A stretch of 64,000 nt of DNA from Minisyncoccota bacterium (GTDB lineage: Bacteria; Patescibacteriota; Minisyncoccia; Moranbacterales; UBA1568): positions 409,144 through 473,143 of the forward strand of contig JBPPMJ010000003.1 in NCBI GenBank assembly GCA_051306005.1, in the 5' to 3' direction. Under the pieces are notes generated by a model that saw only the letters and a program-made list of their open reading frames with translations, made no database searches and had not been told where the DNA came from. The translations under genes and the position numbers were made by a program. This document shows, piece after piece, positions 1 to 64,000 of the stretch (positions are counted from its first letter, which is position 1; each line of letters starts with the position of its first letter).

Positions 1-565
1 GATTGCGCACCACAAAAACATTCTTTCCTCGTTCTCGCAATTTCTCAGCCAAAAAATTCGTACTCGTCGTGCAAGTAGTCACTACAGGATCAGCCAAAAT
101 TTCCCCCCCTACACCATGCTCATAGAGTTTACGCTCAAAAGTATTCATCGTTTTATAAAAATCCATATATTCTAAATAAACAGGATCATACACCAAATCA
201 TCGGTTTCAAAGATCATCTCTTTTCCCTGCGCCTTGATACGCGTCATCAATACAGCAACGCTTTGTGTATACAAAACCCGATGAAAAACAAAGACGGAAA
301 ATTTATCAGCATAAGAAGTAAGCCATGGGTTATCCTGCAATGTAATAGCAGTACGCACACCCTGTGCTTCCAAGGTTTCTGCGACATAGGTCGTGCGATA
401 ACGCGCACTATCTCCGACACCTCCTGTTATAAAAAGCACATCTCCACTTCCTACCTTCCGAAACATCGCCACAAACGCCTGATAAACACGCTTACCACCG
501 CGTATCATACCATCACGTCTGATGGTATGATACGCCTTTCCAACCTTAATCAAAAAAAGTTTCAT
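1..565 (-). CDS. glycosyltransferase, N-terminal part; 3' end lies outside the window
   Basis: Reverse-strand ATG at 565 overlaps the TGA stop of the upstream gene (ATGA). The translation MKLFLIKVGKAYHTIRRDG...FITGGVGDSARY... runs open to the window edge and looks like an Rossmann-fold glycosyltransferase N-domain. Confidence 0.45.
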   Translation of the reverse strand, partial: MKLFLIKVGKAYHTIRRDGMIRGGKRVYQAFVAMFRKVGSGDVLFITGGVGDSARYRTTYVAETLEAQGVRTAITLQDNPWLTSYADKFSVFVFHRVLYTQSVAVLMTRIKAQGKEMIFETDDLVYDPVYLEYMDFYKTMNTFERKLYEHGVGGEILADPVVTTCTTSTNFLAEKLRERGKNVFVVRN

Positions 566-1779
566 ATTTTTTGCATTGCTTGGAAATATAAATCCTGTAA
601 TTGAAAAGCTGATTGCTCCCAACTAAAGTCTATGGCACGTAGGCGATTCATCTGTCCCTTGGTATCACGTAAAGTTTTCGAATCTATCAAATGGCCGATA
701 GCCTGTGCCAAACCTTCGGCTGTCATCGTCTTCGCATAAACACCGCCTTCACCTAAATATTCACGATTATTCTCTGTTGCAAAACAAGCAATCGGCAGAC
801 CAGCTCCCATATATTGTAACATTTTACCACTTGCTTGACTGGTCGTTGATATTTTTGGATCGACACCAATATCACTTAAACTCAATATTTTCGGTAAATC
901 AAAATAAGAAAGTGGACTAATGATTGTCACGTGTTGTTGAAACACTGCTGTTTCCAAAAATGATGTAATCTGATCAATGGGAAAACCTGCAATAACAAAA
1001 TGCGCTTGCGGATAAAGAGCACAGACAAGTGGTATAGTATCAAACAATAATGGTATACCCTTGTTGGCAATCAAAGCACCTGTATACGTAATAATCACTT
1101 TTTCAGACGGAATAGCAAATGCCTGACGCATCTCTGCAATCACCGTCGGTTCTACATCTGAAACCAGACGTGTTCCATCTAACAGCAACATAGCCGGCTT
1201 CTGTTGCCGATCATGTATATTCATGGCCGTAACATTATCCCAAGAGCTTGCAACGGCAACATCTCCCAAAACATTAATCCGCCTCTCAATCAGTGCAAAT
1301 ACTTTGTGTAAACCAGTAAAGCGTAAATACTGATGAGACACCATTTCTTTGGTCAAGCTGCCATGAAAATCGCCCACAAGCACCATGCGTCGCCAGAACA
1401 AAGCCTTTTGCACCAACCAACCAATAAGTACGCCTTCATGCAGGTGTCCATGTATAATATCTGGACGTTGCGTACGCGCGAGATAAAAAACTTTGCGTAT
1501 CAACATAATATCCAAAACAATTTTCTGCCAATCTGGTCCGGCTTCCAATTTCTTATACCAAAAAAGCCATCGACGTATTCGACGTATTTCTATGGTTGTC
1601 TGAAGATTCTCTGGCAATTCCGCTCCGATATGATACGTGACAATCGTAATCTGGTGCCCCAATTTTTCCAAAGCGAGCGCTTCTTCTAAAATACGAATAT
1701 GTGTTCCGCGATCTGAAAAAAACGGTGTAGGAGCAATAACAAGAATAGTAAGTTTTTTCTTTCCTGATCGCATAAACAC
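562..1779 (-). CDS. glycosyltransferase family 4 (GT-B)
   Basis: 405 aa. The C-terminal half has the GT4-like retaining glycosyltransferase pattern (EGFGLP-type region ...YMGAGLPIAC..., nucleotide-sugar binding fold). It lies in a glycosyltransferase cluster. Confidence 0.7.
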   Translation of the reverse strand: MFMRSGKKKLTILVIAPTPFFSDRGTHIRILEEALALEKLGHQITIVTYHIGAELPENLQTTIEIRRIRRWLFWYKKLEAGPDWQKIVLDIMLIRKVFYLARTQRPDIIHGHLHEGVLIGWLVQKALFWRRMVLVGDFHGSLTKEMVSHQYLRFTGLHKVFALIERRINVLGDVAVASSWDNVTAMNIHDRQQKPAMLLLDGTRLVSDVEPTVIAEMRQAFAIPSEKVIITYTGALIANKGIPLLFDTIPLVCALYPQAHFVIAGFPIDQITSFLETAVFQQHVTIISPLSYFDLPKILSLSDIGVDPKISTTSQASGKMLQYMGAGLPIACFATENNREYLGEGGVYAKTMTAEGLAQAIGHLIDSKTLRDTKGQMNRLRAIDFSWEQSAFQLQDLYFQAMQKI

Positions 1780-1811
1780 TTTTCACACAATAGTAGAATA
1801 CTTCACAGAAC

Positions 1812-4325
1812 CTATAATTCTTCGCCCGAAACCATGAGTGTTTCTCCCTCTTTCAATACACCACTAATAATCTTTTGGACAATCACATCTTCAATGGCGT
1901 TTTCGATGAAGCGGTTGATGGAACGTGCCCCGAAACGCGCGTCAAATCCTTTGTGAATAATCATCTCCACAACATCATCAGCAAAAGTGATGATGATATT
2001 CTTTTCTTTTTTCAAACGATCGGCAAACTGTCGCAGTTTGAGCTGAGTTACTGCCTGTAAATCTGATGGTCGCAATGGTTCAAAGAAAATCAAGCCGTTA
2101 AAACGGTTCAGAAATTCCAAACGAAAAATATTTTGTGTCACAATTTGGTCTAACACTTGTTGACGTATTTCCGGCACCGGCACTTTTTGCTGAAGTAAAG
2201 TCTGAATCAAGGGCGCTCCAGCATTGGAAGTGGCGATAATAATCATGTCGCGAAAACTTACTTTGCTTCCGAAGCCATCCGTAATATACCCTTCATCCAG
2301 AATTTGCAAGAAAAGATCCAAGGCACGCGGATAAGCCTTCTCAATTTCATCCAACAACAGGATAGAAAACGGATGTTCACGGGCTAACGTGATGAGTCGC
2401 CCCTGAATGTTTAAAACACGAGAACCAAGTAATCGGTCAATGGACTCGCTAGTCTGGAATTCACTCATATCCAAACGAATCATTTTTTCTTCACTACCAA
2501 AATAATGTTCCGCAAAGGCTTTGGCCGTTTCCGTTTTTCCGACACCGCTCGGTCCCAGAAAAAGGAAACTACCGATAGGACGATTCGTATTACCAAAACC
2601 GGCGCGCGCTTTGCGCATCACTTCCGCCACTTGAGTTACCGCTTCCTCTTGCCCGATAACACGCTGATGCAAAGTCTCCTCCAAATGCAATAACTTTTCC
2701 CGTTCATTTGCTTGTAAGGCACCACTCGGCATACCTGTTTTGAGCGCCACAAACTGATTGACCGTTTCAGGATCAATGTATGACTCACCAGAGCTTTGCC
2801 AAAATAATACTACCTCTTGTGCTAAATCTATGGCACGCTCCGGGAAAGGAACATCCCAATTATAGCGACTCGCTGCCTGAATCAACGCATCCAAACCGCG
2901 TATGGTAAAAATAACCTGTCCCCTCTCCAAAGAAGCAAAATGCTGTATCAGGACATCAAAGGTTTCTGCAGGATCAGTTTCACGCAAGTATACTGCTTCG
3001 AAAAATTTGAGTACTTTTTCGTCTTCAGAAGCAATCATATGATATTGTCCTGTCGGTGCTAGAGCAATCACACAAAAATTCGGATACGCCAGAAACTCAG
3101 CGAACAATGAGGTCAAGTTTGGGCGAGCACGATCCAAACCCAAATACTGCATCAGATCATCTATTATGAGAATAATGTTACCGGCATAGGTCGCCTCGGT
3201 GAAGAGTGTGCGCAAGAAGTGTTCAACGTCTTCTCCGCGATGTACGGCATCATCAACCGCTCGATATAAATCGAAACGCAACAAACGCACGTCTCCTAAA
3301 TCCCGTCTGGAAAAATTATTCTCACGAATCAAACGTGCCAAGTAATGTGTCAAAGTCTTTTTGCCAACGCCAGGTTCACCTACAAGCATCACACTGTTTT
3401 GTACTGGACGTTTCAGAATCACAGTTATCACCTGAAATTCCTCACGTCTTCCGATGAATTCAGCGTCCCTGTATTCTGTCGGATCATGGCGGGACAAATC
3501 CAGACAATAACGGTCAAGGTGTGGCGTATAGGCATATTGCCATCCTTTTCCCATCGGCATTTTTTTGTACAAATTTTCCCATACCCAAAAGCGTCGACGT
3601 AAGGCATGCTGTTTCGCTATCGTGTATTCTAATTTCACTGCTCGCTCATAGACCGTCCGATCAATATTTCGTGTTTGTAAAAAAGTGAGAAGTGATGCTG
3701 TATCATACAAAAAATCCTCTTTCCATAGACCCGTTGGAAGTCCTAAACGTACCAATATGCGATGAAAATATTTTTTTCGGCGTAATTCCACTATGTCCAG
3801 TGTCAGTACATCCTCCTCGGCCAGCATAAAAAGAGACAAGAGAAACATCCCAAATCCCACCATACCGCAGAATAAAAATACCATTCCCCATGCCGATGTA
3901 GAGGTCAGTACTGTCAATATGCCTATCAATAGTAAGAATGGTGCCCCCAAATATAATAGCATTAACGACAAACCAGTCATCAAGACCAACCACCACACGC
4001 CCATTCCGACAGATAATACAGCTACACGAATAAGTGTTCCAAAAAATCTTGCGATCAAATTATTAAACAGCATTTTCAAAAATAAAAGTGGCCGAAACCC
4101 TCGCCACATATGTGAGGTAATATCCCTTTTCCATGGAGCAAAAAGGGCGCCAAGTAGACGTATAAATGAAAAATAATGCGCCACAAAACGCAAGCTATTC
4201 CAGGTCAATATGGACAGGCTCCGCAAACCGCGTAATGGATACCCCAATAAAAAATATTGATTCATACGACAAAAATTAAATAAGCATAACAATACCACGA
4301 TGTACGGTATCACCATTCTTCTCAT
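1812..4325 (-). CDS. membrane-anchored Clp/Hsp100-like double AAA+ ATPase (ClpA/ClpB-related, no N-domain or M-domain)
   Basis: N-terminal ~200 aa carries 4-5 hydrophobic TM helices. D1 has Walker A GEPGVGKKT and Walker B IILIIDDLMQ (DD rather than DE). D2 has Walker A GPSGVGKTE, Walker B LLLDEIEKA, sensor ATSNAG and an Arg finger. The longest ORF runs to 4418 but that would overlap the divergent gene, so I chose the internal Met (MRRM) at 4325. Confidence 0.7.
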   Translation of the reverse strand: MRRMVIPYIVVLLCLFNFCRMNQYFLLGYPLRGLRSLSILTWNSLRFVAHYFSFIRLLGALFAPWKRDITSHMWRGFRPLLFLKMLFNNLIARFFGTLIRVAVLSVGMGVWWLVLMTGLSLMLLYLGAPFLLLIGILTVLTSTSAWGMVFLFCGMVGFGMFLLSLFMLAEEDVLTLDIVELRRKKYFHRILVRLGLPTGLWKEDFLYDTASLLTFLQTRNIDRTVYERAVKLEYTIAKQHALRRRFWVWENLYKKMPMGKGWQYAYTPHLDRYCLDLSRHDPTEYRDAEFIGRREEFQVITVILKRPVQNSVMLVGEPGVGKKTLTHYLARLIRENNFSRRDLGDVRLLRFDLYRAVDDAVHRGEDVEHFLRTLFTEATYAGNIILIIDDLMQYLGLDRARPNLTSLFAEFLAYPNFCVIALAPTGQYHMIASEDEKVLKFFEAVYLRETDPAETFDVLIQHFASLERGQVIFTIRGLDALIQAASRYNWDVPFPERAIDLAQEVVLFWQSSGESYIDPETVNQFVALKTGMPSGALQANEREKLLHLEETLHQRVIGQEEAVTQVAEVMRKARAGFGNTNRPIGSFLFLGPSGVGKTETAKAFAEHYFGSEEKMIRLDMSEFQTSESIDRLLGSRVLNIQGRLITLAREHPFSILLLDEIEKAYPRALDLFLQILDEGYITDGFGSKVSFRDMIIIATSNAGAPLIQTLLQQKVPVPEIRQQVLDQIVTQNIFRLEFLNRFNGLIFFEPLRPSDLQAVTQLKLRQFADRLKKEKNIIITFADDVVEMIIHKGFDARFGARSINRFIENAIEDVIVQKIISGVLKEGETLMVSGEEL

Positions 4326-4389
4326 TGTAGACACATTCAAAACACTTTGCAACCAAAAGACGGATTTGAAAGAATATGCCTCTATCAGG

Positions 4390-4395
4390 TATAAT
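4390..4395 (+). promoter_or_regulatory. TATAAT -10 box about 10 nt upstream of the ATG at 4405, in the divergent intergenic region
   Basis: Exact tataat at 4390-4395 in the ~80 bp gap between the divergent genes. Confidence 0.3.
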
Positions 4396-4404
4396 GAATC
4401 CATT

Positions 4405-6210
4405 ATGCAATTCCCCATAAATACAATAAATCATACTTCTGTTTTTCTGCTCTTTGGATTGAGTTTTGTCGTCTTTGGCTGTTTCTTGTTTATTCTGTCC
4501 ATAAGTGGATTATTCTTTCTGCCCGCCATTCTTATCGGTGCCATTCTCTGTGGCATTATCACCGTTTTGACTGGCATACAATGGCTCCGCTTCGCTCATA
4601 GAGACCTCCATATCGCTGTAATCGGCATCGCTCTGTTCTCCATATTTATCGGCATGACCACTGATCCAACTATATTTTCTGGTCGTGATCAAGGCTCTCT
4701 TAGTGAAGCAGCTTGGCGACTCTCCACTAATGGTACGCTGGCATTTTCTCAGCCAGCCAGCGATCGTTTTTTTGAAATCCATGGTCCTGGTATCGCACTC
4801 AATTTTCCAGGATTCGCCTATACTGGTACCGGACAACTGATTACTCAGTTTCCTCTGGGTTACATCGCCTGGCTTGCAGGTTTTGTCAGTCTGTTTGGTC
4901 TGTCTGGGTTCACGATTGGTAATACGTTACTCCTTTTTCTTTTTTTAAGCACTCTTTATCAACTCATCCGGCAATACAGCGCATCTTTTTATGCGTTCAC
5001 AGGTGTCCTTTTAACTGCCAGTTCATTTTTACCTATCTGGTTTTCCAAAATAACACTCAGTGAAAATCTGGCTGTTTTTCTCTTTACCTTTCTCGTTTTT
5101 AATATCATGCTGGTCTGGCAAACAAATAATCGATTAGCATATTACACTGCCCTACTGACTGTCATCCTGCTCGCCTTTACTCGTATTGAAGGCTTCGCTT
5201 TTCTTATGATGACTATCATTGTATTTGCCTCGCACAAACCAACCCGTCAACTCTGGAAAACTCACCCTCTGACTCAAATTATTCTGCCTGGTAGTCTCTT
5301 CACACTTTTCTTCTTGCAAGACTTCTTAGTCAATCTTCCTTATTATACAATGATTGGTAAAGCCTTGATCAAGTTTCTTGCTACGCTGAATATCAATGGT
5401 ATAGAAAGTAACCTATCGCCAACCTTCACCTCCTTCACACTCGGTTCCATCTTTTTTTTGTATGGTCTTCTAATAATGTTTCTCTTTGGCTCCTTTGGTA
5501 TTCTTTTTTTTCTCAAAGAAAAAAAATATCTGCTTCTGATCCCGACTCTTATTGCCCTCCCCACCTTTCTTTATTTTTTCAATCCCAATATCTCATCCGA
5601 TCATCCATGGATGTTGCGACGCTACCTCTTTTCTCTTTTTCCAACACTACTCTTTTCTGCGATTATGGGCATCGCACTATTATTAGACAAGAAAAAAACC
5701 CTCCCTATCGTCGCGCCTCATGGCAAACGACTTCTTGTCGCCAGCCTCATTTTTAGCGGATGTTTTATTTTACAGTATCCCGCTTGGAAAATAAGCATTT
5801 TTTCTCCAGACAATGATACCCTTTTCGCACAAATAAAAACATTTTCACAAGATTTTTTGAATACCGATCTCGTGCTGGTGGACCGTCGTGTCACTGGCGA
5901 TGGTTTTACTATGTTAACTGGACCAATGCAATTTCTGTTCGATAAACAGATGGTTTATTTTTTTAACCCAACTGACTTGGAACATTTGGACACCACAACA
6001 TTTTCCCATGTCTATCTCTTAGTGCCCGAAAATGGTCAAGAATACTATACTGCGGTCTTCGGTCCACGCCTCACGTTACAAAAAACCGTTGTCTTTTCCT
6101 TGAAACAATTGGAAATATCCCCCTTCAAAAATACATTCTTTCTGTCACCCCCACACATAACCAATACTTCAACCACAAATCTGCTGTTCAAAATTGATAC
6201 ATTACCCTAA
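4405..6210 (+). CDS. large polytopic membrane protein, possibly a GT-C-type glycosyltransferase / PMT-ArnT-like
   Basis: ~600 aa with more than 12 predicted TM helices and a C-terminal soluble domain. The start was set at the internal Met (MQFPINT) to avoid a 118 bp divergent overlap. Confidence 0.45.
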   Translation: MQFPINTINHTSVFLLFGLSFVVFGCFLFILSISGLFFLPAILIGAILCGIITVLTGIQWLRFAHRDLHIAVIGIALFSIFIGMTTDPTIFSGRDQGSLSEAAWRLSTNGTLAFSQPASDRFFEIHGPGIALNFPGFAYTGTGQLITQFPLGYIAWLAGFVSLFGLSGFTIGNTLLLFLFLSTLYQLIRQYSASFYAFTGVLLTASSFLPIWFSKITLSENLAVFLFTFLVFNIMLVWQTNNRLAYYTALLTVILLAFTRIEGFAFLMMTIIVFASHKPTRQLWKTHPLTQIILPGSLFTLFFLQDFLVNLPYYTMIGKALIKFLATLNINGIESNLSPTFTSFTLGSIFFLYGLLIMFLFGSFGILFFLKEKKYLLLIPTLIALPTFLYFFNPNISSDHPWMLRRYLFSLFPTLLFSAIMGIALLLDKKKTLPIVAPHGKRLLVASLIFSGCFILQYPAWKISIFSPDNDTLFAQIKTFSQDFLNTDLVLVDRRVTGDGFTMLTGPMQFLFDKQMVYFFNPTDLEHLDTTTFSHVYLLVPENGQEYYTAVFGPRLTLQKTVVFSLKQLEISPFKNTFFLSPPHITNTSTTNLLFKIDTLP

Positions 6211-6221
6211 CAAATAACCTT

Positions 6222-7370
6222 ATGTCATGGACAGAACCCGTACTTCCGATTCCATCAGCATGGCGCTACTCTTATTGGCGTTGGCGATTTGTCCTTTACC
6301 TCGCCAGCTTCATTATAACTTTATTTTTTACCCTAAGTTTTCTCTTTCCGTCCTTTACTTTTTTCTTCAATTTTGAAATCCCTGGCTCGAATAAAAATAC
6401 CATCTTAAAACCTCACTCTCCAACTGGTAATGATCAAAGTAATGGGAAAATACAGTCCACAGATTCTCTCATTGGAAATATGAACATAAGCGGTAATTTT
6501 TCTGAAGCTCAGATCAACATTGCTCTGGAACAAAAATCACCCGTACCAAAAACACTGGATGTTTCTCTTCGTAAATCATATTTCGCGTTCCTTTTTCCAG
6601 ATGGTTCACCGGTTACCAGTTTTCCTCAAGCCACACTCTATCGAATAAGTGATACCTACTATGAATTGAGAGATGGCGTCCTCTTTCCATTTATCAGCGA
6701 TGCCGCGTACCTTTCTCGATATCCCGATGCGTACGCCATTCCAACAACGACGGAATTTTTAACGAAATATCCTCTTTCAGAAAACAAGATTGGTTTTCGT
6801 GTCGGTACGTTAATCTCTTTTGCAGATGGTGTTTTCTTGGTCAATAGCGAAACAGAAGTACGTCCTATCGGCAGTGCGGATATTTTTCTTTCTTTTGGAT
6901 ATAGTTTTCAGGACGTCATTGCCGTTCACGAAGAAGAACTGGGCATCTATACACGAGGACGTATCTTTTTGATGCATGATCAGCATTCAGACGGTACCCT
7001 CTTTTTGGATCAAGACACTCACACCTATTATTTGATAGATCAAGGCACCAAACGACCCCTGCTCGACACTTCGTATCTGAATTTTCTTTTAACGACACAC
7101 ACAGCAATTCAAGCTTCACAAAAAACAAGTGAATGTGTCCTGATACCAACATGGTTTAGTAAATCTTTACAATGTTACATGCCCCTCAAAGAAATCCAAA
7201 ACAACCTCGGAAACAATTTTGAAATTACGATTCATGGTGATGCGGACAATAATATTGAACTCAAGTCACTTCGGGTCATATTGATAACCGAAAAAAACAA
7301 ACAAAACACTCTCTTCATTCTCTCGCGCATCAAACAACGTGTTTTGGATCGTTTCGGTCTATCATTATAA
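6222..7370 (+). CDS. hypothetical membrane-anchored or secreted protein
   Basis: 382 aa with an N-terminal TM or signal-anchor (FVLYLASFIITLFFTLSFLF). The rest is probably extracytoplasmic. It lies 12 nt after the previous gene, so it is likely in the same operon. Confidence 0.5.
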   Translation: MSWTEPVLPIPSAWRYSYWRWRFVLYLASFIITLFFTLSFLFPSFTFFFNFEIPGSNKNTILKPHSPTGNDQSNGKIQSTDSLIGNMNISGNFSEAQINIALEQKSPVPKTLDVSLRKSYFAFLFPDGSPVTSFPQATLYRISDTYYELRDGVLFPFISDAAYLSRYPDAYAIPTTTEFLTKYPLSENKIGFRVGTLISFADGVFLVNSETEVRPIGSADIFLSFGYSFQDVIAVHEEELGIYTRGRIFLMHDQHSDGTLFLDQDTHTYYLIDQGTKRPLLDTSYLNFLLTTHTAIQASQKTSECVLIPTWFSKSLQCYMPLKEIQNNLGNNFEITIHGDADNNIELKSLRVILITEKNKQNTLFILSRIKQRVLDRFGLSL

Positions 7371-7398
7371 TAGGCTTTTTATTTCTTATTACTATTCT

Positions 7399-7821
7399 AT
7401 GTCTCTCTCTCAACATCTCTTTACACCTTACATGGATAATCTTAAAAAAAATGGTGGCCTCACAGTATCGTACGCCTTATTAGCAGAAGCACTGATACTC
7501 GGTTATACTGGATTTTTCCTTCTATTAATGTTGGAGATACTCTTTCCAACATTAATCGCTGACCGCATCAACCTCTCACTGGCTTTCGCTATTCTTATGT
7601 TTTTTTCTTTGGTACTTGGAGCACTCGGACAGGCATTAGACGTACACTTTACGCCGACTATCCATAAAAAAAGCCCTCTCCTATGGATCGGACTTTTTTT
7701 GATTTTTAGCGTATCAATGATTTCTTTGTATACGTTTCCGTGGCCAATCATGCTCTTGGTGACTCTCTCACTCTTATGGATAAGTCAACTATTCTGGCGC
7801 ACACTCATCAACCAAAAATAA
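7399..7821 (+). CDS. small integral membrane protein
   Basis: About 140 aa with 4 hydrophobic helices. It is the third gene of the operon. The ORF could extend upstream to 7339. Confidence 0.45.
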   Translation: MSLSQHLFTPYMDNLKKNGGLTVSYALLAEALILGYTGFFLLLMLEILFPTLIADRINLSLAFAILMFFSLVLGALGQALDVHFTPTIHKKSPLLWIGLFLIFSVSMISLYTFPWPIMLLVTLSLLWISQLFWRTLINQK

Positions 7822-7858
7822 CGATTCAGTAAAATTTTCAACAATCAACCAGCATAAA

Positions 7859-9316
7859 TCAACGTAATGTTTCCAAATCAATCACCTCATCAATGCGAAT
7901 TTGTGCCACAAAATCAGGTACATGAGAAACAAGAATCATGGCGCCACGATATTGATCAAGAGCCTTGGCAATGACGGGCAAATGTCTAAAATTGATATGG
8001 TTTGTTGGTTCATCCAAAATCAAAAGGTCGGGTTCTTCCGCATATAAACGGGCAAACATAAGCAAGCCCTTCTGACCTTCGGAGAGACTCGCAATCTTAT
8101 TGCGCAACAAATCAGATGGAATGAGGAATTGAGCGGCAATGCGATACGCCATCTCATTATTTTTTTCCTTCATGACTGCCAACAATGATGCCATGACCGT
8201 ATCTTCAAAGTCCAATGTAGAAAAATCCTGGCGATAATAACCAATTTTCATACCCTCTCCGATAGAGACGCGGTCTGTATCGCCACGCGCAATCGCTTCC
8301 AAAAATGTGCTCTTACCGATACCATTGGGGCCAGAAATAAAGAGATGCGTATTTTTCTTGAGTACCATATCTACTTTTTTGATAGCCGGACCAAGTTCCG
8401 TTAATACAGATACTGTTTTAATATGTACGATAGGTCCGATTGGTTCACGACATGGAATCGTAAAATCCGGCAAAGTCTTATCTTCCTTGCGTACATCTAC
8501 CTTGTTTTCTTCCAATTCAGTGGCCAAATCACGCATACGTTTGGCAACTGCACGCAACTTTCCCCCCTTGTTGGCAAAGACGTTTGCCTGATCTTTCTTC
8601 TCTTGAATCGTACGCTCCAAACGAACATTCTCACTCTGGGCTTTGGCAATACGACGAGAGATCTCTTCGACTACATCGTAATAATTTCCCGTATACTGCT
8701 CAATTTTGTGCGTGAAAACATCCAGATAAAACACGCCTTCCGTAAAAGAATTCAGAAACTCGGCATCATGCGAAATCACGATACACGTTTTTGAATAATG
8801 TATTAAAAATTCGGTCAAGTGTTCAATACCAGCATAGTCCAAATTGTTGGTTGGTTCATCCAATAAAAGAATATCTGGATCTTGAATCAAAGCGGATGCT
8901 AAAAGCAGACGCGCTTGTTGTCCGCCAGAAAAATTACGTATCTTTTTATCCAACGGAGGTAACGGCAGATTGACGATTTCCAAAACTTCCTTGATACGTA
9001 AAGCCAATTCCCATTCTTTACCACGAAAAAACGGCATGAAAAATTCTTCCAACGTCACATCTAATTGATCACGTGGAATAGTCTGACGACCCAGCGCCAC
9101 GACAGAATCCCTCGCAAGAGAAATGCGTCCACTTTGTGGTTTTTCTTCGCCAGTAATCAATTTGAAGAGTGAACTTTTTCCAGCGCCATTCTGTCCCATC
9201 AAAGTAATTTTAGCACCGCGACGCATCGAAAAACTTACCTCATCCAGGATGGGTTTCTTGTGTCCATATTCAAAAGATACGTTATCAAAACGCAATACCA
9301 CGTTATCTTGGGTCAT
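7859..9316 (-). CDS. ABC-F family ATPase with two tandem ABC domains and no TMD (EttA/Uup-like)
   Basis: Two Walker A motifs (GQNGAGKSS and GPNGIGKST), two ABC signatures (SGGQQARL and SEGQKGLL) and two Walker B motifs (ILLLDEPTN and LLILDEPTN), joined by a charged linker. Confidence 0.85.
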   Translation of the reverse strand: MTQDNVVLRFDNVSFEYGHKKPILDEVSFSMRRGAKITLMGQNGAGKSSLFKLITGEEKPQSGRISLARDSVVALGRQTIPRDQLDVTLEEFFMPFFRGKEWELALRIKEVLEIVNLPLPPLDKKIRNFSGGQQARLLLASALIQDPDILLLDEPTNNLDYAGIEHLTEFLIHYSKTCIVISHDAEFLNSFTEGVFYLDVFTHKIEQYTGNYYDVVEEISRRIAKAQSENVRLERTIQEKKDQANVFANKGGKLRAVAKRMRDLATELEENKVDVRKEDKTLPDFTIPCREPIGPIVHIKTVSVLTELGPAIKKVDMVLKKNTHLFISGPNGIGKSTFLEAIARGDTDRVSIGEGMKIGYYRQDFSTLDFEDTVMASLLAVMKEKNNEMAYRIAAQFLIPSDLLRNKIASLSEGQKGLLMFARLYAEEPDLLILDEPTNHINFRHLPVIAKALDQYRGAMILVSHVPDFVAQIRIDEVIDLETLR

Positions 9317-9442
9317 TTATTTTCTCAAAAAACCTTCTATAACACAAGAATTTTAACACAGATATCATATCTTGGCAAGTCTTCGACTGTCCGCATATCC
9401 ATACCATTTTCTTCAATGCATCAGAAAAGCTTCACTCTTAAT

Positions 9443-10558
9443 CTACCTCAAAATAGTCTCAAGCGTTTTTTTGGCACATCTATCCCAGGAAAATTGTTGC
9501 AATTGTGCGTGTCCTCTCTTAGTCAATTCAGTACGCAACTCAGTGTCACTCCACAGGTGCTCCATTTTTTCCGCTATATCTTCCACGGACAAAGCATTGA
9601 CATATAATCCGGCACGTCCGCCTACTTCACGCAAACTGGAATTGCTTGCGAGCAATACCGGCACCGAAGAAGCGAAAGCCTCCAAAACAGGTAGCCCAAA
9701 ACCCTCATACAATGATGGGAACACAAAAAATCTTGCTGCCTGATACAGTACACGCACTGTTTCAAAAGAAACACGTCCAGTCAAAATAATATCATTCGCA
9801 TAAGGACTTTCTTTACAGAGACGAATAATATCACGTGATAACCATGCAGATTCTCCTGCCAATACAAGTTTCATCTCAAACATACTTTGTTTGGCGATAT
9901 GAAATGCCTCGATCAAGCGTATAAGATTTTTTCGTGGTTGCAAAGCACCAACATACAACATGTAAGCATCTGGAGTCAACGCATAAGGAGTCAGTGTCTG
10001 TTGTATCGTTTCAACGGAACAACGTTGTCCGAAAAACTCACCATCAAATCCATGATGAATGACTGTGATACGATTTTCTGGCAGATGTGGAAAAAATGTG
10101 AGCAAATCGTCTTTGGTGGATTGCGAAACAGCAATCAGTTTATCGGCTCGTGCGACCACGGTATTCAGTAAGATATTTAATTTCATTTGATCTTTTGTTG
10201 GAAATGTTTCTGGGTAGTGTTTGAAAGCAAGATCATGAATAGTAGCCGTGACATTGCTATGGCGTGGTATCCAAATCGGCGCTGCCTGAATCGGCAAAAA
10301 AACCCGATCCGGACGATCCCGAAATAATTCTAAGGTAAAACGGGTTTGCATCCAAGCAACAGGAAAAGGACACTGCCTCTCCGTATAATTCGTAAAAATT
10401 GGGGGTGCCAATACAGGATTGAACGTATCACGATGATAAAGAATAAATTGATTCCATGTGTCCAGCACACCAAAATATTTCAGCAATTGTTTTATGTAGA
10501 CACGTGTCCCATCGATACGCTGATGATCCAAATCTGATGCTTGTATGGCGATACGCAT
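9443..10558 (-). CDS. glycosyltransferase family 4
   Basis: 371 aa with the typical C-terminal GT4 motif region ...FVFPSLYEGFGLPVLEAFASSVPVL.... Confidence 0.8.
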   Translation of the reverse strand: MRIAIQASDLDHQRIDGTRVYIKQLLKYFGVLDTWNQFILYHRDTFNPVLAPPIFTNYTERQCPFPVAWMQTRFTLELFRDRPDRVFLPIQAAPIWIPRHSNVTATIHDLAFKHYPETFPTKDQMKLNILLNTVVARADKLIAVSQSTKDDLLTFFPHLPENRITVIHHGFDGEFFGQRCSVETIQQTLTPYALTPDAYMLYVGALQPRKNLIRLIEAFHIAKQSMFEMKLVLAGESAWLSRDIIRLCKESPYANDIILTGRVSFETVRVLYQAARFFVFPSLYEGFGLPVLEAFASSVPVLLASNSSLREVGGRAGLYVNALSVEDIAEKMEHLWSDTELRTELTKRGHAQLQQFSWDRCAKKTLETILR

Positions 10559-10649
10559 AAAATCTTCTTATCAAAAACGAAGTGAGTGATTCGTAGAATA
10601 GCCTATAATACCGGTTGTTTGGTAGCACTTCTCTCGTTTTTTGATATTT

Positions 10650-11351
10650 TCAACAGATAACGGTACCAATAAATGACCGACCGTCCAAATAGCGCCGAAT
10701 GTTTTCCAAATCCGCACCGTTCATGATAGCAACTTCCATTTGTTCCGCTTCTGCCAATTTGGATGCTATCGGATCAAATGGCACACTCATACCAGGACTC
10801 CATTCATTGCCAACAATTTTACGAAATGCCGACCAATTTATTTTTTTTATTTTTTGAGCATCCGCATATTGATGTGGATCTTTATCACACACATAATCGA
10901 TATTAGAAAGATTTATCATCTTTTTCACATCCAAATACTTCCCAAGCAATACAGCATCATAATCTGTGGAACATCCTGGACGCCACCCCGCTGCTACCAA
11001 AATAGGCTCTTTCACATCATAGAAATCCTCTAAATTATGTGGATTGGTATTGATGCGCGGATGTGCATAAGAACGGAAAACTGTGCGGATAAAGTGTGCG
11101 TTCATACGTGTTGCATGAATACCGAGCCAATCACTATCTTCATTCGTGATATTAGCAATCTTGTCAGCTGCTTCGATATATTTTCGTGCCGTTTTGCCAC
11201 CACCAGTCACCAAGATAAAAGAATGCCCCAAACGCACATACTCTAAAATTAATTTTTTAAAATCCTTGACAAATCGCCAATCAATATCATCTGGTACCAA
11301 AAGCGATCCACCAAGAGAAATCAAAATCCTTTCTCGTTTCTGAGGAACCAT
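10650..11351 (-). CDS. pyrH: amino-acid kinase family protein, probably UMP kinase (archaeal-type PyrH)
   Basis: 233 aa. N-terminal ILISLGGSLL and internal VTGGG are hallmarks of the carbamate/uridylate kinase fold. The length fits a short UMP kinase, but an isopentenyl phosphate kinase is not excluded. Confidence 0.5.
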   Translation of the reverse strand: MVPQKRERILISLGGSLLVPDDIDWRFVKDFKKLILEYVRLGHSFILVTGGGKTARKYIEAADKIANITNEDSDWLGIHATRMNAHFIRTVFRSYAHPRINTNPHNLEDFYDVKEPILVAAGWRPGCSTDYDAVLLGKYLDVKKMINLSNIDYVCDKDPHQYADAQKIKKINWSAFRKIVGNEWSPGMSVPFDPIASKLAEAEQMEVAIMNGADLENIRRYLDGRSFIGTVIC

Positions 11352-11357
11352 AAAAAA

Positions 11358-12602
11358 TTATTTTTGAAGAAATGTTACTAACTGATCAAGGGGTATGTCA
11401 GTCACTGTGTCGCTTGTACGTTTTTTGACTTCTGCCGTCCCAGCCATAACTCCGCGCTTTCCTAGCACTATACGATATGGTATACCAAACAAATCACTTT
11501 CGGCGAATTTCTCTCCCGCCCGTATATTACGATCGTCATAGAGCACTTCGATACCGACATCGTGCAAAGCATGATAGATTTCTTCAGCTTTTTCATTGGC
11601 ATCCAAGGAAAGCAAATGCACACGAAACGGCGCCACTTCTTCTGGCCAAACCAGACCTTTGCCATCCGACAATACCTCCGCAATCGTACCCATAGCACGC
11701 GCCGGACCAATACCATAACATCCCATCAACGTAGCATGGGTCATTCCTACCTCATCTTTGAATGTCGCTCCCAAAGATTCCGAAAAACGTGTGCCTAAAT
11801 TAAAAATATTTCCTACTTCGATGGATTTATGTGCAACCAAATTTTCACGTCGTATACCCAAATCCGCCAACACCTCCTCATTCAACACCTCCTCATTCAA
11901 TGCTTTGCCGGTCACTTGATCCACATAGATATTGTCTTCACCCGCTGAACTGATTGTCTGAAACTCCTCGGAATACTGACTAAAAGCGCCTCCAGATGCA
12001 AAAGCTGGATACGTCATGGTACCAATACCCAAGCGCGTAAAAATACGAATATAGGCCTGACGTACCGAAGCATACACGCGTTCATGTTCTTCGGAAGTCC
12101 GTGCAAAGGAATAAAGATCTTTCATAATGAATTCACGCGTGCGCATAATGCCAGATTTAGCACGAGTTTCATTCCGAAACTTGGTCTGAAATTGATAGAG
12201 AAGAACGGGTAAATCGCGATACGAAGTGATATGTTGACTCACAAGACGGGTCATTGGCTCTTCGTGCGACCAGCCCAATCCCACTTCCGTGTCGTTTTTC
12301 AAAACAGTCTTGAACCACACATCTGCCTGGCTATCATCCCAACGATTCGTCTTTTCCCAAAGAGTTTTGTCCTGTAAGGCGGTTAATGAAACTTCTTGTC
12401 CTCCTATCTGATCCATCTCTTGCCGAATGATACGGATGATATTATTCAACACACGCAATCCGAGAGGCAAAAAAGCATACACCCCCGCCATTTCTTTGGA
12501 AACAAAACCGGCTCGCATCAAAAGCTGTGCGTTTTTACTCACTTCATCCTTGGGATCCTCTTTTTTGGTTCGTGTGAACAAACTTGTTTGATACATACAC
12601 AA
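11358..12602 (-). CDS. proS: prolyl-tRNA synthetase, short class II form without an editing domain
   Basis: N-terminal ...SKNAQLLMRAGF..., class II motifs and a C-terminal anticodon-binding region. 414 aa. Confidence 0.8.
   Translation of the reverse strand: MCMYQTSLFTRTKKEDPKDEVSKNAQLLMRAGFVSKEMAGVYAFLPLGLRVLNNIIRIIRQEMDQIGGQEVSLTALQDKTLWEKTNRWDDSQADVWFKTVLKNDTEVGLGWSHEEPMTRLVSQHITSYRDLPVLLYQFQTKFRNETRAKSGIMRTREFIMKDLYSFARTSEEHERVYASVRQAYIRIFTRLGIGTMTYPAFASGGAFSQYSEEFQTISSAGEDNIYVDQVTGKALNEEVLNEEVLADLGIRRENLVAHKSIEVGNIFNLGTRFSESLGATFKDEVGMTHATLMGCYGIGPARAMGTIAEVLSDGKGLVWPEEVAPFRVHLLSLDANEKAEEIYHALHDVGIEVLYDDRNIRAGEKFAESDLFGIPYRIVLGKRGVMAGTAEVKKRTSDTVTDIPLDQLVTFLQK
11871..11900. repeat. perfect 15-bp tandem direct repeat (cacctcctcattcaa x2) inside proS, giving an in-frame EEVLN duplication
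   Basis: Read directly. The protein shows ...ALNEEVLNEEVLADL.... Confidence 0.9.
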
Positions 12603-12619
12603 GCAACAATATCGATAAA

Positions 12620-13858
12620 CTACAATGTCACTATGATTTTTTTCTCCTCGCCGTTTCGCAGAATTTGCAACTCAACCACATCTCCCTGATTAAAACGTGA
12701 CAACACAGCGGAAAGAGGCGTACTGAGATCAATTGCTATATCTGCCACCGCCAGAATGATATCTCCAGCTTGAATCCCCGCTTGCATCGCAGGAGACTGA
12801 GCAATCACAGCAAGTCCCGTCTTGCCTGATGGTGCATAGATAAGTGCGCCACGATCAATCGGTAATGCCTGGCTCACCGCCAAAGACGGAGTAATGGAAA
12901 CATAGTAGGCTCCAAAAATAGCACGTTTATTCAATGTGCCTTGCAGAGCACGATCAAAAGAGGCACGCACGACATTTGCAGGAATCAAAAATGGTTTCAG
13001 TATGCCGTCTAAGGTCACTACACCGATCAAGCCGATCATTTCTCCATTGTAACCAATTACCGGTCCCCCGACAAAATCTTGCTCATTTTGCATATCCGTT
13101 TCCATAACACCCTCCCACTTTTCGGAAGAAGCTACCGTTTTGCCAGATAAATTGAAAGTAGGGTCATAAGCACTGACAATACCTGCTGCCAAACGGCTCT
13201 GATACGATGTAAGCGCACCTGCGATAGCAATGGCTTTTTTGCCCACGCGAGTATCATCAGAATTAGCGAAAGCGATAGCGGGGGTATTCTCAACATCGCG
13301 CAAACGTAAAAAAGTGAGATTTAACAAAACATCATGCCCAACCATATCAGCACTATATTTTCGCGCATCAAAAAGAAACACTGTGTATTCTTTCTCTTCT
13401 ACAGCAGTACTTATAAGAGGGCGTTCATCATAAAAAACGACTAAACCATCATTGGTCAATAACACCCCGTTGCTTATCATGACTGATTTGTTCTCCGTTT
13501 TGTCCTGTGTTGCCGTCTTGGTACGCGACAAAGACACCACTCTCACTACGGCGGTTGCTGGCTGAGAAACGATTTTTTCTATTGAATCATCCTCACGTAT
13601 GACAATTTGCTCAGTTTTATTGATAATAGTTGTCTGTGCGTTCAACTTTTGAAATATCGGAGAACGGTTCAGTGCAGGAATAACAGAAAGATGCGGTATA
13701 GCATACCGATCAAACCATATTCCTCCGAAACCACTGATCAAAACAATAAGAATGCCTAGCAGACTCCAGAAAATCAACTTACGAAACAATGAAAAGTTCA
13801 TATACGAAAGATATACCCTATGAAAAATTGAATAACACGAATACTTGCAGATTAGCAC
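12620..13858 (-). CDS. HtrA/DegP-family homologue with a PDZ domain and a degenerate catalytic triad (pseudo-protease)
   Basis: N-terminal TM anchor, a trypsin-like core and a C-terminal PDZ (GIQAGDIILAV...). The Ser motif is DFVGGPV instead of GNSGGP, and the His position is TNDGLVV instead of TNxHVV. Compare the intact paralogue at 47404-48705. Confidence 0.6.
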   Translation of the reverse strand: MLICKYSCYSIFHRVYLSYMNFSLFRKLIFWSLLGILIVLISGFGGIWFDRYAIPHLSVIPALNRSPIFQKLNAQTTIINKTEQIVIREDDSIEKIVSQPATAVVRVVSLSRTKTATQDKTENKSVMISNGVLLTNDGLVVFYDERPLISTAVEEKEYTVFLFDARKYSADMVGHDVLLNLTFLRLRDVENTPAIAFANSDDTRVGKKAIAIAGALTSYQSRLAAGIVSAYDPTFNLSGKTVASSEKWEGVMETDMQNEQDFVGGPVIGYNGEMIGLIGVVTLDGILKPFLIPANVVRASFDRALQGTLNKRAIFGAYYVSITPSLAVSQALPIDRGALIYAPSGKTGLAVIAQSPAMQAGIQAGDIILAVADIAIDLSTPLSAVLSRFNQGDVVELQILRNGEEKKIIVTL

Positions 13859-14127
13859 ATCTGTCTAATACTGACAACAAGAAATGGTGAATTCTAAGCC
13901 TATTACCAATTTTTTGGCATGAATTACCAGAAGATTGGGGAGGTGGTGAGGAATTTCTGAGAACACCTCTTCTATGGCCTTCCGTTTTCCTAAGAAGAAG
14001 TATTACGAGAGATAATGAAACAGAAAGTGGTTTGCGTGCCGAGACAAAGAAGTTCTTACAGATACCTGCCTCAGAAAGAGGATGGTAAATCTTAAATTTA
14101 CCCAAAATATTTTGTCTATCCCGTTGT

Positions 14128-14895
14128 TCATCTAACCAAATGCCATGGCGTACTGAAGAGCAAGATACCCATCAAACAAAGAAAAAACGATATCTGCCAC
14201 ACCGCTTTACGAAGAGATAATGTTCTATGAAAGGCATCAAATGAAATATCCCAGAGGATAAAAAAGAAAATTAACACAAGTGCTCCCGATGTCAAATATC
14301 CAAAAGGCCAAAAACTCATTATCCAAGCCATCTCTGCCATCAATAACCCTAAGAGGACACTATAAACCCAAAGCCTGGTCTTTTCGATACCAATACGCTC
14401 AATACCGATAAATGTTTCATGACTCGTCAGCATCGTGCCAAAAAAATAAACTAACATCAATCCCCAAAGTGGAAAAGAAAAATTGAGATAAAAACCATAT
14501 ACGCCAGAATAGAAAAAGAATAATCCAGAAACTGCTGAAGTATTCAGAAGCGCTTGCGCTGTTTTGTCTTTAGGCGCATGACGTAAACGATAGGCGCCCA
14601 GCAACGCCGTATAATACATCATGGTACTCAAGACGACGAACATTTGCTGTTTAGTAAACGTATCAATAAGTCCAAACAAAATCGGTACCGCGATTGCGAG
14701 TAATCCCGGCAAAAAAGCATCTGAATATCGCTTGGTCAACTTATGACTTGCTACAAGAGAAATAATTAAGAGAGGTAAGATAGCAAAGAAATACCAGTTC
14801 CATGTTGGTACGACCGGATTGAGAGCCGTCAATTCCAAGCCAACCAAAAAAATGAAACTCCAAAAGAAAATAGTGAAATGGAACAACATAAACAA
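14128..14895 (-). CDS. hypothetical polytopic membrane protein
   Basis: 255 aa with about 8 hydrophobic helices and no recognisable motif. Confidence 0.5.
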   Translation of the reverse strand: MFMLFHFTIFFWSFIFLVGLELTALNPVVPTWNWYFFAILPLLIISLVASHKLTKRYSDAFLPGLLAIAVPILFGLIDTFTKQQMFVVLSTMMYYTALLGAYRLRHAPKDKTAQALLNTSAVSGLFFFYSGVYGFYLNFSFPLWGLMLVYFFGTMLTSHETFIGIERIGIEKTRLWVYSVLLGLLMAEMAWIMSFWPFGYLTSGALVLIFFFILWDISFDAFHRTLSLRKAVWQISFFLCLMGILLFSTPWHLVR

Positions 14896-14942
14896 TGGGC
14901 ATGCCTAAAAAATACCAACCTTTTACATGACGTGTTGTCTGC

Positions 14943-17582
14943 TTACTTCTTTTTTTTGACTGCTTTTTCCGTAAAGGTAATTTTTTCTTTTTTCATATCC
15001 ACTTCAATACTCTCTCCACTGTGCACTTTTTTCTCCAAAATTTCAAGTGCCAAGGGATCAAGAAGCATGTTTTGGATCACTCGACGTAATGGCCGTGCCC
15101 CATAGAGCGGGTCAAATCCGATCTTGGCAAGATGTACACGCAGTGCGTCAGAAAAAATCAATTTTATATCCCGCTCTTGCAGGCGTCTAGCCACCATATC
15201 CAACTGCACATCCACGATTTGTCGCAACATTGCCGGCGACAAAGAATGAAAAAGCACAATTTCATCAATACGGTTTAAAAACTCAGGGCGGAACGTCTCA
15301 CGTAAACTCGTCAAAATACGATCACGAATTTCTTTTTCAGAAACCACACTATCATTTTCTTGCTCTTCTTTGAATCCAAGGGTCTGGGCTCGTACCAAAA
15401 TTTCCGAACCAACATTAGAAGTCAAAATAATGACTGTATTTTTGAAATTCACGGTACGTCCTTTAGCATCCGTCAAACGCCCATCATCAAGAATCTGCAA
15501 CAAAATATTGAACACACTTGGATGTGCCTTCTCAATCTCATCAAACAAAATAACACTATACGGTCGACGACGGATACGTTCGGTTAATTGCCCACCTTCT
15601 TCATAACCAACATAGCCTGGCGGTGAACCAATCAACTTTGCCGTCGAATGGGATTCCATATATTCCGACATATCTATACGAACCAATGCCTTTTCATCAT
15701 CAAACAAAAATTCCGCTAAAACCTTGGCGAGTTCAGTCTTACCTACACCTGTCATCCCGAGAAAAATAAATGATCCGATCGGACGTGTTTCTTCCGCCAG
15801 TCCGGCCCGAGAGCGACGAATGGCGTTGGCAACGGTATTGATTGCTTCATCCTGTCCAATGACTCGTTTTTGAAGCGCTTTTTCCATAGTAATCAACTTC
15901 TCTGACTCCTTTTCCAGCATCTTGGCTACAGGAACACCTGTCGCCCGTGATACTACGAATGCAATATCCTCTTCAGTAATTTCCTCTTTCAAAATAAATC
16001 CGGTTTTCTGTAAATTTTCCAGTTTTTTTTCTTCATCACGGATATGTTTTTCTAGTTCTGGAATCTTTCCATAACGAATTTCCGCCACGCGATCCAACTC
16101 GCCATTCCGCTCTGCCATTTCAGCTTCTGATTTAAGTTTATCTTTTTCCGCCTTATGCTCACGGGATGTCATAATCAATTCACGTTCAGAACGCCACTGC
16201 AAAGACAACTTTTGTGATTGTTCTTTTAGCGTTGCCAATTCCTGATCAATGGTTTCAATTTTCTTTTTGTTCTGCGTATCATTTTCTTTGGATAATGCTC
16301 GTTTTTCAATTTCCAAACGACGAATGCTACGCTCCATCTGATCCAGCTCCGTCGGCATCGAATCAATCTCCATTCTTCGTAAAGAAGCTGCCTCATCCAC
16401 CAAATCAATTGCCTTGTCAGGCAAAAAACGATCATTAATATAACGACAAGAAAGTTTGACCGCGGCAATCAAAGCATCGTCAGTTATTTTGACGCCATGA
16501 TGCAAAGCATACTTTTCCTTGATACCACGCAAAATGGCAATCGCATCTTCTTCCGATGGCTCACTCACATACACCGGCTGAAAACGTCGCTCTAAAGCTG
16601 CGTCCTTTTCAATATATTTTTGATACTCTTTGAGTGTCGTGGCCCCGATGGCACGCAATTTACCTCGTGCTAATGCTGGTTTCAACATATTAGAAGCATC
16701 TAAAGACCCCTCAGTCGCCCCAGCTCCAACCAACGTGTGAAGCTCGTCAATAAACAAAATACAACGATCAGCCGAACGCTCCACTTCTTTCAAAATTGCT
16801 TTCAACCGTTCCTCAAATTCACCACGAAACTTGGCACCGGCTAACAATGAACCAAGATCCAAAGAAATAACCTCTTTGTTTTTCAAATTTTCCGGAACGT
16901 CTCCTGCCACAATACGTTGTGCCAATCCCTCGACGATTGCTGTTTTTCCAGTGCCTGCCTCCCCAATCAAAACAGGATTATTCTTGGTGCGACGAGATAA
17001 GACCTGCATCACACGCCGTATCTCTTCATCTCGCCCGATGACTGGATCCAGCTTGTCTTCACGCGCCAACTGAGTGATATTGATTGCGTATTTTTCCAAC
17101 GCTCGATAGGTCTGTTCTGGTTCCTGGTTTTCCACTTGCTGAGTCCCCCGTACTTGTGACAAAATTTTCAAAACCGCATCATACTGAATACCAGCCTCAT
17201 GCAACAATTTCGTCACTGGATGCGTTATCGTCAAAAGTGCCAAAAGCATATGTTCTGTTGAAACGAAACTGTCACCTATTTTTTGCATTTCCTTTTCCGT
17301 AGTGTTGAACACCTGCACCAAAACAGGAGACACAGAAATTTGTCCCACTGATCCCGTCTCACCCTGCGGCAAATGATCCATTGTATCTGCAACCTTCCCT
17401 TTCAGTTTTTCGATATCAACCTGTAACTTCCCAAGAATGACCGGAATAATGGAATCAGCTTGCATGAGTAACGCATATAGCAGATGCGCGACATCCATTT
17501 GTGAATTGCTTCGTGATAAGGCGATTTCCTGAGCGTTTTTCAACGCTTCCTGACTCTTAAGAGTCAATTTATTAAAATCCAT
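14943..17582 (-). CDS. clpB: ATP-dependent chaperone ClpB
   Basis: N-domain ([14 protein letters not shown]...), D1 ([15 protein letters not shown]), a long coiled-coil M-domain and D2 ([19 protein letters not shown]). The start was set at the Met matching the ClpB N-terminus. Confidence 0.92.
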
Positions 17583-17683
17583 AGAGTTTGTTTGTTCAAC
17601 AAATAAATAAGAGATACCAAACATTATTTCTCATTTTTTGTCTGCTGTTTCTCTTTTGTTAAGAATATCATATATCTAAAAAA

Positions 17684-17710
17684 TTAGCAATCACCATATG
17701 AGAGTGCTAA
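17684..17710. promoter_or_regulatory. CIRCE operator (HrcA binding site) about 100 bp upstream of clpB
   Basis: TTAGCAATC-N9-GAGTGCTAA, one mismatch from the consensus TTAGCACTC-N9-GAGTGCTAA. Confidence 0.75.
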
Positions 17711-17756
17711 TTAAAAATATCTCTATAAAGCCATTTTTTATATTCTTGCTCTTTTT

Positions 17757-18170
17757 TCAAGGCAAGTTATTTTTTCCAGCGACTTGAAAATTAACATAAA
17801 GATTCAGTAGATAATTCCAAAATCCAGTCACCAGGGCGATAAGAATCCTGGAAAACAGATAATGCCAATGCCATACCGTCACCAACAGTGCCATCCCCCC
17901 AATCACCAAACCAAAACCGCACAGGGCGATGAGTAAAAATATCCCATAACTGGAACGGGTCGATTGCACGCTTCCACGAAAAATAAATTTCCGACTGCAG
18001 AAATAATTGATTGACACGGCTGTAGCAAAAGCGATGCCCGAAGCCATAACTGGATGCCAACCAAATACATCTGTCAAGAGAAATAATAGTCCGAGATCAA
18101 AAATAAACGTCGATATTCCAACTACGGAATATCGCATCAACCTCAATATCCCACGTCTATCAATACGCAT
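17757..18170 (-). CDS. GtrA-family small membrane protein (polysaccharide synthesis/translocation associated)
   Basis: 137 aa with 4 TM helices and the GtrA-like signature (RYSVVGISTFIFDLGLLFLL...NYLLNLYVNF). Confidence 0.65.
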   Translation of the reverse strand: MRIDRRGILRLMRYSVVGISTFIFDLGLLFLLTDVFGWHPVMASGIAFATAVSINYFCSRKFIFRGSVQSTRSSYGIFLLIALCGFGLVIGGMALLVTVWHWHYLFSRILIALVTGFWNYLLNLYVNFQVAGKNNLP

Positions 18171-18180
18171 ACAAACTTAA

Positions 18181-18774
18181 TCAATCATGTACCGCTTCTT
18201 CTACTGCAAACCGCGGAAACAACAAGTCATAAAATGCCTGCTTCTCTTCTTCATACAAACGCAAACGATACAATGTTTCCTTGAGATAACCCTTACATCG
18301 AAAGCGTGGATGTTCCACCAGATATAATAATTCGTCAAAATCTATCAGACGTCTCTCTATTTTTTCTCCTGGATCGGGCATACCGTCATGCACCTGTACA
18401 CAATCACGCGCAATAAAAATATGACAAGCCCCCTGAACACTGCCTACGCTTTCAATCGTTTTCCATAAAAAAAGGTCATCTGATCGATGGCCTGTTTCTT
18501 CCAAAAGTTCCCGATGAGCTGCGATCAACGGCTCTTCGTTGGGATCCACCCTTCCTCCGGGAAAAGAAATAAATTTCGGATGTGTGGGTTGTTCCTGTTC
18601 CAGTATTATTACCCGTCCATCTACCATAGCAATCATTTCAACGCTATCGGGATGTACGACTTTCTCAAAAATGGCTGTTGATCCATCATATAGCTCCTGG
18701 TGCCATTGATAAACCCGAAAAACCACTCCCTCAAAAACAAGCTCTGCGGAATCTGGTATGTTTTTTGATTGCAT
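18181..18774 (-). CDS. NUDIX hydrolase
   Basis: Nudix box GGRVDPNEEPLIAAHRELLEETG (GX5EX7REUXEEXGU). Confidence 0.85.
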   Translation of the reverse strand: MQSKNIPDSAELVFEGVVFRVYQWHQELYDGSTAIFEKVVHPDSVEMIAMVDGRVIILEQEQPTHPKFISFPGGRVDPNEEPLIAAHRELLEETGHRSDDLFLWKTIESVGSVQGACHIFIARDCVQVHDGMPDPGEKIERRLIDFDELLYLVEHPRFRCKGYLKETLYRLRLYEEEKQAFYDLLFPRFAVEEAVHD

Positions 18775-19199
18775 ACGCCAGAATATTCCACTATTTAGAC
18801 TGTATCGTGTCTCTATACAAAGTATATCATCAATGGCCGAAAAGAGTATAGGGCTCCTAGATCAATACTACCAAAAACTTCAAGTACCTACAAGTCAACC
18901 TCAGAGCAAGGCATCAGCCACCCCCTTCATCTCCTTCATATTCGGATGCGTGATGTAAATGATGATGAATTTCATAGACTATTACAACTGATTATTTCTC
19001 AAAGTATAGTAGTTTTCTGATTGAGGTAAAAGAAAATCATTTTCAATATCTATCAAAAACTGTTTCAAATGAACATAAGTATCTTTACAAAATAGAACGT
19101 TTATTTCTCCATTCAGTCAACTCCATCGTATCTTCAAGTGCTATTGGTGGGGACTTCTAGCTATTAATTCTAATTTAGAAAAAAATAATAAAAACTCGT

Positions 19200-19240
19200 C
19201 TAAAATAATGTAAGAGCGGAGGGAAAACCCTCCGCTCTTA
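19200..19240 (-). terminator. rho-independent terminator downstream of dnaK
   Basis: Perfect 11-bp stem agagcggaggg / ccctccgctct with an aaaa loop, followed by a T-run on the minus strand. Confidence 0.8.
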
Positions 19241-19248
19241 TTCTACTC

Positions 19249-21183
19249 CTACTTTTTCTCCTCGTCTGTTGACTTGTCGCCTTCAGGCTTTGTTGGCTCT
19301 GTTTCGGCATCCTTCGGTGCTTCAACGGTGCCTTCACCTTCCGACTTAGCTTCACCTGGCTGAGTAGCGGCTTGTGCCTCCTGGGTTGCCTTGTAGAGCT
19401 TCTCACCGATCTTCTGCGCGACTTGGGAGAGAGCTTCGGTCGCCTTCTTGATGGCTTCAAGGTCGTCGCCGTTCTTGACTTTGTTGAGCTCAGTGATAGC
19501 TTCCTCAACAGGCTTCTTTTCATCTTCGGTGAGTTTGTCACCGGCGTCTTTCATCGATTTCTCCGTGGTGTAGGAGAGGCTGTCGGCCATATTGCGTGCC
19601 TCAATGAGTTCTTTCTTGCGCTTGTCTTCTTCAGCGTGCAGTTCGGCGTCCTTGGTCATCCGCTCGATCTCATCCTTGGAAAGTCCGGTGGATGATTCAA
19701 TGCGGATGGACTGGGATTTGTTCGTTGCCTTGTCTTTGGCAGTAACGGACAAGATACCGGAAGCATCGATGTCAAACGTTACTTCGATCTGAGGGACACC
19801 ACGGGGTGCTGGTGGAATACCATCAAGGATGAATTGGCCGAGAGACTTATTATCAGATGCCATCTCACGCTCACCTTGCAAAACATGGATCTGTACGGAT
19901 GGCTGGTTGTCAGCGGCGGTTGAGAATGTCTGCGAACGGGATACCGGAACGGTCGTGTTTCGATCAATGAGCGGAGTTCGCACACCTCCCATCGTCTCGA
20001 TACCAAATGTAAGTGGAGTGACATCCAGCAAGAGTACGTCTTTGACTGATCCTTCGAGCACACCTCCTTGAAGAGCGGCACCGAGTGCGACGACTTCATC
20101 AGGATTGACGGTGATGTTTGGTTTCTTACCGAAGAATTTTTCCACGGATGACAGCACGAGTGGCATACGGGTCATTCCTCCGACGAGTACGACTTCATTG
20201 ATGTCTTTCACTGTAAGCTTGGCATCGGCAAGAGCTTTTTTTACCGGTTCAAATGACGCTTCCACGAGGTCGTGTACGAGCTCTTCAAGTTTGGCACGAG
20301 TCATCTTGAGCAACAAATGCTTCGGGCCGTTGGCATCACTCGTGATGAATGGCTGATTAATCTCAGTGTCATTTGCGGTGGAGAGTTCAATCTTTGCTTT
20401 TTCCGCAGCCTCCTTGATGCGCTGGAGCGAGAGCGGATCTTTGGAAAGATCGATACCTTCCTGTTTCTTGAATTCATCAATAATCCAGTGGATGATGCGC
20501 TGGTCAAAGTCATCACCTCCGAGATGTGTATCGCCGTTCGTGGATTTCACTTCGACTGTGTCTTCGGCGACTTCGAGGATAGAAATATCAAAAGTTCCAC
20601 CACCGAGGTCGTAGACCGCAATCTTCTCATCTTTCTTTTTGTTGAAACCATAGGCAAGGGCGGCGGCGGTCGGCTCGTTGATGATGCGACGAACATTAAA
20701 ACCAGCAATTTCTCCAGCTTCCTTGGTCGCTTTACGCTGAGAATCATCGAAGTACGCCGGTACCGTAATGACGGCATCGGTGATCTTCTCGCCAAGCTTC
20801 TCTTCAGCATCGGCTTTGAGTTTGCTTAAAATCATCGCGCTGACTTCCTGTGGCGTATATTCCTTGCCTCCCATAACAATTTTCACGCCCTCGCCTGCCT
20901 GAATCACTTTATAGGGCAAAGTCTTCATATCACGTTGTACCTCGTCGTCATTGAAATGTCGTCCAATGAGGCGTTTGACAGAAAACAATGTATTTTCTGG
21001 ATTAGTGACACCTTGACGTTTGGCAAGCAACCCAACAAGACGCTCGCCGGTCTTGGATATCGCCACCATCGATGGTGTTGTACGATTTCCTTCCTTGTTT
21101 TCGACGATAGATGGGGCGCCCCCTTCGACAAATGCCATCGCGGAATTTGTTGTTCCCAAATCGATACCCAGTATCTTGCTCAT
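19249..21183 (-). CDS. dnaK: molecular chaperone DnaK (Hsp70)
   Basis: [14 protein letters not shown]..., DLGGGTFD and the full Hsp70 architecture. 644 aa. Confidence 0.97.
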
Positions 21184-21235
21184 ATGTGTATAATATTACG
21201 AATAATGTTTTGTATAAAATTAGAACTCTGTGCTT

Positions 21236-21844
21236 TCAAACAATTTTTCCAGATCTTTCACTCACGATAACCTTGGCTGGTCGAATAACTCTCGTTCCAA
21301 AGCGATAACCTCTCTGTAGGACCTTGGTTACCATATCTTGTGGTTCGGTGATAGCAGATGGTACATGTTCTACCCGTTCACTACTGATTGCCTCATGGAT
21401 ATTCGGATCAAACGCCTCGCCAGGCTGTACTTCTATCGTTTCCACGCCGTGGTCGGTCAAGACAGATTCCAATTGCTTTTCAATATATTGAATACCGATA
21501 ACCCACGGGCTTTCTTTTTGCTCAGCCGGCACGTGCAAGGTCGCGGAACGAAAATTATCCAAAACAGGAACGATATCGAGAACCAATTTCTCTATCAAAT
21601 ATCCTGTCAATTCTTTCTGCGAAACTGCCTGTCGTTTCTTATAATTCTCAAACTCTGCCTGTGTGCGTTTCCAATCTTCCAGATATTCGGTAGCCTTTTC
21701 CTGCCAATCAATCGTAGTCTCTCCAGTGGCTATCGTATTTTCATCGGCACGTAAATCTTCTGTACTCTGCTTTTTGGGACGTGGCATGATTTCCTCATGT
21801 GAAATCTCAAATTCGTCGTCTGGATGATGCTTGTTTTTTGCCAT
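21236..21844 (-). CDS. grpE: nucleotide exchange factor GrpE
   Basis: GrpE coiled-coil plus beta-domain (...FENYKKR..., ...DPNIHEAIS...). It sits between hrcA and dnaK. Confidence 0.85.
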   Translation of the reverse strand: MAKNKHHPDDEFEISHEEIMPRPKKQSTEDLRADENTIATGETTIDWQEKATEYLEDWKRTQAEFENYKKRQAVSQKELTGYLIEKLVLDIVPVLDNFRSATLHVPAEQKESPWVIGIQYIEKQLESVLTDHGVETIEVQPGEAFDPNIHEAISSERVEHVPSAITEPQDMVTKVLQRGYRFGTRVIRPAKVIVSERSGKIV

Positions 21845-21858
21845 ACGCGTTTTGCTTT

Positions 21859-22617
21859 TTAGCGAATTATATATATCATATTACCACCGATAACCACAAC
21901 CATAAACGTAGTGTTCAACAATGACCTCATATATTCTATCAGAGACTTGTTTTTGGCATACTCCATGCGTTTGGGACCGATAATCGCCAATATTCCGCGC
22001 TCTCCTTCCGTATTCTGATAGGGTGCTACCACCATCGCACAGTTTTTGATACCTTCGATTGGATTTTCATCCCCGATAAAAATCTGCGTTTCTTCATTCG
22101 GCAAATTTGCCATCAGGGTCTCCAATTTCTCATCAAGAGAATCTAATGCCTCTACCAGACGACAGAGTTCATCCATTTCTTGAAATTCCGGATTTTCGAT
22201 AAGCTCACGCATCCCGAAATCATAAAACTCCTCCTTGTCCATAAGACCAGATACCGCAAGATTACCAGACAGTGATGCGAGCAGTTTTGCCGTCGTCCGA
22301 CCAAGGCGCATATGCTTGGCGCGCAACATGAGCAATTCTTTCTGCAAACGTTCCTGATCCTGACGGGACAATGTCTCTTCACCCATCATCTCTCGCACAT
22401 ACATCCGATAACCACTATCCGTTGGAATGCGTCCCGCGGAAACATGTGGCTGATAGAGATAACCCTCTTCTTCTAGAATGACCATGTCACTCCGAAGCGT
22501 CGCTGAACTCACCGGAAAACTGAAGCGCTCAAGCAATGCCTGCGAACCGACCGGCTGAGCAGATTCAGTATAGAGTTCTACGATTGCAGACAATACTTTT
22601 TGTTGGCGAGTGTTCAT
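21859..22617 (-). CDS. hrcA: heat-inducible transcription repressor HrcA (short form)
   Basis: N-terminal wHTH (QQKVLSAIVELYTESAQPVGSQAL) typical of HrcA. It is the first gene of hrcA-grpE-dnaK, and CIRCE lies upstream. Confidence 0.8.
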   Translation of the reverse strand: MNTRQQKVLSAIVELYTESAQPVGSQALLERFSFPVSSATLRSDMVILEEEGYLYQPHVSAGRIPTDSGYRMYVREMMGEETLSRQDQERLQKELLMLRAKHMRLGRTTAKLLASLSGNLAVSGLMDKEEFYDFGMRELIENPEFQEMDELCRLVEALDSLDEKLETLMANLPNEETQIFIGDENPIEGIKNCAMVVAPYQNTEGERGILAIIGPKRMEYAKNKSLIEYMRSLLNTTFMVVVIGGNMIYIIR

Positions 22618-22652
22618 AAACTCCTTAATGATATATTTTTTGCAGTAATTTA

Positions 22653-22681
22653 AGTATAAAAAGAAATTAGCACTCTGTCAA
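22653..22681 (-). promoter_or_regulatory. sigma-70-type promoter overlapping CIRCE (TTGACA-N17-TATACT read on the minus strand)
   Basis: The -35 box lies inside the CIRCE spacer and the -10 just downstream, the classic HrcA-repressed promoter layout. Confidence 0.6.
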
Positions 22682-22693
22682 GAAGAGTGCTAA
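22667..22693. promoter_or_regulatory. CIRCE operator, perfect consensus, upstream of hrcA-grpE-dnaK
   Basis: TTAGCACTC-tgtcaagaa-GAGTGCTAA. Confidence 0.9.
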
Positions 22694-22789
22694 ACTGTTT
22701 TTTAAGCAAAGAAAAAGGCTAGTCGAAAATCGCTAGCCTGATGCGAAGAACGTCTTCACAATTGTCACTTTATTTTTATTCACTTCACC

Positions 22790-23044
22790 TCACTCTAAGC
22801 AACTAAATTGACACACCTTACACACCAAGTCATCCTCCTGCAGGTAGTATCTCGCATCAGAGACAGGCAGTTGACCGCTAGTCCCTGCTTGTAAATTTCG
22901 GTGCAATATCGCCTGTTGACAGAAAACAGTGTGTTTTCTGGTTTCGGGATCCAAAGACCATACATCACCCTTAACCTTGATTGATTCTTTGCGTTTATCA
23001 AACATCTCTCTATACTCCTCAAGAAAAAAAGAGAATAGTGCCAA
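22790..23044 (-). CDS. hypothetical small protein (uncertain)
   Basis: 84-aa ORF downstream of yidD on the same strand with protein-like composition. The overlapping alternative-frame ORF 22795-23157 looks spurious. Confidence 0.25.
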   Translation of the reverse strand: MALFSFFLEEYREMFDKRKESIKVKGDVWSLDPETRKHTVFCQQAILHRNLQAGTSGQLPVSDARYYLQEDDLVCKVCQFSCLE

Positions 23045-23068
23045 AAAATAAAGCCACCTCCCTGGTTG

Positions 23069-23302
23069 TTAAAGCACCGGATCATACCCTCCATCATGCC
23101 ACGGATGGCAACGGAGAATACGTTTGATCCCAAGCAAACTGCCATACGAAATACCATACCGTTCTATGGCCGTATACGTATAGGCGCTACATGTGGGATA
23201 AAAACGACAAAAATGAATACCCGTGACTTTTCCAAGCCACCCATGATCAAAGGACAGTGTCCTTTGATACAATGTAATGAAAAATAGAACAGTCATTTTC
23301 AT
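23069..23302 (-). CDS. yidD: membrane protein insertion efficiency factor YidD
   Basis: ...[19 protein letters not shown]...[20 protein letters not shown]..., the canonical YidD signature. Confidence 0.85.
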
Positions 23303-23407
23303 ATTACAGAGCATAGTCTTCCCCTGACACTTTGTCAATCAGCAGTTTCATTGATATACTACAAAAAAGAAAACTGTACAATATTATTCGTATTTTGAGC
23401 AAAGAAT

Positions 23408-24316
23408 ATGAACATTATCGAACACAAAAAAATAACTTGGATTGATTTTGAAAACCCTGGAAAAGACGACATTCTTTATCTACAAGAAAATTTTAATATT
23501 CATCCTTTGGCTATTGAGGAACTCATCACGCCGACCTATCAGCCCAAGGTTGTCCAATATGACAGTTGTCTTTTCCTTTCTATCCATATTCCACTCTTTG
23601 ATGTCGAACACCGCACCACATATCCTGGAGAACTAGATATCATTCTCACTCAAGGCCATCTCATCACAAGTCACCGTACCAATATCTATCAACTCACACA
23701 TTTTTTTGCTGATTTACAAAAAAGTGAGGGGAAGCGCCGTCTTTCCTTAGAGGAAACACCAGCCCACCTACTCTATAATCTACTCGAACTCCTTATCAAT
23801 TCCTGTTTTCCTCGCCTCGATCATATCAATAAAAAACTAGATTTCGTAGAGACGCAGGTATTTGCAGAAAAAGAAAAAGAAATGGTTTTTGAGATTTCCG
23901 TTCTCAAACGTGATATCCTCAATTTTCGTCGTACCCTCAAACCACAACGTTCCATTCTAGAATCTATCATCCAAAAGGATCATCCGTTCATTCCAAAAGA
24001 AACAAAACTCTATTTTCAAGATCTCATTGGTACCAATATCCGCCTCTGGAACATTTTGGAAAGTCAAAAAGAAACTATTGAAGCTCTCGAAGCAACAAAT
24101 AATTCCTTGCTTTCTAACAAACTGGACCTTACTATGAAGGTATTGACTATTTTTTCAGCCGTCCTCTTGCCCATGACTGCGTATTCCAACATGCTTGCCA
24201 TGAGCGCCAGAATTCCTTTTGGTAATAGTCCATACGCTTTTTGGATACACGTCAGTTTGATGTTATTGCTTTCCGTTATCACAATGACAGTTTTCAAAGC
24301 AAAGAAATGGCTCTGA
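23408..24316 (+). CDS. CorA-family divalent cation transporter with a non-canonical signature
   Basis: 302 aa with a cytoplasmic N-domain and two C-terminal TM helices ending ...KAKKWL. The position of the conserved YGMNF reads YSNML. Confidence 0.6.
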   Translation: MNIIEHKKITWIDFENPGKDDILYLQENFNIHPLAIEELITPTYQPKVVQYDSCLFLSIHIPLFDVEHRTTYPGELDIILTQGHLITSHRTNIYQLTHFFADLQKSEGKRRLSLEETPAHLLYNLLELLINSCFPRLDHINKKLDFVETQVFAEKEKEMVFEISVLKRDILNFRRTLKPQRSILESIIQKDHPFIPKETKLYFQDLIGTNIRLWNILESQKETIEALEATNNSLLSNKLDLTMKVLTIFSAVLLPMTAYSNMLAMSARIPFGNSPYAFWIHVSLMLLLSVITMTVFKAKKWL

Positions 24317-24364
24317 AATACTGAACTAAGTATCCATGCTTACCATATCTCTGTCTTTATGTTT

Positions 24365-25774
24365 ATGTATCTCTATAACACACTTACCAAAAACAAAGAA
24401 GAATTCATACCGCTTCATCCAGGGAAAGTGGGCATGTATTCTTGTGGTCCCACCGTCTATAACTATATCCATATTGGTAATATTCGTGCTTTTGTTTTCG
24501 CCGACACTGTCCGACGTACCCTAGAAGATGTCGGGTATGAGGTCCGTTTAATCAAAAACATTACCGATGTCGGACACATGACCGCCGACGATATCGCGCA
24601 GGGAGACGGTGGAGAGGACAAGGTAGCCAAAAAAGCTCGTGAGGAACACAAGACTCCCGAAGAAATTGCGCTTTTTTTTGAAGATTATTTCCATCGAACT
24701 GAAGAAAAGATGAATATTTTGCCGGCACACTATTTCCCTCGGGCAACCGCACATATTCCACAGATGATCAAACTCATCACCGAGCTCATTGCCAAGGGTC
24801 ATGCTTATACGGTCAATGGCAATGTTTTTCTTGATGTCACAACATTTCCTGATTATGGCCGGCTTTCTGGCAACACACTCAAAAAACTCAAAGTGGGTGC
24901 ACGTCTAGAAGAACATCCAGACAAACGCCATCCTTGGGATTTCGCCTTATGGCTCAAAGCGCCAGTGAGTCATTTGATGCACTGGCCATCACCTTGGAGC
25001 GAAGGCTACCCCGGCTGGCATATCGAATGCAGTGCCATGAGTATGGAATATTTGGGTACCACACTCGATATTCATACCGGAGGAGAGGACAATATTTTTC
25101 CCCATCACGAAGCGGAAATCGTCCAATCAGAAGGCGTGACTGAACAGCCATTCACTCACTATTTCTTACACAGTCGACACATGCTGGCAGACGGTATCAA
25201 AATGTCCAAATCAAAAGGCAATTTTTATACATTAGAAAATATTCTGGAACGCGGATTCACAGCCATGGATTTTCGTCTTACTCTTCTAGGCTCTCACTAC
25301 CGCAGTCAAATGAATTTTACTTGGGAAAGTATCGAGCAAGGAAAAAAGAACAAAGAGACATTGCTGAGAACCTACGAACGTATTTCTTTGAACGCTGTTA
25401 ATGATCCAAACGGCTTTGATGGTACCGTCTTTCTTGAACGTATCCGTTCCGCCATTCGTGACGACTTCAACACACCCGAGGCTCTGGCTATCGCACTAGA
25501 ACTTGCTCGTCACAGCAATGTACTCATGGATACACAGACACTCATACAGACAACAGCCCTTCAGAGTATTTTTGAAAAAATATTCTTTCTGCTCGGATTG
25601 GTTACTGATTTTGCTGAGGTCATTCCTGCTGATATAGAAGCATTAGCTCAAGAGAGACACAAGGCCCGTGAAGACAAAAATTTCCAAGAGTCTGATCGTG
25701 TGCGATCCCTTTTGGAAACACGAGGGTACTATATCGAAGATATAACTGACGGCTACCGCGTGCGAAAAATATAG
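24365..25774 (+). CDS. cysS: cysteinyl-tRNA synthetase
   Basis: HIGN class I motif, KMSKSKGN, and Zn-binding Cys (MYSCGPTVY...). Confidence 0.93.
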   Translation: MYLYNTLTKNKEEFIPLHPGKVGMYSCGPTVYNYIHIGNIRAFVFADTVRRTLEDVGYEVRLIKNITDVGHMTADDIAQGDGGEDKVAKKAREEHKTPEEIALFFEDYFHRTEEKMNILPAHYFPRATAHIPQMIKLITELIAKGHAYTVNGNVFLDVTTFPDYGRLSGNTLKKLKVGARLEEHPDKRHPWDFALWLKAPVSHLMHWPSPWSEGYPGWHIECSAMSMEYLGTTLDIHTGGEDNIFPHHEAEIVQSEGVTEQPFTHYFLHSRHMLADGIKMSKSKGNFYTLENILERGFTAMDFRLTLLGSHYRSQMNFTWESIEQGKKNKETLLRTYERISLNAVNDPNGFDGTVFLERIRSAIRDDFNTPEALAIALELARHSNVLMDTQTLIQTTALQSIFEKIFFLLGLVTDFAEVIPADIEALAQERHKAREDKNFQESDRVRSLLETRGYYIEDITDGYRVRKI

Positions 25775-25857
25775 ATTTGGTATTTTTTATTATACCATAT
25801 TTTTGTATTTTGTCTATTATTTGAGTTGTAAGGAAAAAACAGCTATACTACATACCT

Positions 25858-27222
25858 ATGGCATCAAAAACCGAACACCTGCGCATCCCTCCACACAATC
25901 TCGAAGCCGAAACCTCGGTTCTTGGTTCTTTGATGCTGGACAAAGACGCAATCATCAAAGTAGCAGATATTCTCAAGGTTGGTGATTTTTATAAAGATGA
26001 TCACAATCTCATCTATGAGGTTATGCTCACACTCTATGAAGATCGTGAGCCTATAGATGTCTTGTCACTAGCCAATAAACTCGAAGAAAAAGCACAACTA
26101 GAACGAGTGGGTGGATCCAGCTATCTTGCATCTCTCGTCAATTCGGTTCCTTCTGCCACCAACGTGGCACACTATGCCAAAGTTGTTCAAAAGAAAGCCT
26201 TGCTGCGTCGCCTCATTAGTGCGGCAAGTGATATCGTCGAGCTCGGATATGACGCTTCGGAAGATGTTCAGAAATTGCTTGATGAAGCAGAACAAAAGAT
26301 CTTTGCTGTTTCTCAAAAATATATCAAACAGGATTTTGTGCCTATCAAATCAATTCTAGAAACTGCTTTCAACCGCATAGATGAACTCCATAAAAGTGAT
26401 CACACTTTTCGCGGAGTGCAGACATTCTTTCCTGATCTGGATGGGCTGTTAGCTGGTTTACAGAAATCTGATCTTATTATTCTTGCGGCTCGCCCTTCTA
26501 TTGGTAAAACAACATTTGCGCTCGACATCGCGAGACAGGTGGGTATTCATGGAAAAGTGCCAGTCGGTATCTTTTCTCTTGAAATGGGATCAGACCAATT
26601 GGTAGATCGCATGATTGCTTCACAAGCAAGCGTTGATCTCTGGAAGCTCCGCACGGGTAAACTTTCCAGCGAAGGACTAAACAATGACTTCGAACGAATC
26701 TCCGATGCCATGGGAGTGTTATCCGAAGCACCAATTTTCATTGATGATTCCGGATCATTAAACATTATGGAAATGCGTACGATGGCGCGCCGTCTCCAGG
26801 CCGAACATAATCTTGGATTGATCATTGTCGATTATCTTCAATTGATGGAAGGACGCGGTAGCCGATATGGAGGTGATAATCGTGTTCAAGAAATTTCCGA
26901 AATTTCCCGCGGACTCAAACAACTTGCTCGTGAACTCAATATTCCTGTCATCGCACTCTCACAGCTCTCTCGTGCCGTCGAATCCCGCCCTGATCAACTA
27001 CCGAAACTTTCTGATTTGCGTGAATCTGGTTCCATCGAACAAGATGCTGATGTCGTAATGTTTCTCTATCGTGAAGACCGTGTTAAACCAGATACACCCA
27101 ATAAAAATATTGCCGATGTCATTGTAGCCAAACATCGTAACGGACCAGTTGGCAAGATTCAATTGTATTTTGATGAGAACTCAACGACGTTCAAATCGCT
27201 CGAAAAAATCCATAACAATTAG
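25858..27222 (+). CDS. dnaB: replicative DNA helicase DnaB
   Basis: N-terminal DnaB domain (PPHNLEAETSVLGSLM), Walker A ARPSIGKTTFAL, and RecA-like fold motifs. Confidence 0.93.
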   Translation: MASKTEHLRIPPHNLEAETSVLGSLMLDKDAIIKVADILKVGDFYKDDHNLIYEVMLTLYEDREPIDVLSLANKLEEKAQLERVGGSSYLASLVNSVPSATNVAHYAKVVQKKALLRRLISAASDIVELGYDASEDVQKLLDEAEQKIFAVSQKYIKQDFVPIKSILETAFNRIDELHKSDHTFRGVQTFFPDLDGLLAGLQKSDLIILAARPSIGKTTFALDIARQVGIHGKVPVGIFSLEMGSDQLVDRMIASQASVDLWKLRTGKLSSEGLNNDFERISDAMGVLSEAPIFIDDSGSLNIMEMRTMARRLQAEHNLGLIIVDYLQLMEGRGSRYGGDNRVQEISEISRGLKQLARELNIPVIALSQLSRAVESRPDQLPKLSDLRESGSIEQDADVVMFLYREDRVKPDTPNKNIADVIVAKHRNGPVGKIQLYFDENSTTFKSLEKIHNN

Positions 27223-27271
27223 GGTATTTCTGTCACAAAAAAATTGTTGTTTGTCAGAAAGAGAGAAACAT

Positions 27272-27868
27272 ATGCAATATCCGAAAGTATTTCAATCACT
27301 CATCGCTCATTTTTCCGCACTGCCATCAGTAGGACCAAAAATGGCAGAACGCATCGTTCTCTATCTTTTCAAACAAAATCCCGAAGTGCTACAAAGTTTT
27401 GCGGATAGTCTCGAAGAACTTCCACGTCTCAAGAGTTGCCAACGCTGTTTTCATATTGCAGAAGATACGCTGTGTAGTATCTGTCATGAAAATAAACGTA
27501 TCCAGCATACACTTTGTGTTGTCGAGGAACCATTAGATGTCATCGCCATTGAACGGACGCATGCGTATCAAGGACTCTATCATGTCTTGGGAGGACTTCT
27601 CGAAAGTGGAAAAAGTGACAATAGCCAGACACTACATATTACTGAGCTCCTGAAACGTGTCGAAATAGACGCGATACAAGAAGTCATCCTTGCAACCAAT
27701 CCGACTACAGAAGGCGATCTCACTGCTCTCTATCTCAAGAAAAAATTAGAGCCATACTCTATCAAGGTTACGCGCATCGGACGTGGACTCGCAACAGGCG
27801 GAGATATAGAATATGCCGATGATATGACGCTCATCGCTTCATTGACAAATCGCACAGACTTGCTATAA
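27272..27868 (+). CDS. recR: recombination protein RecR
   Basis: HhH (LPSVGPKMAERI), a C4 zinc finger (CQRCFHIAEDTLCSIC), and Toprim. The start is at ATG 27272, 49 nt after the dnaB stop. The ORF-track start at 27149 is an over-extension. Confidence 0.9.
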   Translation: MQYPKVFQSLIAHFSALPSVGPKMAERIVLYLFKQNPEVLQSFADSLEELPRLKSCQRCFHIAEDTLCSICHENKRIQHTLCVVEEPLDVIAIERTHAYQGLYHVLGGLLESGKSDNSQTLHITELLKRVEIDAIQEVILATNPTTEGDLTALYLKKKLEPYSIKVTRIGRGLATGGDIEYADDMTLIASLTNRTDLL

Positions 27869-27869
27869 T
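27842..27869 (+). promoter_or_regulatory. consensus sigma-70 promoter TTGACA-N16-TATAAT with an extended -10 (TGc)
   Basis: ttgaca at 27842-47 and tgcTATAAT at 27861-69. It lies inside the recR 3' end, 40 nt upstream of the small ORF. Confidence 0.65.
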
Positions 27870-27908
27870 ATAAAGGCCGTTACGATACAATCCGAAAAGG
27901 AGGATTTC

Positions 27909-28085
27909 ATGGCTACTTCACAACTTGATGATTTTTCCTGTGCATTTAAAAATCAGGAAGGATATCCTGATTTTGAGAATGATGAAGATCGGGAATGGGA
28001 ATGGCTTGAAAACCATGGGAATCCCTATGCATTGAATACTGATGGAGGCTTTAAAGTCTCCGATATTTTTGAGAAGGATCAGTAG
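27909..28085 (+). CDS. small acidic hypothetical protein (58 aa), below the 60-aa cutoff of the ORF track
   Basis: Perfect SD aaaggagga 4 nt before the ATG. It has its own promoter upstream and a terminator downstream. Translation: MATSQLDDFSCAFKNQEGYPDFENDEDREWEWLENHGNPYALNTDGGFKVSDIFEKDQ. Confidence 0.55.
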   Translation: MATSQLDDFSCAFKNQEGYPDFENDEDREWEWLENHGNPYALNTDGGFKVSDIFEKDQ

Positions 28086-28136
28086 GCACGGTCAATGCGC
28101 AATCTTTATACTCAAACCATATCTTCAGTTCTTCAA

Positions 28137-28172
28137 CCACACAAACGCCAATGGCATTTGTGTGGTTTTCTT
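28137..28172 (+). terminator. rho-independent terminator
   Basis: Stem ccacacaaacgcca / tggcatttgtgtgg followed by ttttcttatttcttttttt. Confidence 0.8.
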
Positions 28173-28264
28173 ATTTCTTTTTTTCTTATCCTATTTATAT
28201 ATTATAAACAAAAATCCCTCTTTTAAGGAGAGATTTTGCTCAAAAAGCCGAAGAGAGGAGGAGG

Positions 28265-28576
28265 TTATTTAACAGCAATTTTCTCAATCTGTACTTCTGT
28301 GTAATGTTGGCGGTGTCCATAGCGCACCAGATAACGCTTCTTGGCCTTGTGTTTGATACCAGAAACCTTTTTGGTACGTTCATGTGCCACAATTTTTCCT
28401 TCTACGAGAGCAGTTTCCAAAACAGGTGTGCCAATATGTACACCCTTTTCATCACCAATAAACAATGTTTCAAAACGCACTACCGTTCCGATTTCATCAG
28501 AAAGCTTCTCTATCTTGATTTTTTGACCCTCGGATACTTTATACTGTTTCCCGCCAGTTTTGATAATTGCAATCAT
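28265..28576 (-). CDS. rplU: 50S ribosomal protein L21
   Basis: MIAIIKTGGKQYKVSEGQKIKIEKL..., the canonical L21 N-terminus. The start was set at the internal Met. Confidence 0.9.
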   Translation of the reverse strand: MIAIIKTGGKQYKVSEGQKIKIEKLSDEIGTVVRFETLFIGDEKGVHIGTPVLETALVEGKIVAHERTKKVSGIKHKAKKRYLVRYGHRQHYTEVQIEKIAVK

Positions 28577-28644
28577 ACGTTCATTCACAGTCCATTTATA
28601 CGTTTCTTTAGTGTAGCGGATGCAGACGATACTGTCAAACGAGC

Positions 28645-30537
28645 TCACCCTTTCTCTGCAACATCAGCCTCTTCCAAAATAGCCTTTATTCTTCTGATAC
28701 CCCCTGATGAAGCTTCCTCTTTAAGGATTCTAAAATGTCCCAAATCACCCGTACTGGTCACATGAGGTCCACCACAAAACTCCAGACTGAATTCACCAAT
28801 CTTATAGACTCGAACACGATCTCCATATTTTTCTTCAAATAATCCAATCGCTCCACGTTTTTCCGCTTCTGCTAATGGAAGATCTATGTAACTCACGGGT
28901 AATTTCTCGGAAATTTTCTGATTCACGAGCGCTTCCACGGCAGATTTTTCCGCGTCAGTCATTTTGGTAGGATGTGAAAAATCAAAACGCAAACGTTCTG
29001 GTGTAATATTGCTCCCTTTTTGAAAAACATGGCTTCCCAATACTGTACGCAATGCTTGTTGCAGAAGATGCGTAGCAGTATGATATTTCACTGACATCGC
29101 ACTTGTATCTGCCAGGCCACCTTTGAACTTACCTTGACTCGCAGTGCGTGATAATGCTTGATGCTTCGTGAATTCCTCTTGAAACACTTGTATGTCAAAT
29201 GATAGTCCTCTTTCTTGTGCGATTTCCTGAGTCATTTCCAGAGGAAATCCATACGTCGTAAACAATTCAAAAGCATCTTTTCCGGAAAAAACTCCAGACA
29301 AACACCGTTTCTCCAATTCTCGCATTCCACGTGTCAATGTTTCACGAAACTTCACTTCTTCAGCATCGATAATTGCGGTAATTTCTGAAACTTTTTCTCC
29401 TAACATAGGGAAAACTCCCCGATATTGCTCCACCACGGCCATCGTCAATACCACCAAAGATCTGGGATCAGTAATCGCTAAAGTGTCGGCAAAACGCACT
29501 GCTCGACGAAGTAAGCGTCGTAATACGTATCCTTGATCAGCATTGCTTGGTCGAACACCATCAGACACCAGAAAAACACCCGCACGTATATGATCCATCA
29601 CCACTCGAAAAGCGTAGGTGTATTGAGGGTTTTCCCCATACCGTTTCCCTGATAATGTCTCAATACTTTGACGTAATTGCATAAAAAGAGGTCCAGAAAA
29701 TATATCTGGATTATCCTGGACAGCAGCCATCATACGCTCCAGACCGCCACCAAAATCGACATTTTTCTGAATCAAACGTTCAAAACCAGCATCGGTTTTA
29801 CGATATTCCATAAACACATTGTTGCCTATTTCCATAAAACGTCCACAATCGCAATTCACATGACACGGACTTTCCCGCCAAACAGAATTTTCATGAAATG
29901 CTCTATCTAAACCAAAATCCCAGAACATTTCTGTATCTGGGCCACCTGGTTCACCTACTGGCATATTGGTAGGAACACCAGATCGACTCCACCAATTTTT
30001 GGATTCAGGATAATAAAAAATATGTTCTTCTGGACGGATACCTTCTTCCAAAGGGTGCAAACCAATCCGTACTTCCATCCCCCGTTTAGCAAATAATGCT
30101 TGCCACAAATCAGCCGACTCAGTATCACGTGGAATATCAAGAAGTTCATTTCCCTGAAAACAGGTAAAATACAAACGATGCGGATCTAGTTTGAGCGTTT
30201 CAGTCAAGAAAGTCCACATCCAAGTTATTTGTTCTTTTTTGAAATAATCTCCAAAGGACCAATTACCAAGCATTTCAAAAAATGTAGTGTGACGATTATC
30301 TCCCACTTCTTCCATATCTTGTGCACGAACACATTTTTGAGTATTCGCAATGCGTGTACCCAACGGATGCGGTGCACCCAAAAGGTACGGGATAATGGGT
30401 TGCATTCCGGAGCCAGTAAAGAGTGTCGTAGGATCATTTTCAGGCACCAAAGAAGCTGAAGGCACTACTATATGCCCTTTTTTTTGAAAAAAATCAAGGT
30501 ATTTCTGTCGCACACTTTGGACTATGTCAGTTCGCAT
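28645..30537 (-). CDS. alaS: alanyl-tRNA synthetase, truncated form (630 aa) lacking the C-terminal C-Ala/oligomerisation region
   Basis: Class II catalytic core and tRNA-recognition regions (...FTGSGMQP..., ...WSFGDYFK...), plus an editing-domain HxxxH-like region. The length is much shorter than the ~870-aa canonical AlaRS. Confidence 0.85.
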   Translation of the reverse strand: MRTDIVQSVRQKYLDFFQKKGHIVVPSASLVPENDPTTLFTGSGMQPIIPYLLGAPHPLGTRIANTQKCVRAQDMEEVGDNRHTTFFEMLGNWSFGDYFKKEQITWMWTFLTETLKLDPHRLYFTCFQGNELLDIPRDTESADLWQALFAKRGMEVRIGLHPLEEGIRPEEHIFYYPESKNWWSRSGVPTNMPVGEPGGPDTEMFWDFGLDRAFHENSVWRESPCHVNCDCGRFMEIGNNVFMEYRKTDAGFERLIQKNVDFGGGLERMMAAVQDNPDIFSGPLFMQLRQSIETLSGKRYGENPQYTYAFRVVMDHIRAGVFLVSDGVRPSNADQGYVLRRLLRRAVRFADTLAITDPRSLVVLTMAVVEQYRGVFPMLGEKVSEITAIIDAEEVKFRETLTRGMRELEKRCLSGVFSGKDAFELFTTYGFPLEMTQEIAQERGLSFDIQVFQEEFTKHQALSRTASQGKFKGGLADTSAMSVKYHTATHLLQQALRTVLGSHVFQKGSNITPERLRFDFSHPTKMTDAEKSAVEALVNQKISEKLPVSYIDLPLAEAEKRGAIGLFEEKYGDRVRVYKIGEFSLEFCGGPHVTSTGDLGHFRILKEEASSGGIRRIKAILEEADVAEKG

Positions 30538-30589
30538 ACTCAGAGAGAGGAATAATACATTAAATGGTTTTGTTGATAATAATGGTTCT

Positions 30590-30862
30590 TTAGAGTGTAT
30601 TCATCGCCTTTTTGGTGTGTGCAATCATCTCATCTAGACGTTCGATCTCTTTGCTCACCTGATGTTCTTCAGTTGTTTTGTCTTCAATGTTCGTTTTGAG
30701 ATGTTCGATTGTTAGGTGAAGGCGTCGTAATTCCGCTATCAAGTCAACTTGTTTGTGCATAAGGCGATTCCTGTCACTTTGCACACTCAAAAGATCCAAT
30801 TGTGCTCGTCGCACTTTTGCTTGATGCAAGGCCTTTTCTTCATTCGTCAACCCATAGTCCAT
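30590..30862 (-). CDS. small coiled-coil protein (ZapB-like?)
   Basis: 90 aa with heptad-rich, all-helical predicted composition. It sits downstream of the ftsA-like cluster. Confidence 0.4.
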   Translation of the reverse strand: MDYGLTNEEKALHQAKVRRAQLDLLSVQSDRNRLMHKQVDLIAELRRLHLTIEHLKTNIEDKTTEEHQVSKEIERLDEMIAHTKKAMNTL

Positions 30863-30919
30863 ACGACTTTATGTCAAAACAATATTCAGAATAACACACT
30901 AATTGGCTACAAGAAAACA

Positions 30920-32878
30920 TTACTCTATCATCTCTCCCGACTCAACAAAAATGACGGTTCGACCAGATGATTTTGGCACACTCCGCATCAACCATTCAGG
31001 ATGAAAAGACACTCTCATTTTTTTCACTGCTGTCAATGTGGGAAGCATATCTTGCAATGCTTGTTCATCTTTCCCAAGTAAGGATTCCTTGATACGCTCA
31101 TTATCAATAACTGATTCCATGGTCACTAGAGCGCGAACTTTTAGCCGAACCGTACCAGTTGTGAAATCAGGCAGAGAATCATCGTAAGCCAAAAGAGAAG
31201 AAACCGGATGAAAAGGTACGCCTTGCAACTCCTTATTCACAACATTTTCAACTTTCTCGTGTATTTGCTCTTCAGGAAAAATAAAAGCCTGAATCTTAAA
31301 CGTATTTTGATACTCAATCATATTGGCAACCATCCCTATCTGTGGACCAGCCACTGGTTGCAGAGCCGTCACATCCATCTGTTCTTCCAATATTTTTTCA
31401 TCCTCTTTAAGTGTACCACGTGCTTCACGTAAAAATTCTTCTTTCGCTTTTTCACGCGCTTCACGTTCCGCAGTTTCCAAATCCACTCTGGCAACAACAG
31501 ATACATCAGATAATCCTTCATTACCACCACCCAGCATCGTCTTTTTTGATTGCACGGTAAAAGCATCATACTTTGGGTTACCTTTAAAACCAGGAATGTG
31601 AAAGGTGGTTGGTTCAATATTATATACTTCACCAGATTGGTCAGCAATCACCTCAGCCTCAATCACTCCCGCGCTAGATCCCGTCATCCCTGGTACTGTC
31701 ACACTTTTGACAAGACGAAAGAGTTTGCCATCAGATGTTTCAAAACGTGTGGTCGCAACAAGCGTTTGCGGTTCAGTACTATAATTATTGGAAATGATTA
31801 CAGTACCACGCGCTTTCTGGTTTACGCTACTAGATTTTCCAGTTGCAGGTACTGCAACTGATATTGGGTACTCGCGTGCAAAAATTCGCACCATTAGCAT
31901 ATCGGCACTGGTCACCGTGCTCCCAGAAGATTGACCATTCAGTGTAATATCAACAGGTTGTGTAATACGATACGGTGTCAGATGTATTTCCGCTTTCGGT
32001 ACAAATAGAAACAATCCGACACCCACCACTGACAACAACGTCGCCGTGCCGAGAATCGCCAAAATAAAATGCATCTTCTTACCAGACCCGGAAACAGCGG
32101 AATTGATTAAAGGTGCAGGTTTCGCAGAAGTTGGTGTAGGTGATATATCCTGATTATTATAAAAATTCTTCAAGCGATTACTTCGAGATATTTCTGTTTC
32201 AGCCACAGTGGGTGTCGGTGGAACAGGAGCCAAGCGATCTCTAGACGCCGGTACAAAAGCCGGAATTCCAGATGAATTTGATACTGGCAACGGAGGGTGT
32301 TTCACATATTCGGACTGAGAACGCAATGAATTCAAGCTAGTCATTTTTTCTGGAGTCATATTACGTACCCGCAATTTTTTTGGATCATCACGCTTCATCA
32401 TCGGTTGTGCCAGGGCCGTCTGTTTGGACAAACGTCTTTCTTGAGTATCGGGCGTCACATAAAAATCTTGGCTACCAATCATATCAACGCGAACGCCAAA
32501 TGGTGAGTGCGGAGTAAAGGCTTCTGGAGGTATCTGTAAGGGCTTCATTTCTTCTGTCGGTATTGTCTCTTCATATACTTCCGTTGCCAAACGTTCATCA
32601 GAGTAATTTTCTGTCGCGATGCCCGCCTTAGTTGCCAACATACGCCCCATATCATCCTGCGTCACAACCATAATGCCTTTGCTCATTTTCTGCGCCTCCC
32701 GTTGCAACAAACGTAAATTAACAATACTTTGCAATACCAAGGCACGCTTAGGAAACACGAATATATTTTCTGTATCGGAAGATTTCCGTAAACGCCCTAT
32801 AACGGAAATGATTTCTTCATCAGAATCGATATAAAAAGTTTTTGCCATAAGGGTAAAATTTTTTTTATTGTTTTTCAA
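30920..32878 (-). CDS. bitopic membrane protein, translationally coupled to the ftsA-like gene
   Basis: 652 aa. It has a cytoplasmic N-domain, a Pro/Ser-rich linker, a single TM (MHFILAILGTATLLSVVGVGLFLFVP) and a ~340-aa extracytoplasmic domain. Its start overlaps the ftsA stop by 14 nt. Confidence 0.55.
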   Translation of the reverse strand: MKNNKKNFTLMAKTFYIDSDEEIISVIGRLRKSSDTENIFVFPKRALVLQSIVNLRLLQREAQKMSKGIMVVTQDDMGRMLATKAGIATENYSDERLATEVYEETIPTEEMKPLQIPPEAFTPHSPFGVRVDMIGSQDFYVTPDTQERRLSKQTALAQPMMKRDDPKKLRVRNMTPEKMTSLNSLRSQSEYVKHPPLPVSNSSGIPAFVPASRDRLAPVPPTPTVAETEISRSNRLKNFYNNQDISPTPTSAKPAPLINSAVSGSGKKMHFILAILGTATLLSVVGVGLFLFVPKAEIHLTPYRITQPVDITLNGQSSGSTVTSADMLMVRIFAREYPISVAVPATGKSSSVNQKARGTVIISNNYSTEPQTLVATTRFETSDGKLFRLVKSVTVPGMTGSSAGVIEAEVIADQSGEVYNIEPTTFHIPGFKGNPKYDAFTVQSKKTMLGGGNEGLSDVSVVARVDLETAEREAREKAKEEFLREARGTLKEDEKILEEQMDVTALQPVAGPQIGMVANMIEYQNTFKIQAFIFPEEQIHEKVENVVNKELQGVPFHPVSSLLAYDDSLPDFTTGTVRLKVRALVTMESVIDNERIKESLLGKDEQALQDMLPTLTAVKKMRVSFHPEWLMRSVPKSSGRTVIFVESGEMIE

Positions 32879-34178
32879 TGGTTTCTAAGCTACGACGTAA
32901 AATTCCTGACAACATTTTTTCTTCATCAACATAATCCAGCAAAGCAAGATTGGCCAAACCAAGTGGAGTAATGTCTTGTGGATTGGTTAGTTCTCCAGTT
33001 ATATCTGTCATACGAGCAATATCTTTTGGTTGTAAAAAACTCACTTGTATTTCCTTGGTAAAAGGCAAGTTGGCACTACGCCATTCCTGAGAAAGCAGAG
33101 ACTGCTTGATACCCGGTAAGGCTGATCCGCCACCGCACAAAAAAATACGGGATGGTAAAATGTCTGTCGCTGCAAATTCCAACAAAGAAAGTTCAACGCC
33201 ACCAAGCCAGATACGACAGTCATCACTATACAGGGCACTGATACGATCTGTTTCTGATTGACTCAAACGCCCATGCGCATAATCTAACTTAAGTTTTTCC
33301 GCCACATCCAAACTGAGTTGCAATTCCTGTGCCAAACGCTTCGTAAAAGCTAGACCCCCCAAAGCGAACATTTTAGTCCCTTCCAGACCACCGTTGCGCA
33401 CCACGGCAATGTCGGTAGTACCGCCTCCAACATCAATAAAAATAGCATTGAAATCCAAAATATCTTCCACCTCAACGGATCGTGCCACAGCATATGGTTC
33501 CGCGGCAATGGAAATCAGATCCAAATCAAGTTCATCTGCGATAGTCTGCAAGGCACCAAGATGAATCATCGGCGCATAAGCATTAAACACGCTCATCGAA
33601 ACGTCTCTACCCTGAAAGTTAATCGGCTTAGAGACATGATATCCATCAATGCGCACATCAACAATAGCTGCATTAATGAGCTTCACATCAATATCATCCT
33701 GCCCTGTTTCCCAAGAAAGTTGATGTTTAATACGTTGATACGCTTTTTCCTGGACTTTTTGAATAATCATTTTTATCTCGGCCAACCCAATACGCACTTC
33801 TGCATTCACCCGCTCATAATGGACAGTGGTCGTAGTTCCTTTGACTAGTTCACCAGCAATACCGATAATACTTTTTTCCACCCGTTTGACACCAGCCTTT
33901 TTCTTCGCAAGCGTAATAGCTTCACGTGCCGACACAATCACACCGCCGATATCAGCGACCGCTCCACTTTGCATATTACCAGTACGCTGTGCCACCCTCC
34001 CCACGCCGATGACGACACCGGTTTTTTGCTCACGATCAACTCGAAAAATCAATGCCTTGACCACTTCAGTACCAATATCCAAAGCGAGCACCAAATCAGT
34101 TTCCCGCCTCCAAAAAAGTTTTGAAAAAAGACCCATAGAAAATAGCTGTTTGTTTTCTTTTACTATTATACTACACAT
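32865..34178 (-). CDS. ftsA: actin-like ATPase, FtsA family (cell division)
   Basis: LALDIGTEVVKALI (phosphate 1), IFIDVGGGTTDIAV (phosphate 2), FLCGGGSALPGI (adenosine motif), and a 1C-like insertion. 437 aa. Confidence 0.7.
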   Translation of the reverse strand: MCSIIVKENKQLFSMGLFSKLFWRRETDLVLALDIGTEVVKALIFRVDREQKTGVVIGVGRVAQRTGNMQSGAVADIGGVIVSAREAITLAKKKAGVKRVEKSIIGIAGELVKGTTTTVHYERVNAEVRIGLAEIKMIIQKVQEKAYQRIKHQLSWETGQDDIDVKLINAAIVDVRIDGYHVSKPINFQGRDVSMSVFNAYAPMIHLGALQTIADELDLDLISIAAEPYAVARSVEVEDILDFNAIFIDVGGGTTDIAVVRNGGLEGTKMFALGGLAFTKRLAQELQLSLDVAEKLKLDYAHGRLSQSETDRISALYSDDCRIWLGGVELSLLEFAATDILPSRIFLCGGGSALPGIKQSLLSQEWRSANLPFTKEIQVSFLQPKDIARMTDITGELTNPQDITPLGLANLALLDYVDEEKMLSGILRRSLETIEKQ

Positions 34179-34180
34179 CC

Positions 34181-35272
34181 TTATTCTTTGGTACGTTCTC
34201 TGTCTTCCACAACCACGAGACGTTGCGGATGAGCATTGAGTATCTGTTGTTGCAACATGTCTTGAAACAAAAGACCGGCAATGGCGCCATACGAACCCAC
34301 TACACTCCCGCTATTGATGATGCCATAACTTAAGGCTTCCTCAATACGTTTTCCTTCTAACAAAGCTGAAAAAAATCCAGACCCAAAAGCATCTCCAGCA
34401 CCAGTGCTGTCTACCACTACTCCGAGAGTATATATGGGACAATGCCAGTATGCTTTGCCGTCGTATCCCCATGCGCCACGCACACCATCCGTCATACCGA
34501 TAGTGCCAGCACCATATTTTTTGAGTACGTTCAAAAGAAATTGCTCATCATCCAAAAGGTGCTTAGGCACATCTGGTTGAATACTCTTAATCAATTCAAT
34601 AGCCTCATCTTTATTTAATAATAAGACCGCTGACTGCCGTATAGCCTCTACTATCAATTCAGGATTTTCCTTAATATTATGTTGCCCAGGATTGAAGGCA
34701 ATTGAAAAACCGTATTGATTTTTTAAACGAAGTATGTGACGCATATTTTTTTGCCAATCACCATTGAGAGAACTCATGAAAACCCACTGTGTGTGTGCAA
34801 ATCGCCTGTCAATAATTTCCAAACGTTCGTTAGCATCACGATTATGAAAAATAGTACGCTCACCATTCCGCGTCAATACAATAATAGCTGATACATCACT
34901 CGCAACATCGGGGTCTGCCGTTAGTAGGTCTGTCGGGATACGCTCTCGCTTAAAAGCATCAAAAATCCACTGCCCAATCATATCCTGACCGCACTTACTG
35001 TAGCAACCGGCGCGGTGCCCCAGGCGTGTGAGCCCATATGTAACATTAGCAGCAACACCGCCAACGGCCTCATAACGGTTTTCTACTCGGTATTTCCCAC
35101 CCAACTCAAAGGCAACTTTTTGCTTGGATGTAATGTCATCCGGCGTATCAATAATCAGTCCTTCGTCAGTAGGGAAAAAAATATCTTGCGACACCGAACC
35201 AACACAGATGACTTCGTATGATGGATGATAAAACGGTATTGAGATTTTCTTGAACAACGTGCATCCGAACAT
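34181..35272 (-). CDS. PfkB-family carbohydrate kinase (ribokinase-like)
   Basis: N-terminal GG motif region and C-terminal DSTGAGDAFGSGF (the PfkB signature). Confidence 0.8.
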   Translation of the reverse strand: MFGCTLFKKISIPFYHPSYEVICVGSVSQDIFFPTDEGLIIDTPDDITSKQKVAFELGGKYRVENRYEAVGGVAANVTYGLTRLGHRAGCYSKCGQDMIGQWIFDAFKRERIPTDLLTADPDVASDVSAIIVLTRNGERTIFHNRDANERLEIIDRRFAHTQWVFMSSLNGDWQKNMRHILRLKNQYGFSIAFNPGQHNIKENPELIVEAIRQSAVLLLNKDEAIELIKSIQPDVPKHLLDDEQFLLNVLKKYGAGTIGMTDGVRGAWGYDGKAYWHCPIYTLGVVVDSTGAGDAFGSGFFSALLEGKRIEEALSYGIINSGSVVGSYGAIAGLLFQDMLQQQILNAHPQRLVVVEDRERTKE

Positions 35273-35296
35273 ATTTCCAATTTTCCGATGAAGGAA

Positions 35297-36589
35297 TTAA
35301 AAGACTTCCTGTACAATCGCCGACAAACGATTGTACTTTGCGATGCGTTCACCTCGAGATAAAGATCCTGTTTTAATGAACTCAGCTCCTGTACCAAAAG
35401 CAAAATCAGCAATGAAATCATCCACGGTTTCACCTGAACGATGCGATACCATTCTCTGCATGCCTGCAGAAGCAGCCAATTCCATACAAGCAATGGTCTC
35501 AGTCACAGTTCCAATTTGATTCAACTTAATCAGTACGGTATTACAGGCCTTTTCTGCGATTGCCTTATGCAGACGTTTCACATTGGTTACCAATAAATCA
35601 TCGCCAATAAACAAAAGCGGTTTACCCCAAGACGCTGTTTCTTTGCCTAACTTTTCCTGCATCAATGCCCATCCCCGCCAATCCTCCTCATGCAGTCCGT
35701 CTTCAATGGAAACCACAAAATATTTTTGAATCCATTCTCGATACACATTCAGCAAACTTTCCCGCGTCAAAGAAACATTTTCTGGTTTCAGTGCATATTG
35801 ATCTTCTTCTATTTCATAAAAAGAATTGGCTGCTACATCTAGACCGATACATACCTCCTTACCCGGCTGATACCCTGCCTCGGTTATTGCTCGAACAATC
35901 ATTTCCAATGCCTGTGTATGGCTCTCCAGACGTGGAGCAAATCCTCCCTCATCTCCAACACCAATCGAAAAGCCCTCTTGTGCTAAAATCTTTTTCAAAG
36001 TGTGAAAAATCTCGCTCCCCGCACGCAATTGCTCAGCATATCCGACAATACCAAAAGGAATAATCTTAAATTCCTGAACGGACAATCCAGAATCGCTATG
36101 TTTACCGCCATTCAAAATATTGAACATCGGCACGGGCATCTTTTTGTTTCGTGACGACATTTGAAGTTGTGGACTCATCAGATCACCAATATGCACATAC
36201 AGCGGAATGGACAAAGAGTGTGCCGCTGCGCGACACACTGCCAATGAAACACCAAGTAAGGCATTCGCTCCTAAACGTGCTTTATTTTCTGTACCATCCA
36301 ACGTGATCAATGCCTGATCAAGGATACTCTGGTGTGAGGCCTCCATCCCGATAACCAACTGCGCAATCTCACCATTCACATTGGCAACGGCTTGTAAAAC
36401 ACCCTGTCCGCCATAACGCTTCATGTCACCATCACGTAATTCTATTGCTTCCAAAGCACCAGTAGAGGCACCTGAAGGTACACCTGCCTGAGCTATAGTA
36501 CCATCTTCAAGCGTTACCCTCACCTCAAGCGTCGGATTACCACGTGAATCCAAAATTTCTCTCCCCTGCACCGCGCTAATCTTTGCCAT
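35297..36589 (-). CDS. eno: enolase
   Basis: MAKISAVQGREILDSRGNPTLEV..., IKLNQIGTVTET and SHRSGETED-type motifs. Confidence 0.97.
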   Translation of the reverse strand: MAKISAVQGREILDSRGNPTLEVRVTLEDGTIAQAGVPSGASTGALEAIELRDGDMKRYGGQGVLQAVANVNGEIAQLVIGMEASHQSILDQALITLDGTENKARLGANALLGVSLAVCRAAAHSLSIPLYVHIGDLMSPQLQMSSRNKKMPVPMFNILNGGKHSDSGLSVQEFKIIPFGIVGYAEQLRAGSEIFHTLKKILAQEGFSIGVGDEGGFAPRLESHTQALEMIVRAITEAGYQPGKEVCIGLDVAANSFYEIEEDQYALKPENVSLTRESLLNVYREWIQKYFVVSIEDGLHEEDWRGWALMQEKLGKETASWGKPLLFIGDDLLVTNVKRLHKAIAEKACNTVLIKLNQIGTVTETIACMELAASAGMQRMVSHRSGETVDDFIADFAFGTGAEFIKTGSLSRGERIAKYNRLSAIVQEVF

Positions 36590-36631
36590 AATAAAATAAT
36601 GTTCAGTATATTTTTTTAGTATATCATATTC

Positions 36632-37714
36632 TTAAACCTTCAACGCCTCTAATCCGGGTAAAATATTTCCGCTCAAATATTCCAGCATGGCTCCACCACC
36701 CGCAGAAACAAAACCAATTTTATTCATCACATTTGCTTTTTCTAAAACTGCCAAAGATTCACCTCCGCCGATAACCACAAAAGCATTTTTATTTTCCAAT
36801 AGAGCGTGTAAGATAGCAAACGTGCCGATATCATAGGGCGTCTCTTCAAATTTTCCCAATGGCCCGTTCCACACGACTGTTTTGGCTAATCGAATGATTT
36901 GCGTATACTGTGCGATAGTGTTCAGACCGATATCCAAACGATTTACTGATGAAAAATCTTGTGGTAAAAACACTTTTTCCGAAAAAATCATTTGTTTATC
37001 AATAGCCTCATTTGCTATTTTTCCACCAACTAAAATAGCGTCATATTTTTTTTCAAAAGCATGGATAAGCGGAAGTTTGGTCTCAATTTTGGCACCTCCA
37101 ATCACAGCAACAGCTGGATGTTCCGGAGAAAAGTGCACCTGATCTAACTTTTCGCATTCTTCCAATAATCGAAACCCAGCCCCAGCAGGTAAAAGCGAGG
37201 GAACCATTACGATAGATGCATGCGCTCGATGACACACGCTAAAAGCTTCATTAACAAACAAGGAAAATGGTTTGGCCAAAGCACTCGCAAACTCTAAGCT
37301 GTTACTTTCTTCTTCAGGATAATAACGCACATTTTCCAACAACAACACAGACCCCTGAGGTAAAGCAAGGAGAGCGTTCTCAACTAATGCACCGACACAA
37401 TCCGTCACGAATACCACTGGGCGCGCAAGTGCATGTTCAACCAAGGGGATGATGTGTTTCACTGAAAACTGTGCTGTTGCTCGTTCTGGACGTCCCAAGT
37501 GTGTCAATAAGGCAATTTTCACACCAGGGAAAGAGGCAATGTAATCAATAGTTTGTTTAACAATACCCAAACGAAAATGTTCCGAATTCTGCGTCATTTC
37601 CTCTAATTCCATATTGAAATCCACACGCACTAAAACACGTTCGTTGGAAAAATTCATTTCTTTAATACTCTTCAAATGCATACCCATAGAGGATGACAAA
37701 AAAAATCGATACAA
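36632..37714 (-). CDS. pgk: phosphoglycerate kinase
   Basis: RVDFNMEL, HLGRP, LLENVRYY, FSVCHRAHAS, VVWNGPLGKFE and IGGGES. The real start may be an internal Met at 37687 or 37681. Confidence 0.9.
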   Translation of the reverse strand: MYRFFLSSSMGMHLKSIKEMNFSNERVLVRVDFNMELEEMTQNSEHFRLGIVKQTIDYIASFPGVKIALLTHLGRPERATAQFSVKHIIPLVEHALARPVVFVTDCVGALVENALLALPQGSVLLLENVRYYPEEESNSLEFASALAKPFSLFVNEAFSVCHRAHASIVMVPSLLPAGAGFRLLEECEKLDQVHFSPEHPAVAVIGGAKIETKLPLIHAFEKKYDAILVGGKIANEAIDKQMIFSEKVFLPQDFSSVNRLDIGLNTIAQYTQIIRLAKTVVWNGPLGKFEETPYDIGTFAILHALLENKNAFVVIGGGESLAVLEKANVMNKIGFVSAGGGAMLEYLSGNILPGLEALKV

Positions 37715-37723
37715 AAATATTCT

Positions 37724-38827
37724 TTAACCAGCACCAAGGATCGCGATGACCACTCCAATCAACGCAGTCAAAGTGGTCACAATCCATGCCCGCATAACAA
37801 TCTTGGGTTCTTGCCACCCCTTAGCTTCGAAATGATGGTGGATAGGTGCGGCCAAGAAAATTTTCCGCTTCCAGAAACGCTTACTTATCAATTGCAACGC
37901 CACGCTTCCAGATTCTATAACATAAATAAAAACAATAATAAACAAAACAAGTGCGGAATTAGTCAACATAGCAACCACGCCTAAGGTAGTACCCAAAGAA
38001 ATGGCCCCTGTGTCCCCCATAAAAAAACGAGCCGGATAAATATTGAACCAGAGGAACGCTAATAGCGCTCCAGATATAGCTGCGCACAGAGCAGACAAAT
38101 CCATCTTATTCTGACTAAAAGCAATAATGGCAAAGGCATTAAAAGCAATCAATAACACTCCTCCATTCAGACCATCTAGTCCATCTGTTTCATTGGAAGA
38201 AATCGCGGTAAATAAAATAACAAAAAGGAACAGTGGCACATACCACAAGCCAATAGAAAAATCTCCAATAGCGGGAATATGAATACGGTCCCAGCCCAAT
38301 TTGTCATAAAACCACCAAGCACCAGACCCTGCAATAACAAACAACCACCAAAAACGCAAAGCGAAACGCATACCACCACCCTTATTGGCACCTTTGCCCC
38401 GAACACTCATATAATCATCAAACAATCCCAATATACCTGCTGTGACCAAGACGAACAACGGCAACCATACTTGAGATCGTTTGAAAAAATCGAGACGGGC
38501 AATGAAGTTGGTATCAGTCCATAACGCGATAAACGGAAACACATAATGAGAGAATAAAACGAGCAGTAATACCGAGACCCAGACGATGACTCCACCCATC
38601 GTCGGAGTTCCAGCCTTGGAAGCATGAAGTGTGTTTACTACTGACAGCTTATCTCCACTAACGGACGTCTGTTTAATTCTGATACCAATGCGATATTGAT
38701 ACAATATATGTGTCCACAATGGCGTCAAAACAAAAGCCAACAAAAACCCAAGAAGTCCCGTTGTTAGAATCTTGAGAACATCAATCACTACTGGCAAACT
38801 CTGTACTTGTGCTATTTGTATTTCCAT
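37724..38827 (-). CDS. mraY: phospho-N-acetylmuramoyl-pentapeptide transferase MraY
   Basis: About 10 TM helices, with ...NAFAIIAFSQN... and the FMGDTGAISLG motif. The start was set at the internal Met to avoid overlapping dacC. Confidence 0.85.
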   Translation of the reverse strand: MEIQIAQVQSLPVVIDVLKILTTGLLGFLLAFVLTPLWTHILYQYRIGIRIKQTSVSGDKLSVVNTLHASKAGTPTMGGVIVWVSVLLLVLFSHYVFPFIALWTDTNFIARLDFFKRSQVWLPLFVLVTAGILGLFDDYMSVRGKGANKGGGMRFALRFWWLFVIAGSGAWWFYDKLGWDRIHIPAIGDFSIGLWYVPLFLFVILFTAISSNETDGLDGLNGGVLLIAFNAFAIIAFSQNKMDLSALCAAISGALLAFLWFNIYPARFFMGDTGAISLGTTLGVVAMLTNSALVLFIIVFIYVIESGSVALQLISKRFWKRKIFLAAPIHHHFEAKGWQEPKIVMRAWIVTTLTALIGVVIAILGAG

Positions 38828-38849
38828 AGAAGAAATGTTCAAAGATAAG

Positions 38850-39875
38850 CTACTGCCAATCAATCGCTTGAAAACTCCAATCCAACATAGACCGGATACT
38901 TTGCCAACGATACGGATCATTCAATAAAACGGCGATGACTCGATGTTGACGTGTGTCATCCGAAGCGACTGCCAAGAGCGAATACCCGGCAAGAGGCGTA
39001 AAGCCGGTCTTGGTACCGAGTAAATTCGGAAATTGCCCTAACAATTCATCGGTGTTAAAAATCTCATGATTATACTTGTTATCGCGTGAAGTAATAAACG
39101 TTTTTTCCATTTGCATTATGTCCCACAAAATTGGATATTGCAACGAATGAGCGGTGAGTATGGCCACATCACGAGCCGAAGAGTAACACTCTGTCTCGCG
39201 CCCATCAGGCTCCAATCCAGAGGGCGTACAAAAATGCGTATTTTGAAGTCCCAATTCTTGTACCCGCTGGTTCATAATTTTTGCGAAACCATCTTGCGTG
39301 CCTCCGATGTGCTTCCCCAGCGCGATAGCGGCGTCATTAGCACTATTCATGAGTGCTGCTTTCAAAAGGTCCCGCACCCGCACCTGCTCACCCATTTTGA
39401 AACGTTCACCATTACAAAATCCAGAACGAGGGCAACCCACTCGGGTTCCAGGCGCATAAATAGCCTCCTCGTCAATCGTCACCCATTCATCCAAATTATG
39501 TACGCGTTCTACAACCAATGTGGCAGTAAACAGTTTAGTCAAGGAAGCAATCTGTCGTTGCATATCAGCATTTTTCTCATACAATACCTTTCCAGAATCA
39601 GCATCCAAAATCAAGGAGGAGTGTGCAGTCATGATACTCAAGGTCGGTGCGTATGGTTTCATGTGTGGCAAGAAACCAGCCGTCAAAGCGCGACTCTCCG
39701 AAACAAAAGGCGCTGTCACGTCAATATCCGATACTCGTAAATCCTCAAAACGTTGTTTCTCTGTCGGAAATAAATTCAATACACTGGCATCGCGCGTTTC
39801 AAAACCACCAGCTTGATTTATAACAAACAAAGAGGTGCTAATAAAAATGCTACTAAAAAATAAAAGTTTGCGCAT
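38850..39875 (-). CDS. D-alanyl-D-alanine carboxypeptidase (peptidase S11, PBP5/6-like)
   Basis: SxxK (ASLTK), SxN (NSAND) and KTG (KTGFT) motifs, and an N-terminal signal/TM. Confidence 0.85.
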   Translation of the reverse strand: MRKLLFFSSIFISTSLFVINQAGGFETRDASVLNLFPTEKQRFEDLRVSDIDVTAPFVSESRALTAGFLPHMKPYAPTLSIMTAHSSLILDADSGKVLYEKNADMQRQIASLTKLFTATLVVERVHNLDEWVTIDEEAIYAPGTRVGCPRSGFCNGERFKMGEQVRVRDLLKAALMNSANDAAIALGKHIGGTQDGFAKIMNQRVQELGLQNTHFCTPSGLEPDGRETECYSSARDVAILTAHSLQYPILWDIMQMEKTFITSRDNKYNHEIFNTDELLGQFPNLLGTKTGFTPLAGYSLLAVASDDTRQHRVIAVLLNDPYRWQSIRSMLDWSFQAIDWQ

Positions 39876-39886
39876 ACTGATATATC

Positions 39887-40486
39887 TTATGCGAGAGAGG
39901 TAGTTGGCTGTTCTTCATCACTGGCTTCTACACGGGTTTCTTCTTCCAAAAGCGCCGTCAAACGATGATCGCGTGATAATACATCATAATCAGGCAAAGC
40001 TCGAATATGCGCTATCCCGATGGACTCCAAAAAATGAAAGGTTGGTCGATACACATATCCACGTACGTCGCCTGGATCGCCAACACGTTCTATCAAGTCA
40101 CGTAATAAAAGATTACGAATAGTGAAACTACAGTTTACGCCCCGAATAGTGTCTATTTCATGGCGCGTGATAGGAGCGCGATAGGCAATAATAGATAACA
40201 CCTCCAACGCCGTTTTGCTCAATTTTTCTTGCAAAGCACTTTTGGTCAACGCCTCCACCCAGGCGGCGTTTTCCGGTTTGGTGGCAAGCTCTATTTTGTT
40301 ATCATTGATGATCACCATCAGTCCAGATTGTGTGTCTGCAAGATATTTTTCACCCAAAGTTTGAGCGGCCTGCACAACCGTATCCACTTCTGTTTCCAAT
40401 ATCTTGGACAAAGCAGTAAACGTCAGGGGCGATCCGCTCATAAATAATAACGATTCCAGTGCCGAGAGTAAAGAAGAAAATGGCAT
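39887..40486 (-). CDS. scpB: segregation and condensation protein B
   Basis: Tandem wHTH (...ALESLLFMSGSPLTF... and ...YRAPITRHEIDTIRGVN...). Confidence 0.8.
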   Translation of the reverse strand: MPFSSLLSALESLLFMSGSPLTFTALSKILETEVDTVVQAAQTLGEKYLADTQSGLMVIINDNKIELATKPENAAWVEALTKSALQEKLSKTALEVLSIIAYRAPITRHEIDTIRGVNCSFTIRNLLLRDLIERVGDPGDVRGYVYRPTFHFLESIGIAHIRALPDYDVLSRDHRLTALLEEETRVEASDEEQPTTSLA

Positions 40487-40493
40487 ACAGTGC

Positions 40494-41195
40494 TTATGAA
40501 TGTTGAATAAAGATATCGCTAAAAAAACGCTCTTGATTGACACATACTATGCGTTGCTTCACCATCTCCAAGACTGCCAAAAAAGAAACGATAACCTCAT
40601 GCCGATAAAGAGCTCCTCGCGTCAACTCCGCAAAGGATGTCTCCACACGCTCTGCCAACGTTTTTTGGAGAGACACAATCATCTCTTCCAAGGATATGAT
40701 TTGGTGTAAAACTTGCTCTGGTAGGGCTTCCATCACTGGAATATCCCCCAGCACATCAACGAAATGTTGGTGTAATTCCGAAACAGTCAATCCCTTGGAT
40801 GGATAAAACGTCACCCGTACACCCAAAAAACTTTCTCGACTCTTGGCAACGTGATGTCGTTCAAAAAGACGTCCCAACACCTCTGATGCTTCACGAAAAC
40901 GCTGATATTCTCTAAGACGCACCTCCAAATCCTCCATCGATTCATTCTCTTCATCGCTAAATTCCAAAACAGGCAACAACGCGCGAGACTTGATCAAAAT
41001 CAGACGAGCAGCAATCATCAAAAAAGACGAGAGATTAGCCAGAGAAATGTTTTTTTCTTGTCGTAGGTATTGCAAATATTGATCGGCAACCTTGGCAAGA
41101 CTCACCTGAGTCACATCCAATTTTTCCTTTTCAATCAAGGAAAGTAATAGGTTCAGTGGTCCCTCAAATTGTTCCAACCGAATATGATATGCCAT
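40494..41195 (-). CDS. scpA: segregation and condensation protein A (kleisin)
   Basis: MAYHIRLEQFEGPLNLLLSLIEKEKLDV..., the ScpA N-terminus. It is immediately upstream of scpB. Confidence 0.85.
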   Translation of the reverse strand: MAYHIRLEQFEGPLNLLLSLIEKEKLDVTQVSLAKVADQYLQYLRQEKNISLANLSSFLMIAARLILIKSRALLPVLEFSDEENESMEDLEVRLREYQRFREASEVLGRLFERHHVAKSRESFLGVRVTFYPSKGLTVSELHQHFVDVLGDIPVMEALPEQVLHQIISLEEMIVSLQKTLAERVETSFAELTRGALYRHEVIVSFLAVLEMVKQRIVCVNQERFFSDIFIQHS

Positions 41196-41297
41196 AAGAA
41201 AAAACATCAAACTTGCCAATCAATTTCTCTCAGAATAGCATTATTTATCCAGCACGACAACTCCTTTCCATTATTCTTTTCTCCCACTCAAACAGTC

Positions 41298-42503
41298 CTA
41301 ATTCGCTTCTTCTCTGACACCCTTCGTATCTTCCAATCGCCAGGCGCTGTACAATGCGAGGCTAAGCACGAGGCCGATGAGCCAAAAAATATTGACTAGC
41401 GGAAAAAACAACAACAGTATAAATGACATCAAGGCTCCGATAATATTGGCAATCGGACGCGTAGTGCGAAAAAAGGCAATCATATCAAAGTGGTTGCCAT
41501 CCACCTGTTTGTAGAAATAGGCATCACGCAAAACTTCAATGCCGGCAACTCCGATACGCGTAACAAAAAGTGCGCCAGCCCATACCCACCAACTTCGCGT
41601 ATCCAAAAGCACCAATGCTACCGTGGAGAACATGGTCAATGCGATACTTCCAAACAACAGTTCTTTTTCTCCCCAACGTTTATCTGCCAACACTCCAAGA
41701 GGATACTGCAACAAAACAAAAGGCAATAACATCACGGTAAACATCAATCCAATTTCATGCCATGTGAAATAGAGGGAACGAAGATAGAGTGGAGTATAGA
41801 CAATCATCATGGCATAAAAAAATTCCAAAGCAAATGATACATGGTAAATGTGAAACAGATTCTTATTCAAAAACATTTGCTGAAATGTATGCCGAATACG
41901 AATTTTTCCCTGGAACACGCCATTGTCATCACGTAGTCCCACTAAAGCCATGAAGAAAACAATACTATAACCAAGAATCAAAACAAAAAAGATGCCTTGA
42001 TATTGGAAGTGATCCAACGTTAGGGTAGATAAAAATGGTGAAAGTAAAAGACCTCCATTCATAATCGTCAAATAAAAGCCACGAATTCGTCCAGATCGCT
42101 GATCTTGAGAAAAGCTCTCCAATAAAATATCCAATATCACCCAGATGACATTGGTGATGACAAGAAATAAGAGAATAATACCTACGGAAAACCAACTGAT
42201 GGGCAAATGCATCAACAAGACACTCGCGATAATCGTCAATAAAAAACCGACGGATAAAGCACGTATTTTGCCCATACTTCGCAATAATGGCTGGAGATAC
42301 AGAAGTGAAATCAGTACGCCACCGAATGCTATCAGATAAAACGGACCAACGTTGTCACTGCCCGTCACCTGCGCAAAGTACGTTGATAAAATATACGTCA
42401 GAAACGCATCCAAAAATCCCATAAAAAAAGAGATGAGGCTGATGAAACGCACTTTGTGACGATCGTATTCTTCGATATGTGACATATTTCTTGAAAAGTT
42501 CAC
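41298..42503 (-). CDS. MFS-type transporter
   Basis: 401 aa with about 12 TM helices and an MFS-like loop motif (LRDDNG...). Confidence 0.6.
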   Translation of the reverse strand: MNFSRNMSHIEEYDRHKVRFISLISFFMGFLDAFLTYILSTYFAQVTGSDNVGPFYLIAFGGVLISLLYLQPLLRSMGKIRALSVGFLLTIIASVLLMHLPISWFSVGIILLFLVITNVIWVILDILLESFSQDQRSGRIRGFYLTIMNGGLLLSPFLSTLTLDHFQYQGIFFVLILGYSIVFFMALVGLRDDNGVFQGKIRIRHTFQQMFLNKNLFHIYHVSFALEFFYAMMIVYTPLYLRSLYFTWHEIGLMFTVMLLPFVLLQYPLGVLADKRWGEKELLFGSIALTMFSTVALVLLDTRSWWVWAGALFVTRIGVAGIEVLRDAYFYKQVDGNHFDMIAFFRTTRPIANIIGALMSFILLLFFPLVNIFWLIGLVLSLALYSAWRLEDTKGVREEAN

Positions 42504-42516
42504 AGCTCCGAATCAG

Positions 42517-43059
42517 TTATTTCATACAGCTGGGTTTGTACCCCCGCTGTTCAGCTTCTTCTTTGGATGCGAAACAAACACGATTTTCTGACTTGATTCT
42601 TTTGGCAACAGCACAAGTCGCCAAGTGATATTTATCGGAATTTCGACTACCGACAAAAGGACATGGTGCGGAGGACGTATTGATAGGCTTATTTGTGGAA
42701 CGGGGTGAAACAGACCCCGTGCTATCGGAAGATGAAGTGATATCCATTGTTGGTACTGGCGCTGAAACACTTTCCTGAACCGCTTCAGGAATAGCAATAA
42801 TGAGGGGTGGCTTATTCATCATTTGTCCGCGTAACCAGCCACTTCCAAACGCCAACCCTCCTACCAATAACATACCTGCTAAAAAGAAAAGTTTTTGTTG
42901 ATTTTTTCCTATCCATGTATACGGATGCCACAACCACTTCGTGATACGAAACAAAAAACGTCTCTGTGTTGGCTCGGCACCTGATGAAATATCCGTATCC
43001 ACCGGTTCCCAATTTTGAGAAAATGCCATAGAAACTGTGCTATTGAGTATCCCAATCAA
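42517..43059 (-). CDS. membrane-anchored protein with a C-terminal Cys/His putative metal-binding motif
   Basis: One TM (LFFLAGMLLVGGLAFGSGWL), a Ser/Thr/Pro-rich linker, and a C-terminus CPFVGSRNSDKYHLATCAVAKRIKSENRVCFASKEEAEQRGYKPSC. Confidence 0.5.
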   Translation of the reverse strand: MIGILNSTVSMAFSQNWEPVDTDISSGAEPTQRRFLFRITKWLWHPYTWIGKNQQKLFFLAGMLLVGGLAFGSGWLRGQMMNKPPLIIAIPEAVQESVSAPVPTMDITSSSDSTGSVSPRSTNKPINTSSAPCPFVGSRNSDKYHLATCAVAKRIKSENRVCFASKEEAEQRGYKPSCMK

Positions 43060-43080
43060 GAAATACTCACATATTAAAGA

Positions 43081-43108
43081 TTGACAGGTCCATGAAATAT
43101 GCTATACT
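43081..43108 (+). promoter_or_regulatory. consensus sigma-70 promoter TTGACA-N16-TGcTATACT upstream of rpmA
   Basis: ttgaca at 43081-86 and tgctatact at 43100-08. Confidence 0.65.
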
Positions 43109-43155
43109 TATCCAGTATACAATAAACATTGGTAATAGGTAAGCTTTCAAGAAAT

Positions 43156-43449
43156 ATGGCAACAAGAAAAGCTGGTGGGTCAACCGCTTTAGGTCGCGAT
43201 TCTATTTCCAAGCGTCTCGGCGTAAAAGTGTACGGCGGTCAGACGGTTGAAATAAGCAACATCATCGTCCGTCAGCGTGGCACCAAATACCACCCAGGAA
43301 AAAACGTCAAGCGCGGTGAGGATGATACGCTCTTTGCCCTCGTTGCTGGTACGGTAGAATTTCAAGCACGCAAAATGAAAGACTTTACTGGAAAATTGGC
43401 ACAGCGAATGTTTGTGAATGTTATTCCGCAAGATACTGCCAAAAAATAA
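43156..43449 (+). CDS. rpmA: 50S ribosomal protein L27 with a C-terminal extension
   Basis: [29 protein letters not shown]...[14 protein letters not shown].... It is monocistronic and not linked to rplU. Confidence 0.9.
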
Positions 43450-43516
43450 TTTCCAGCTTTTTGTGCTCATATACTGGAAAATTAAACTTGATACTCTCTC
43501 AGACTGAATCTTGATG

Positions 43517-45169
43517 CTATGCATCACAGGCCTTCAAAAAGGCGACAAATAATGGGTGAGGATGGAGTAACGATGATTGAAACTCAGGATGAAATTGACT
43601 GGCTACAAAAAATGGATGCTTGTCAATCGGTAATTCTGCTATTTCCATCAACACGCCATCAGGAGAAACAGCAGAAAAAATAAGTCCGGCTTTTTCCAGT
43701 GCAGAGACATACTCTGGGTTGACTTCATAGCGGTGTCGATGACGTTCCAGAATAGTAGATTGTCTATACGCCTTGAACGCAATCGTTCCAGAATGCACTT
43801 TGGCTTCATAGTGCCCAAGACGCATAGTCGCTCCATAAATCTTCTGACGCATGTTTTCTTTCTGAGAAGACATAATATCCACAACTGGATAACTCGCCGA
43901 AGGATACACTTCTGTTGTATGCGCATCTGCCCAACCCAAAACATGGCGCGCATACTCTACCACCATCAACTGCATACCATAGCATAAACCAAAGTACGGA
44001 ATTTTGTTCTCACGACAAAAACGAATAACGGCTATTTTCCCCTCAATACCACGCGCTCCGAAACCACCTGGAACCAATACTCCGTCCAACTGTTTCAATA
44101 CTATTAATTTCTTTGGATCTTCCTCAAAATCAGTACTGTCAAGCCATACTAAAATTGGCTTGCGAGACAGTGATCCTGCAGCGTGTTTCAATGCTTCGAT
44201 GACACTAATGTAAGCGTCGCTCAAAACAAAATCACCAGTCTTGAAGTACTTGCCTACAATGCCGATCCGTATCTCTTGAGAAGCATTTTTTAGGCGTTTG
44301 GTCGCCTTTTCCCATTTCGCTAGTTCATCATTGCGCTTGCGTCCCTTCAACCCAAGTTTTTTCAACACAATATCGCTCAGATGGTCTTTTTCAAAATTCA
44401 ACGGCACATCATAAATACTCTCCACATCTGGCGCACTAATAACATCTTCTTGACGCACACTACAAAAAACAGCTATTTTTTCTTTTCGTTTTTCATCAAC
44501 TCGTTGATCCGCACGTGCCACGATAATATCCGGCTGAATCCCTGTACCATTGAGTGTCCGCACAGCATGTTGCGTTGGCTTAGTTTTCATTTCACCGATT
44601 TTTGAAGGAGTCGGAATATAGCTTACCATCACTGTGATGACGTCTTTCGGCATACGAATCTTCATCATCCGCACTGCTTCCAAAAACAAAATATTTTCAT
44701 ACTCCCCAACTGTACCACCGATTTCAATAATTGCGATTTCTGCCTTATCTTTCTTGACTGCTTTGGTGATACGGTCAATCACTTCCAAAGGAATATGTGG
44801 CACGACTTGCACACATTTCCCCTGATATTCCAGATTACGCTCTTTCTCAATGACAGTTTTGTAGACTAACCCAGTCGTCATATAATTCCGCTGATCCAGC
44901 TCAATACCCAAAAAACGTTCATAATTCCCCATATCCTGATCTGTTTCATAGCCATCCTTCAGAACAAACACTTCGCCGTGCTCGGTCGGATTCATGGTAC
45001 CAGCATCTACATTGATATACGGATCCACCTTCAAAGCAGTCACCGAGAAACCACGCGCTTGGAGAATTTTTCCCAAAGAGGAAGTGGTGATTCCTTTACC
45101 GACTCCACTCATCACTCCACCAACAACAAAAATAAACTTTGTCCGTTTGGTTTTTTTCCGTTTTGTCAT
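43517..45169 (-). CDS. pyrG: CTP synthase
   Basis: FVVGGVMSGVGKGI, and a glutamine amidotransferase domain with GLCYGMQ. Confidence 0.95.
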   Translation of the reverse strand: MTKRKKTKRTKFIFVVGGVMSGVGKGITTSSLGKILQARGFSVTALKVDPYINVDAGTMNPTEHGEVFVLKDGYETDQDMGNYERFLGIELDQRNYMTTGLVYKTVIEKERNLEYQGKCVQVVPHIPLEVIDRITKAVKKDKAEIAIIEIGGTVGEYENILFLEAVRMMKIRMPKDVITVMVSYIPTPSKIGEMKTKPTQHAVRTLNGTGIQPDIIVARADQRVDEKRKEKIAVFCSVRQEDVISAPDVESIYDVPLNFEKDHLSDIVLKKLGLKGRKRNDELAKWEKATKRLKNASQEIRIGIVGKYFKTGDFVLSDAYISVIEALKHAAGSLSRKPILVWLDSTDFEEDPKKLIVLKQLDGVLVPGGFGARGIEGKIAVIRFCRENKIPYFGLCYGMQLMVVEYARHVLGWADAHTTEVYPSASYPVVDIMSSQKENMRQKIYGATMRLGHYEAKVHSGTIAFKAYRQSTILERHRHRYEVNPEYVSALEKAGLIFSAVSPDGVLMEIAELPIDKHPFFVASQFHPEFQSSLLHPHPLFVAFLKACDA

Positions 45170-45211
45170 AGGATAGAAGAAAGACAAAAATCACACATTA
45201 TTTATAGAGAA

Positions 45212-45251
45212 AAAGCCGCTCTTCCGAAAGACCAGGAAAGGCGACTTTTTG
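45212..45251. terminator. probable bidirectional rho-independent terminator between rplI and pyrG
   Basis: Imperfect GC-rich stem (gccgctcttcc...ggaaaggcgac) flanked by A- and T-runs. Confidence 0.45.
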
Positions 45252-45271
45252 TCAAAATACTCTTGAATATA

Positions 45272-45712
45272 CTACTCCGTTTCTATGGAAACCTCCAAAG
45301 AAGTTCGAACACCATTGCCAAAATCTACTGGCACTGCAAACACACCAGTATTTTTGAATGGCTTTTCTAGTATCAACGCATCCCCATCCACCATCACACC
45401 CAAAACCATCAGCGCTTCTATAATTTCTTGACGTCCCACAGAACCAAATAATTTTTCATTTTTTCCCTTGGCTTTAATCATCACTTTTTTACCGGAGAGT
45501 TCATCAATTTTTGCTTTATTCTCAGCAATACGGGATTGCTGTTCAGCACGACGTCTGATCAGTGTCTGCTCAACCTGACGAAGTGCGTGCGGAGTAGCCA
45601 ATTCAGCCAATCCTGCCGGCAAAAGAAAATTGAGCCCGTAACCAGTCTTAACCTCTTTGACCTCTCCTACTCGCCCTAGTTTTTGCACATCCTCCAAAAG
45701 AATCACTTTCAT
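45272..45712 (-). CDS. rplI: 50S ribosomal protein L9
   Basis: MKVILLEDVQKLGRVGEVKEVKTGYGLNFLLP.... Confidence 0.9.
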   Translation of the reverse strand: MKVILLEDVQKLGRVGEVKEVKTGYGLNFLLPAGLAELATPHALRQVEQTLIRRRAEQQSRIAENKAKIDELSGKKVMIKAKGKNEKLFGSVGRQEIIEALMVLGVMVDGDALILEKPFKNTGVFAVPVDFGNGVRTSLEVSIETE

Positions 45713-45892
45713 ATGCTGTATCATGACCAGTAGTTTACTCATTTATGATACCGTGTTCTTTCTCTTTTGACAAGTCAGTCTGAAATATGCTGTACTACAC
45801 CTGCAATCTTAACCTCTCGCTTTCAATCATTATTCATATGAAGGCGGTGGTTTTGATTGATATTTCTTTAACAACAACGTGAGGTACATGTA

Positions 45893-46378
45893 ATGTCAAT
45901 ACGGACTATGACATCCAGTATTCCTACTCATCGAAAATTTCCTGTATCCCTCGCTTTACGACGCACCATTGCTTTACAATTACCGGAACATGAGCAGGAA
46001 ATTCCTCTGAACACTCTTTTGAACATCATGTACAAGACGTTTGCTCAAAAGACTATCAGGGAACAGCGGGGCGTGATCAAATTCATACGCCATCTGTACC
46101 TCCTCTCCATGATGAAACGTCATATCCATCTCGAAGAATCTACGTATCAGGAACAAACAGCACGATCTCTTTTGGCGATGTTGTGTCAACACCTACGACA
46201 CTCCAATCCTACTGCACGACGACAAATCATAAAACAAGCCCGTCTTATGAACAGTACAGTCTTTATTGAGACGGCTATCATGGAAGCGACGTTTGAAAGT
46301 CCCCTTTCATCACCTAAACCGCTGTATTACGATGGCCGTGGTCATGGACGATACAATGCACAATGCATTACCAGATAA
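45893..46378 (+). CDS. hypothetical protein
   Basis: 161-aa basic protein with no recognised motif. It is followed by a strong terminator. Confidence 0.45.
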   Translation: MSIRTMTSSIPTHRKFPVSLALRRTIALQLPEHEQEIPLNTLLNIMYKTFAQKTIREQRGVIKFIRHLYLLSMMKRHIHLEESTYQEQTARSLLAMLCQHLRHSNPTARRQIIKQARLMNSTVFIETAIMEATFESPLSSPKPLYYDGRGHGRYNAQCITR

Positions 46379-46394
46379 AATCTGATAAAAACCA

Positions 46395-46427
46395 CCCCTG
46401 TAAAGCAATGCTTTACAGGGGTTTTAT
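46395..46427 (+). terminator. rho-independent terminator
   Basis: Perfect 13-bp palindrome cccctgtaaagca/tgctttacagggg followed by ttttat. Confidence 0.85.
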
Positions 46428-46486
46428 AGTAAAAAGACTCACTATATCACGCATTGCGCCATATATCGAGTAAACAAACGGAACCC

Positions 46487-46891
46487 TCATGGTGAACCGT
46501 ATTGTAAGACCTCGAGTGACTCTGTTGTTTCCTTTTTTCCCGCCATCCGAAAAACACTTCCATCAGGCAAGGCCAAAAGATCAGATCTATCACTCCAGAT
46601 ATCCACATGCGCTTTATCTGGATCATCGGAAGCGATAACCACCATCGGTTGGTGTCGATACACTGTATGTCGAGTAACAGTATAACGAACAGCGGAATCA
46701 AACAGTTGATCCTTCCATCGTCCTTTATTTATCGAAGAGAAAAGAGTTTTTGGCGGGTCCGTAAAAAGCGCCTTTTCATTCAGTATCTGAATATGCACAT
46801 TTCTCCCGATAACAAACAAGGAAAATAAAATGGATAATATCAATATATTGCGAAACCCATTAGGCAGGGCACACCATATCGGAACCTTCAT
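46487..46891 (-). CDS. hypothetical membrane-anchored protein
   Basis: N-terminal TM (ILILSILFSLFVIG) followed by a soluble domain. Confidence 0.4.
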   Translation of the reverse strand: MKVPIWCALPNGFRNILILSILFSLFVIGRNVHIQILNEKALFTDPPKTLFSSINKGRWKDQLFDSAVRYTVTRHTVYRHQPMVVIASDDPDKAHVDIWSDRSDLLALPDGSVFRMAGKKETTESLEVLQYGSP

Positions 46892-47039
46892 CCTGTACTC
46901 CCTCTTGTGACCAAACAACTACCAAAAATAACCTTAGTTATTTTTGACTCGTTAATAATAGCATTCTTTCGATATCTTAACAAATACAATATTTCTTGAA
47001 AAAATACTATAAGAAGAATTTACCGAACGGAAAGCCGAA

Positions 47040-47396
47040 GTGGAAAATGAACTCATAGCCTCGCGTATTTCGCGAAGTGAAGCTCGGATAGAACAATTCG
47101 ATGCAGAAGCCTCAGTAGCCTATGCAGAACGCTATATAAGCGATTTAGGAAGGCAATGGACGGATTTACCCAAGCATCTGTATCCTCGGTTCCAAAAACT
47201 GGTTTTTCCCGAGGGAATACCCTACACCAAAGGTAAAGGATTTGGAACTGCCAAGTTAGGGCTCATCTTTGAGCTAAACGAGACTATTGGCAATAAAAAA
47301 TCCGATTTGGTGGACCTGGCGAGAATCGGACTCGCGACCCAGCAATGCGAATGCTGTGTAATGCCACTTTACTACAGGCCCCAAAATGAGGAGTAG
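47040..47396 (+). CDS. hypothetical protein (orphan 118-aa ORF)
   Basis: Protein-like composition with a Cys pair (CECC) near the C-terminus and no operon partners. Confidence 0.35.
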   Translation: MENELIASRISRSEARIEQFDAEASVAYAERYISDLGRQWTDLPKHLYPRFQKLVFPEGIPYTKGKGFGTAKLGLIFELNETIGNKKSDLVDLARIGLATQQCECCVMPLYYRPQNEE

Positions 47397-47403
47397 GCAC
47401 ATC

Positions 47404-48705
47404 TCATTGACGTTCTTCCAAAGTCAGATTCACTTCTTTCACCTCACCTTTGTGCCAAACCTTCAGTGTGAGGACAGTACCGACAGTGTATTTATTGATC
47501 AAAGTTATGAGAGGGTGTTTCTCGTCCACTTTCTCTCCGTTGACTTCCAAGATAATGTCATTTTCTCTCAAACCAGCTTTATCAGCAGGAGAGCCAGGAA
47601 GAACAGCTAAGTCTGTTATATTTTGTCCACGGACGATCAATGCGCCATACCCGTTTGGCAGATTGTTTTCTTTTTGAATTTTTTCATCTATCATTACAGA
47701 ACGTACTCCGATATAAGGCGTAGAGAGTTTTCCCGTCGCACTTACCTGTTCCACAATACGCTTGACTTGATTAATAGGCAAAGCGAAACCGATATTTTCC
47801 GCTCCTTGCGCCATCGCGACATTAACACCGATAACTTCTCCCTTGAGATTAAATAATGGTCCCCCCGAGTTACCAGGATTGATAGCAGCATCAATCTGAA
47901 TGATATCAATCAATTGTTCCTCATCACCGGCAAAGCGAGATCCCGCTGACACGTTACGTTGCAGTCCCGACACGATACCGCGTGTTACCGAACCAGAAAA
48001 TTCGCCCAGCGGATTGCCAATGGCAATGATAGTCTGACCTACTTTGAGGGTATCAGAATTACCGAGGTGCAAAACCGGTACTTCTTGTCCATCTACTTTC
48101 AAAATTGCAATGTCATTAATCGGATCACGTGCCAACACCCTTGCTTGATATTCCGTACCATTTTCACTTATCACGGTGTATTCTGCATCCGTATCCGCTA
48201 CCACATGTTTGTTGGTTACTACCAATCCATCCGCTGATACAAAAAATCCTGAGCCACTGCCCACTTGTTGACGTTCCGTTTCTGGTGTTGACATATCCTG
48301 TGGTGTTCCAAATGGACTGAAGAAAAATGGCATACTTCCGCCAAAGGGATTACCAAAAAAAGAACGTGCTTTGGGCATATCCTTGGTAATGACAATACTG
48401 ACCACACCGGCCGCGTTATTATCCACGACCTGCATCACGGATAGCTCTTCTGTGTTGTCATTAGTCAAACCAGTATGAACCGTATCACTGTCTACCTTTT
48501 CAGTTTTCTCCAAACGGAAATGTTCAGCAGAGAACCGTACGATAGAGGGCGCAAACATTCCTCCCAAAAAACCGGACAACACTGCCGTCAACAAAAATAT
48601 TCCTCCCTGTATTACTGAGAGATGGCGAATAGGGTAGCGCGAAGTATCAATACTGGCAGAATGATTTGTAAACGGCTCCGTTCTTTTTTCTTCTTGTTTG
48701 TACAT
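47404..48705 (-). CDS. htrA: HtrA/DegP serine protease with a PDZ domain (intact catalytic triad)
   Basis: TNKHVV (His), DIAILKV (Asp) and GNSGGPLFN (Ser), plus an N-terminal TM and a C-terminal PDZ. Confidence 0.9.
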   Translation of the reverse strand: MYKQEEKRTEPFTNHSASIDTSRYPIRHLSVIQGGIFLLTAVLSGFLGGMFAPSIVRFSAEHFRLEKTEKVDSDTVHTGLTNDNTEELSVMQVVDNNAAGVVSIVITKDMPKARSFFGNPFGGSMPFFFSPFGTPQDMSTPETERQQVGSGSGFFVSADGLVVTNKHVVADTDAEYTVISENGTEYQARVLARDPINDIAILKVDGQEVPVLHLGNSDTLKVGQTIIAIGNPLGEFSGSVTRGIVSGLQRNVSAGSRFAGDEEQLIDIIQIDAAINPGNSGGPLFNLKGEVIGVNVAMAQGAENIGFALPINQVKRIVEQVSATGKLSTPYIGVRSVMIDEKIQKENNLPNGYGALIVRGQNITDLAVLPGSPADKAGLRENDIILEVNGEKVDEKHPLITLINKYTVGTVLTLKVWHKGEVKEVNLTLEERQ

Positions 48706-48732
48706 AATGCTGTGTTTGATTGATTATGGAAA

Positions 48733-49779
48733 TCAAAATAACAGTGAAGCGTCGCCTTCTGTCTGTTCCAACATCTTTTTTTCAAAATCACGCCATGCTG
48801 GTTGTCTAAACTCTACTCGTGCACTTTCACGATCCCATCCATATTCGGGAGACAACACGAAAACAGGCATTTCCCGCATCTGTTCCGCCAGCCAATCGGT
48901 AAAGGTAACTCGGTGAGTCATGATTTGGCTGATACGATAAAAAGATGTGTTGCCTTCTTGTTTCACCTCATCCACACGCACAATATGAAAGCCGAGCTCA
49001 CTCTCGATGACATCTCCTGGCACACCAATTTTTTGTGATGCCACGACATGACGTAGTGCCGGTACCAAATCATTTGGCGCAAACCACCCTAAGGTCCCTC
49101 CTTTTTGCGCGGTTGATCCCTCAGAATACTGTTTGGCAACATCACCAAAATCCTGGCCAGAATGCAAAGCTTCTTGCGCTAAATCTATTTTAGATTTTCC
49201 AGCAGAGACGGTATCTACTTCTTTCAAAAAGCTGGCTTGCAATTTTTCTTGCAAGATTTCTGGTATCACTACTTGCTGAGCAAAGTCATCCAGCGTCCAG
49301 CCATACAATCTATCAAGATCCTGTGTCACTTCAGCCACATTCCCCCGCTCTTCCAGTTTACGCGCGACAATCTGATGTGCTTCTTCATTAGTCACAAAAA
49401 TACCACGTTTTTGCGCCAACAGACGGATCGCATCATCCTCTAGTATCTTGTTTATTACCTCTTTTTCACGTATTTTGAAACGCTTTTTTCCTTCGTCGGT
49501 TGAAAAATCTACACGCAAGCCGACTTTTGAAAAATCCTGCTGTTCGTAAAAACGCCGAATAGATGTCATGTTGGCAGAAAGTGCTGATGTCGTCACGCAC
49601 TGCCTATAGCCAATCACAACCAAAGGATAAGGTATGGTACGCCTGAGGGTTTCCGTGATACGATCAGATCCAGCAAAACCGTATACCAATACCAAGCTTG
49701 TCACTATCATAAACATGATGAGAGACAAAATCGCATATACAATGGTCTGTATTCGTATTTTTCGCATCATCTTTCGCAT
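48733..49779 (-). CDS. membrane-anchored parvulin-type peptidyl-prolyl isomerase (PrsA/SurA-like)
   Basis: N-terminal TM, a chaperone-like helical domain, and a PpiC domain (...GGTLGWFAPNDLVPAL...GFHIVRV). The start was set at an internal Met so that it does not overlap ftsB. Confidence 0.75.
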   Translation of the reverse strand: MRKMMRKIRIQTIVYAILSLIMFMIVTSLVLVYGFAGSDRITETLRRTIPYPLVVIGYRQCVTTSALSANMTSIRRFYEQQDFSKVGLRVDFSTDEGKKRFKIREKEVINKILEDDAIRLLAQKRGIFVTNEEAHQIVARKLEERGNVAEVTQDLDRLYGWTLDDFAQQVVIPEILQEKLQASFLKEVDTVSAGKSKIDLAQEALHSGQDFGDVAKQYSEGSTAQKGGTLGWFAPNDLVPALRHVVASQKIGVPGDVIESELGFHIVRVDEVKQEGNTSFYRISQIMTHRVTFTDWLAEQMREMPVFVLSPEYGWDRESARVEFRQPAWRDFEKKMLEQTEGDASLLF

Positions 49780-49825
49780 AACCTTCTTTACTTTCAAAGT
49801 ATGTTTATCATAGCACAAGGAACAA

Positions 49826-50224
49826 TCACAGAAAAAGCTTGAGCCACTTCTCATAATTTGGAATTTCTCGTACTGGCGAGTTTTCCGTGGAATACATCCG
49901 GCTTGTTGTTGAAGCATCAACCGTGGATTCTGTCGCATATTCAGGTACCGGCCTCAGTGTTACCACTGTTTCTTCCTGCTTTTTCAATCCCAATTTTTTC
50001 TTTGCTTCTTGTTCACGAAAATCCGTCGAAGCGAAATAATGCATTTTCTCCATCAGCGTCGCATTTTCTCTTCTAATTTTTTCTGCTTCCTCTTCTAACG
50101 TCGCAACTTCCTCCTGAATACGTTTATTACGCTCACTTTGTTTGGCAGATACAACCGCCACCCAACCAACTAAAATGAGAGTACAAACAATCAAGAAAAT
50201 GGCGACGATGTTCTTTTTTTTCAT
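49826..50224 (-). CDS. ftsB: septum formation initiator FtsB/DivIC-like
   Basis: N-terminal TM followed by a coiled coil (EEVATLEEEAEKIRRENATLMEKM). Confidence 0.6.
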   Translation of the reverse strand: MKKKNIVAIFLIVCTLILVGWVAVVSAKQSERNKRIQEEVATLEEEAEKIRRENATLMEKMHYFASTDFREQEAKKKLGLKKQEETVVTLRPVPEYATESTVDASTTSRMYSTENSPVREIPNYEKWLKLFL

Positions 50225-50496
50225 AACGTCAATATGGCAACAATCACTACCTGACTCGCTTCAAAATATTTCTACAAAGTCTTCTAATACAAAAACAATG
50301 GCGCCAACAAAAAGACGAGCATAGACACCATAATGATCACAGAAACAACCACCCACACTCTATAAGCATGTTTATGCGTTTTCTTGAAACTCATATCTTT
50401 GATTGATATTATTTTCTTTACTATACCAAAAAACACCGAAAAAACCAAATGAGTTTCCCAAGTATTTGCCACTGCAGAAAAACAAGCTACCATTGT

Positions 50497-52533
50497 CTAC
50501 TCCCGATTTGATTTCGTTTCGTTTAGCAAAGAACGCACTTCGTCAAGGTTGACAGAAGGTCGATGTCTGAGAGTTTTAAATTTTTTTGGTCCGATGTGTT
50601 GTGCGTCTCTCAAAGAAATCGGTTTCTCCGTCATCACGTAGGACTTGGGCGTGGTCAAAGACGCGGGTACAGCAGAAACTGGCGCACTCTGTGTTTGTTT
50701 GACCAGAGGCGCGGATAGAGTATGTTGTGCTGTAACTTCATTACGTGCTTTGGCGACCGACCGCTGATATTCACGCAAACAGTCTTTGCAAAATGTCGGA
50801 CGCTTGGCATCCGGTATGAAGGGTACTTGAATCTCAATGCCACAACTGGCGCATTGAGCTGGATACAATACTTTTTCCGATAATACCGAAGCTGGCGTTG
50901 ACTGCTCAACGGTCTCTGTTGCCTGACGTGCTGGTCGCGTCGCTGGTGATACGGATTGTTGGGGCGACTCTGATACTTCCAAAGAAAGCAATGACGTACG
51001 TTTTGGCGCCAACGGTGGTTCAAATGGTGCCAACAAAGGCACGTCGTCTGATGAGGATACTGGCGCGACAGCAGGAGAAGCTAAACGATGATGAGATGTC
51101 ACAATCCGGTTATTGACATGTGGTGCAACGTCTCGGGCGTGGTGTTCCGCATGTGATGGAATAGATGCGCGTGATATCGGAACGGATTTTTTCATCGGAA
51201 CTTCTGTTTTAGGCACTTGTTCCGCGATTGCTTGACGTTCTTGGGCAGTCAACATTCCACTCCATCGACGAATCTTTTCTTCAACTTCAACACGACTTGA
51301 AGCATAGCGCTCTCGAGAACTTTGAATGATTTTAGCTTCGTTAGCAACCGCTTCCAGGGCAATCGGCGGGAGTGTTGTCGCAGAAAAAGCATCTCCCGCG
51401 ATACCGTCGATCATAAGTTTGAGATAAATCTCATATTTCGGCAAATTGATAATATCATTCATAACGAAAACGGGCGCAAACTCTTTTTCCAAAAATTCCG
51501 CATCAGTCGCGCCAACCCGAAACGAAATAATAGTGCCGGCATTACCAAAAATGGCATCCCGCACCTTCTCATCAATTTGCGTCACGTACTGATTGGCAAG
51601 AATCAAATTGAGATGATACTTACGAGCTTCAGAAAGGATATTCGCAAAAGACTCCGTAGCAAAGTTTTGAAACTCATCGACATACAGATAGAAATCTTTG
51701 CGTTCATCTTCTGGCATATCCACTCGTCCCATCGCCGCGAGTTGAATCTTGGTAATCATCATGGCACCCAACAAAGCACCGTTGTCTTCTCCGATACGTC
51801 CTTTGGCAAGATTGATAATCAAAATCTTTTGTCCATCCATGACGTCACGAATATCAAACGATGAAACTGTCTGACCAACGATATTACGAATCAGGGAACT
51901 TGAAAGAAATTGTCCCACCTTGTTTTGAATCGGTGAAATGACTTCCTGGAGTACACGGTCGTTCCATTGAGAAAATTCATCTATCCAAAAGGCACGCACG
52001 ACAGGGTCGGTCACTTTTTCCACGATACGAGCTCGATAAGCCTTGTCAACCAAAATACGCGTTACACCAAGGAGTGTCGTACCAGGGTATTCCAACAAGG
52101 CGAGCAACGCATTACGTAAAATATATTCCAAACGAGGCCCCCAAGAATCTGCCCAAATTTTCTTGAACACACCGATAAGGCCCGAAGCAACCAGATGCCG
52201 GTATTCCGGATCGACTTTTTCCATGACATTGAATGCGAGAGGGAAGTCTTGATCAGCAGGATTGAGATAAATCACGTCATTGATACGATGGGCAGGAATG
52301 GCTTTGATGAGTTTTTCCGCCGTGTCACCGTGTGGATCAATAAAAGCGATACCATGTCCTTTTTGAATATCCTGAATCGCCAGATTCTCCAGGAGATTGG
52401 TCTTACCCATACCGGTCTTGCCGATAACATACATATGTCGCCGACGATCATCCACTTTGATACCAAACACTTGCTCCTTATTCCGAAAATTTGTTTTGGC
52501 AAAAAAACTGATTTCATCTTGATTGTGCGACAT
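50497..52533 (-). CDS. type IV coupling protein-like ATPase (VirD4/TraD/TrwB family), cytoplasmic, with a C-terminal zinc ribbon
   Basis: Walker A GKTGMGKTN, Walker B LYVDEFQNF, and a TraD/TrwB-like all-alpha insertion. There are no N-terminal TM helices. The C-terminal ~250 aa are low-complexity (S/P/A-rich) and end in CASCGIEIQ...CKDC (CxxC-N17-CxxC). Confidence 0.7.
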   Translation of the reverse strand: MSHNQDEISFFAKTNFRNKEQVFGIKVDDRRRHMYVIGKTGMGKTNLLENLAIQDIQKGHGIAFIDPHGDTAEKLIKAIPAHRINDVIYLNPADQDFPLAFNVMEKVDPEYRHLVASGLIGVFKKIWADSWGPRLEYILRNALLALLEYPGTTLLGVTRILVDKAYRARIVEKVTDPVVRAFWIDEFSQWNDRVLQEVISPIQNKVGQFLSSSLIRNIVGQTVSSFDIRDVMDGQKILIINLAKGRIGEDNGALLGAMMITKIQLAAMGRVDMPEDERKDFYLYVDEFQNFATESFANILSEARKYHLNLILANQYVTQIDEKVRDAIFGNAGTIISFRVGATDAEFLEKEFAPVFVMNDIINLPKYEIYLKLMIDGIAGDAFSATTLPPIALEAVANEAKIIQSSRERYASSRVEVEEKIRRWSGMLTAQERQAIAEQVPKTEVPMKKSVPISRASIPSHAEHHARDVAPHVNNRIVTSHHRLASPAVAPVSSSDDVPLLAPFEPPLAPKRTSLLSLEVSESPQQSVSPATRPARQATETVEQSTPASVLSEKVLYPAQCASCGIEIQVPFIPDAKRPTFCKDCLREYQRSVAKARNEVTAQHTLSAPLVKQTQSAPVSAVPASLTTPKSYVMTEKPISLRDAQHIGPKKFKTLRHRPSVNLDEVRSLLNETKSNRE

Positions 52534-52545
52534 AGTCTCTGTATC

Positions 52546-53847
52546 TTAAAGATTTTGGATTGGTAAATTGGCAGGTGCACTACCACGTTTGGCTGTCACT
52601 CGAGTGAGCGCCGGTGCCGTCACTGACATATCAGGAATATGAAACACGGTCGCCAATTCTTCCGAACTGAGCAAGAAACGAGTATGCTGAGGATCGGTAT
52701 CACGATTGATATATCGACGCAGTATCTGGCGCTGATAAAAACGCAGTCTTTTTTGAACAAAAAGATATTTTGCATCAGTTTTCGTATTATTCAACGGTTT
52801 GAAACCATTGAGATTTTGATCAGAAAACTGCTTCAAACCTCCGACAAAAGCGGAAACGCCCGTCATCTTGTTAAAAATACCCCGTCTTCCAATATAGACA
52901 TAACGCATACGAACCTTGAACATCTGTTTACCAAGATTATTTTCCAAGGCTTTCAAAACATCTTTTTCACCCGGTGTCAGACGAAATTCCACTGGTGCCT
53001 CATCTTTTTTTTCAGCTTTAGCGCCCGTTGAAAATGTGGTTTCCCCTCCCGTCAAGCCACGGCCAATGTTGGCAAAAACATCTATGAAATCCATAAACAA
53101 ACGCATCAAAATTCCCATCTTCTTTTCTTTAACTTTTCCCAAAAAAGTATCGATGGTTCCTCTGCCTGTTTTATACCAATCTTCTTTGACGGGCGTAATG
53201 GTGTACTGTAGCCACAAATGTTGTCCAGGGCCGGCGGTTCCCATAGTCTCAAACAAGCCTGCCAATGGATCTATCATCGTTCCCGTTACCGTTTCTTCAA
53301 AAAATTTGTATGTTTTGATAGGATACAGATCCTCCTTAACCAGTCCAAAGTCCGCACCCCATATATCCCAATCTTTGTTGGGAATCGTTTTCGGTATGTT
53401 CTTCACATAATCTGGCACTTCTACAATTTCCACACCAGGATACTGTGCATAAAAATGCGCTTCCACTAGATTACGAAAACCCGTCTGTGTCCGCACATAC
53501 ATATGCGTCGTTCCATTGGTACTGGCAATTTCCAATGAAAATGAAACTGGTAACTCTCCAATAATCCACTGCTCTGATGTGTTTGGCGATTTCAAAACAC
53601 CAGATAGCCCTGAAAAAATAGATTCCATGGGCTGAGGGCTTTTTTCAATATCCCGCGGAGGGATAATTTCCAACAACACCCACGTTATCTTGGAAGCAAA
53701 TTTTCCTTGAACATGGTCTTCCCAAAGAATTTTGAAGAGAAACAACAGAAAGGGAGGGAGAATAAAAAACCAAAGCACGGAAGCAACGGAAAATACCGTT
53801 GTCATCAGGGAAAAAATGTTGATGAAATCAGCGAAAAGAGTATTCAT
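52546..53847 (-). CDS. membrane protein partner of the T4CP-like ATPase
   Basis: 433 aa with two N-terminal TM helices and a large soluble domain. Its stop is 13 nt from the start of the ATPase gene. Confidence 0.5.
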   Translation of the reverse strand: MNTLFADFINIFSLMTTVFSVASVLWFFILPPFLLFLFKILWEDHVQGKFASKITWVLLEIIPPRDIEKSPQPMESIFSGLSGVLKSPNTSEQWIIGELPVSFSLEIASTNGTTHMYVRTQTGFRNLVEAHFYAQYPGVEIVEVPDYVKNIPKTIPNKDWDIWGADFGLVKEDLYPIKTYKFFEETVTGTMIDPLAGLFETMGTAGPGQHLWLQYTITPVKEDWYKTGRGTIDTFLGKVKEKKMGILMRLFMDFIDVFANIGRGLTGGETTFSTGAKAEKKDEAPVEFRLTPGEKDVLKALENNLGKQMFKVRMRYVYIGRRGIFNKMTGVSAFVGGLKQFSDQNLNGFKPLNNTKTDAKYLFVQKRLRFYQRQILRRYINRDTDPQHTRFLLSSEELATVFHIPDMSVTAPALTRVTAKRGSAPANLPIQNL

Positions 53848-53920
53848 GTCAATGTAAGTATAAGGTTCGTTGACCCTGCAACCAAAAATCTTTTACGCTA
53901 CTTACGTTCCTAATAACCGT

Positions 53921-55012
53921 TTATTTCTTGAGAGTGTAGGTATGCTTGCCCACGCGCTCAAAAAACATGTTCAGATTGATAATAATAGTGGATTGCTTCA
54001 CTTGACGCACTTGCAACACCGCTTGAATCGCTTCATCTCGAGACAGGGGTCTTGTTGATTTTCGAAGTAGCTCGTGCAAAACATCCTTAACGGTGCCTTT
54101 GGAATATCCCCATTCGGACAAAGCATATACTCCGCGTCCCACCAAAACGAAACATTCATCTTTAATCAATTCATTATGTACTGTTTGTGGATGACTCTGG
54201 CGCTTTTTTCCTCGGTGTAATCCATGACTGTCGATTTTTTCTGCGATTTCACGAAAATGCATCGGTGTACCAGACATTTTCAAAACCAAACGCGCTTTCT
54301 CCCGAGTACCACGCGGTTTAATATCACCCCACGCACTGAGACCCCATTGACCAAAAACATTCTGACGAATACCTTTGGCAACCGCCAAAAAATCAAAGAG
54401 TTTTTGGCGATCAGCTGAACCGTGCGTCTCAGTAAAACGTGTGAACAAGGTATCGGCATCTAACGCATGTCCAAACTCTCGCAAAATAAACTCAATATCC
54501 GCAATAACCTTCTGCCATTGCGCAAAGGAAAAATTTGGTGTCGTGTATACTTTCTCACGTTCCGTGGTACCTTTGTGTTCTCGGATAGCAAGAGTACACT
54601 CGACAAAAACAGACAGTGCCCCATGTTCTCGCCCACCTTGTGGTGCAAGAATGTCAAACAACTCTACTGCTTTTATGATACCACTTTTTTTCTCAAGAGT
54701 CGATTGGATACGTGACACAGCGGAAAGGAATGATGGATGTTCACCTTTTTCGCCCAAGGATATCAATGCGCTTCCGATGACCTGGCGCACACGCTCCCGT
54801 GTTACATGATATGTTTGGCCGATTTCTTCCAACGTTTTGGGCATTTCTCCCGTCAAGCCAAAACGCGCCGATACAATTTCACGTGAACGTGGAGAAAGAC
54901 ATACCAAAAACTCCTCCAGGCGCGAGGCAAAGAATGGTTTTTCCGTAACAACGGCGGAACGCTTTTTGGTTGGTGGCAAGTTACGTACGGACATATTATA
55001 CAAATTCAACAA
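53921..55012 (-). CDS. transcription factor with an N-terminal sigma-70 region 4 and a C-terminal HARE-HTH domain
   Basis: Region 4.2-like LSPRSREIVSARFGL...TLEEIGQTYHVTRERVRQV. The C-terminal MHFREIAEKI...LIKDECFVLVGRGVYALSEWGY resembles the RpoE(delta)-type HARE-HTH. There are no sigma regions 1-3. Confidence 0.6.
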   Translation of the reverse strand: MLNLYNMSVRNLPPTKKRSAVVTEKPFFASRLEEFLVCLSPRSREIVSARFGLTGEMPKTLEEIGQTYHVTRERVRQVIGSALISLGEKGEHPSFLSAVSRIQSTLEKKSGIIKAVELFDILAPQGGREHGALSVFVECTLAIREHKGTTEREKVYTTPNFSFAQWQKVIADIEFILREFGHALDADTLFTRFTETHGSADRQKLFDFLAVAKGIRQNVFGQWGLSAWGDIKPRGTREKARLVLKMSGTPMHFREIAEKIDSHGLHRGKKRQSHPQTVHNELIKDECFVLVGRGVYALSEWGYSKGTVKDVLHELLRKSTRPLSRDEAIQAVLQVRQVKQSTIIINLNMFFERVGKHTYTLKK

Positions 55013-55137
55013 TAAATAAAGAGTCTAATATGTAGAATGAAGGGATTTTTTATTCAATGTTCTACAATAGCAATTTATATTACCGCACGTTCTTGTGTTT
55101 TGTCAACCCCCAAGTGAGATCCTCACCACACATTACC

Positions 55138-55165
55138 TTGCTTCACCAAAAAAATATGCTATACT
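55138..55165 (+). promoter_or_regulatory. sigma-70 promoter TTGCTT-N16-TGcTATACT
   Basis: The same extended -10 architecture as the promoters at 27842 and 43081. Confidence 0.5.
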
Positions 55166-55239
55166 ATATTCTGTGTACCGATATACTTTGCAAAAGTTTT
55201 CTACACACTAAAATACCAATACAAATATCAAACATAACT

Positions 55240-55989
55240 ATGTCCAAAAATATTGCTCCACAGGAAAATGAGCACAATGAGCATGATCAAGCGATGAAAA
55301 TCCAGGCACTGCGGGATATGGTTTTGAGCGCTGAAAAAACCATTCAAGGTGCCAAAGCGATGTTGCTCCAACTTGAAGGAAAGAAAAAATCTGGACGACC
55401 GCGGAAACTGGATGCCAATGGCGAAGATGGTACGGTCATCGAAGGGACTTTTGATGGACAAGTAATGATCGGGACAGATGGTAAGCAGTATCCCGTTCCC
55501 GCGAATTACGCCTCCAAGTCCAAACTTGTTGAAGGTGATATTCTCAAACTTACTATCACTTCCAACGGCACTTTTCTCTACAAACAGATTGGTCCGATTG
55601 AACGTCGTCATGCCATCGCCATCGTCACCCAAGATGAAAATGGTAACTATTATGTGCTGGCTGATAGCAAACCCTACCGCGTCCTATTGGCATCCATCAC
55701 TTATTTCAAAGCAATGCCGGGAGACGAAGTCGCCATTGTCATTCCCAATGAACTTCCCGCTACCTGGGCTGCCATTGAAAATGTTCTCCAAAAAGGTATC
55801 CACCCAAGCATGCTATCCACAACCGAAAAATCCAGCACTGATATTGATCATTGGAAACAGGGTATGCAAGAAACACCCTCTACTCCACTCGTCCCACCGT
55901 CCACACCGGCACAAACGACTGTCTTGGATGCCTGGGTGCGCGATATGGAAGCTATAGAAAAAGAAATTAATAATACCGCTTCAGTATAA
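55240..55989 (+). CDS. hypothetical protein
   Basis: About 250 aa, acidic N-terminus. The start was set at MSKNIAPQ, because the longer ORF from 55057 runs through the promoter region. Confidence 0.5.
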   Translation: MSKNIAPQENEHNEHDQAMKIQALRDMVLSAEKTIQGAKAMLLQLEGKKKSGRPRKLDANGEDGTVIEGTFDGQVMIGTDGKQYPVPANYASKSKLVEGDILKLTITSNGTFLYKQIGPIERRHAIAIVTQDENGNYYVLADSKPYRVLLASITYFKAMPGDEVAIVIPNELPATWAAIENVLQKGIHPSMLSTTEKSSTDIDHWKQGMQETPSTPLVPPSTPAQTTVLDAWVRDMEAIEKEINNTASV

Positions 55990-55994
55990 GTCCT

Positions 55995-56600
55995 ATGCGT
56001 TTGACATCACGTGACTTGCTTTTTGCTGGCATAAATGGTGCTTTTATCGGCATCTTGGCGCCATTTATTTTCAGCAACCTCTCCATTGCGCTACCGATGC
56101 CCGAAATATTTTTGGTTCCCTTGCTCGCTTTGCTCTCCGTTCTTGGTATTGCCAGCGGATACATTCTTGCCACATTCATTCGCCCCTTTTTCTTTCAGCT
56201 CGCCAAGTTTGGATTGATCGGAGTCACCAATACGGTGGTAGATCTCGGACTCTACAATCTCTTCATTTTTATGAGCGATATCTCATCAGGATATATGATT
56301 TCTGTCTTCAAAAGTTTTTCCGTCTTGGCAGCCATTCTCAATAGCTACGTGTGGAACAAATTCTGGTCTTTTGAAAGAAAAGAGTCAGAAAATTTTGGTG
56401 AAGAATTTACGCAATTTCTTCTCATCAGTCTTATCGGACTTCTTCTCAATGTCGGCATTACCAGCTTTATCGTCAACGTTATCAGTGTGCCGATGGGTAT
56501 GCCCGACAAAGCATGGGCGAATATTGGCGGGCTCACCGCTTCCGTCCTTGTACTGACCTGGAATTTTGTCGGGTACAAATTTTTTGTGTTCAAGAAATAA
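55995..56600 (+). CDS. GtrA-family membrane protein
   Basis: 201 aa with 4 TM helices and a GtrA-like signature (FGLIGVTNTVVDLGLYNLF...NFVGYKFFVF). Confidence 0.65.
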   Translation: MRLTSRDLLFAGINGAFIGILAPFIFSNLSIALPMPEIFLVPLLALLSVLGIASGYILATFIRPFFFQLAKFGLIGVTNTVVDLGLYNLFIFMSDISSGYMISVFKSFSVLAAILNSYVWNKFWSFERKESENFGEEFTQFLLISLIGLLLNVGITSFIVNVISVPMGMPDKAWANIGGLTASVLVLTWNFVGYKFFVFKK

Positions 56601-56714
56601 CGCACAATACCTTACCGGCAAATGAATGAAAAAGTACACGTATAATGGATACTTTTTTTCTCCCTCAAAACGCTGTATACTGTAAAAAGGTCTCCAATAT
56701 CCTGCTTCATTCCT

Positions 56715-58385
56715 ATGCCCGAATCCACTACCCTCTATCGTAAATATCGTCCACAGATTTTTGCCGATGTTGTAGGCCAACAACCTATCGTCACCACGCT
56801 GACCAACGCTCTCAAGCTTGGACGTGTCGGTCAAGCATATCTCTTGACGGGTCCGCGCGGAACCGGCAAAACAACACTTGCCCGTCTCTTTGCCAAAGCT
56901 ATCAATTGCTCTGCCCGCAAACCAAAAAGTGCAGAACCCTGCAATCAGTGCCAACACTGTCTCTTGATGGCAGAAGGACGATCACTGGACGTGACTGAAA
57001 TTGATGCTGCCTCACATACAGGTGTAGACAATATTCGCACTCTTCGTGAAACCATTCAGCTCCCACCTACCCTCGGCTCTCACAAAATCTATATCATTGA
57101 TGAAGTACATATGCTCTCCCTTGGGGCATTCAATGCGCTCCTCAAAACTCTTGAAGAGCCTCCGGCTCATGTCGTTTTTATTCTCGCTACCACAGCTTTG
57201 CACAAAGTACCGGATACCATCATTTCACGTTGCCAACGTTTTGATTTGATCCGTTTTCCTGTAACTTTGATTACACAAAAACTCAGAAAAATCACCACGC
57301 AAGAAAAACTCCATATTACTGACGGTGCGCTTGAAATGATTGCCCTAACAGCCGAAGGCGGAATGCGTGATGCCGAATCCTTGCTCACACAAATCGCTTC
57401 ACTCGATATTTCTCCGATTACTGAAGACACCATCATTGAGATTTTGGGTACAACAAAACAAGCGAATATCGTTACTCTGCTTCAGCATATCAGCAATCGT
57501 GAACTCTATCCCGGTCTGGCGTATATCCGCCATCTCACCGACGAAGGCATTGATTTTTCGTTATATTGCGGAGCTCTCCTGCGTTATCTGCGTGATGTCC
57601 TCTTGGTTTCTGCGGATATGATCAATGGTCCTGCCCTCTTGACGCACCTCACTCCTGAACAACAAACTACTCTCACTGATCTGGCAAAGCATTTTACACC
57701 AGATGATATCGTGCGGATGCTCGAACACTTTCAGATTGCTTCCGCTGACAGCAAAACATCCGTCATTTCTGAACTTCCATTGGAAATTGCGTTTGTCAAA
57801 ATTCTCGCACCATCCACTCCTCCGGACAGCGCCACAACAACATCTGCACCAATGACTCTGCTACCTACTCCGACAGCCAATAACATTCCCTCAAATGCAG
57901 ATACAACAAAAAAGCCGTCGTCATTTTCAAAGATTCAAACATCCACAATAACAACAACATCAATTCAGTCAACAGATGATGCGAGTGTCGATACCATATC
58001 AGTCGGCACATCCGTCACCCTTGCCACTGTCCATACAAACTGGCAAAAAATACTTGACACAGCCAAAAAACTCAATGCCTCTCTTACTCTCGGGCTCTCC
58101 ACTGCCCGTCCTATCAAAACTCATGGCACGCTCATCACTATTGCTGTTAAATATCCTTTCCACAAAGAACGTCTTGATGAACCTGCTAATCAATTGACAC
58201 TCCAGAGCGCCTTTGATACTATTTTAGGGTTGCAAATTAAAATTGCGATTGTCCTGGAGGACACCCGTGTCCCAGACAACGATGTTCAACAACCAGTCAA
58301 AACCTCTGAAAAAGACTCTGCTTCTGATGTATTGATCAATCAGGCGATGAAACTTTTGGGAGGGACGATGGTCAATGAAGCATAA
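56715..58385 (+). CDS. dnaX: DNA polymerase III subunit gamma/tau
   Basis: YRPQIFADVVGQ, GPRGTGKTT, a zinc module CSARKPKSAEPCNQCQHC, and DEVHML. The C-terminal third is Thr/Ser-rich and low-complexity. Confidence 0.93.
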   Translation: MPESTTLYRKYRPQIFADVVGQQPIVTTLTNALKLGRVGQAYLLTGPRGTGKTTLARLFAKAINCSARKPKSAEPCNQCQHCLLMAEGRSLDVTEIDAASHTGVDNIRTLRETIQLPPTLGSHKIYIIDEVHMLSLGAFNALLKTLEEPPAHVVFILATTALHKVPDTIISRCQRFDLIRFPVTLITQKLRKITTQEKLHITDGALEMIALTAEGGMRDAESLLTQIASLDISPITEDTIIEILGTTKQANIVTLLQHISNRELYPGLAYIRHLTDEGIDFSLYCGALLRYLRDVLLVSADMINGPALLTHLTPEQQTTLTDLAKHFTPDDIVRMLEHFQIASADSKTSVISELPLEIAFVKILAPSTPPDSATTTSAPMTLLPTPTANNIPSNADTTKKPSSFSKIQTSTITTTSIQSTDDASVDTISVGTSVTLATVHTNWQKILDTAKKLNASLTLGLSTARPIKTHGTLITIAVKYPFHKERLDEPANQLTLQSAFDTILGLQIKIAIVLEDTRVPDNDVQQPVKTSEKDSASDVLINQAMKLLGGTMVNEA

Positions 58386-59932
58386 TACGGTTTCATTGAA
58401 AAATATTGTGGGGAGTAGCCAAGCGGTAAGGCAGGGGCCTTTGAAGCCCCCATACGAAGGTTCGATCCCTTCCTCCCCAGCATTTGTGAAAAGTCACCAT
58501 TTTTAGGTGATTTTTTTAGTATCTCAAACGGCATTTTGAAGCTCGATGAAGGCATTTCTTTGTGTTGAATTTCAAGGTTCCAAAGTAGTCTTTCAAGCAT
58601 TTTCGATTTCCTTTCGTTAGGGGCAGTGATAAATTCTTTTTTGGCTCTACTAGCGGTTAAAAAGATCTCTTTAATTTGTTCTAAAGTACTTAGCCCTCCC
58701 TCCGTTTTTGATCCGATTTTTCGCAACTGCGAATTAATCATTTCTCTTTCATTTTGAATTTGCTTCATTTTTGCCTCGTAAGCGTCAGAAGTGATATGTT
58801 CGGCCAGATACACATCCAAGAGCTTTGATTCTCGACCAGCAAGGCTTTCAAGCTTATTTAAGAGCGTTTCCCGAGAGGTTTCTTGGTAAATTTCTGTCTG
58901 CATGCTTTTTTCCTTTCGAGCGAGATAGGCCAATTCGATCAATTCCTCATCAAAATGGATTTCATCAAACAGGGTCGCCACGATAGCTTCAACGCTTTCA
59001 GACCGCATATAGCTTCGGTGTTCCTCACAGCGATTTCTGCCATTTGTGCAGTAGTAATAATCGTGCCCCTTTTGACGGCTGGCAATAAAGGCACAGCCAC
59101 CGCATTTAAGATATCCTCTAAGGGTGAAGACTAACTTCTGCTTCTTGGTATGGATTCGGCGATACAAAACATCTTGTACCTTTTCAAACAATTGCTGGGG
59201 GACCTCCGGTTCGTGGCGACCCTGATACAATTTGCCATTTCGCTCCATGAGCCCGTAATAGAAATGGTTAGAAAGAATTTTATGAATTTTACTTTTGTGT
59301 ACTTTACGATCATTGAGGGTTCGGAAGCCGTCTTCGTATAAAAGAGTGGCGATATCCATAACACTATATCCGCCAGTAGCATACAGTTCAAATGCTTTGA
59401 GAATGTAGGGTGCCCGCTCCTCATCAATGATAATAGTTTTGTTGAGTTTATCATTGAGATACCCAATAGGAGCGACACCAGGCCAGCCACCTTTTTCAAG
59501 TTTTGTTTTATTCCCACGTTTCACATTAACGGAAAGATCATCAGAATATTTTTTACCTACACCAAAGTCAATCGAGAGCATGAACTTGTCGATTGGATTA
59601 TCTACGATGATTTTATCAATCGTCCGAATTTCTTTAATATTTCCATTTTCCAAAAGGTCGATAATCTGAGAGCCGTCAAAAATATTTCGGGTCAATCGAT
59701 CAACCTTCCAAGCAAAAACGATGCAGTCTTTATTCTTGCTGATATATTCAAGCATTTCTTTGAAAACAGGCCGGCCAGGATGTTTGGCTGACATACTTTC
59801 TTTGTATGTTTTATCAATTTTGAACCCAAGCCTGCTAGCCATTTTCAAAAGCTCCGTTTCTTGCGATTCGATAGACATCGCTTGACGATCTTCACTTTCA
59901 GTAGATTTTCTGGCGTAAAGGATATGTTTCAT
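58340..59932 (-). CDS. large serine recombinase (resolvase/integrase family)
   Basis: N-terminal catalytic domain YARKSTESEDRQAMSIESQ (Ser nucleophile in a YxRxS context), a recombinase domain, a Zn ribbon (CGGCAFIASRQKGHDYYYCTNGRNRC) and a C-terminal coiled coil. The ORF reads antisense through tRNA-Gln and 46 nt into dnaX. Confidence 0.85.
   Translation of the reverse strand: MKHILYARKSTESEDRQAMSIESQETELLKMASRLGFKIDKTYKESMSAKHPGRPVFKEMLEYISKNKDCIVFAWKVDRLTRNIFDGSQIIDLLENGNIKEIRTIDKIIVDNPIDKFMLSIDFGVGKKYSDDLSVNVKRGNKTKLEKGGWPGVAPIGYLNDKLNKTIIIDEERAPYILKAFELYATGGYSVMDIATLLYEDGFRTLNDRKVHKSKIHKILSNHFYYGLMERNGKLYQGRHEPEVPQQLFEKVQDVLYRRIHTKKQKLVFTLRGYLKCGGCAFIASRQKGHDYYYCTNGRNRCEEHRSYMRSESVEAIVATLFDEIHFDEELIELAYLARKEKSMQTEIYQETSRETLLNKLESLAGRESKLLDVYLAEHITSDAYEAKMKQIQNEREMINSQLRKIGSKTEGGLSTLEQIKEIFLTASRAKKEFITAPNERKSKMLERLLWNLEIQHKEMPSSSFKMPFEILKKSPKNGDFSQMLGRKGSNLRMGASKAPALPLGYSPQYFSMKPYYASLTIVPPKSFIA
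58409..58480 (+). tRNA. tRNA-Gln (anticodon UUG)
   Basis: Manual cloverleaf. Acceptor TGGGGAG/CTCCCCA with U1:A72 and discriminator G73, both characteristic of bacterial tRNA-Gln. D-arm GCC...GGC, anticodon stem GGGGC/GCCCC with loop CTTTGAA, and T-arm GAAGG-TTCGATC-CCTTC. No CCA is encoded. Confidence 0.85.
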
Positions 59933-60861
59933 ACAGCGTATCTTTCCAAGATATCTACTTTAATTTCTCGTAACAGTTTTGGATGGTCTTTTAGACTACA
60001 GAAATCTACAACTACATGTTTCAGATATTCTTGATCGTACTCATAGGTACTGAGCTTTATCTTATCTTGTTCTAAAACAGTCCGAACAAGATTGACTACC
60101 TCATTAAAACTATGAATAATTGGTTTTTTGAGCCCCTTACTAGCGAAGTAGCTTTTTCTAGCTAGTAATCTACCGTCCTCAACACTTTTGGTCAAATATT
60201 TGCATAGATACTTAATCAGACCAGACTCACTTCTTACCGACTCCACCTGAGCAGTTCCCTCGCCGACACCTTTGCGCCATTCGTCTCGCATTTTGTCATA
60301 GATCCTGTCTATCCAGGGCAGATTGAAGAAAATGACATGGTAATGAATTGCTCCACGATTCTGAAATTCTACGACTGCTAAATATTTCAGAAATGTCATT
60401 TTGCCTCGAATATCGTAGCCCAATCTACGGATGAAATTGGTGAATTCATTGTGAGCGTACGTTAGATCGGTGACATTTTCCCGAAAAGTAAAAGTGATGA
60501 AAATCGGTAGATAGGGTTGGCCACCTCGCTTATACCATTGCCATGCATTACAAAGAATAAGATCTGTAATGGTATTTTTAGCTCGCTTCATACTCTTCAG
60601 ACGTATTTCTTTTGGAGTCAGTTTTTCCTTATCAACTTTTTCGGTATCACCACTTTTTCTAATTCTACTTCGTTTGCCAATCATACGATCACGTTCATAG
60701 TGGGATAGCTCCAAGTAGAAACCACAAAGCTTTACTCGTTGATTAGAAAAATATACGGTCGATTCACAATTATCAAAACTTTGAGGGATGTCCGGATTGA
60801 GCATAAGGAATGAAAGAGTAGCTATCGCATTAAGTGATGCTTTAAATAAATATAACGACAA
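59929..60861 (-). CDS. rolling-circle replication initiator (HUH endonuclease, two-Tyr superfamily)
   Basis: Motif 1 FITFTF, motif 2 HYHVIFF (HUH), and motif 3 KYLCKYLTK (YxxKYxxK). Its stop overlaps the recombinase start (ATGA). The ORF-track start is a TTG at 60861, and the first ATG is at 60804. Confidence 0.75.
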   Translation of the reverse strand: MSLYLFKASLNAIATLSFLMLNPDIPQSFDNCESTVYFSNQRVKLCGFYLELSHYERDRMIGKRSRIRKSGDTEKVDKEKLTPKEIRLKSMKRAKNTITDLILCNAWQWYKRGGQPYLPIFITFTFRENVTDLTYAHNEFTNFIRRLGYDIRGKMTFLKYLAVVEFQNRGAIHYHVIFFNLPWIDRIYDKMRDEWRKGVGEGTAQVESVRSESGLIKYLCKYLTKSVEDGRLLARKSYFASKGLKKPIIHSFNEVVNLVRTVLEQDKIKLSTYEYDQEYLKHVVVDFCSLKDHPKLLREIKVDILERYAV

Positions 60862-60908
60862 GAGGCAGACGTCTACCGCTAAGGCGGTAGCCGATCTGCC
60901 TGCTTGTC
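60857..60908. repeat. imperfect 23-25 bp inverted repeat with a taag loop at the 5' end of rep (candidate dso or recombination site)
   Basis: GACAAGAGGCAGACGTCTACCGC taag GCGGTAGCCGATCTGCCTGCTTGTC, with about 18 of 23 positions paired. Confidence 0.6.
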
Positions 60909-61070
60909 AAAAGCATTTATGAAATCAGCCAAAGAATCTAGATACTCATCGGCTTCATCATCCGAGATAGTCAAAGCACAGCGTTTTTGAAAATACGCTT
61001 TACATCGATCTCTTAATTCTTGGCTGAACCGTTGCTTCATTTCCCAGAGAATAATAATTCTGGGAAACAA
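60879..61070 (-). CDS. small ORF upstream of rep (possible Cop/regulator)
   Basis: 63 aa, at the position of copy-control proteins in RCR replicons. An 8-bp perfect hairpin spans its start. Confidence 0.35.
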   Translation of the reverse strand: MFPRIIILWEMKQRFSQELRDRCKAYFQKRCALTISDDEADEYLDSLADFINAFDKQADRLPP

Positions 61071-61102
61071 AAAAACCGACCATTAAATTGAGTCGGTTTT
61101 TG
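61069..61102. terminator. bidirectional rho-independent terminator
   Basis: aaaaa-aaccgac-(11 nt loop)-gtcggtt-ttt. Confidence 0.65.
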
Positions 61103-61347
61103 GGCATTAAAACCATTTAAGGATACACAAAGAGGACTCAACCTAAATAAGGTTTTCCCAAAGCGCAAAGTGTTGCCTCAAATAATTTCAATTATGATGG
61201 TGACCTCGTAGGGCTCATTTTTCCACCTTTGATCCAGGTCGTTGGCGAGACGATAAATATAATATATGTAAATTTTCGGGATTTACTCGGTTTTTAAGTT
61301 TCCAAAGCAAAACTATACCTATATCCAATTTTTGTCAGGAAGCACCT

Positions 61348-61668
61348 CTAACGGAATGGATCGTACATCTCGTTCGTGTATCTTCCATCGTGACCATCAT
61401 CTGGTGGTGATCCAGCAGGGATAATACCGAAAAAACCCAACCACATAACAATAAATCCAATAACAAATAAGATACCCAAGAGGGTTGTAAAAACTTTCCA
61501 AGGCAGTTTAAGACTACCAAGAATTGAGGCTAGAACCTTATCAAACTTTGATGAAGTTGGAGTTATTCTAATAAGATCGTCGTAATGATACCAAGTAAAC
61601 ACTACAATCAATACTAGTATTATTAAACCCCATTGTTCCAGTCCATTCATATATTCCAAATACCACAC
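61348..61668 (-). CDS. small 2-TM membrane protein (element cargo)
   Basis: 106 aa with two hydrophobic helices and a Gly/Asp-rich C-terminus. Confidence 0.45.
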   Translation of the reverse strand: MWYLEYMNGLEQWGLIILVLIVVFTWYHYDDLIRITPTSSKFDKVLASILGSLKLPWKVFTTLLGILFVIGFIVMWLGFFGIIPAGSPPDDGHDGRYTNEMYDPFR

Positions 61669-61692
61669 ATAGCGAAAACTATGGTTTAGGCC

Positions 61693-61698
61693 TATAAT
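61693..61698 (+). promoter_or_regulatory. TATAAT -10 box upstream of the cargo operon
   Basis: cctataat at 61691-98. Confidence 0.3.
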
Positions 61699-61738
61699 TC
61701 AGTTGTTAATGTTTAGTATATCATGGGGTAGAAATATT

Positions 61739-62329
61739 ATGTTAATAGTATGTAATATAGAAAATCTGATCCAGGCTATTTCGAACATTGTTACAGTTTT
61801 GGCTACAATTGCGGGTATTTTTCTTGCGATAAAGGGGTTTAGCACATGGAAGGACCAGCTAAGAGGCAAGACCGATTACGAACTAGCAAGAAGATATTTA
61901 AGAGCTATCTATAAGGTTCGAGACGCAATAAAATTTGTCAGGAACCCATTTATACCCGTAGAAGAAATGGGTGTGGCACTTAAGCAAAGCGGAAAGACAC
62001 AAGAGGATGATAGCCGAGAAACTACAAGAATGGTTTATAATCTTCGTTGGAAAAAAGTTAATGAAGCCGAATCTGATCTCAGAGTAGAATTATTAGAGGC
62101 AGAAGTTTCTTGGGGCCAAGAAGCATTAGATGTCGAAAAAGATTTTCATGCATGTGTAATTAAAATTTATGTTGCCCTAAAAATGTATCTAGATTTTGAT
62201 AATTCCTCTGAAAGAAGAAAAGAGGATAAGGAATTAATTTACGATCAAGGAGAGAATGACAAGTTCAATAAAGAGCTCGATAGTGCAATCAAAAAAATTG
62301 AGAAGTATCTTGCGCCACATCTAAAATAA
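61739..62329 (+). CDS. hypothetical protein with an N-terminal TM and a helical cytoplasmic domain (cargo gene A)
   Basis: TM IVTVLATIAGIFLAI followed by a charged helical domain. The ATG at 61739 is used. The ORF track starts at a TTG at 61703. Confidence 0.5.
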   Translation: MLIVCNIENLIQAISNIVTVLATIAGIFLAIKGFSTWKDQLRGKTDYELARRYLRAIYKVRDAIKFVRNPFIPVEEMGVALKQSGKTQEDDSRETTRMVYNLRWKKVNEAESDLRVELLEAEVSWGQEALDVEKDFHACVIKIYVALKMYLDFDNSSERRKEDKELIYDQGENDKFNKELDSAIKKIEKYLAPHLK

Positions 62330-62374
62330 ACGAGTGCAATTAGAACAGTTAAAGCTTCTTAGTTTGGAAAATAT

Positions 62375-63154
62375 ATGAGTGAATTTACTAAAAAAACTAC
62401 CCGGGAAGTTATCCAAAGCAATAGAATTGCAATAAAGAGTGATCGACCAAAAAAAGCACTGCAGAACAATCCAAACCTATTAAATGAAGAGCAAAAATAT
62501 GCAGAAGTAGAGATCAATAATATTCTCGTAGATATAACTGGACAATACTCCGAGTTAGTACCTTATATAAAAAGATTAAAAAATTTCGTACCAGATATAA
62601 CAGAAGAGACTCATTATTGTGCGGTTTACTTATTATTTTGCCAATCTGCGACCTACTGGGATTCAATTTTTTTACTAGCCAAAAATGGAAATAGCTCTGC
62701 TATTCAAGTAATCACGAGAACAATAAAAGAAGCTTTTGCACTAACCGAACTGTTTTCTTTGGAATTTTACGAAGGTAAAAATGAACATTTATTAAAATGG
62801 TTTTCTGGTGAAATAATCAGTAACGGTGCCCATCGAAGAGCAATGAATGAATTTTTCGAAAAAACACAAAGTGGCGCTACTATTTTAGAGGAGATGTCGA
62901 GAGATTTATATAGAATGGAATCTCATTCTATACATGTAGCATACACCTCCGTATTGGAATGTATCAGTCCGTTTACAGAAGATTTTGATTTTGAAAAATT
63001 TACCCGATTTAGACGAACGAGCTATAATTTAGGTTATGTGAAGGGTGCTATGGATGGGACAAATATTGCTCTAAAATTTGCATATAAATTTCTACTACGA
63101 GACCTAGAGAGTTACGATCAACTTGAAAAAATACTGATCAAATATGAGAAATAA
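62375..63154 (+). CDS. hypothetical all-helical cytoplasmic protein (cargo gene B)
   Basis: 259 aa with no recognisable catalytic motif. The R/H-containing stretches (GAHRRAMNEF and RDLYRMESHSIH) are at best a weak HEPN/Abi-like hint. Confidence 0.5.
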   Translation: MSEFTKKTTREVIQSNRIAIKSDRPKKALQNNPNLLNEEQKYAEVEINNILVDITGQYSELVPYIKRLKNFVPDITEETHYCAVYLLFCQSATYWDSIFLLAKNGNSSAIQVITRTIKEAFALTELFSLEFYEGKNEHLLKWFSGEIISNGAHRRAMNEFFEKTQSGATILEEMSRDLYRMESHSIHVAYTSVLECISPFTEDFDFEKFTRFRRTSYNLGYVKGAMDGTNIALKFAYKFLLRDLESYDQLEKILIKYEK

Positions 63155-63596
63155 TCAAATAAGTAAGAATGGACTAAGTGAAGGAAATCAAAACTTTATT
63201 GTGATTTTGGTTTTGGTCTTCTTACTAGTCTTTGGACCCATAGAACCATTTGGACTGGCTATTCGATTTGCATATTTGATTATCATTCCAATACTAGCTC
63301 TATTGGTATTGCGACATTTGGGGCAAAAATGCAACATGGATAAGCTATCAAATGATCGATTAAATCGAGCACTTTTGTCTGGGATAGCAGGGGCTCTTTT
63401 AGTCGGCGCATACCTTTCATATACGGCGAGTAGCCATACCGAGTGCGACCAATATGTTCAAACTAGAGAGGGAGAAGAGTGTGTTGGCGACTATATAACA
63501 GTAAAAGGGCCCGACAAAGGGAGTGCATTAATTCAAATCTTGTTCGCTGGAATAGCGATTTGGTACGCTGTTGCAAAGAGACCCGAAAGAGACTAA
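63144..63596 (+). CDS. small polytopic membrane protein (cargo gene C)
   Basis: 150 aa with 3-4 TM helices and a Cys-containing extracytoplasmic tail. It overlaps gene B by 11 nt. Confidence 0.5.
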   Translation: MRNNQISKNGLSEGNQNFIVILVLVFLLVFGPIEPFGLAIRFAYLIIIPILALLVLRHLGQKCNMDKLSNDRLNRALLSGIAGALLVGAYLSYTASSHTECDQYVQTREGEECVGDYITVKGPDKGSALIQILFAGIAIWYAVAKRPERD

Positions 63597-63631
63597 ATAA
63601 GTTCCAGCTTCGTCCCAGAGCCTCAAAACCA

Positions 63632-63666
63632 TAAAAAAGAACCCCAGAATAAAGGGGTTCTTTTTA
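63632..63666. terminator. bidirectional rho-independent terminator
   Basis: aaaaaa-gaacccc-agaataaa-ggggttc-ttttta. Confidence 0.8.
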
Positions 63667-63675
63667 TGTCTGCTG

Positions 63676-64000
63676 TTATCGAAGCTCGTACTTGATTTTC
63701 ATTCCAGCTGTGTCCCAAAAAGATTTCATCTTTCCGAGTTTCGTGGGCGTACCAGCATCATGCATCCAATCAGCAAGTGTTTCTGCGTAAACCTTTGAAA
63801 CTTTCTTGAGAGCATCTTCAGGACTAGCTGTAAACGACGCTTCCGTATCCACTTTGACGTACATTCTCAAAGGGGAAAGCAATGGATAAATAAAGGCTAT
63901 CGGAATCTTATAAGGCACTGACCTTTCAATGAAAGGAAGCTCATCCCCATCCTTTTTTCTGCTCTTCCGGACTGAATCCAGATCTTGTATAGCTTTCACC
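63676..64000 (-). CDS. hypothetical protein, probably 5'-truncated by the window edge
   Basis: ORF open to the edge. The apparent start at 63999 is a GTG. Confidence 0.3.
   Translation of the reverse strand, partial: VKAIQDLDSVRKSRKKDGDELPFIERSVPYKIPIAFIYPLLSPLRMYVKVDTEASFTASPEDALKKVSKVYAETLADWMHDAGTPTKLGKMKSFWDTAGMKIKYELR

What the first reader, a model, noticed from the sequence alone, without database searches (positions are those of the whole stretch)
61348..63596. Uncharacterised cargo cassette inside the element (2-TM protein, TM+helical protein, 259-aa helical protein, small polytopic membrane protein) as a candidate novel defence or abortive-infection module
The four tightly linked genes carry no recognisable enzymatic motif. 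Three encode membrane proteins and one a soluble all-helical protein. They are clearly more AT-rich than the flanking DNA, carry their own -10 box, and lie between two terminators on a mobile element. That is the typical context of defence islands, Abi systems and membrane-effector toxin modules. Genes B and C overlap by 11 nt, which points to co-translation.
Basis: inference. Interest (0 to 1): 0.7.

Follow-up and report, generated by a model that had tools for sequence, protein, structure and literature searches.

The report
Mixed cargo genes, not one module
The four genes are real, but they are a patchwork of unrelated cargo next to a small integrating element in a candidate-phyla-radiation bacterium; two of them (B and C) belong to uncharacterised families that often sit beside restriction and anti-phage genes elsewhere, so they are reasonable but untested defence candidates.

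Summary
The window is from a Minisyncoccota (CPR) genome. A serine recombinase, a rolling-circle Rep and a small conserved gene lie at tRNA-Gln. The flagged AT-rich interval follows them.

All four ORFs and their predicted features are present. They are not a conserved unit. Gene A (2 TM) is divergent, on the minus strand, and no relative was found where I could search. B, C and D occur together only in near-identical contigs.

- **Gene B** (196 aa) is one TM helix plus a four-helix bundle, probably cytoplasmic. Its relatives sit inside type I and type III restriction operons and beside an AbiV gene. A 77%-identical copy is a solo gene among housekeeping genes.
- **Gene C** (259 aa) is a divergent DUF5677-like helical protein. 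Its relatives lie beside Shedu, GmrSD, Mrr, TIR-STAND, Hachiman and restriction genes. They also ride on other serine-recombinase elements, including a sister element at tRNA-Gln.
- **Gene D** is a conserved 4-TM CPR protein found in housekeeping neighbourhoods.

None of the four genes gives a significant match to a PADLOC model. B and C have no relative in PDB, and C has no viral structural match. The defence reading rests only on neighbourhood, and only for B and C separately. Interest is moderate.

The parts
58409..58481 (+). tRNA-Gln(ttg), the attachment point of the element.
   Evidence: ARAGORN. The same tRNA flanks the sister element L032 and the island in L008.
58340..59932 (-). Large serine recombinase (integrase). 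Its 3' end reads antisense through the tRNA and into the dnaX 3' end.
   Evidence: Resolvase 1.5e-22, Recombinase 6e-14, phrog_95 7e-76. Coordinates.
59929..60861 (-). Rolling-circle replication initiator.
   Evidence: PF23343 REP_ORF2-G2P 8e-19, phrog_3419 1e-26. 32% identical to the Rep of L032.
60879..61070 (-). Small conserved backbone gene. The likely true start is the ATG at 61040 (Met11).
   Evidence: ORF. A 56%-identical homologue sits at the same position in L032, aligned from residue 11.
61040..61067 (.). Perfect 9-bp inverted repeat TTTCCCAGA-N10-TCTGGGAAA at the start of the small gene. It is a possible operator.
   Evidence: Repeat I12. Fold dG -15.5, z -5.3.
61072..61100 (-). Terminator-like hairpin with a U7 tail, downstream of gene A on the minus strand.
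   Evidence: Fold dG -13, z -3.6.
61348..61668 (-). Gene A: 106-aa ORF (100 aa from the ATG at 61650) with two hydrophobic segments. It is divergent from B and no relative was found.
   Evidence: No relative in the fetched loci or in phage records. No family hit.
61693..61698 (+). TATAAT -10-like hexamer upstream of gene B.
   Evidence: Read directly from the sequence. It was not called by the two-hexamer scan.
61739..62329 (+). Gene B: 196 aa, one N-terminal TM helix continuous with a four-helix bundle. The bundle is probably cytoplasmic by the positive-inside rule.
62375..63154 (+). Gene C: 259-aa soluble all-helical protein, a divergent DUF5677-like family.
   Evidence: PF18928 at 20.3 bits, E 6e-4. 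17 of 45 relatives hit DUF5677. 212 clusters in the profile search. Model pLDDT 83. Contexts.
63144..63596 (+). Gene D: 150-aa 4-TM protein with an invariant H-x-E-C ... E-C-V-G-x-Y loop. It overlaps C by 11 nt.
   Evidence: 24 homologues. Alignment A6. Housekeeping contexts.
63634..63665 (.). Bidirectional intrinsic terminator shared by D and the convergent gene.
   Evidence: Scan. Fold dG -18.8, z -5.5.
63676..64000 (-). 3' end of a convergent gene of at least 224 aa that runs off the window. Function unknown. GC 0.43, close to the window average.
   Evidence: No Pfam hit. GC.

Best explanation
The interval is the variable cargo region that follows the backbone of a small integrative element at tRNA-Gln in a Minisyncoccota genome. 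The backbone is a serine recombinase, a rolling-circle Rep and a small conserved gene. The cargo is a mosaic of independently acquired genes, not a four-component system.

- **Gene B** is a membrane-tethered four-helix-bundle protein, with the bundle probably cytoplasmic. Its family moves as a single gene and often lands inside restriction-modification operons or next to HEPN-type abortive-infection genes.
- **Gene C** is a soluble, divergent DUF5677-like helical protein. Its family moves as a single gene among defence islands and serine-recombinase elements.
- **Gene D** is a conserved CPR 4-TM protein that is usually chromosomal and housekeeping-linked. Here it is simply co-transcribed with C.
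- **Gene A** is a 2-TM ORF with no detectable relative.

Inferred function: B and C each contribute separately to protecting the host or element against phages or rival mobile DNA.

For B the likeliest mechanism follows the PrrC/RonA logic. A membrane-anchored accessory protein works with a restriction or Abi partner and becomes active when that partner is engaged or inhibited.

For C the likeliest role is a cytoplasmic sensor, adaptor or effector domain, because relatives carry it fused behind ASCH, serine-hydrolase, HEPN or metallophosphatase domains.

Shown: gene anatomy, folds, family sizes and neighbourhoods. Inferred: any defence activity and all mechanisms.
For: **Backbone**
- Family hits for the recombinase and Rep, and the adjacent tRNA.
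- Sister element L032 has tRNA-Gln, recombinase, Rep and the small-gene homologue. Its cargo is a 62%-identical C plus DUF2726 plus Shedu SduA_C, and it ends at an att-like repeat near 7749-7803. It has no B and no D.

**No co-occurrence**
- BLAST of A-D against gene calls of 39 loci finds B, C and D together only in identical contigs L001 and L002.

**B contexts**
- L017: HsdR, fused HsdM-S, B, then a 247-aa protein carrying an R-x5-H motif (read by eye).
- L020: HsdM, B, DUF4760, HsdS.
- L019: PDC-M68B, DrmD-like helicase, B, type III Mod, type III Res.
- L012: serine-recombinase element with a 397-aa gene, B, then HEPN_AbiV, the last two overlapping by 1 nt.
- Restriction-modification families are the commonest neighbours among 95 flanking proteins.
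- The family spans CPR groups, Chloroflexia, Acidobacteria, Verrucomicrobia, Proteobacteria, plasmids and one phage.

**C contexts**
- EcoRI-type MTase, C, Bro-N, GmrSD.
- Abi_alpha-like gene, C, TPR and TIR-NB-ARC, with Hachiman nearby.
- Type III-like restriction genes and an AAA_15/21 ATPase before C.
- Mrr, PIN-like gene, C, recombinase in L036.

**Literature**
- DUF5677 is enriched next to serine recombinases in Bacillota (PMC12632615).
- RonA is a 61-aa TM effector held by HsdMS and released by anti-restriction proteins (bioRxiv 10.1101/2023.04.06.535777).
Against: - None of A-D gives a significant PADLOC hit.
- B also occurs as a solo gene in housekeeping or glycan-synthesis neighbourhoods (L043, L010).
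- No restriction or Abi partner is visible next to B in this window.
- In PMC12632615 nine ORFs were tested, one of them carrying DUF5677. The text read names five other domain types as active or weakly active, so by implication the DUF5677 ORF gave no protection against six Enterococcus phages.
- Neighbourhood counts have no background control.
- The right end of the element was not seen, so 'cargo' rests on the sister element and on GC content.
Confidence: 0.6

Rival explanations
1. One reading: the four genes act together as one new membrane-effector defence or abortive-infection system.
For: - The genes are closely packed, with an 11-nt C/D overlap, a shared AT-rich composition and flanking terminators.
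- B, C and D homologues at 79-87% identity all report the same longest contig of 3074 nt, so they are probably collinear in one close relative. This is an inference.
Against: - No co-occurrence beyond near-identical sequences in 28 other loci.
- A is on the other strand and has no detectable relative.
- D relatives are in housekeeping contexts.
- The sister element carries C alone.
- A B copy at 77% identity is solo.
Confidence: 0.06
2. These are element-lifestyle genes rather than immunity genes. The membrane proteins would serve superinfection or entry exclusion, membrane anchoring of replication, or virion or transfer functions of a rolling-circle (possibly inovirus- or plasmid-like) element.
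For: - The Rep belongs to the ORF2/G2P family shared with filamentous phages.
- Three of the four products are small membrane proteins.
- B relatives lie on plasmids in runs of small ORFs near TraH and in one Pseudomonas phage.
Against: - B relatives sit inside chromosomal restriction operons, and C relatives sit in defence islands without any Rep or transfer genes.
- D relatives are in core-gene neighbourhoods.
- B and C were not found in IMG/VR contigs.
- The cargo differs between sister elements while the backbone is conserved.
Confidence: 0.12
3. These are hitchhiking genes with no defence role. B, C and D would be ordinary small envelope or cytoplasmic proteins of unknown physiology that happen to lie in a recombination hot spot downstream of dnaX and tRNA-Gln.
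For: - The same dnaX-tRNA-Gln site in L008 holds a B homologue with no recombinase.
- B and D occur among housekeeping genes.
- By implication, the one tested DUF5677 ORF showed no protection.
Against: - B is repeatedly inserted in operons between restriction subunits in unrelated phyla.
- C repeatedly adjoins Shedu, GmrSD, Mrr and STAND genes.
- The patchy cross-phylum distribution of both families indicates horizontal mobility typical of accessory immunity genes.
Confidence: 0.17
4. B is a counter-defence or establishment gene carried by mobile elements, rather than a defence gene.
For: In two Burkholderiaceae plasmids the distant B homologue lies in a long same-strand run of small ORFs. In one plasmid the run is near TraH, and in both it is near toxin-antitoxin pairs. 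That layout resembles plasmid leading regions. The resemblance is my own knowledge and was not tested here.
Against: - Being embedded between hsdM and hsdS, or between a helicase and a type III Mod gene, in chromosomal operons is hard to reconcile with an anti-restriction role.
- The plasmid homologues are only 24-27% identical.
Confidence: 0.05

Closest known systems
DUF5677 (Pfam PF18928)
   Same: Gene C and 17 of 45 diverse relatives match the model over its N-terminal part. C matches at residues 83-123, against model positions 3-43. DUF5677 is reported as enriched beside serine recombinases (PMC12632615), and that is also the setting here.
   Different: C scores 20.3 bits, below the 27.1 gathering score. 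It carries an extra N-terminal segment of about 80 residues. It forms its own conserved subfamily, invariant at R115, E119 and W142, with the motif SPFTEDFDF. No function is known for DUF5677. By implication, the one tested ORF gave no protection.
RonA (Ronin) and PrrC: abortive-infection effectors embedded in type I restriction loci
   Same: B relatives are small proteins tightly linked within hsd operons (L017, L020) or a type III operon (L019). Like RonA, B has a single TM helix.
   Different: There is no sequence relation. B is 196 aa with a conserved four-helix bundle, whereas RonA is 61 aa. In this window B has no restriction genes beside it, and many B relatives are not restriction-linked. 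Toxicity and triggering are untested.
Four-helix-bundle sensor domains of histidine kinases and chemoreceptors (TorS, 4HB_MCP)
   Different: B has only one TM helix and no output domain. The strongly basic stretch after the TM helix predicts a cytoplasmic bundle, not a periplasmic one. Sequence identity is 4-11%. Four-helix bundles match many unrelated proteins.
Serine-recombinase-associated defence cargo (RADS concept, Andersen et al. 2025)
   Same: A serine recombinase is followed by variable cargo. Sister elements carry Shedu (L032) or AbiV (L012).
   Different: Here the element also has a rolling-circle Rep and sits at a tRNA in a CPR genome. The cargo genes in this window match no known defence family.
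HEPN-type Abi proteins (AbiV, AbiU2)
   Same: These are small all-helical single-gene cargo. An AbiV gene occupies the position downstream of B in L012 that C occupies here.
   Different: C has no conserved R-x4-6-H motif. The hhalign probability against the L012 AbiV is 0.1%. In one distant relative a HEPN domain and the C-like domain are separate parts of the same protein.

Membership tests
DUF5677 (PF18928) | Whole-protein score at or above the Pfam gathering score of 27.1 bits. | tested here: not met
   C scores 20.3 bits, E 6e-4. Relatives reach E 1.2e-7, and 17 of 45 match at E <= 1e-3. C is therefore a divergent relative, not a curated member.
HEPN superfamily | A conserved R-x4-6-H motif on a helix of a four-helix core. 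| tested here: not met
Any known or candidate defence system in PADLOC-DB v2 | A significant match to a system protein model. | tested here: not met
   A, C and D have no hit at E <= 1. B has only Drt1b|RTasTM at E 0.032 over the TM region.
Restriction-embedded abortive effector (PrrC/RonA type) | Tight operonic linkage to restriction-modification subunits. | tested here: inconclusive
   Met for B relatives in L017, L019 and L020. Not met in this window or in L010 and L043.
Restriction-embedded abortive effector (PrrC/RonA type) | Toxicity that is held in check by the restriction partner and released by phage anti-restriction proteins. | not testable with these tools
   This needs expression experiments.
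DUF4760 (PF15956) | A match to the family model (TM helix plus helical domain). | tested here: not met
   B has no Pfam hit to DUF4760 at E <= 1. hhalign of A2 against the DUF4760 protein of L020 gives 8% probability.
4HB_MCP / histidine-kinase four-helix-bundle sensor | A periplasmic bundle between two TM helices, coupled to a signalling output domain. | tested here: not met
tRNA-integrated serine-recombinase element | A large serine recombinase with Resolvase, Recombinase and zinc-ribbon domains next to a tRNA gene. | tested here: met
   The same layout occurs in L032.
tRNA-integrated serine-recombinase element | A second attachment site (attR) that bounds the cargo. | tested here: inconclusive
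   No repeat of the tRNA region occurs before position 64000. L032 has one near 7749-7803. The window ends too early to decide.

The most novel reading that the evidence does not exclude
Gene B represents a widespread, undescribed family of membrane-tethered four-helix-bundle proteins that act as accessory 'guard' or effector subunits of type I and type III restriction systems and of HEPN Abi genes. Gene C represents a new single-gene immunity family within the DUF5677 superfamily. Both would be spread in CPR bacteria by small serine-recombinase/rolling-circle elements that target tRNA-Gln.
Probability: 0.2. Interest if true: 0.65.

Novelty: new member of a known kind. Interest (0 to 1): 0.38.

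Why it matters
Little is known, to my knowledge, about mobile elements and immunity in CPR bacteria. This locus and its sister elements show a small integrase-plus-Rep element at tRNA-Gln that swaps cargo, including Shedu and AbiV in relatives.

The work picks out two uncharacterised families worth testing. One is a membrane-tethered bundle protein found inside restriction operons in several phyla. The other is a DUF5677-like protein found in defence islands.

It also removes a false lead. The four genes should not be cloned and tested as one system.

Tried and rejected
- **One conserved four-gene module.** Rejected by BLAST of A-D against 39 fetched loci and by neighbour clustering.
- **C as a HEPN/AbiV-type protein.** There is no conserved R-x4-6-H motif, and hhalign gives 0.1%.
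- **B as DUF4760.** hhalign gives 8% and there is no Pfam hit.
- **Downstream partners of B being C-like.** HMM searches with A1 and A3 against seven neighbours gave nothing significant.
- **Structural identification.**
  - Foldseek against BFVD gives nothing for C.
  - PDB sequence-profile searches were empty.
  - The afdb50 library was unavailable.
- **Phage origin.** B and C are absent from IMG/VR by pattern search. C and A are absent from phage records, C is absent from plasmids, and B has one weak phage hit.
- **Inovirus-like structural genes.** This reading is unsupported for B, C and D, given their chromosomal contexts elsewhere. It remains open for A.
- **Reading past the window end.** The source contig is not in the look-up index, so the right end of the element stays unknown.
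- **Relatives of the Rep in IMG/VR.** None found.
Full report
**Source and setting**

Gene C is identical to a hypothetical protein of a Minisyncoccota (CPR/Patescibacteria) MAG on a 494-kb contig. Upstream of the flagged interval lie:

- dnaX (56715-58385) and tRNA-Gln (58409-58481);
- a large serine recombinase on the minus strand (58340-59932; Resolvase, Recombinase and zinc ribbon; phrog_95 integrase, 7e-76);
- a rolling-circle Rep (59929-60861; PF23343 8e-19; phrog_3419 1e-26);
- a small 63-aa gene.

This is the backbone of a small integrative element. The recombinase reading frame runs antisense through the tRNA.

**Checking the observation**

The four ORFs exist.

- **Gene A** (61348-61668) is on the minus strand and has two hydrophobic segments.
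- **Gene B** (ATG at 61739, ends 62329) has one N-terminal TM helix followed by a very basic stretch.
- **Gene C** (62375-63154) has no TM segment.
- **Gene D** (63144-63596) has four TM segments. Three pass the hydropathy cut-off and the fourth is inferred by eye.

The interval has GC 0.356 against 0.421 for the window. That is the 7th lowest of 618 equal-sized windows. A TATAAT hexamer lies at 61693-61698.

A strong bidirectional terminator follows D (63634-63665, dG -18.8, z -5.5). A minus-strand hairpin with a U7 tail lies below A (61072-61100, z -3.6).

The 11-nt overlap is between the 259-aa and 150-aa genes. B and C are 45 nt apart. A is divergent from B, so at most three genes can share a transcript.

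**Known families**

Pfam, NCBIfam, PHROGs and PADLOC give nothing significant for A and D. B has only weak hits to PHROGs of unknown function. C has a sub-threshold DUF5677 hit of 20.3 bits against a cut-off of 27.1. None of the four proteins gives a significant match to a PADLOC model.

**Is it a module?**

Large-database searches found 21 relatives of C, 71 of B and 24 of D, all unnamed and mostly from CPR genomes. I fetched 18 non-redundant B loci, 10 C loci and 3 D loci, then called genes in them.

BLAST of A-D against all the gene calls finds B, C and D together only in two contigs identical to the window. Clustering of neighbours shows no shared partner. Homologues at 79-87% identity probably share one 3074-nt contig. 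That is inferred from the reported contig lengths. A 77%-identical B is already a solo gene between an ABC-2 transporter and a NUDIX gene. The four genes are therefore a recent mosaic.

**Gene B**

B has a single TM helix, and the charge pattern predicts a cytoplasmic bundle. The family has a strongly conserved segment, W-K-x-Q-L-K-G-K-T-D-Y-E-L-A-R-R, and an E-A-E-V-S-W-G motif.

Contexts of B relatives:

- In Saccharibacteria L017, B follows HsdR and a fused HsdM-S, overlapping it by 16 nt. A 247-aa protein with an R-x5-H motif (read by eye) comes next.
- In L020, B and a DUF4760 gene lie between HsdM and HsdS.
- In L019, B lies between a DrmD-like helicase (1e-210) and type III Mod/Res genes.
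- In Parcubacteria L012, B overlaps a HEPN_AbiV gene by 1 nt on another serine-recombinase element.

Restriction-modification families top the list among 95 flanking proteins. The family is scattered across CPR groups, Chloroflexia, Acidobacteria, Verrucomicrobia, Proteobacteria, Leptospira and Burkholderiaceae plasmids, and one Pseudomonas phage. Other copies lie among glycosyltransferase or housekeeping genes.

**Gene C**

The model (pLDDT 83) is all-helical. The most conserved stretch (187-206, H...SPFTEDFDF) is modelled with low confidence. A profile search of 1.8 billion representative proteins finds 212 clusters. Of 45 diverse members, 17 match DUF5677, with a best E-value of 1.2e-7.

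Contexts of C relatives:

- EcoRI-type methylase, C, Bro-N, GmrSD.
- Abi_alpha-like gene, C, TPR and TIR-NB-ARC, with Hachiman nearby.
- Type III-like restriction genes and an AAA_15/21 ATPase before C.
- Mrr, PIN-like gene, C, serine recombinase in L036.
- Sister element L032: tRNA-Gln, recombinase, Rep, small-gene homologue, then C (62%), DUF2726 and Shedu, ending at an att-like repeat.

A 2025 preprint reports DUF5677 as enriched beside serine recombinases in Bacillota. Nine ORFs were tested there, including one DUF5677 ORF, and the DUF5677 ORF is not among the five reported as active (PMC12632615).

**Genes D and A**

D is a conserved 4-TM protein with an invariant H-x-E-C ... E-C-V-G-x-Y loop. 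Its relatives follow the hrcA-grpE-dnaK genes in one genome. In another they lie between HIT and SpoU genes. In a third they follow a KAP NTPase gene and a 279-aa gene. That pattern is largely a housekeeping one.

A has no relative in any fetched locus or in phage records. I could not search the large protein database for it. It is probably real, because an open frame of 106 codons is unlikely by chance in DNA of 36% GC. That is my own rough estimate, about 0.15 expected in the interval.

**Interpretation**

The best reading is variable cargo of a tRNA-Gln element. B and C are separate genes of the defence-island type. D is a passenger and A is unresolved.

For B, the closest working analogy is an accessory effector embedded in a restriction locus, such as PrrC or the 61-aa TM protein RonA. 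RonA is restrained by HsdMS and released by anti-restriction proteins. B shares the genomic logic and the single TM helix. It shares no sequence with RonA, and no restriction genes flank it here.

For C, the domain fusions suggest a sensor, adaptor or effector role. All functional statements are inferences from neighbourhood.

**Limits**

- The right end of the element is beyond the window, and the source contig was not retrievable.
- Neighbourhood counts lack a background control.

**Verdict**

This is a new member of a known kind: mobile-element cargo of the defence-island type. It contains two uncharacterised families that merit testing one gene at a time.

Noticed in passing
window 58340-58481; L032 92-1621: The serine-recombinase reading frame runs antisense through the whole tRNA-Gln gene and 46 nt into the dnaX 3' end. 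In sister element L032 it also ends inside the tRNA. The attachment site therefore lies within the integrase 3' end, and the integrated and excised forms should encode different C-termini.
   Followed up: partly
window 61040-61067: A perfect 9-bp inverted repeat, TTTCCCAGA-N10-TCTGGGAAA (fold z -5.3), sits at the probable start codon of the small conserved backbone gene. It is a candidate operator or regulatory hairpin.
   Followed up: partly
L032 1-7803: A sister element at tRNA-Gln has a homologous recombinase, Rep and small gene. It carries a C homologue, a DUF2726 nuclease-like gene and a Shedu (SduA_C) gene. An att-like repeat of the tRNA region lies near 7749-7803, giving an element of about 7.7 kb.
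   Followed up: yes
L008 4403-10523: In a Paceibacteria genome the same dnaX-tRNA-Gln site holds a 72%-identical B, a DUF2726 gene and a 202-aa 2-TM protein, but no recombinase. The site looks like a recombination hot spot or holds a decayed element. The public gene calls there miss dnaX and list small ORFs on the opposite strand.
   Followed up: partly
window 63144-63596; alignment A6: The D family has an invariant H98-x-E-C101 ... E112-C113-V-G-x-Y117 loop between TM3 and TM4. This suggests a metal site or a disulphide on one face of the membrane.
   Followed up: no
L019 1154-11118: A Saccharibacteria operon reads PDC-M68B, DrmD-like SNF2 helicase, B homologue, type III Mod, type III Res. 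It is a composite restriction system with a B-family gene in the middle.
   Followed up: partly
L047 and L049 (Caballeronia and Paraburkholderia plasmids): Distant B homologues (about 26% identity) lie in long same-strand runs of small unnamed ORFs. In one plasmid the run is near TraH, and in both it is near toxin-antitoxin pairs. The layout is reminiscent of plasmid leading regions.
   Followed up: no
P0156, P0183, P0259, P0260 (distant relatives of gene C): The C-like (DUF5677-like) domain occurs fused behind ASCH, serine-hydrolase, HEPN and metallophosphatase domains.
   Followed up: partly
window 63676-64000 and L001 1953-2627: A convergent gene of at least 224 aa has no family match and has window-average GC. 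It may mark the end of the cargo or the start of host DNA.
   Followed up: partly
L007 7797-10786: In one locus a C homologue follows an AAA_15/AAA_21 ATPase and an 83-aa gene, with gaps of 20 and 9 nt. This may be a three-gene operon of the ATPase-plus-effector type.
   Followed up: no
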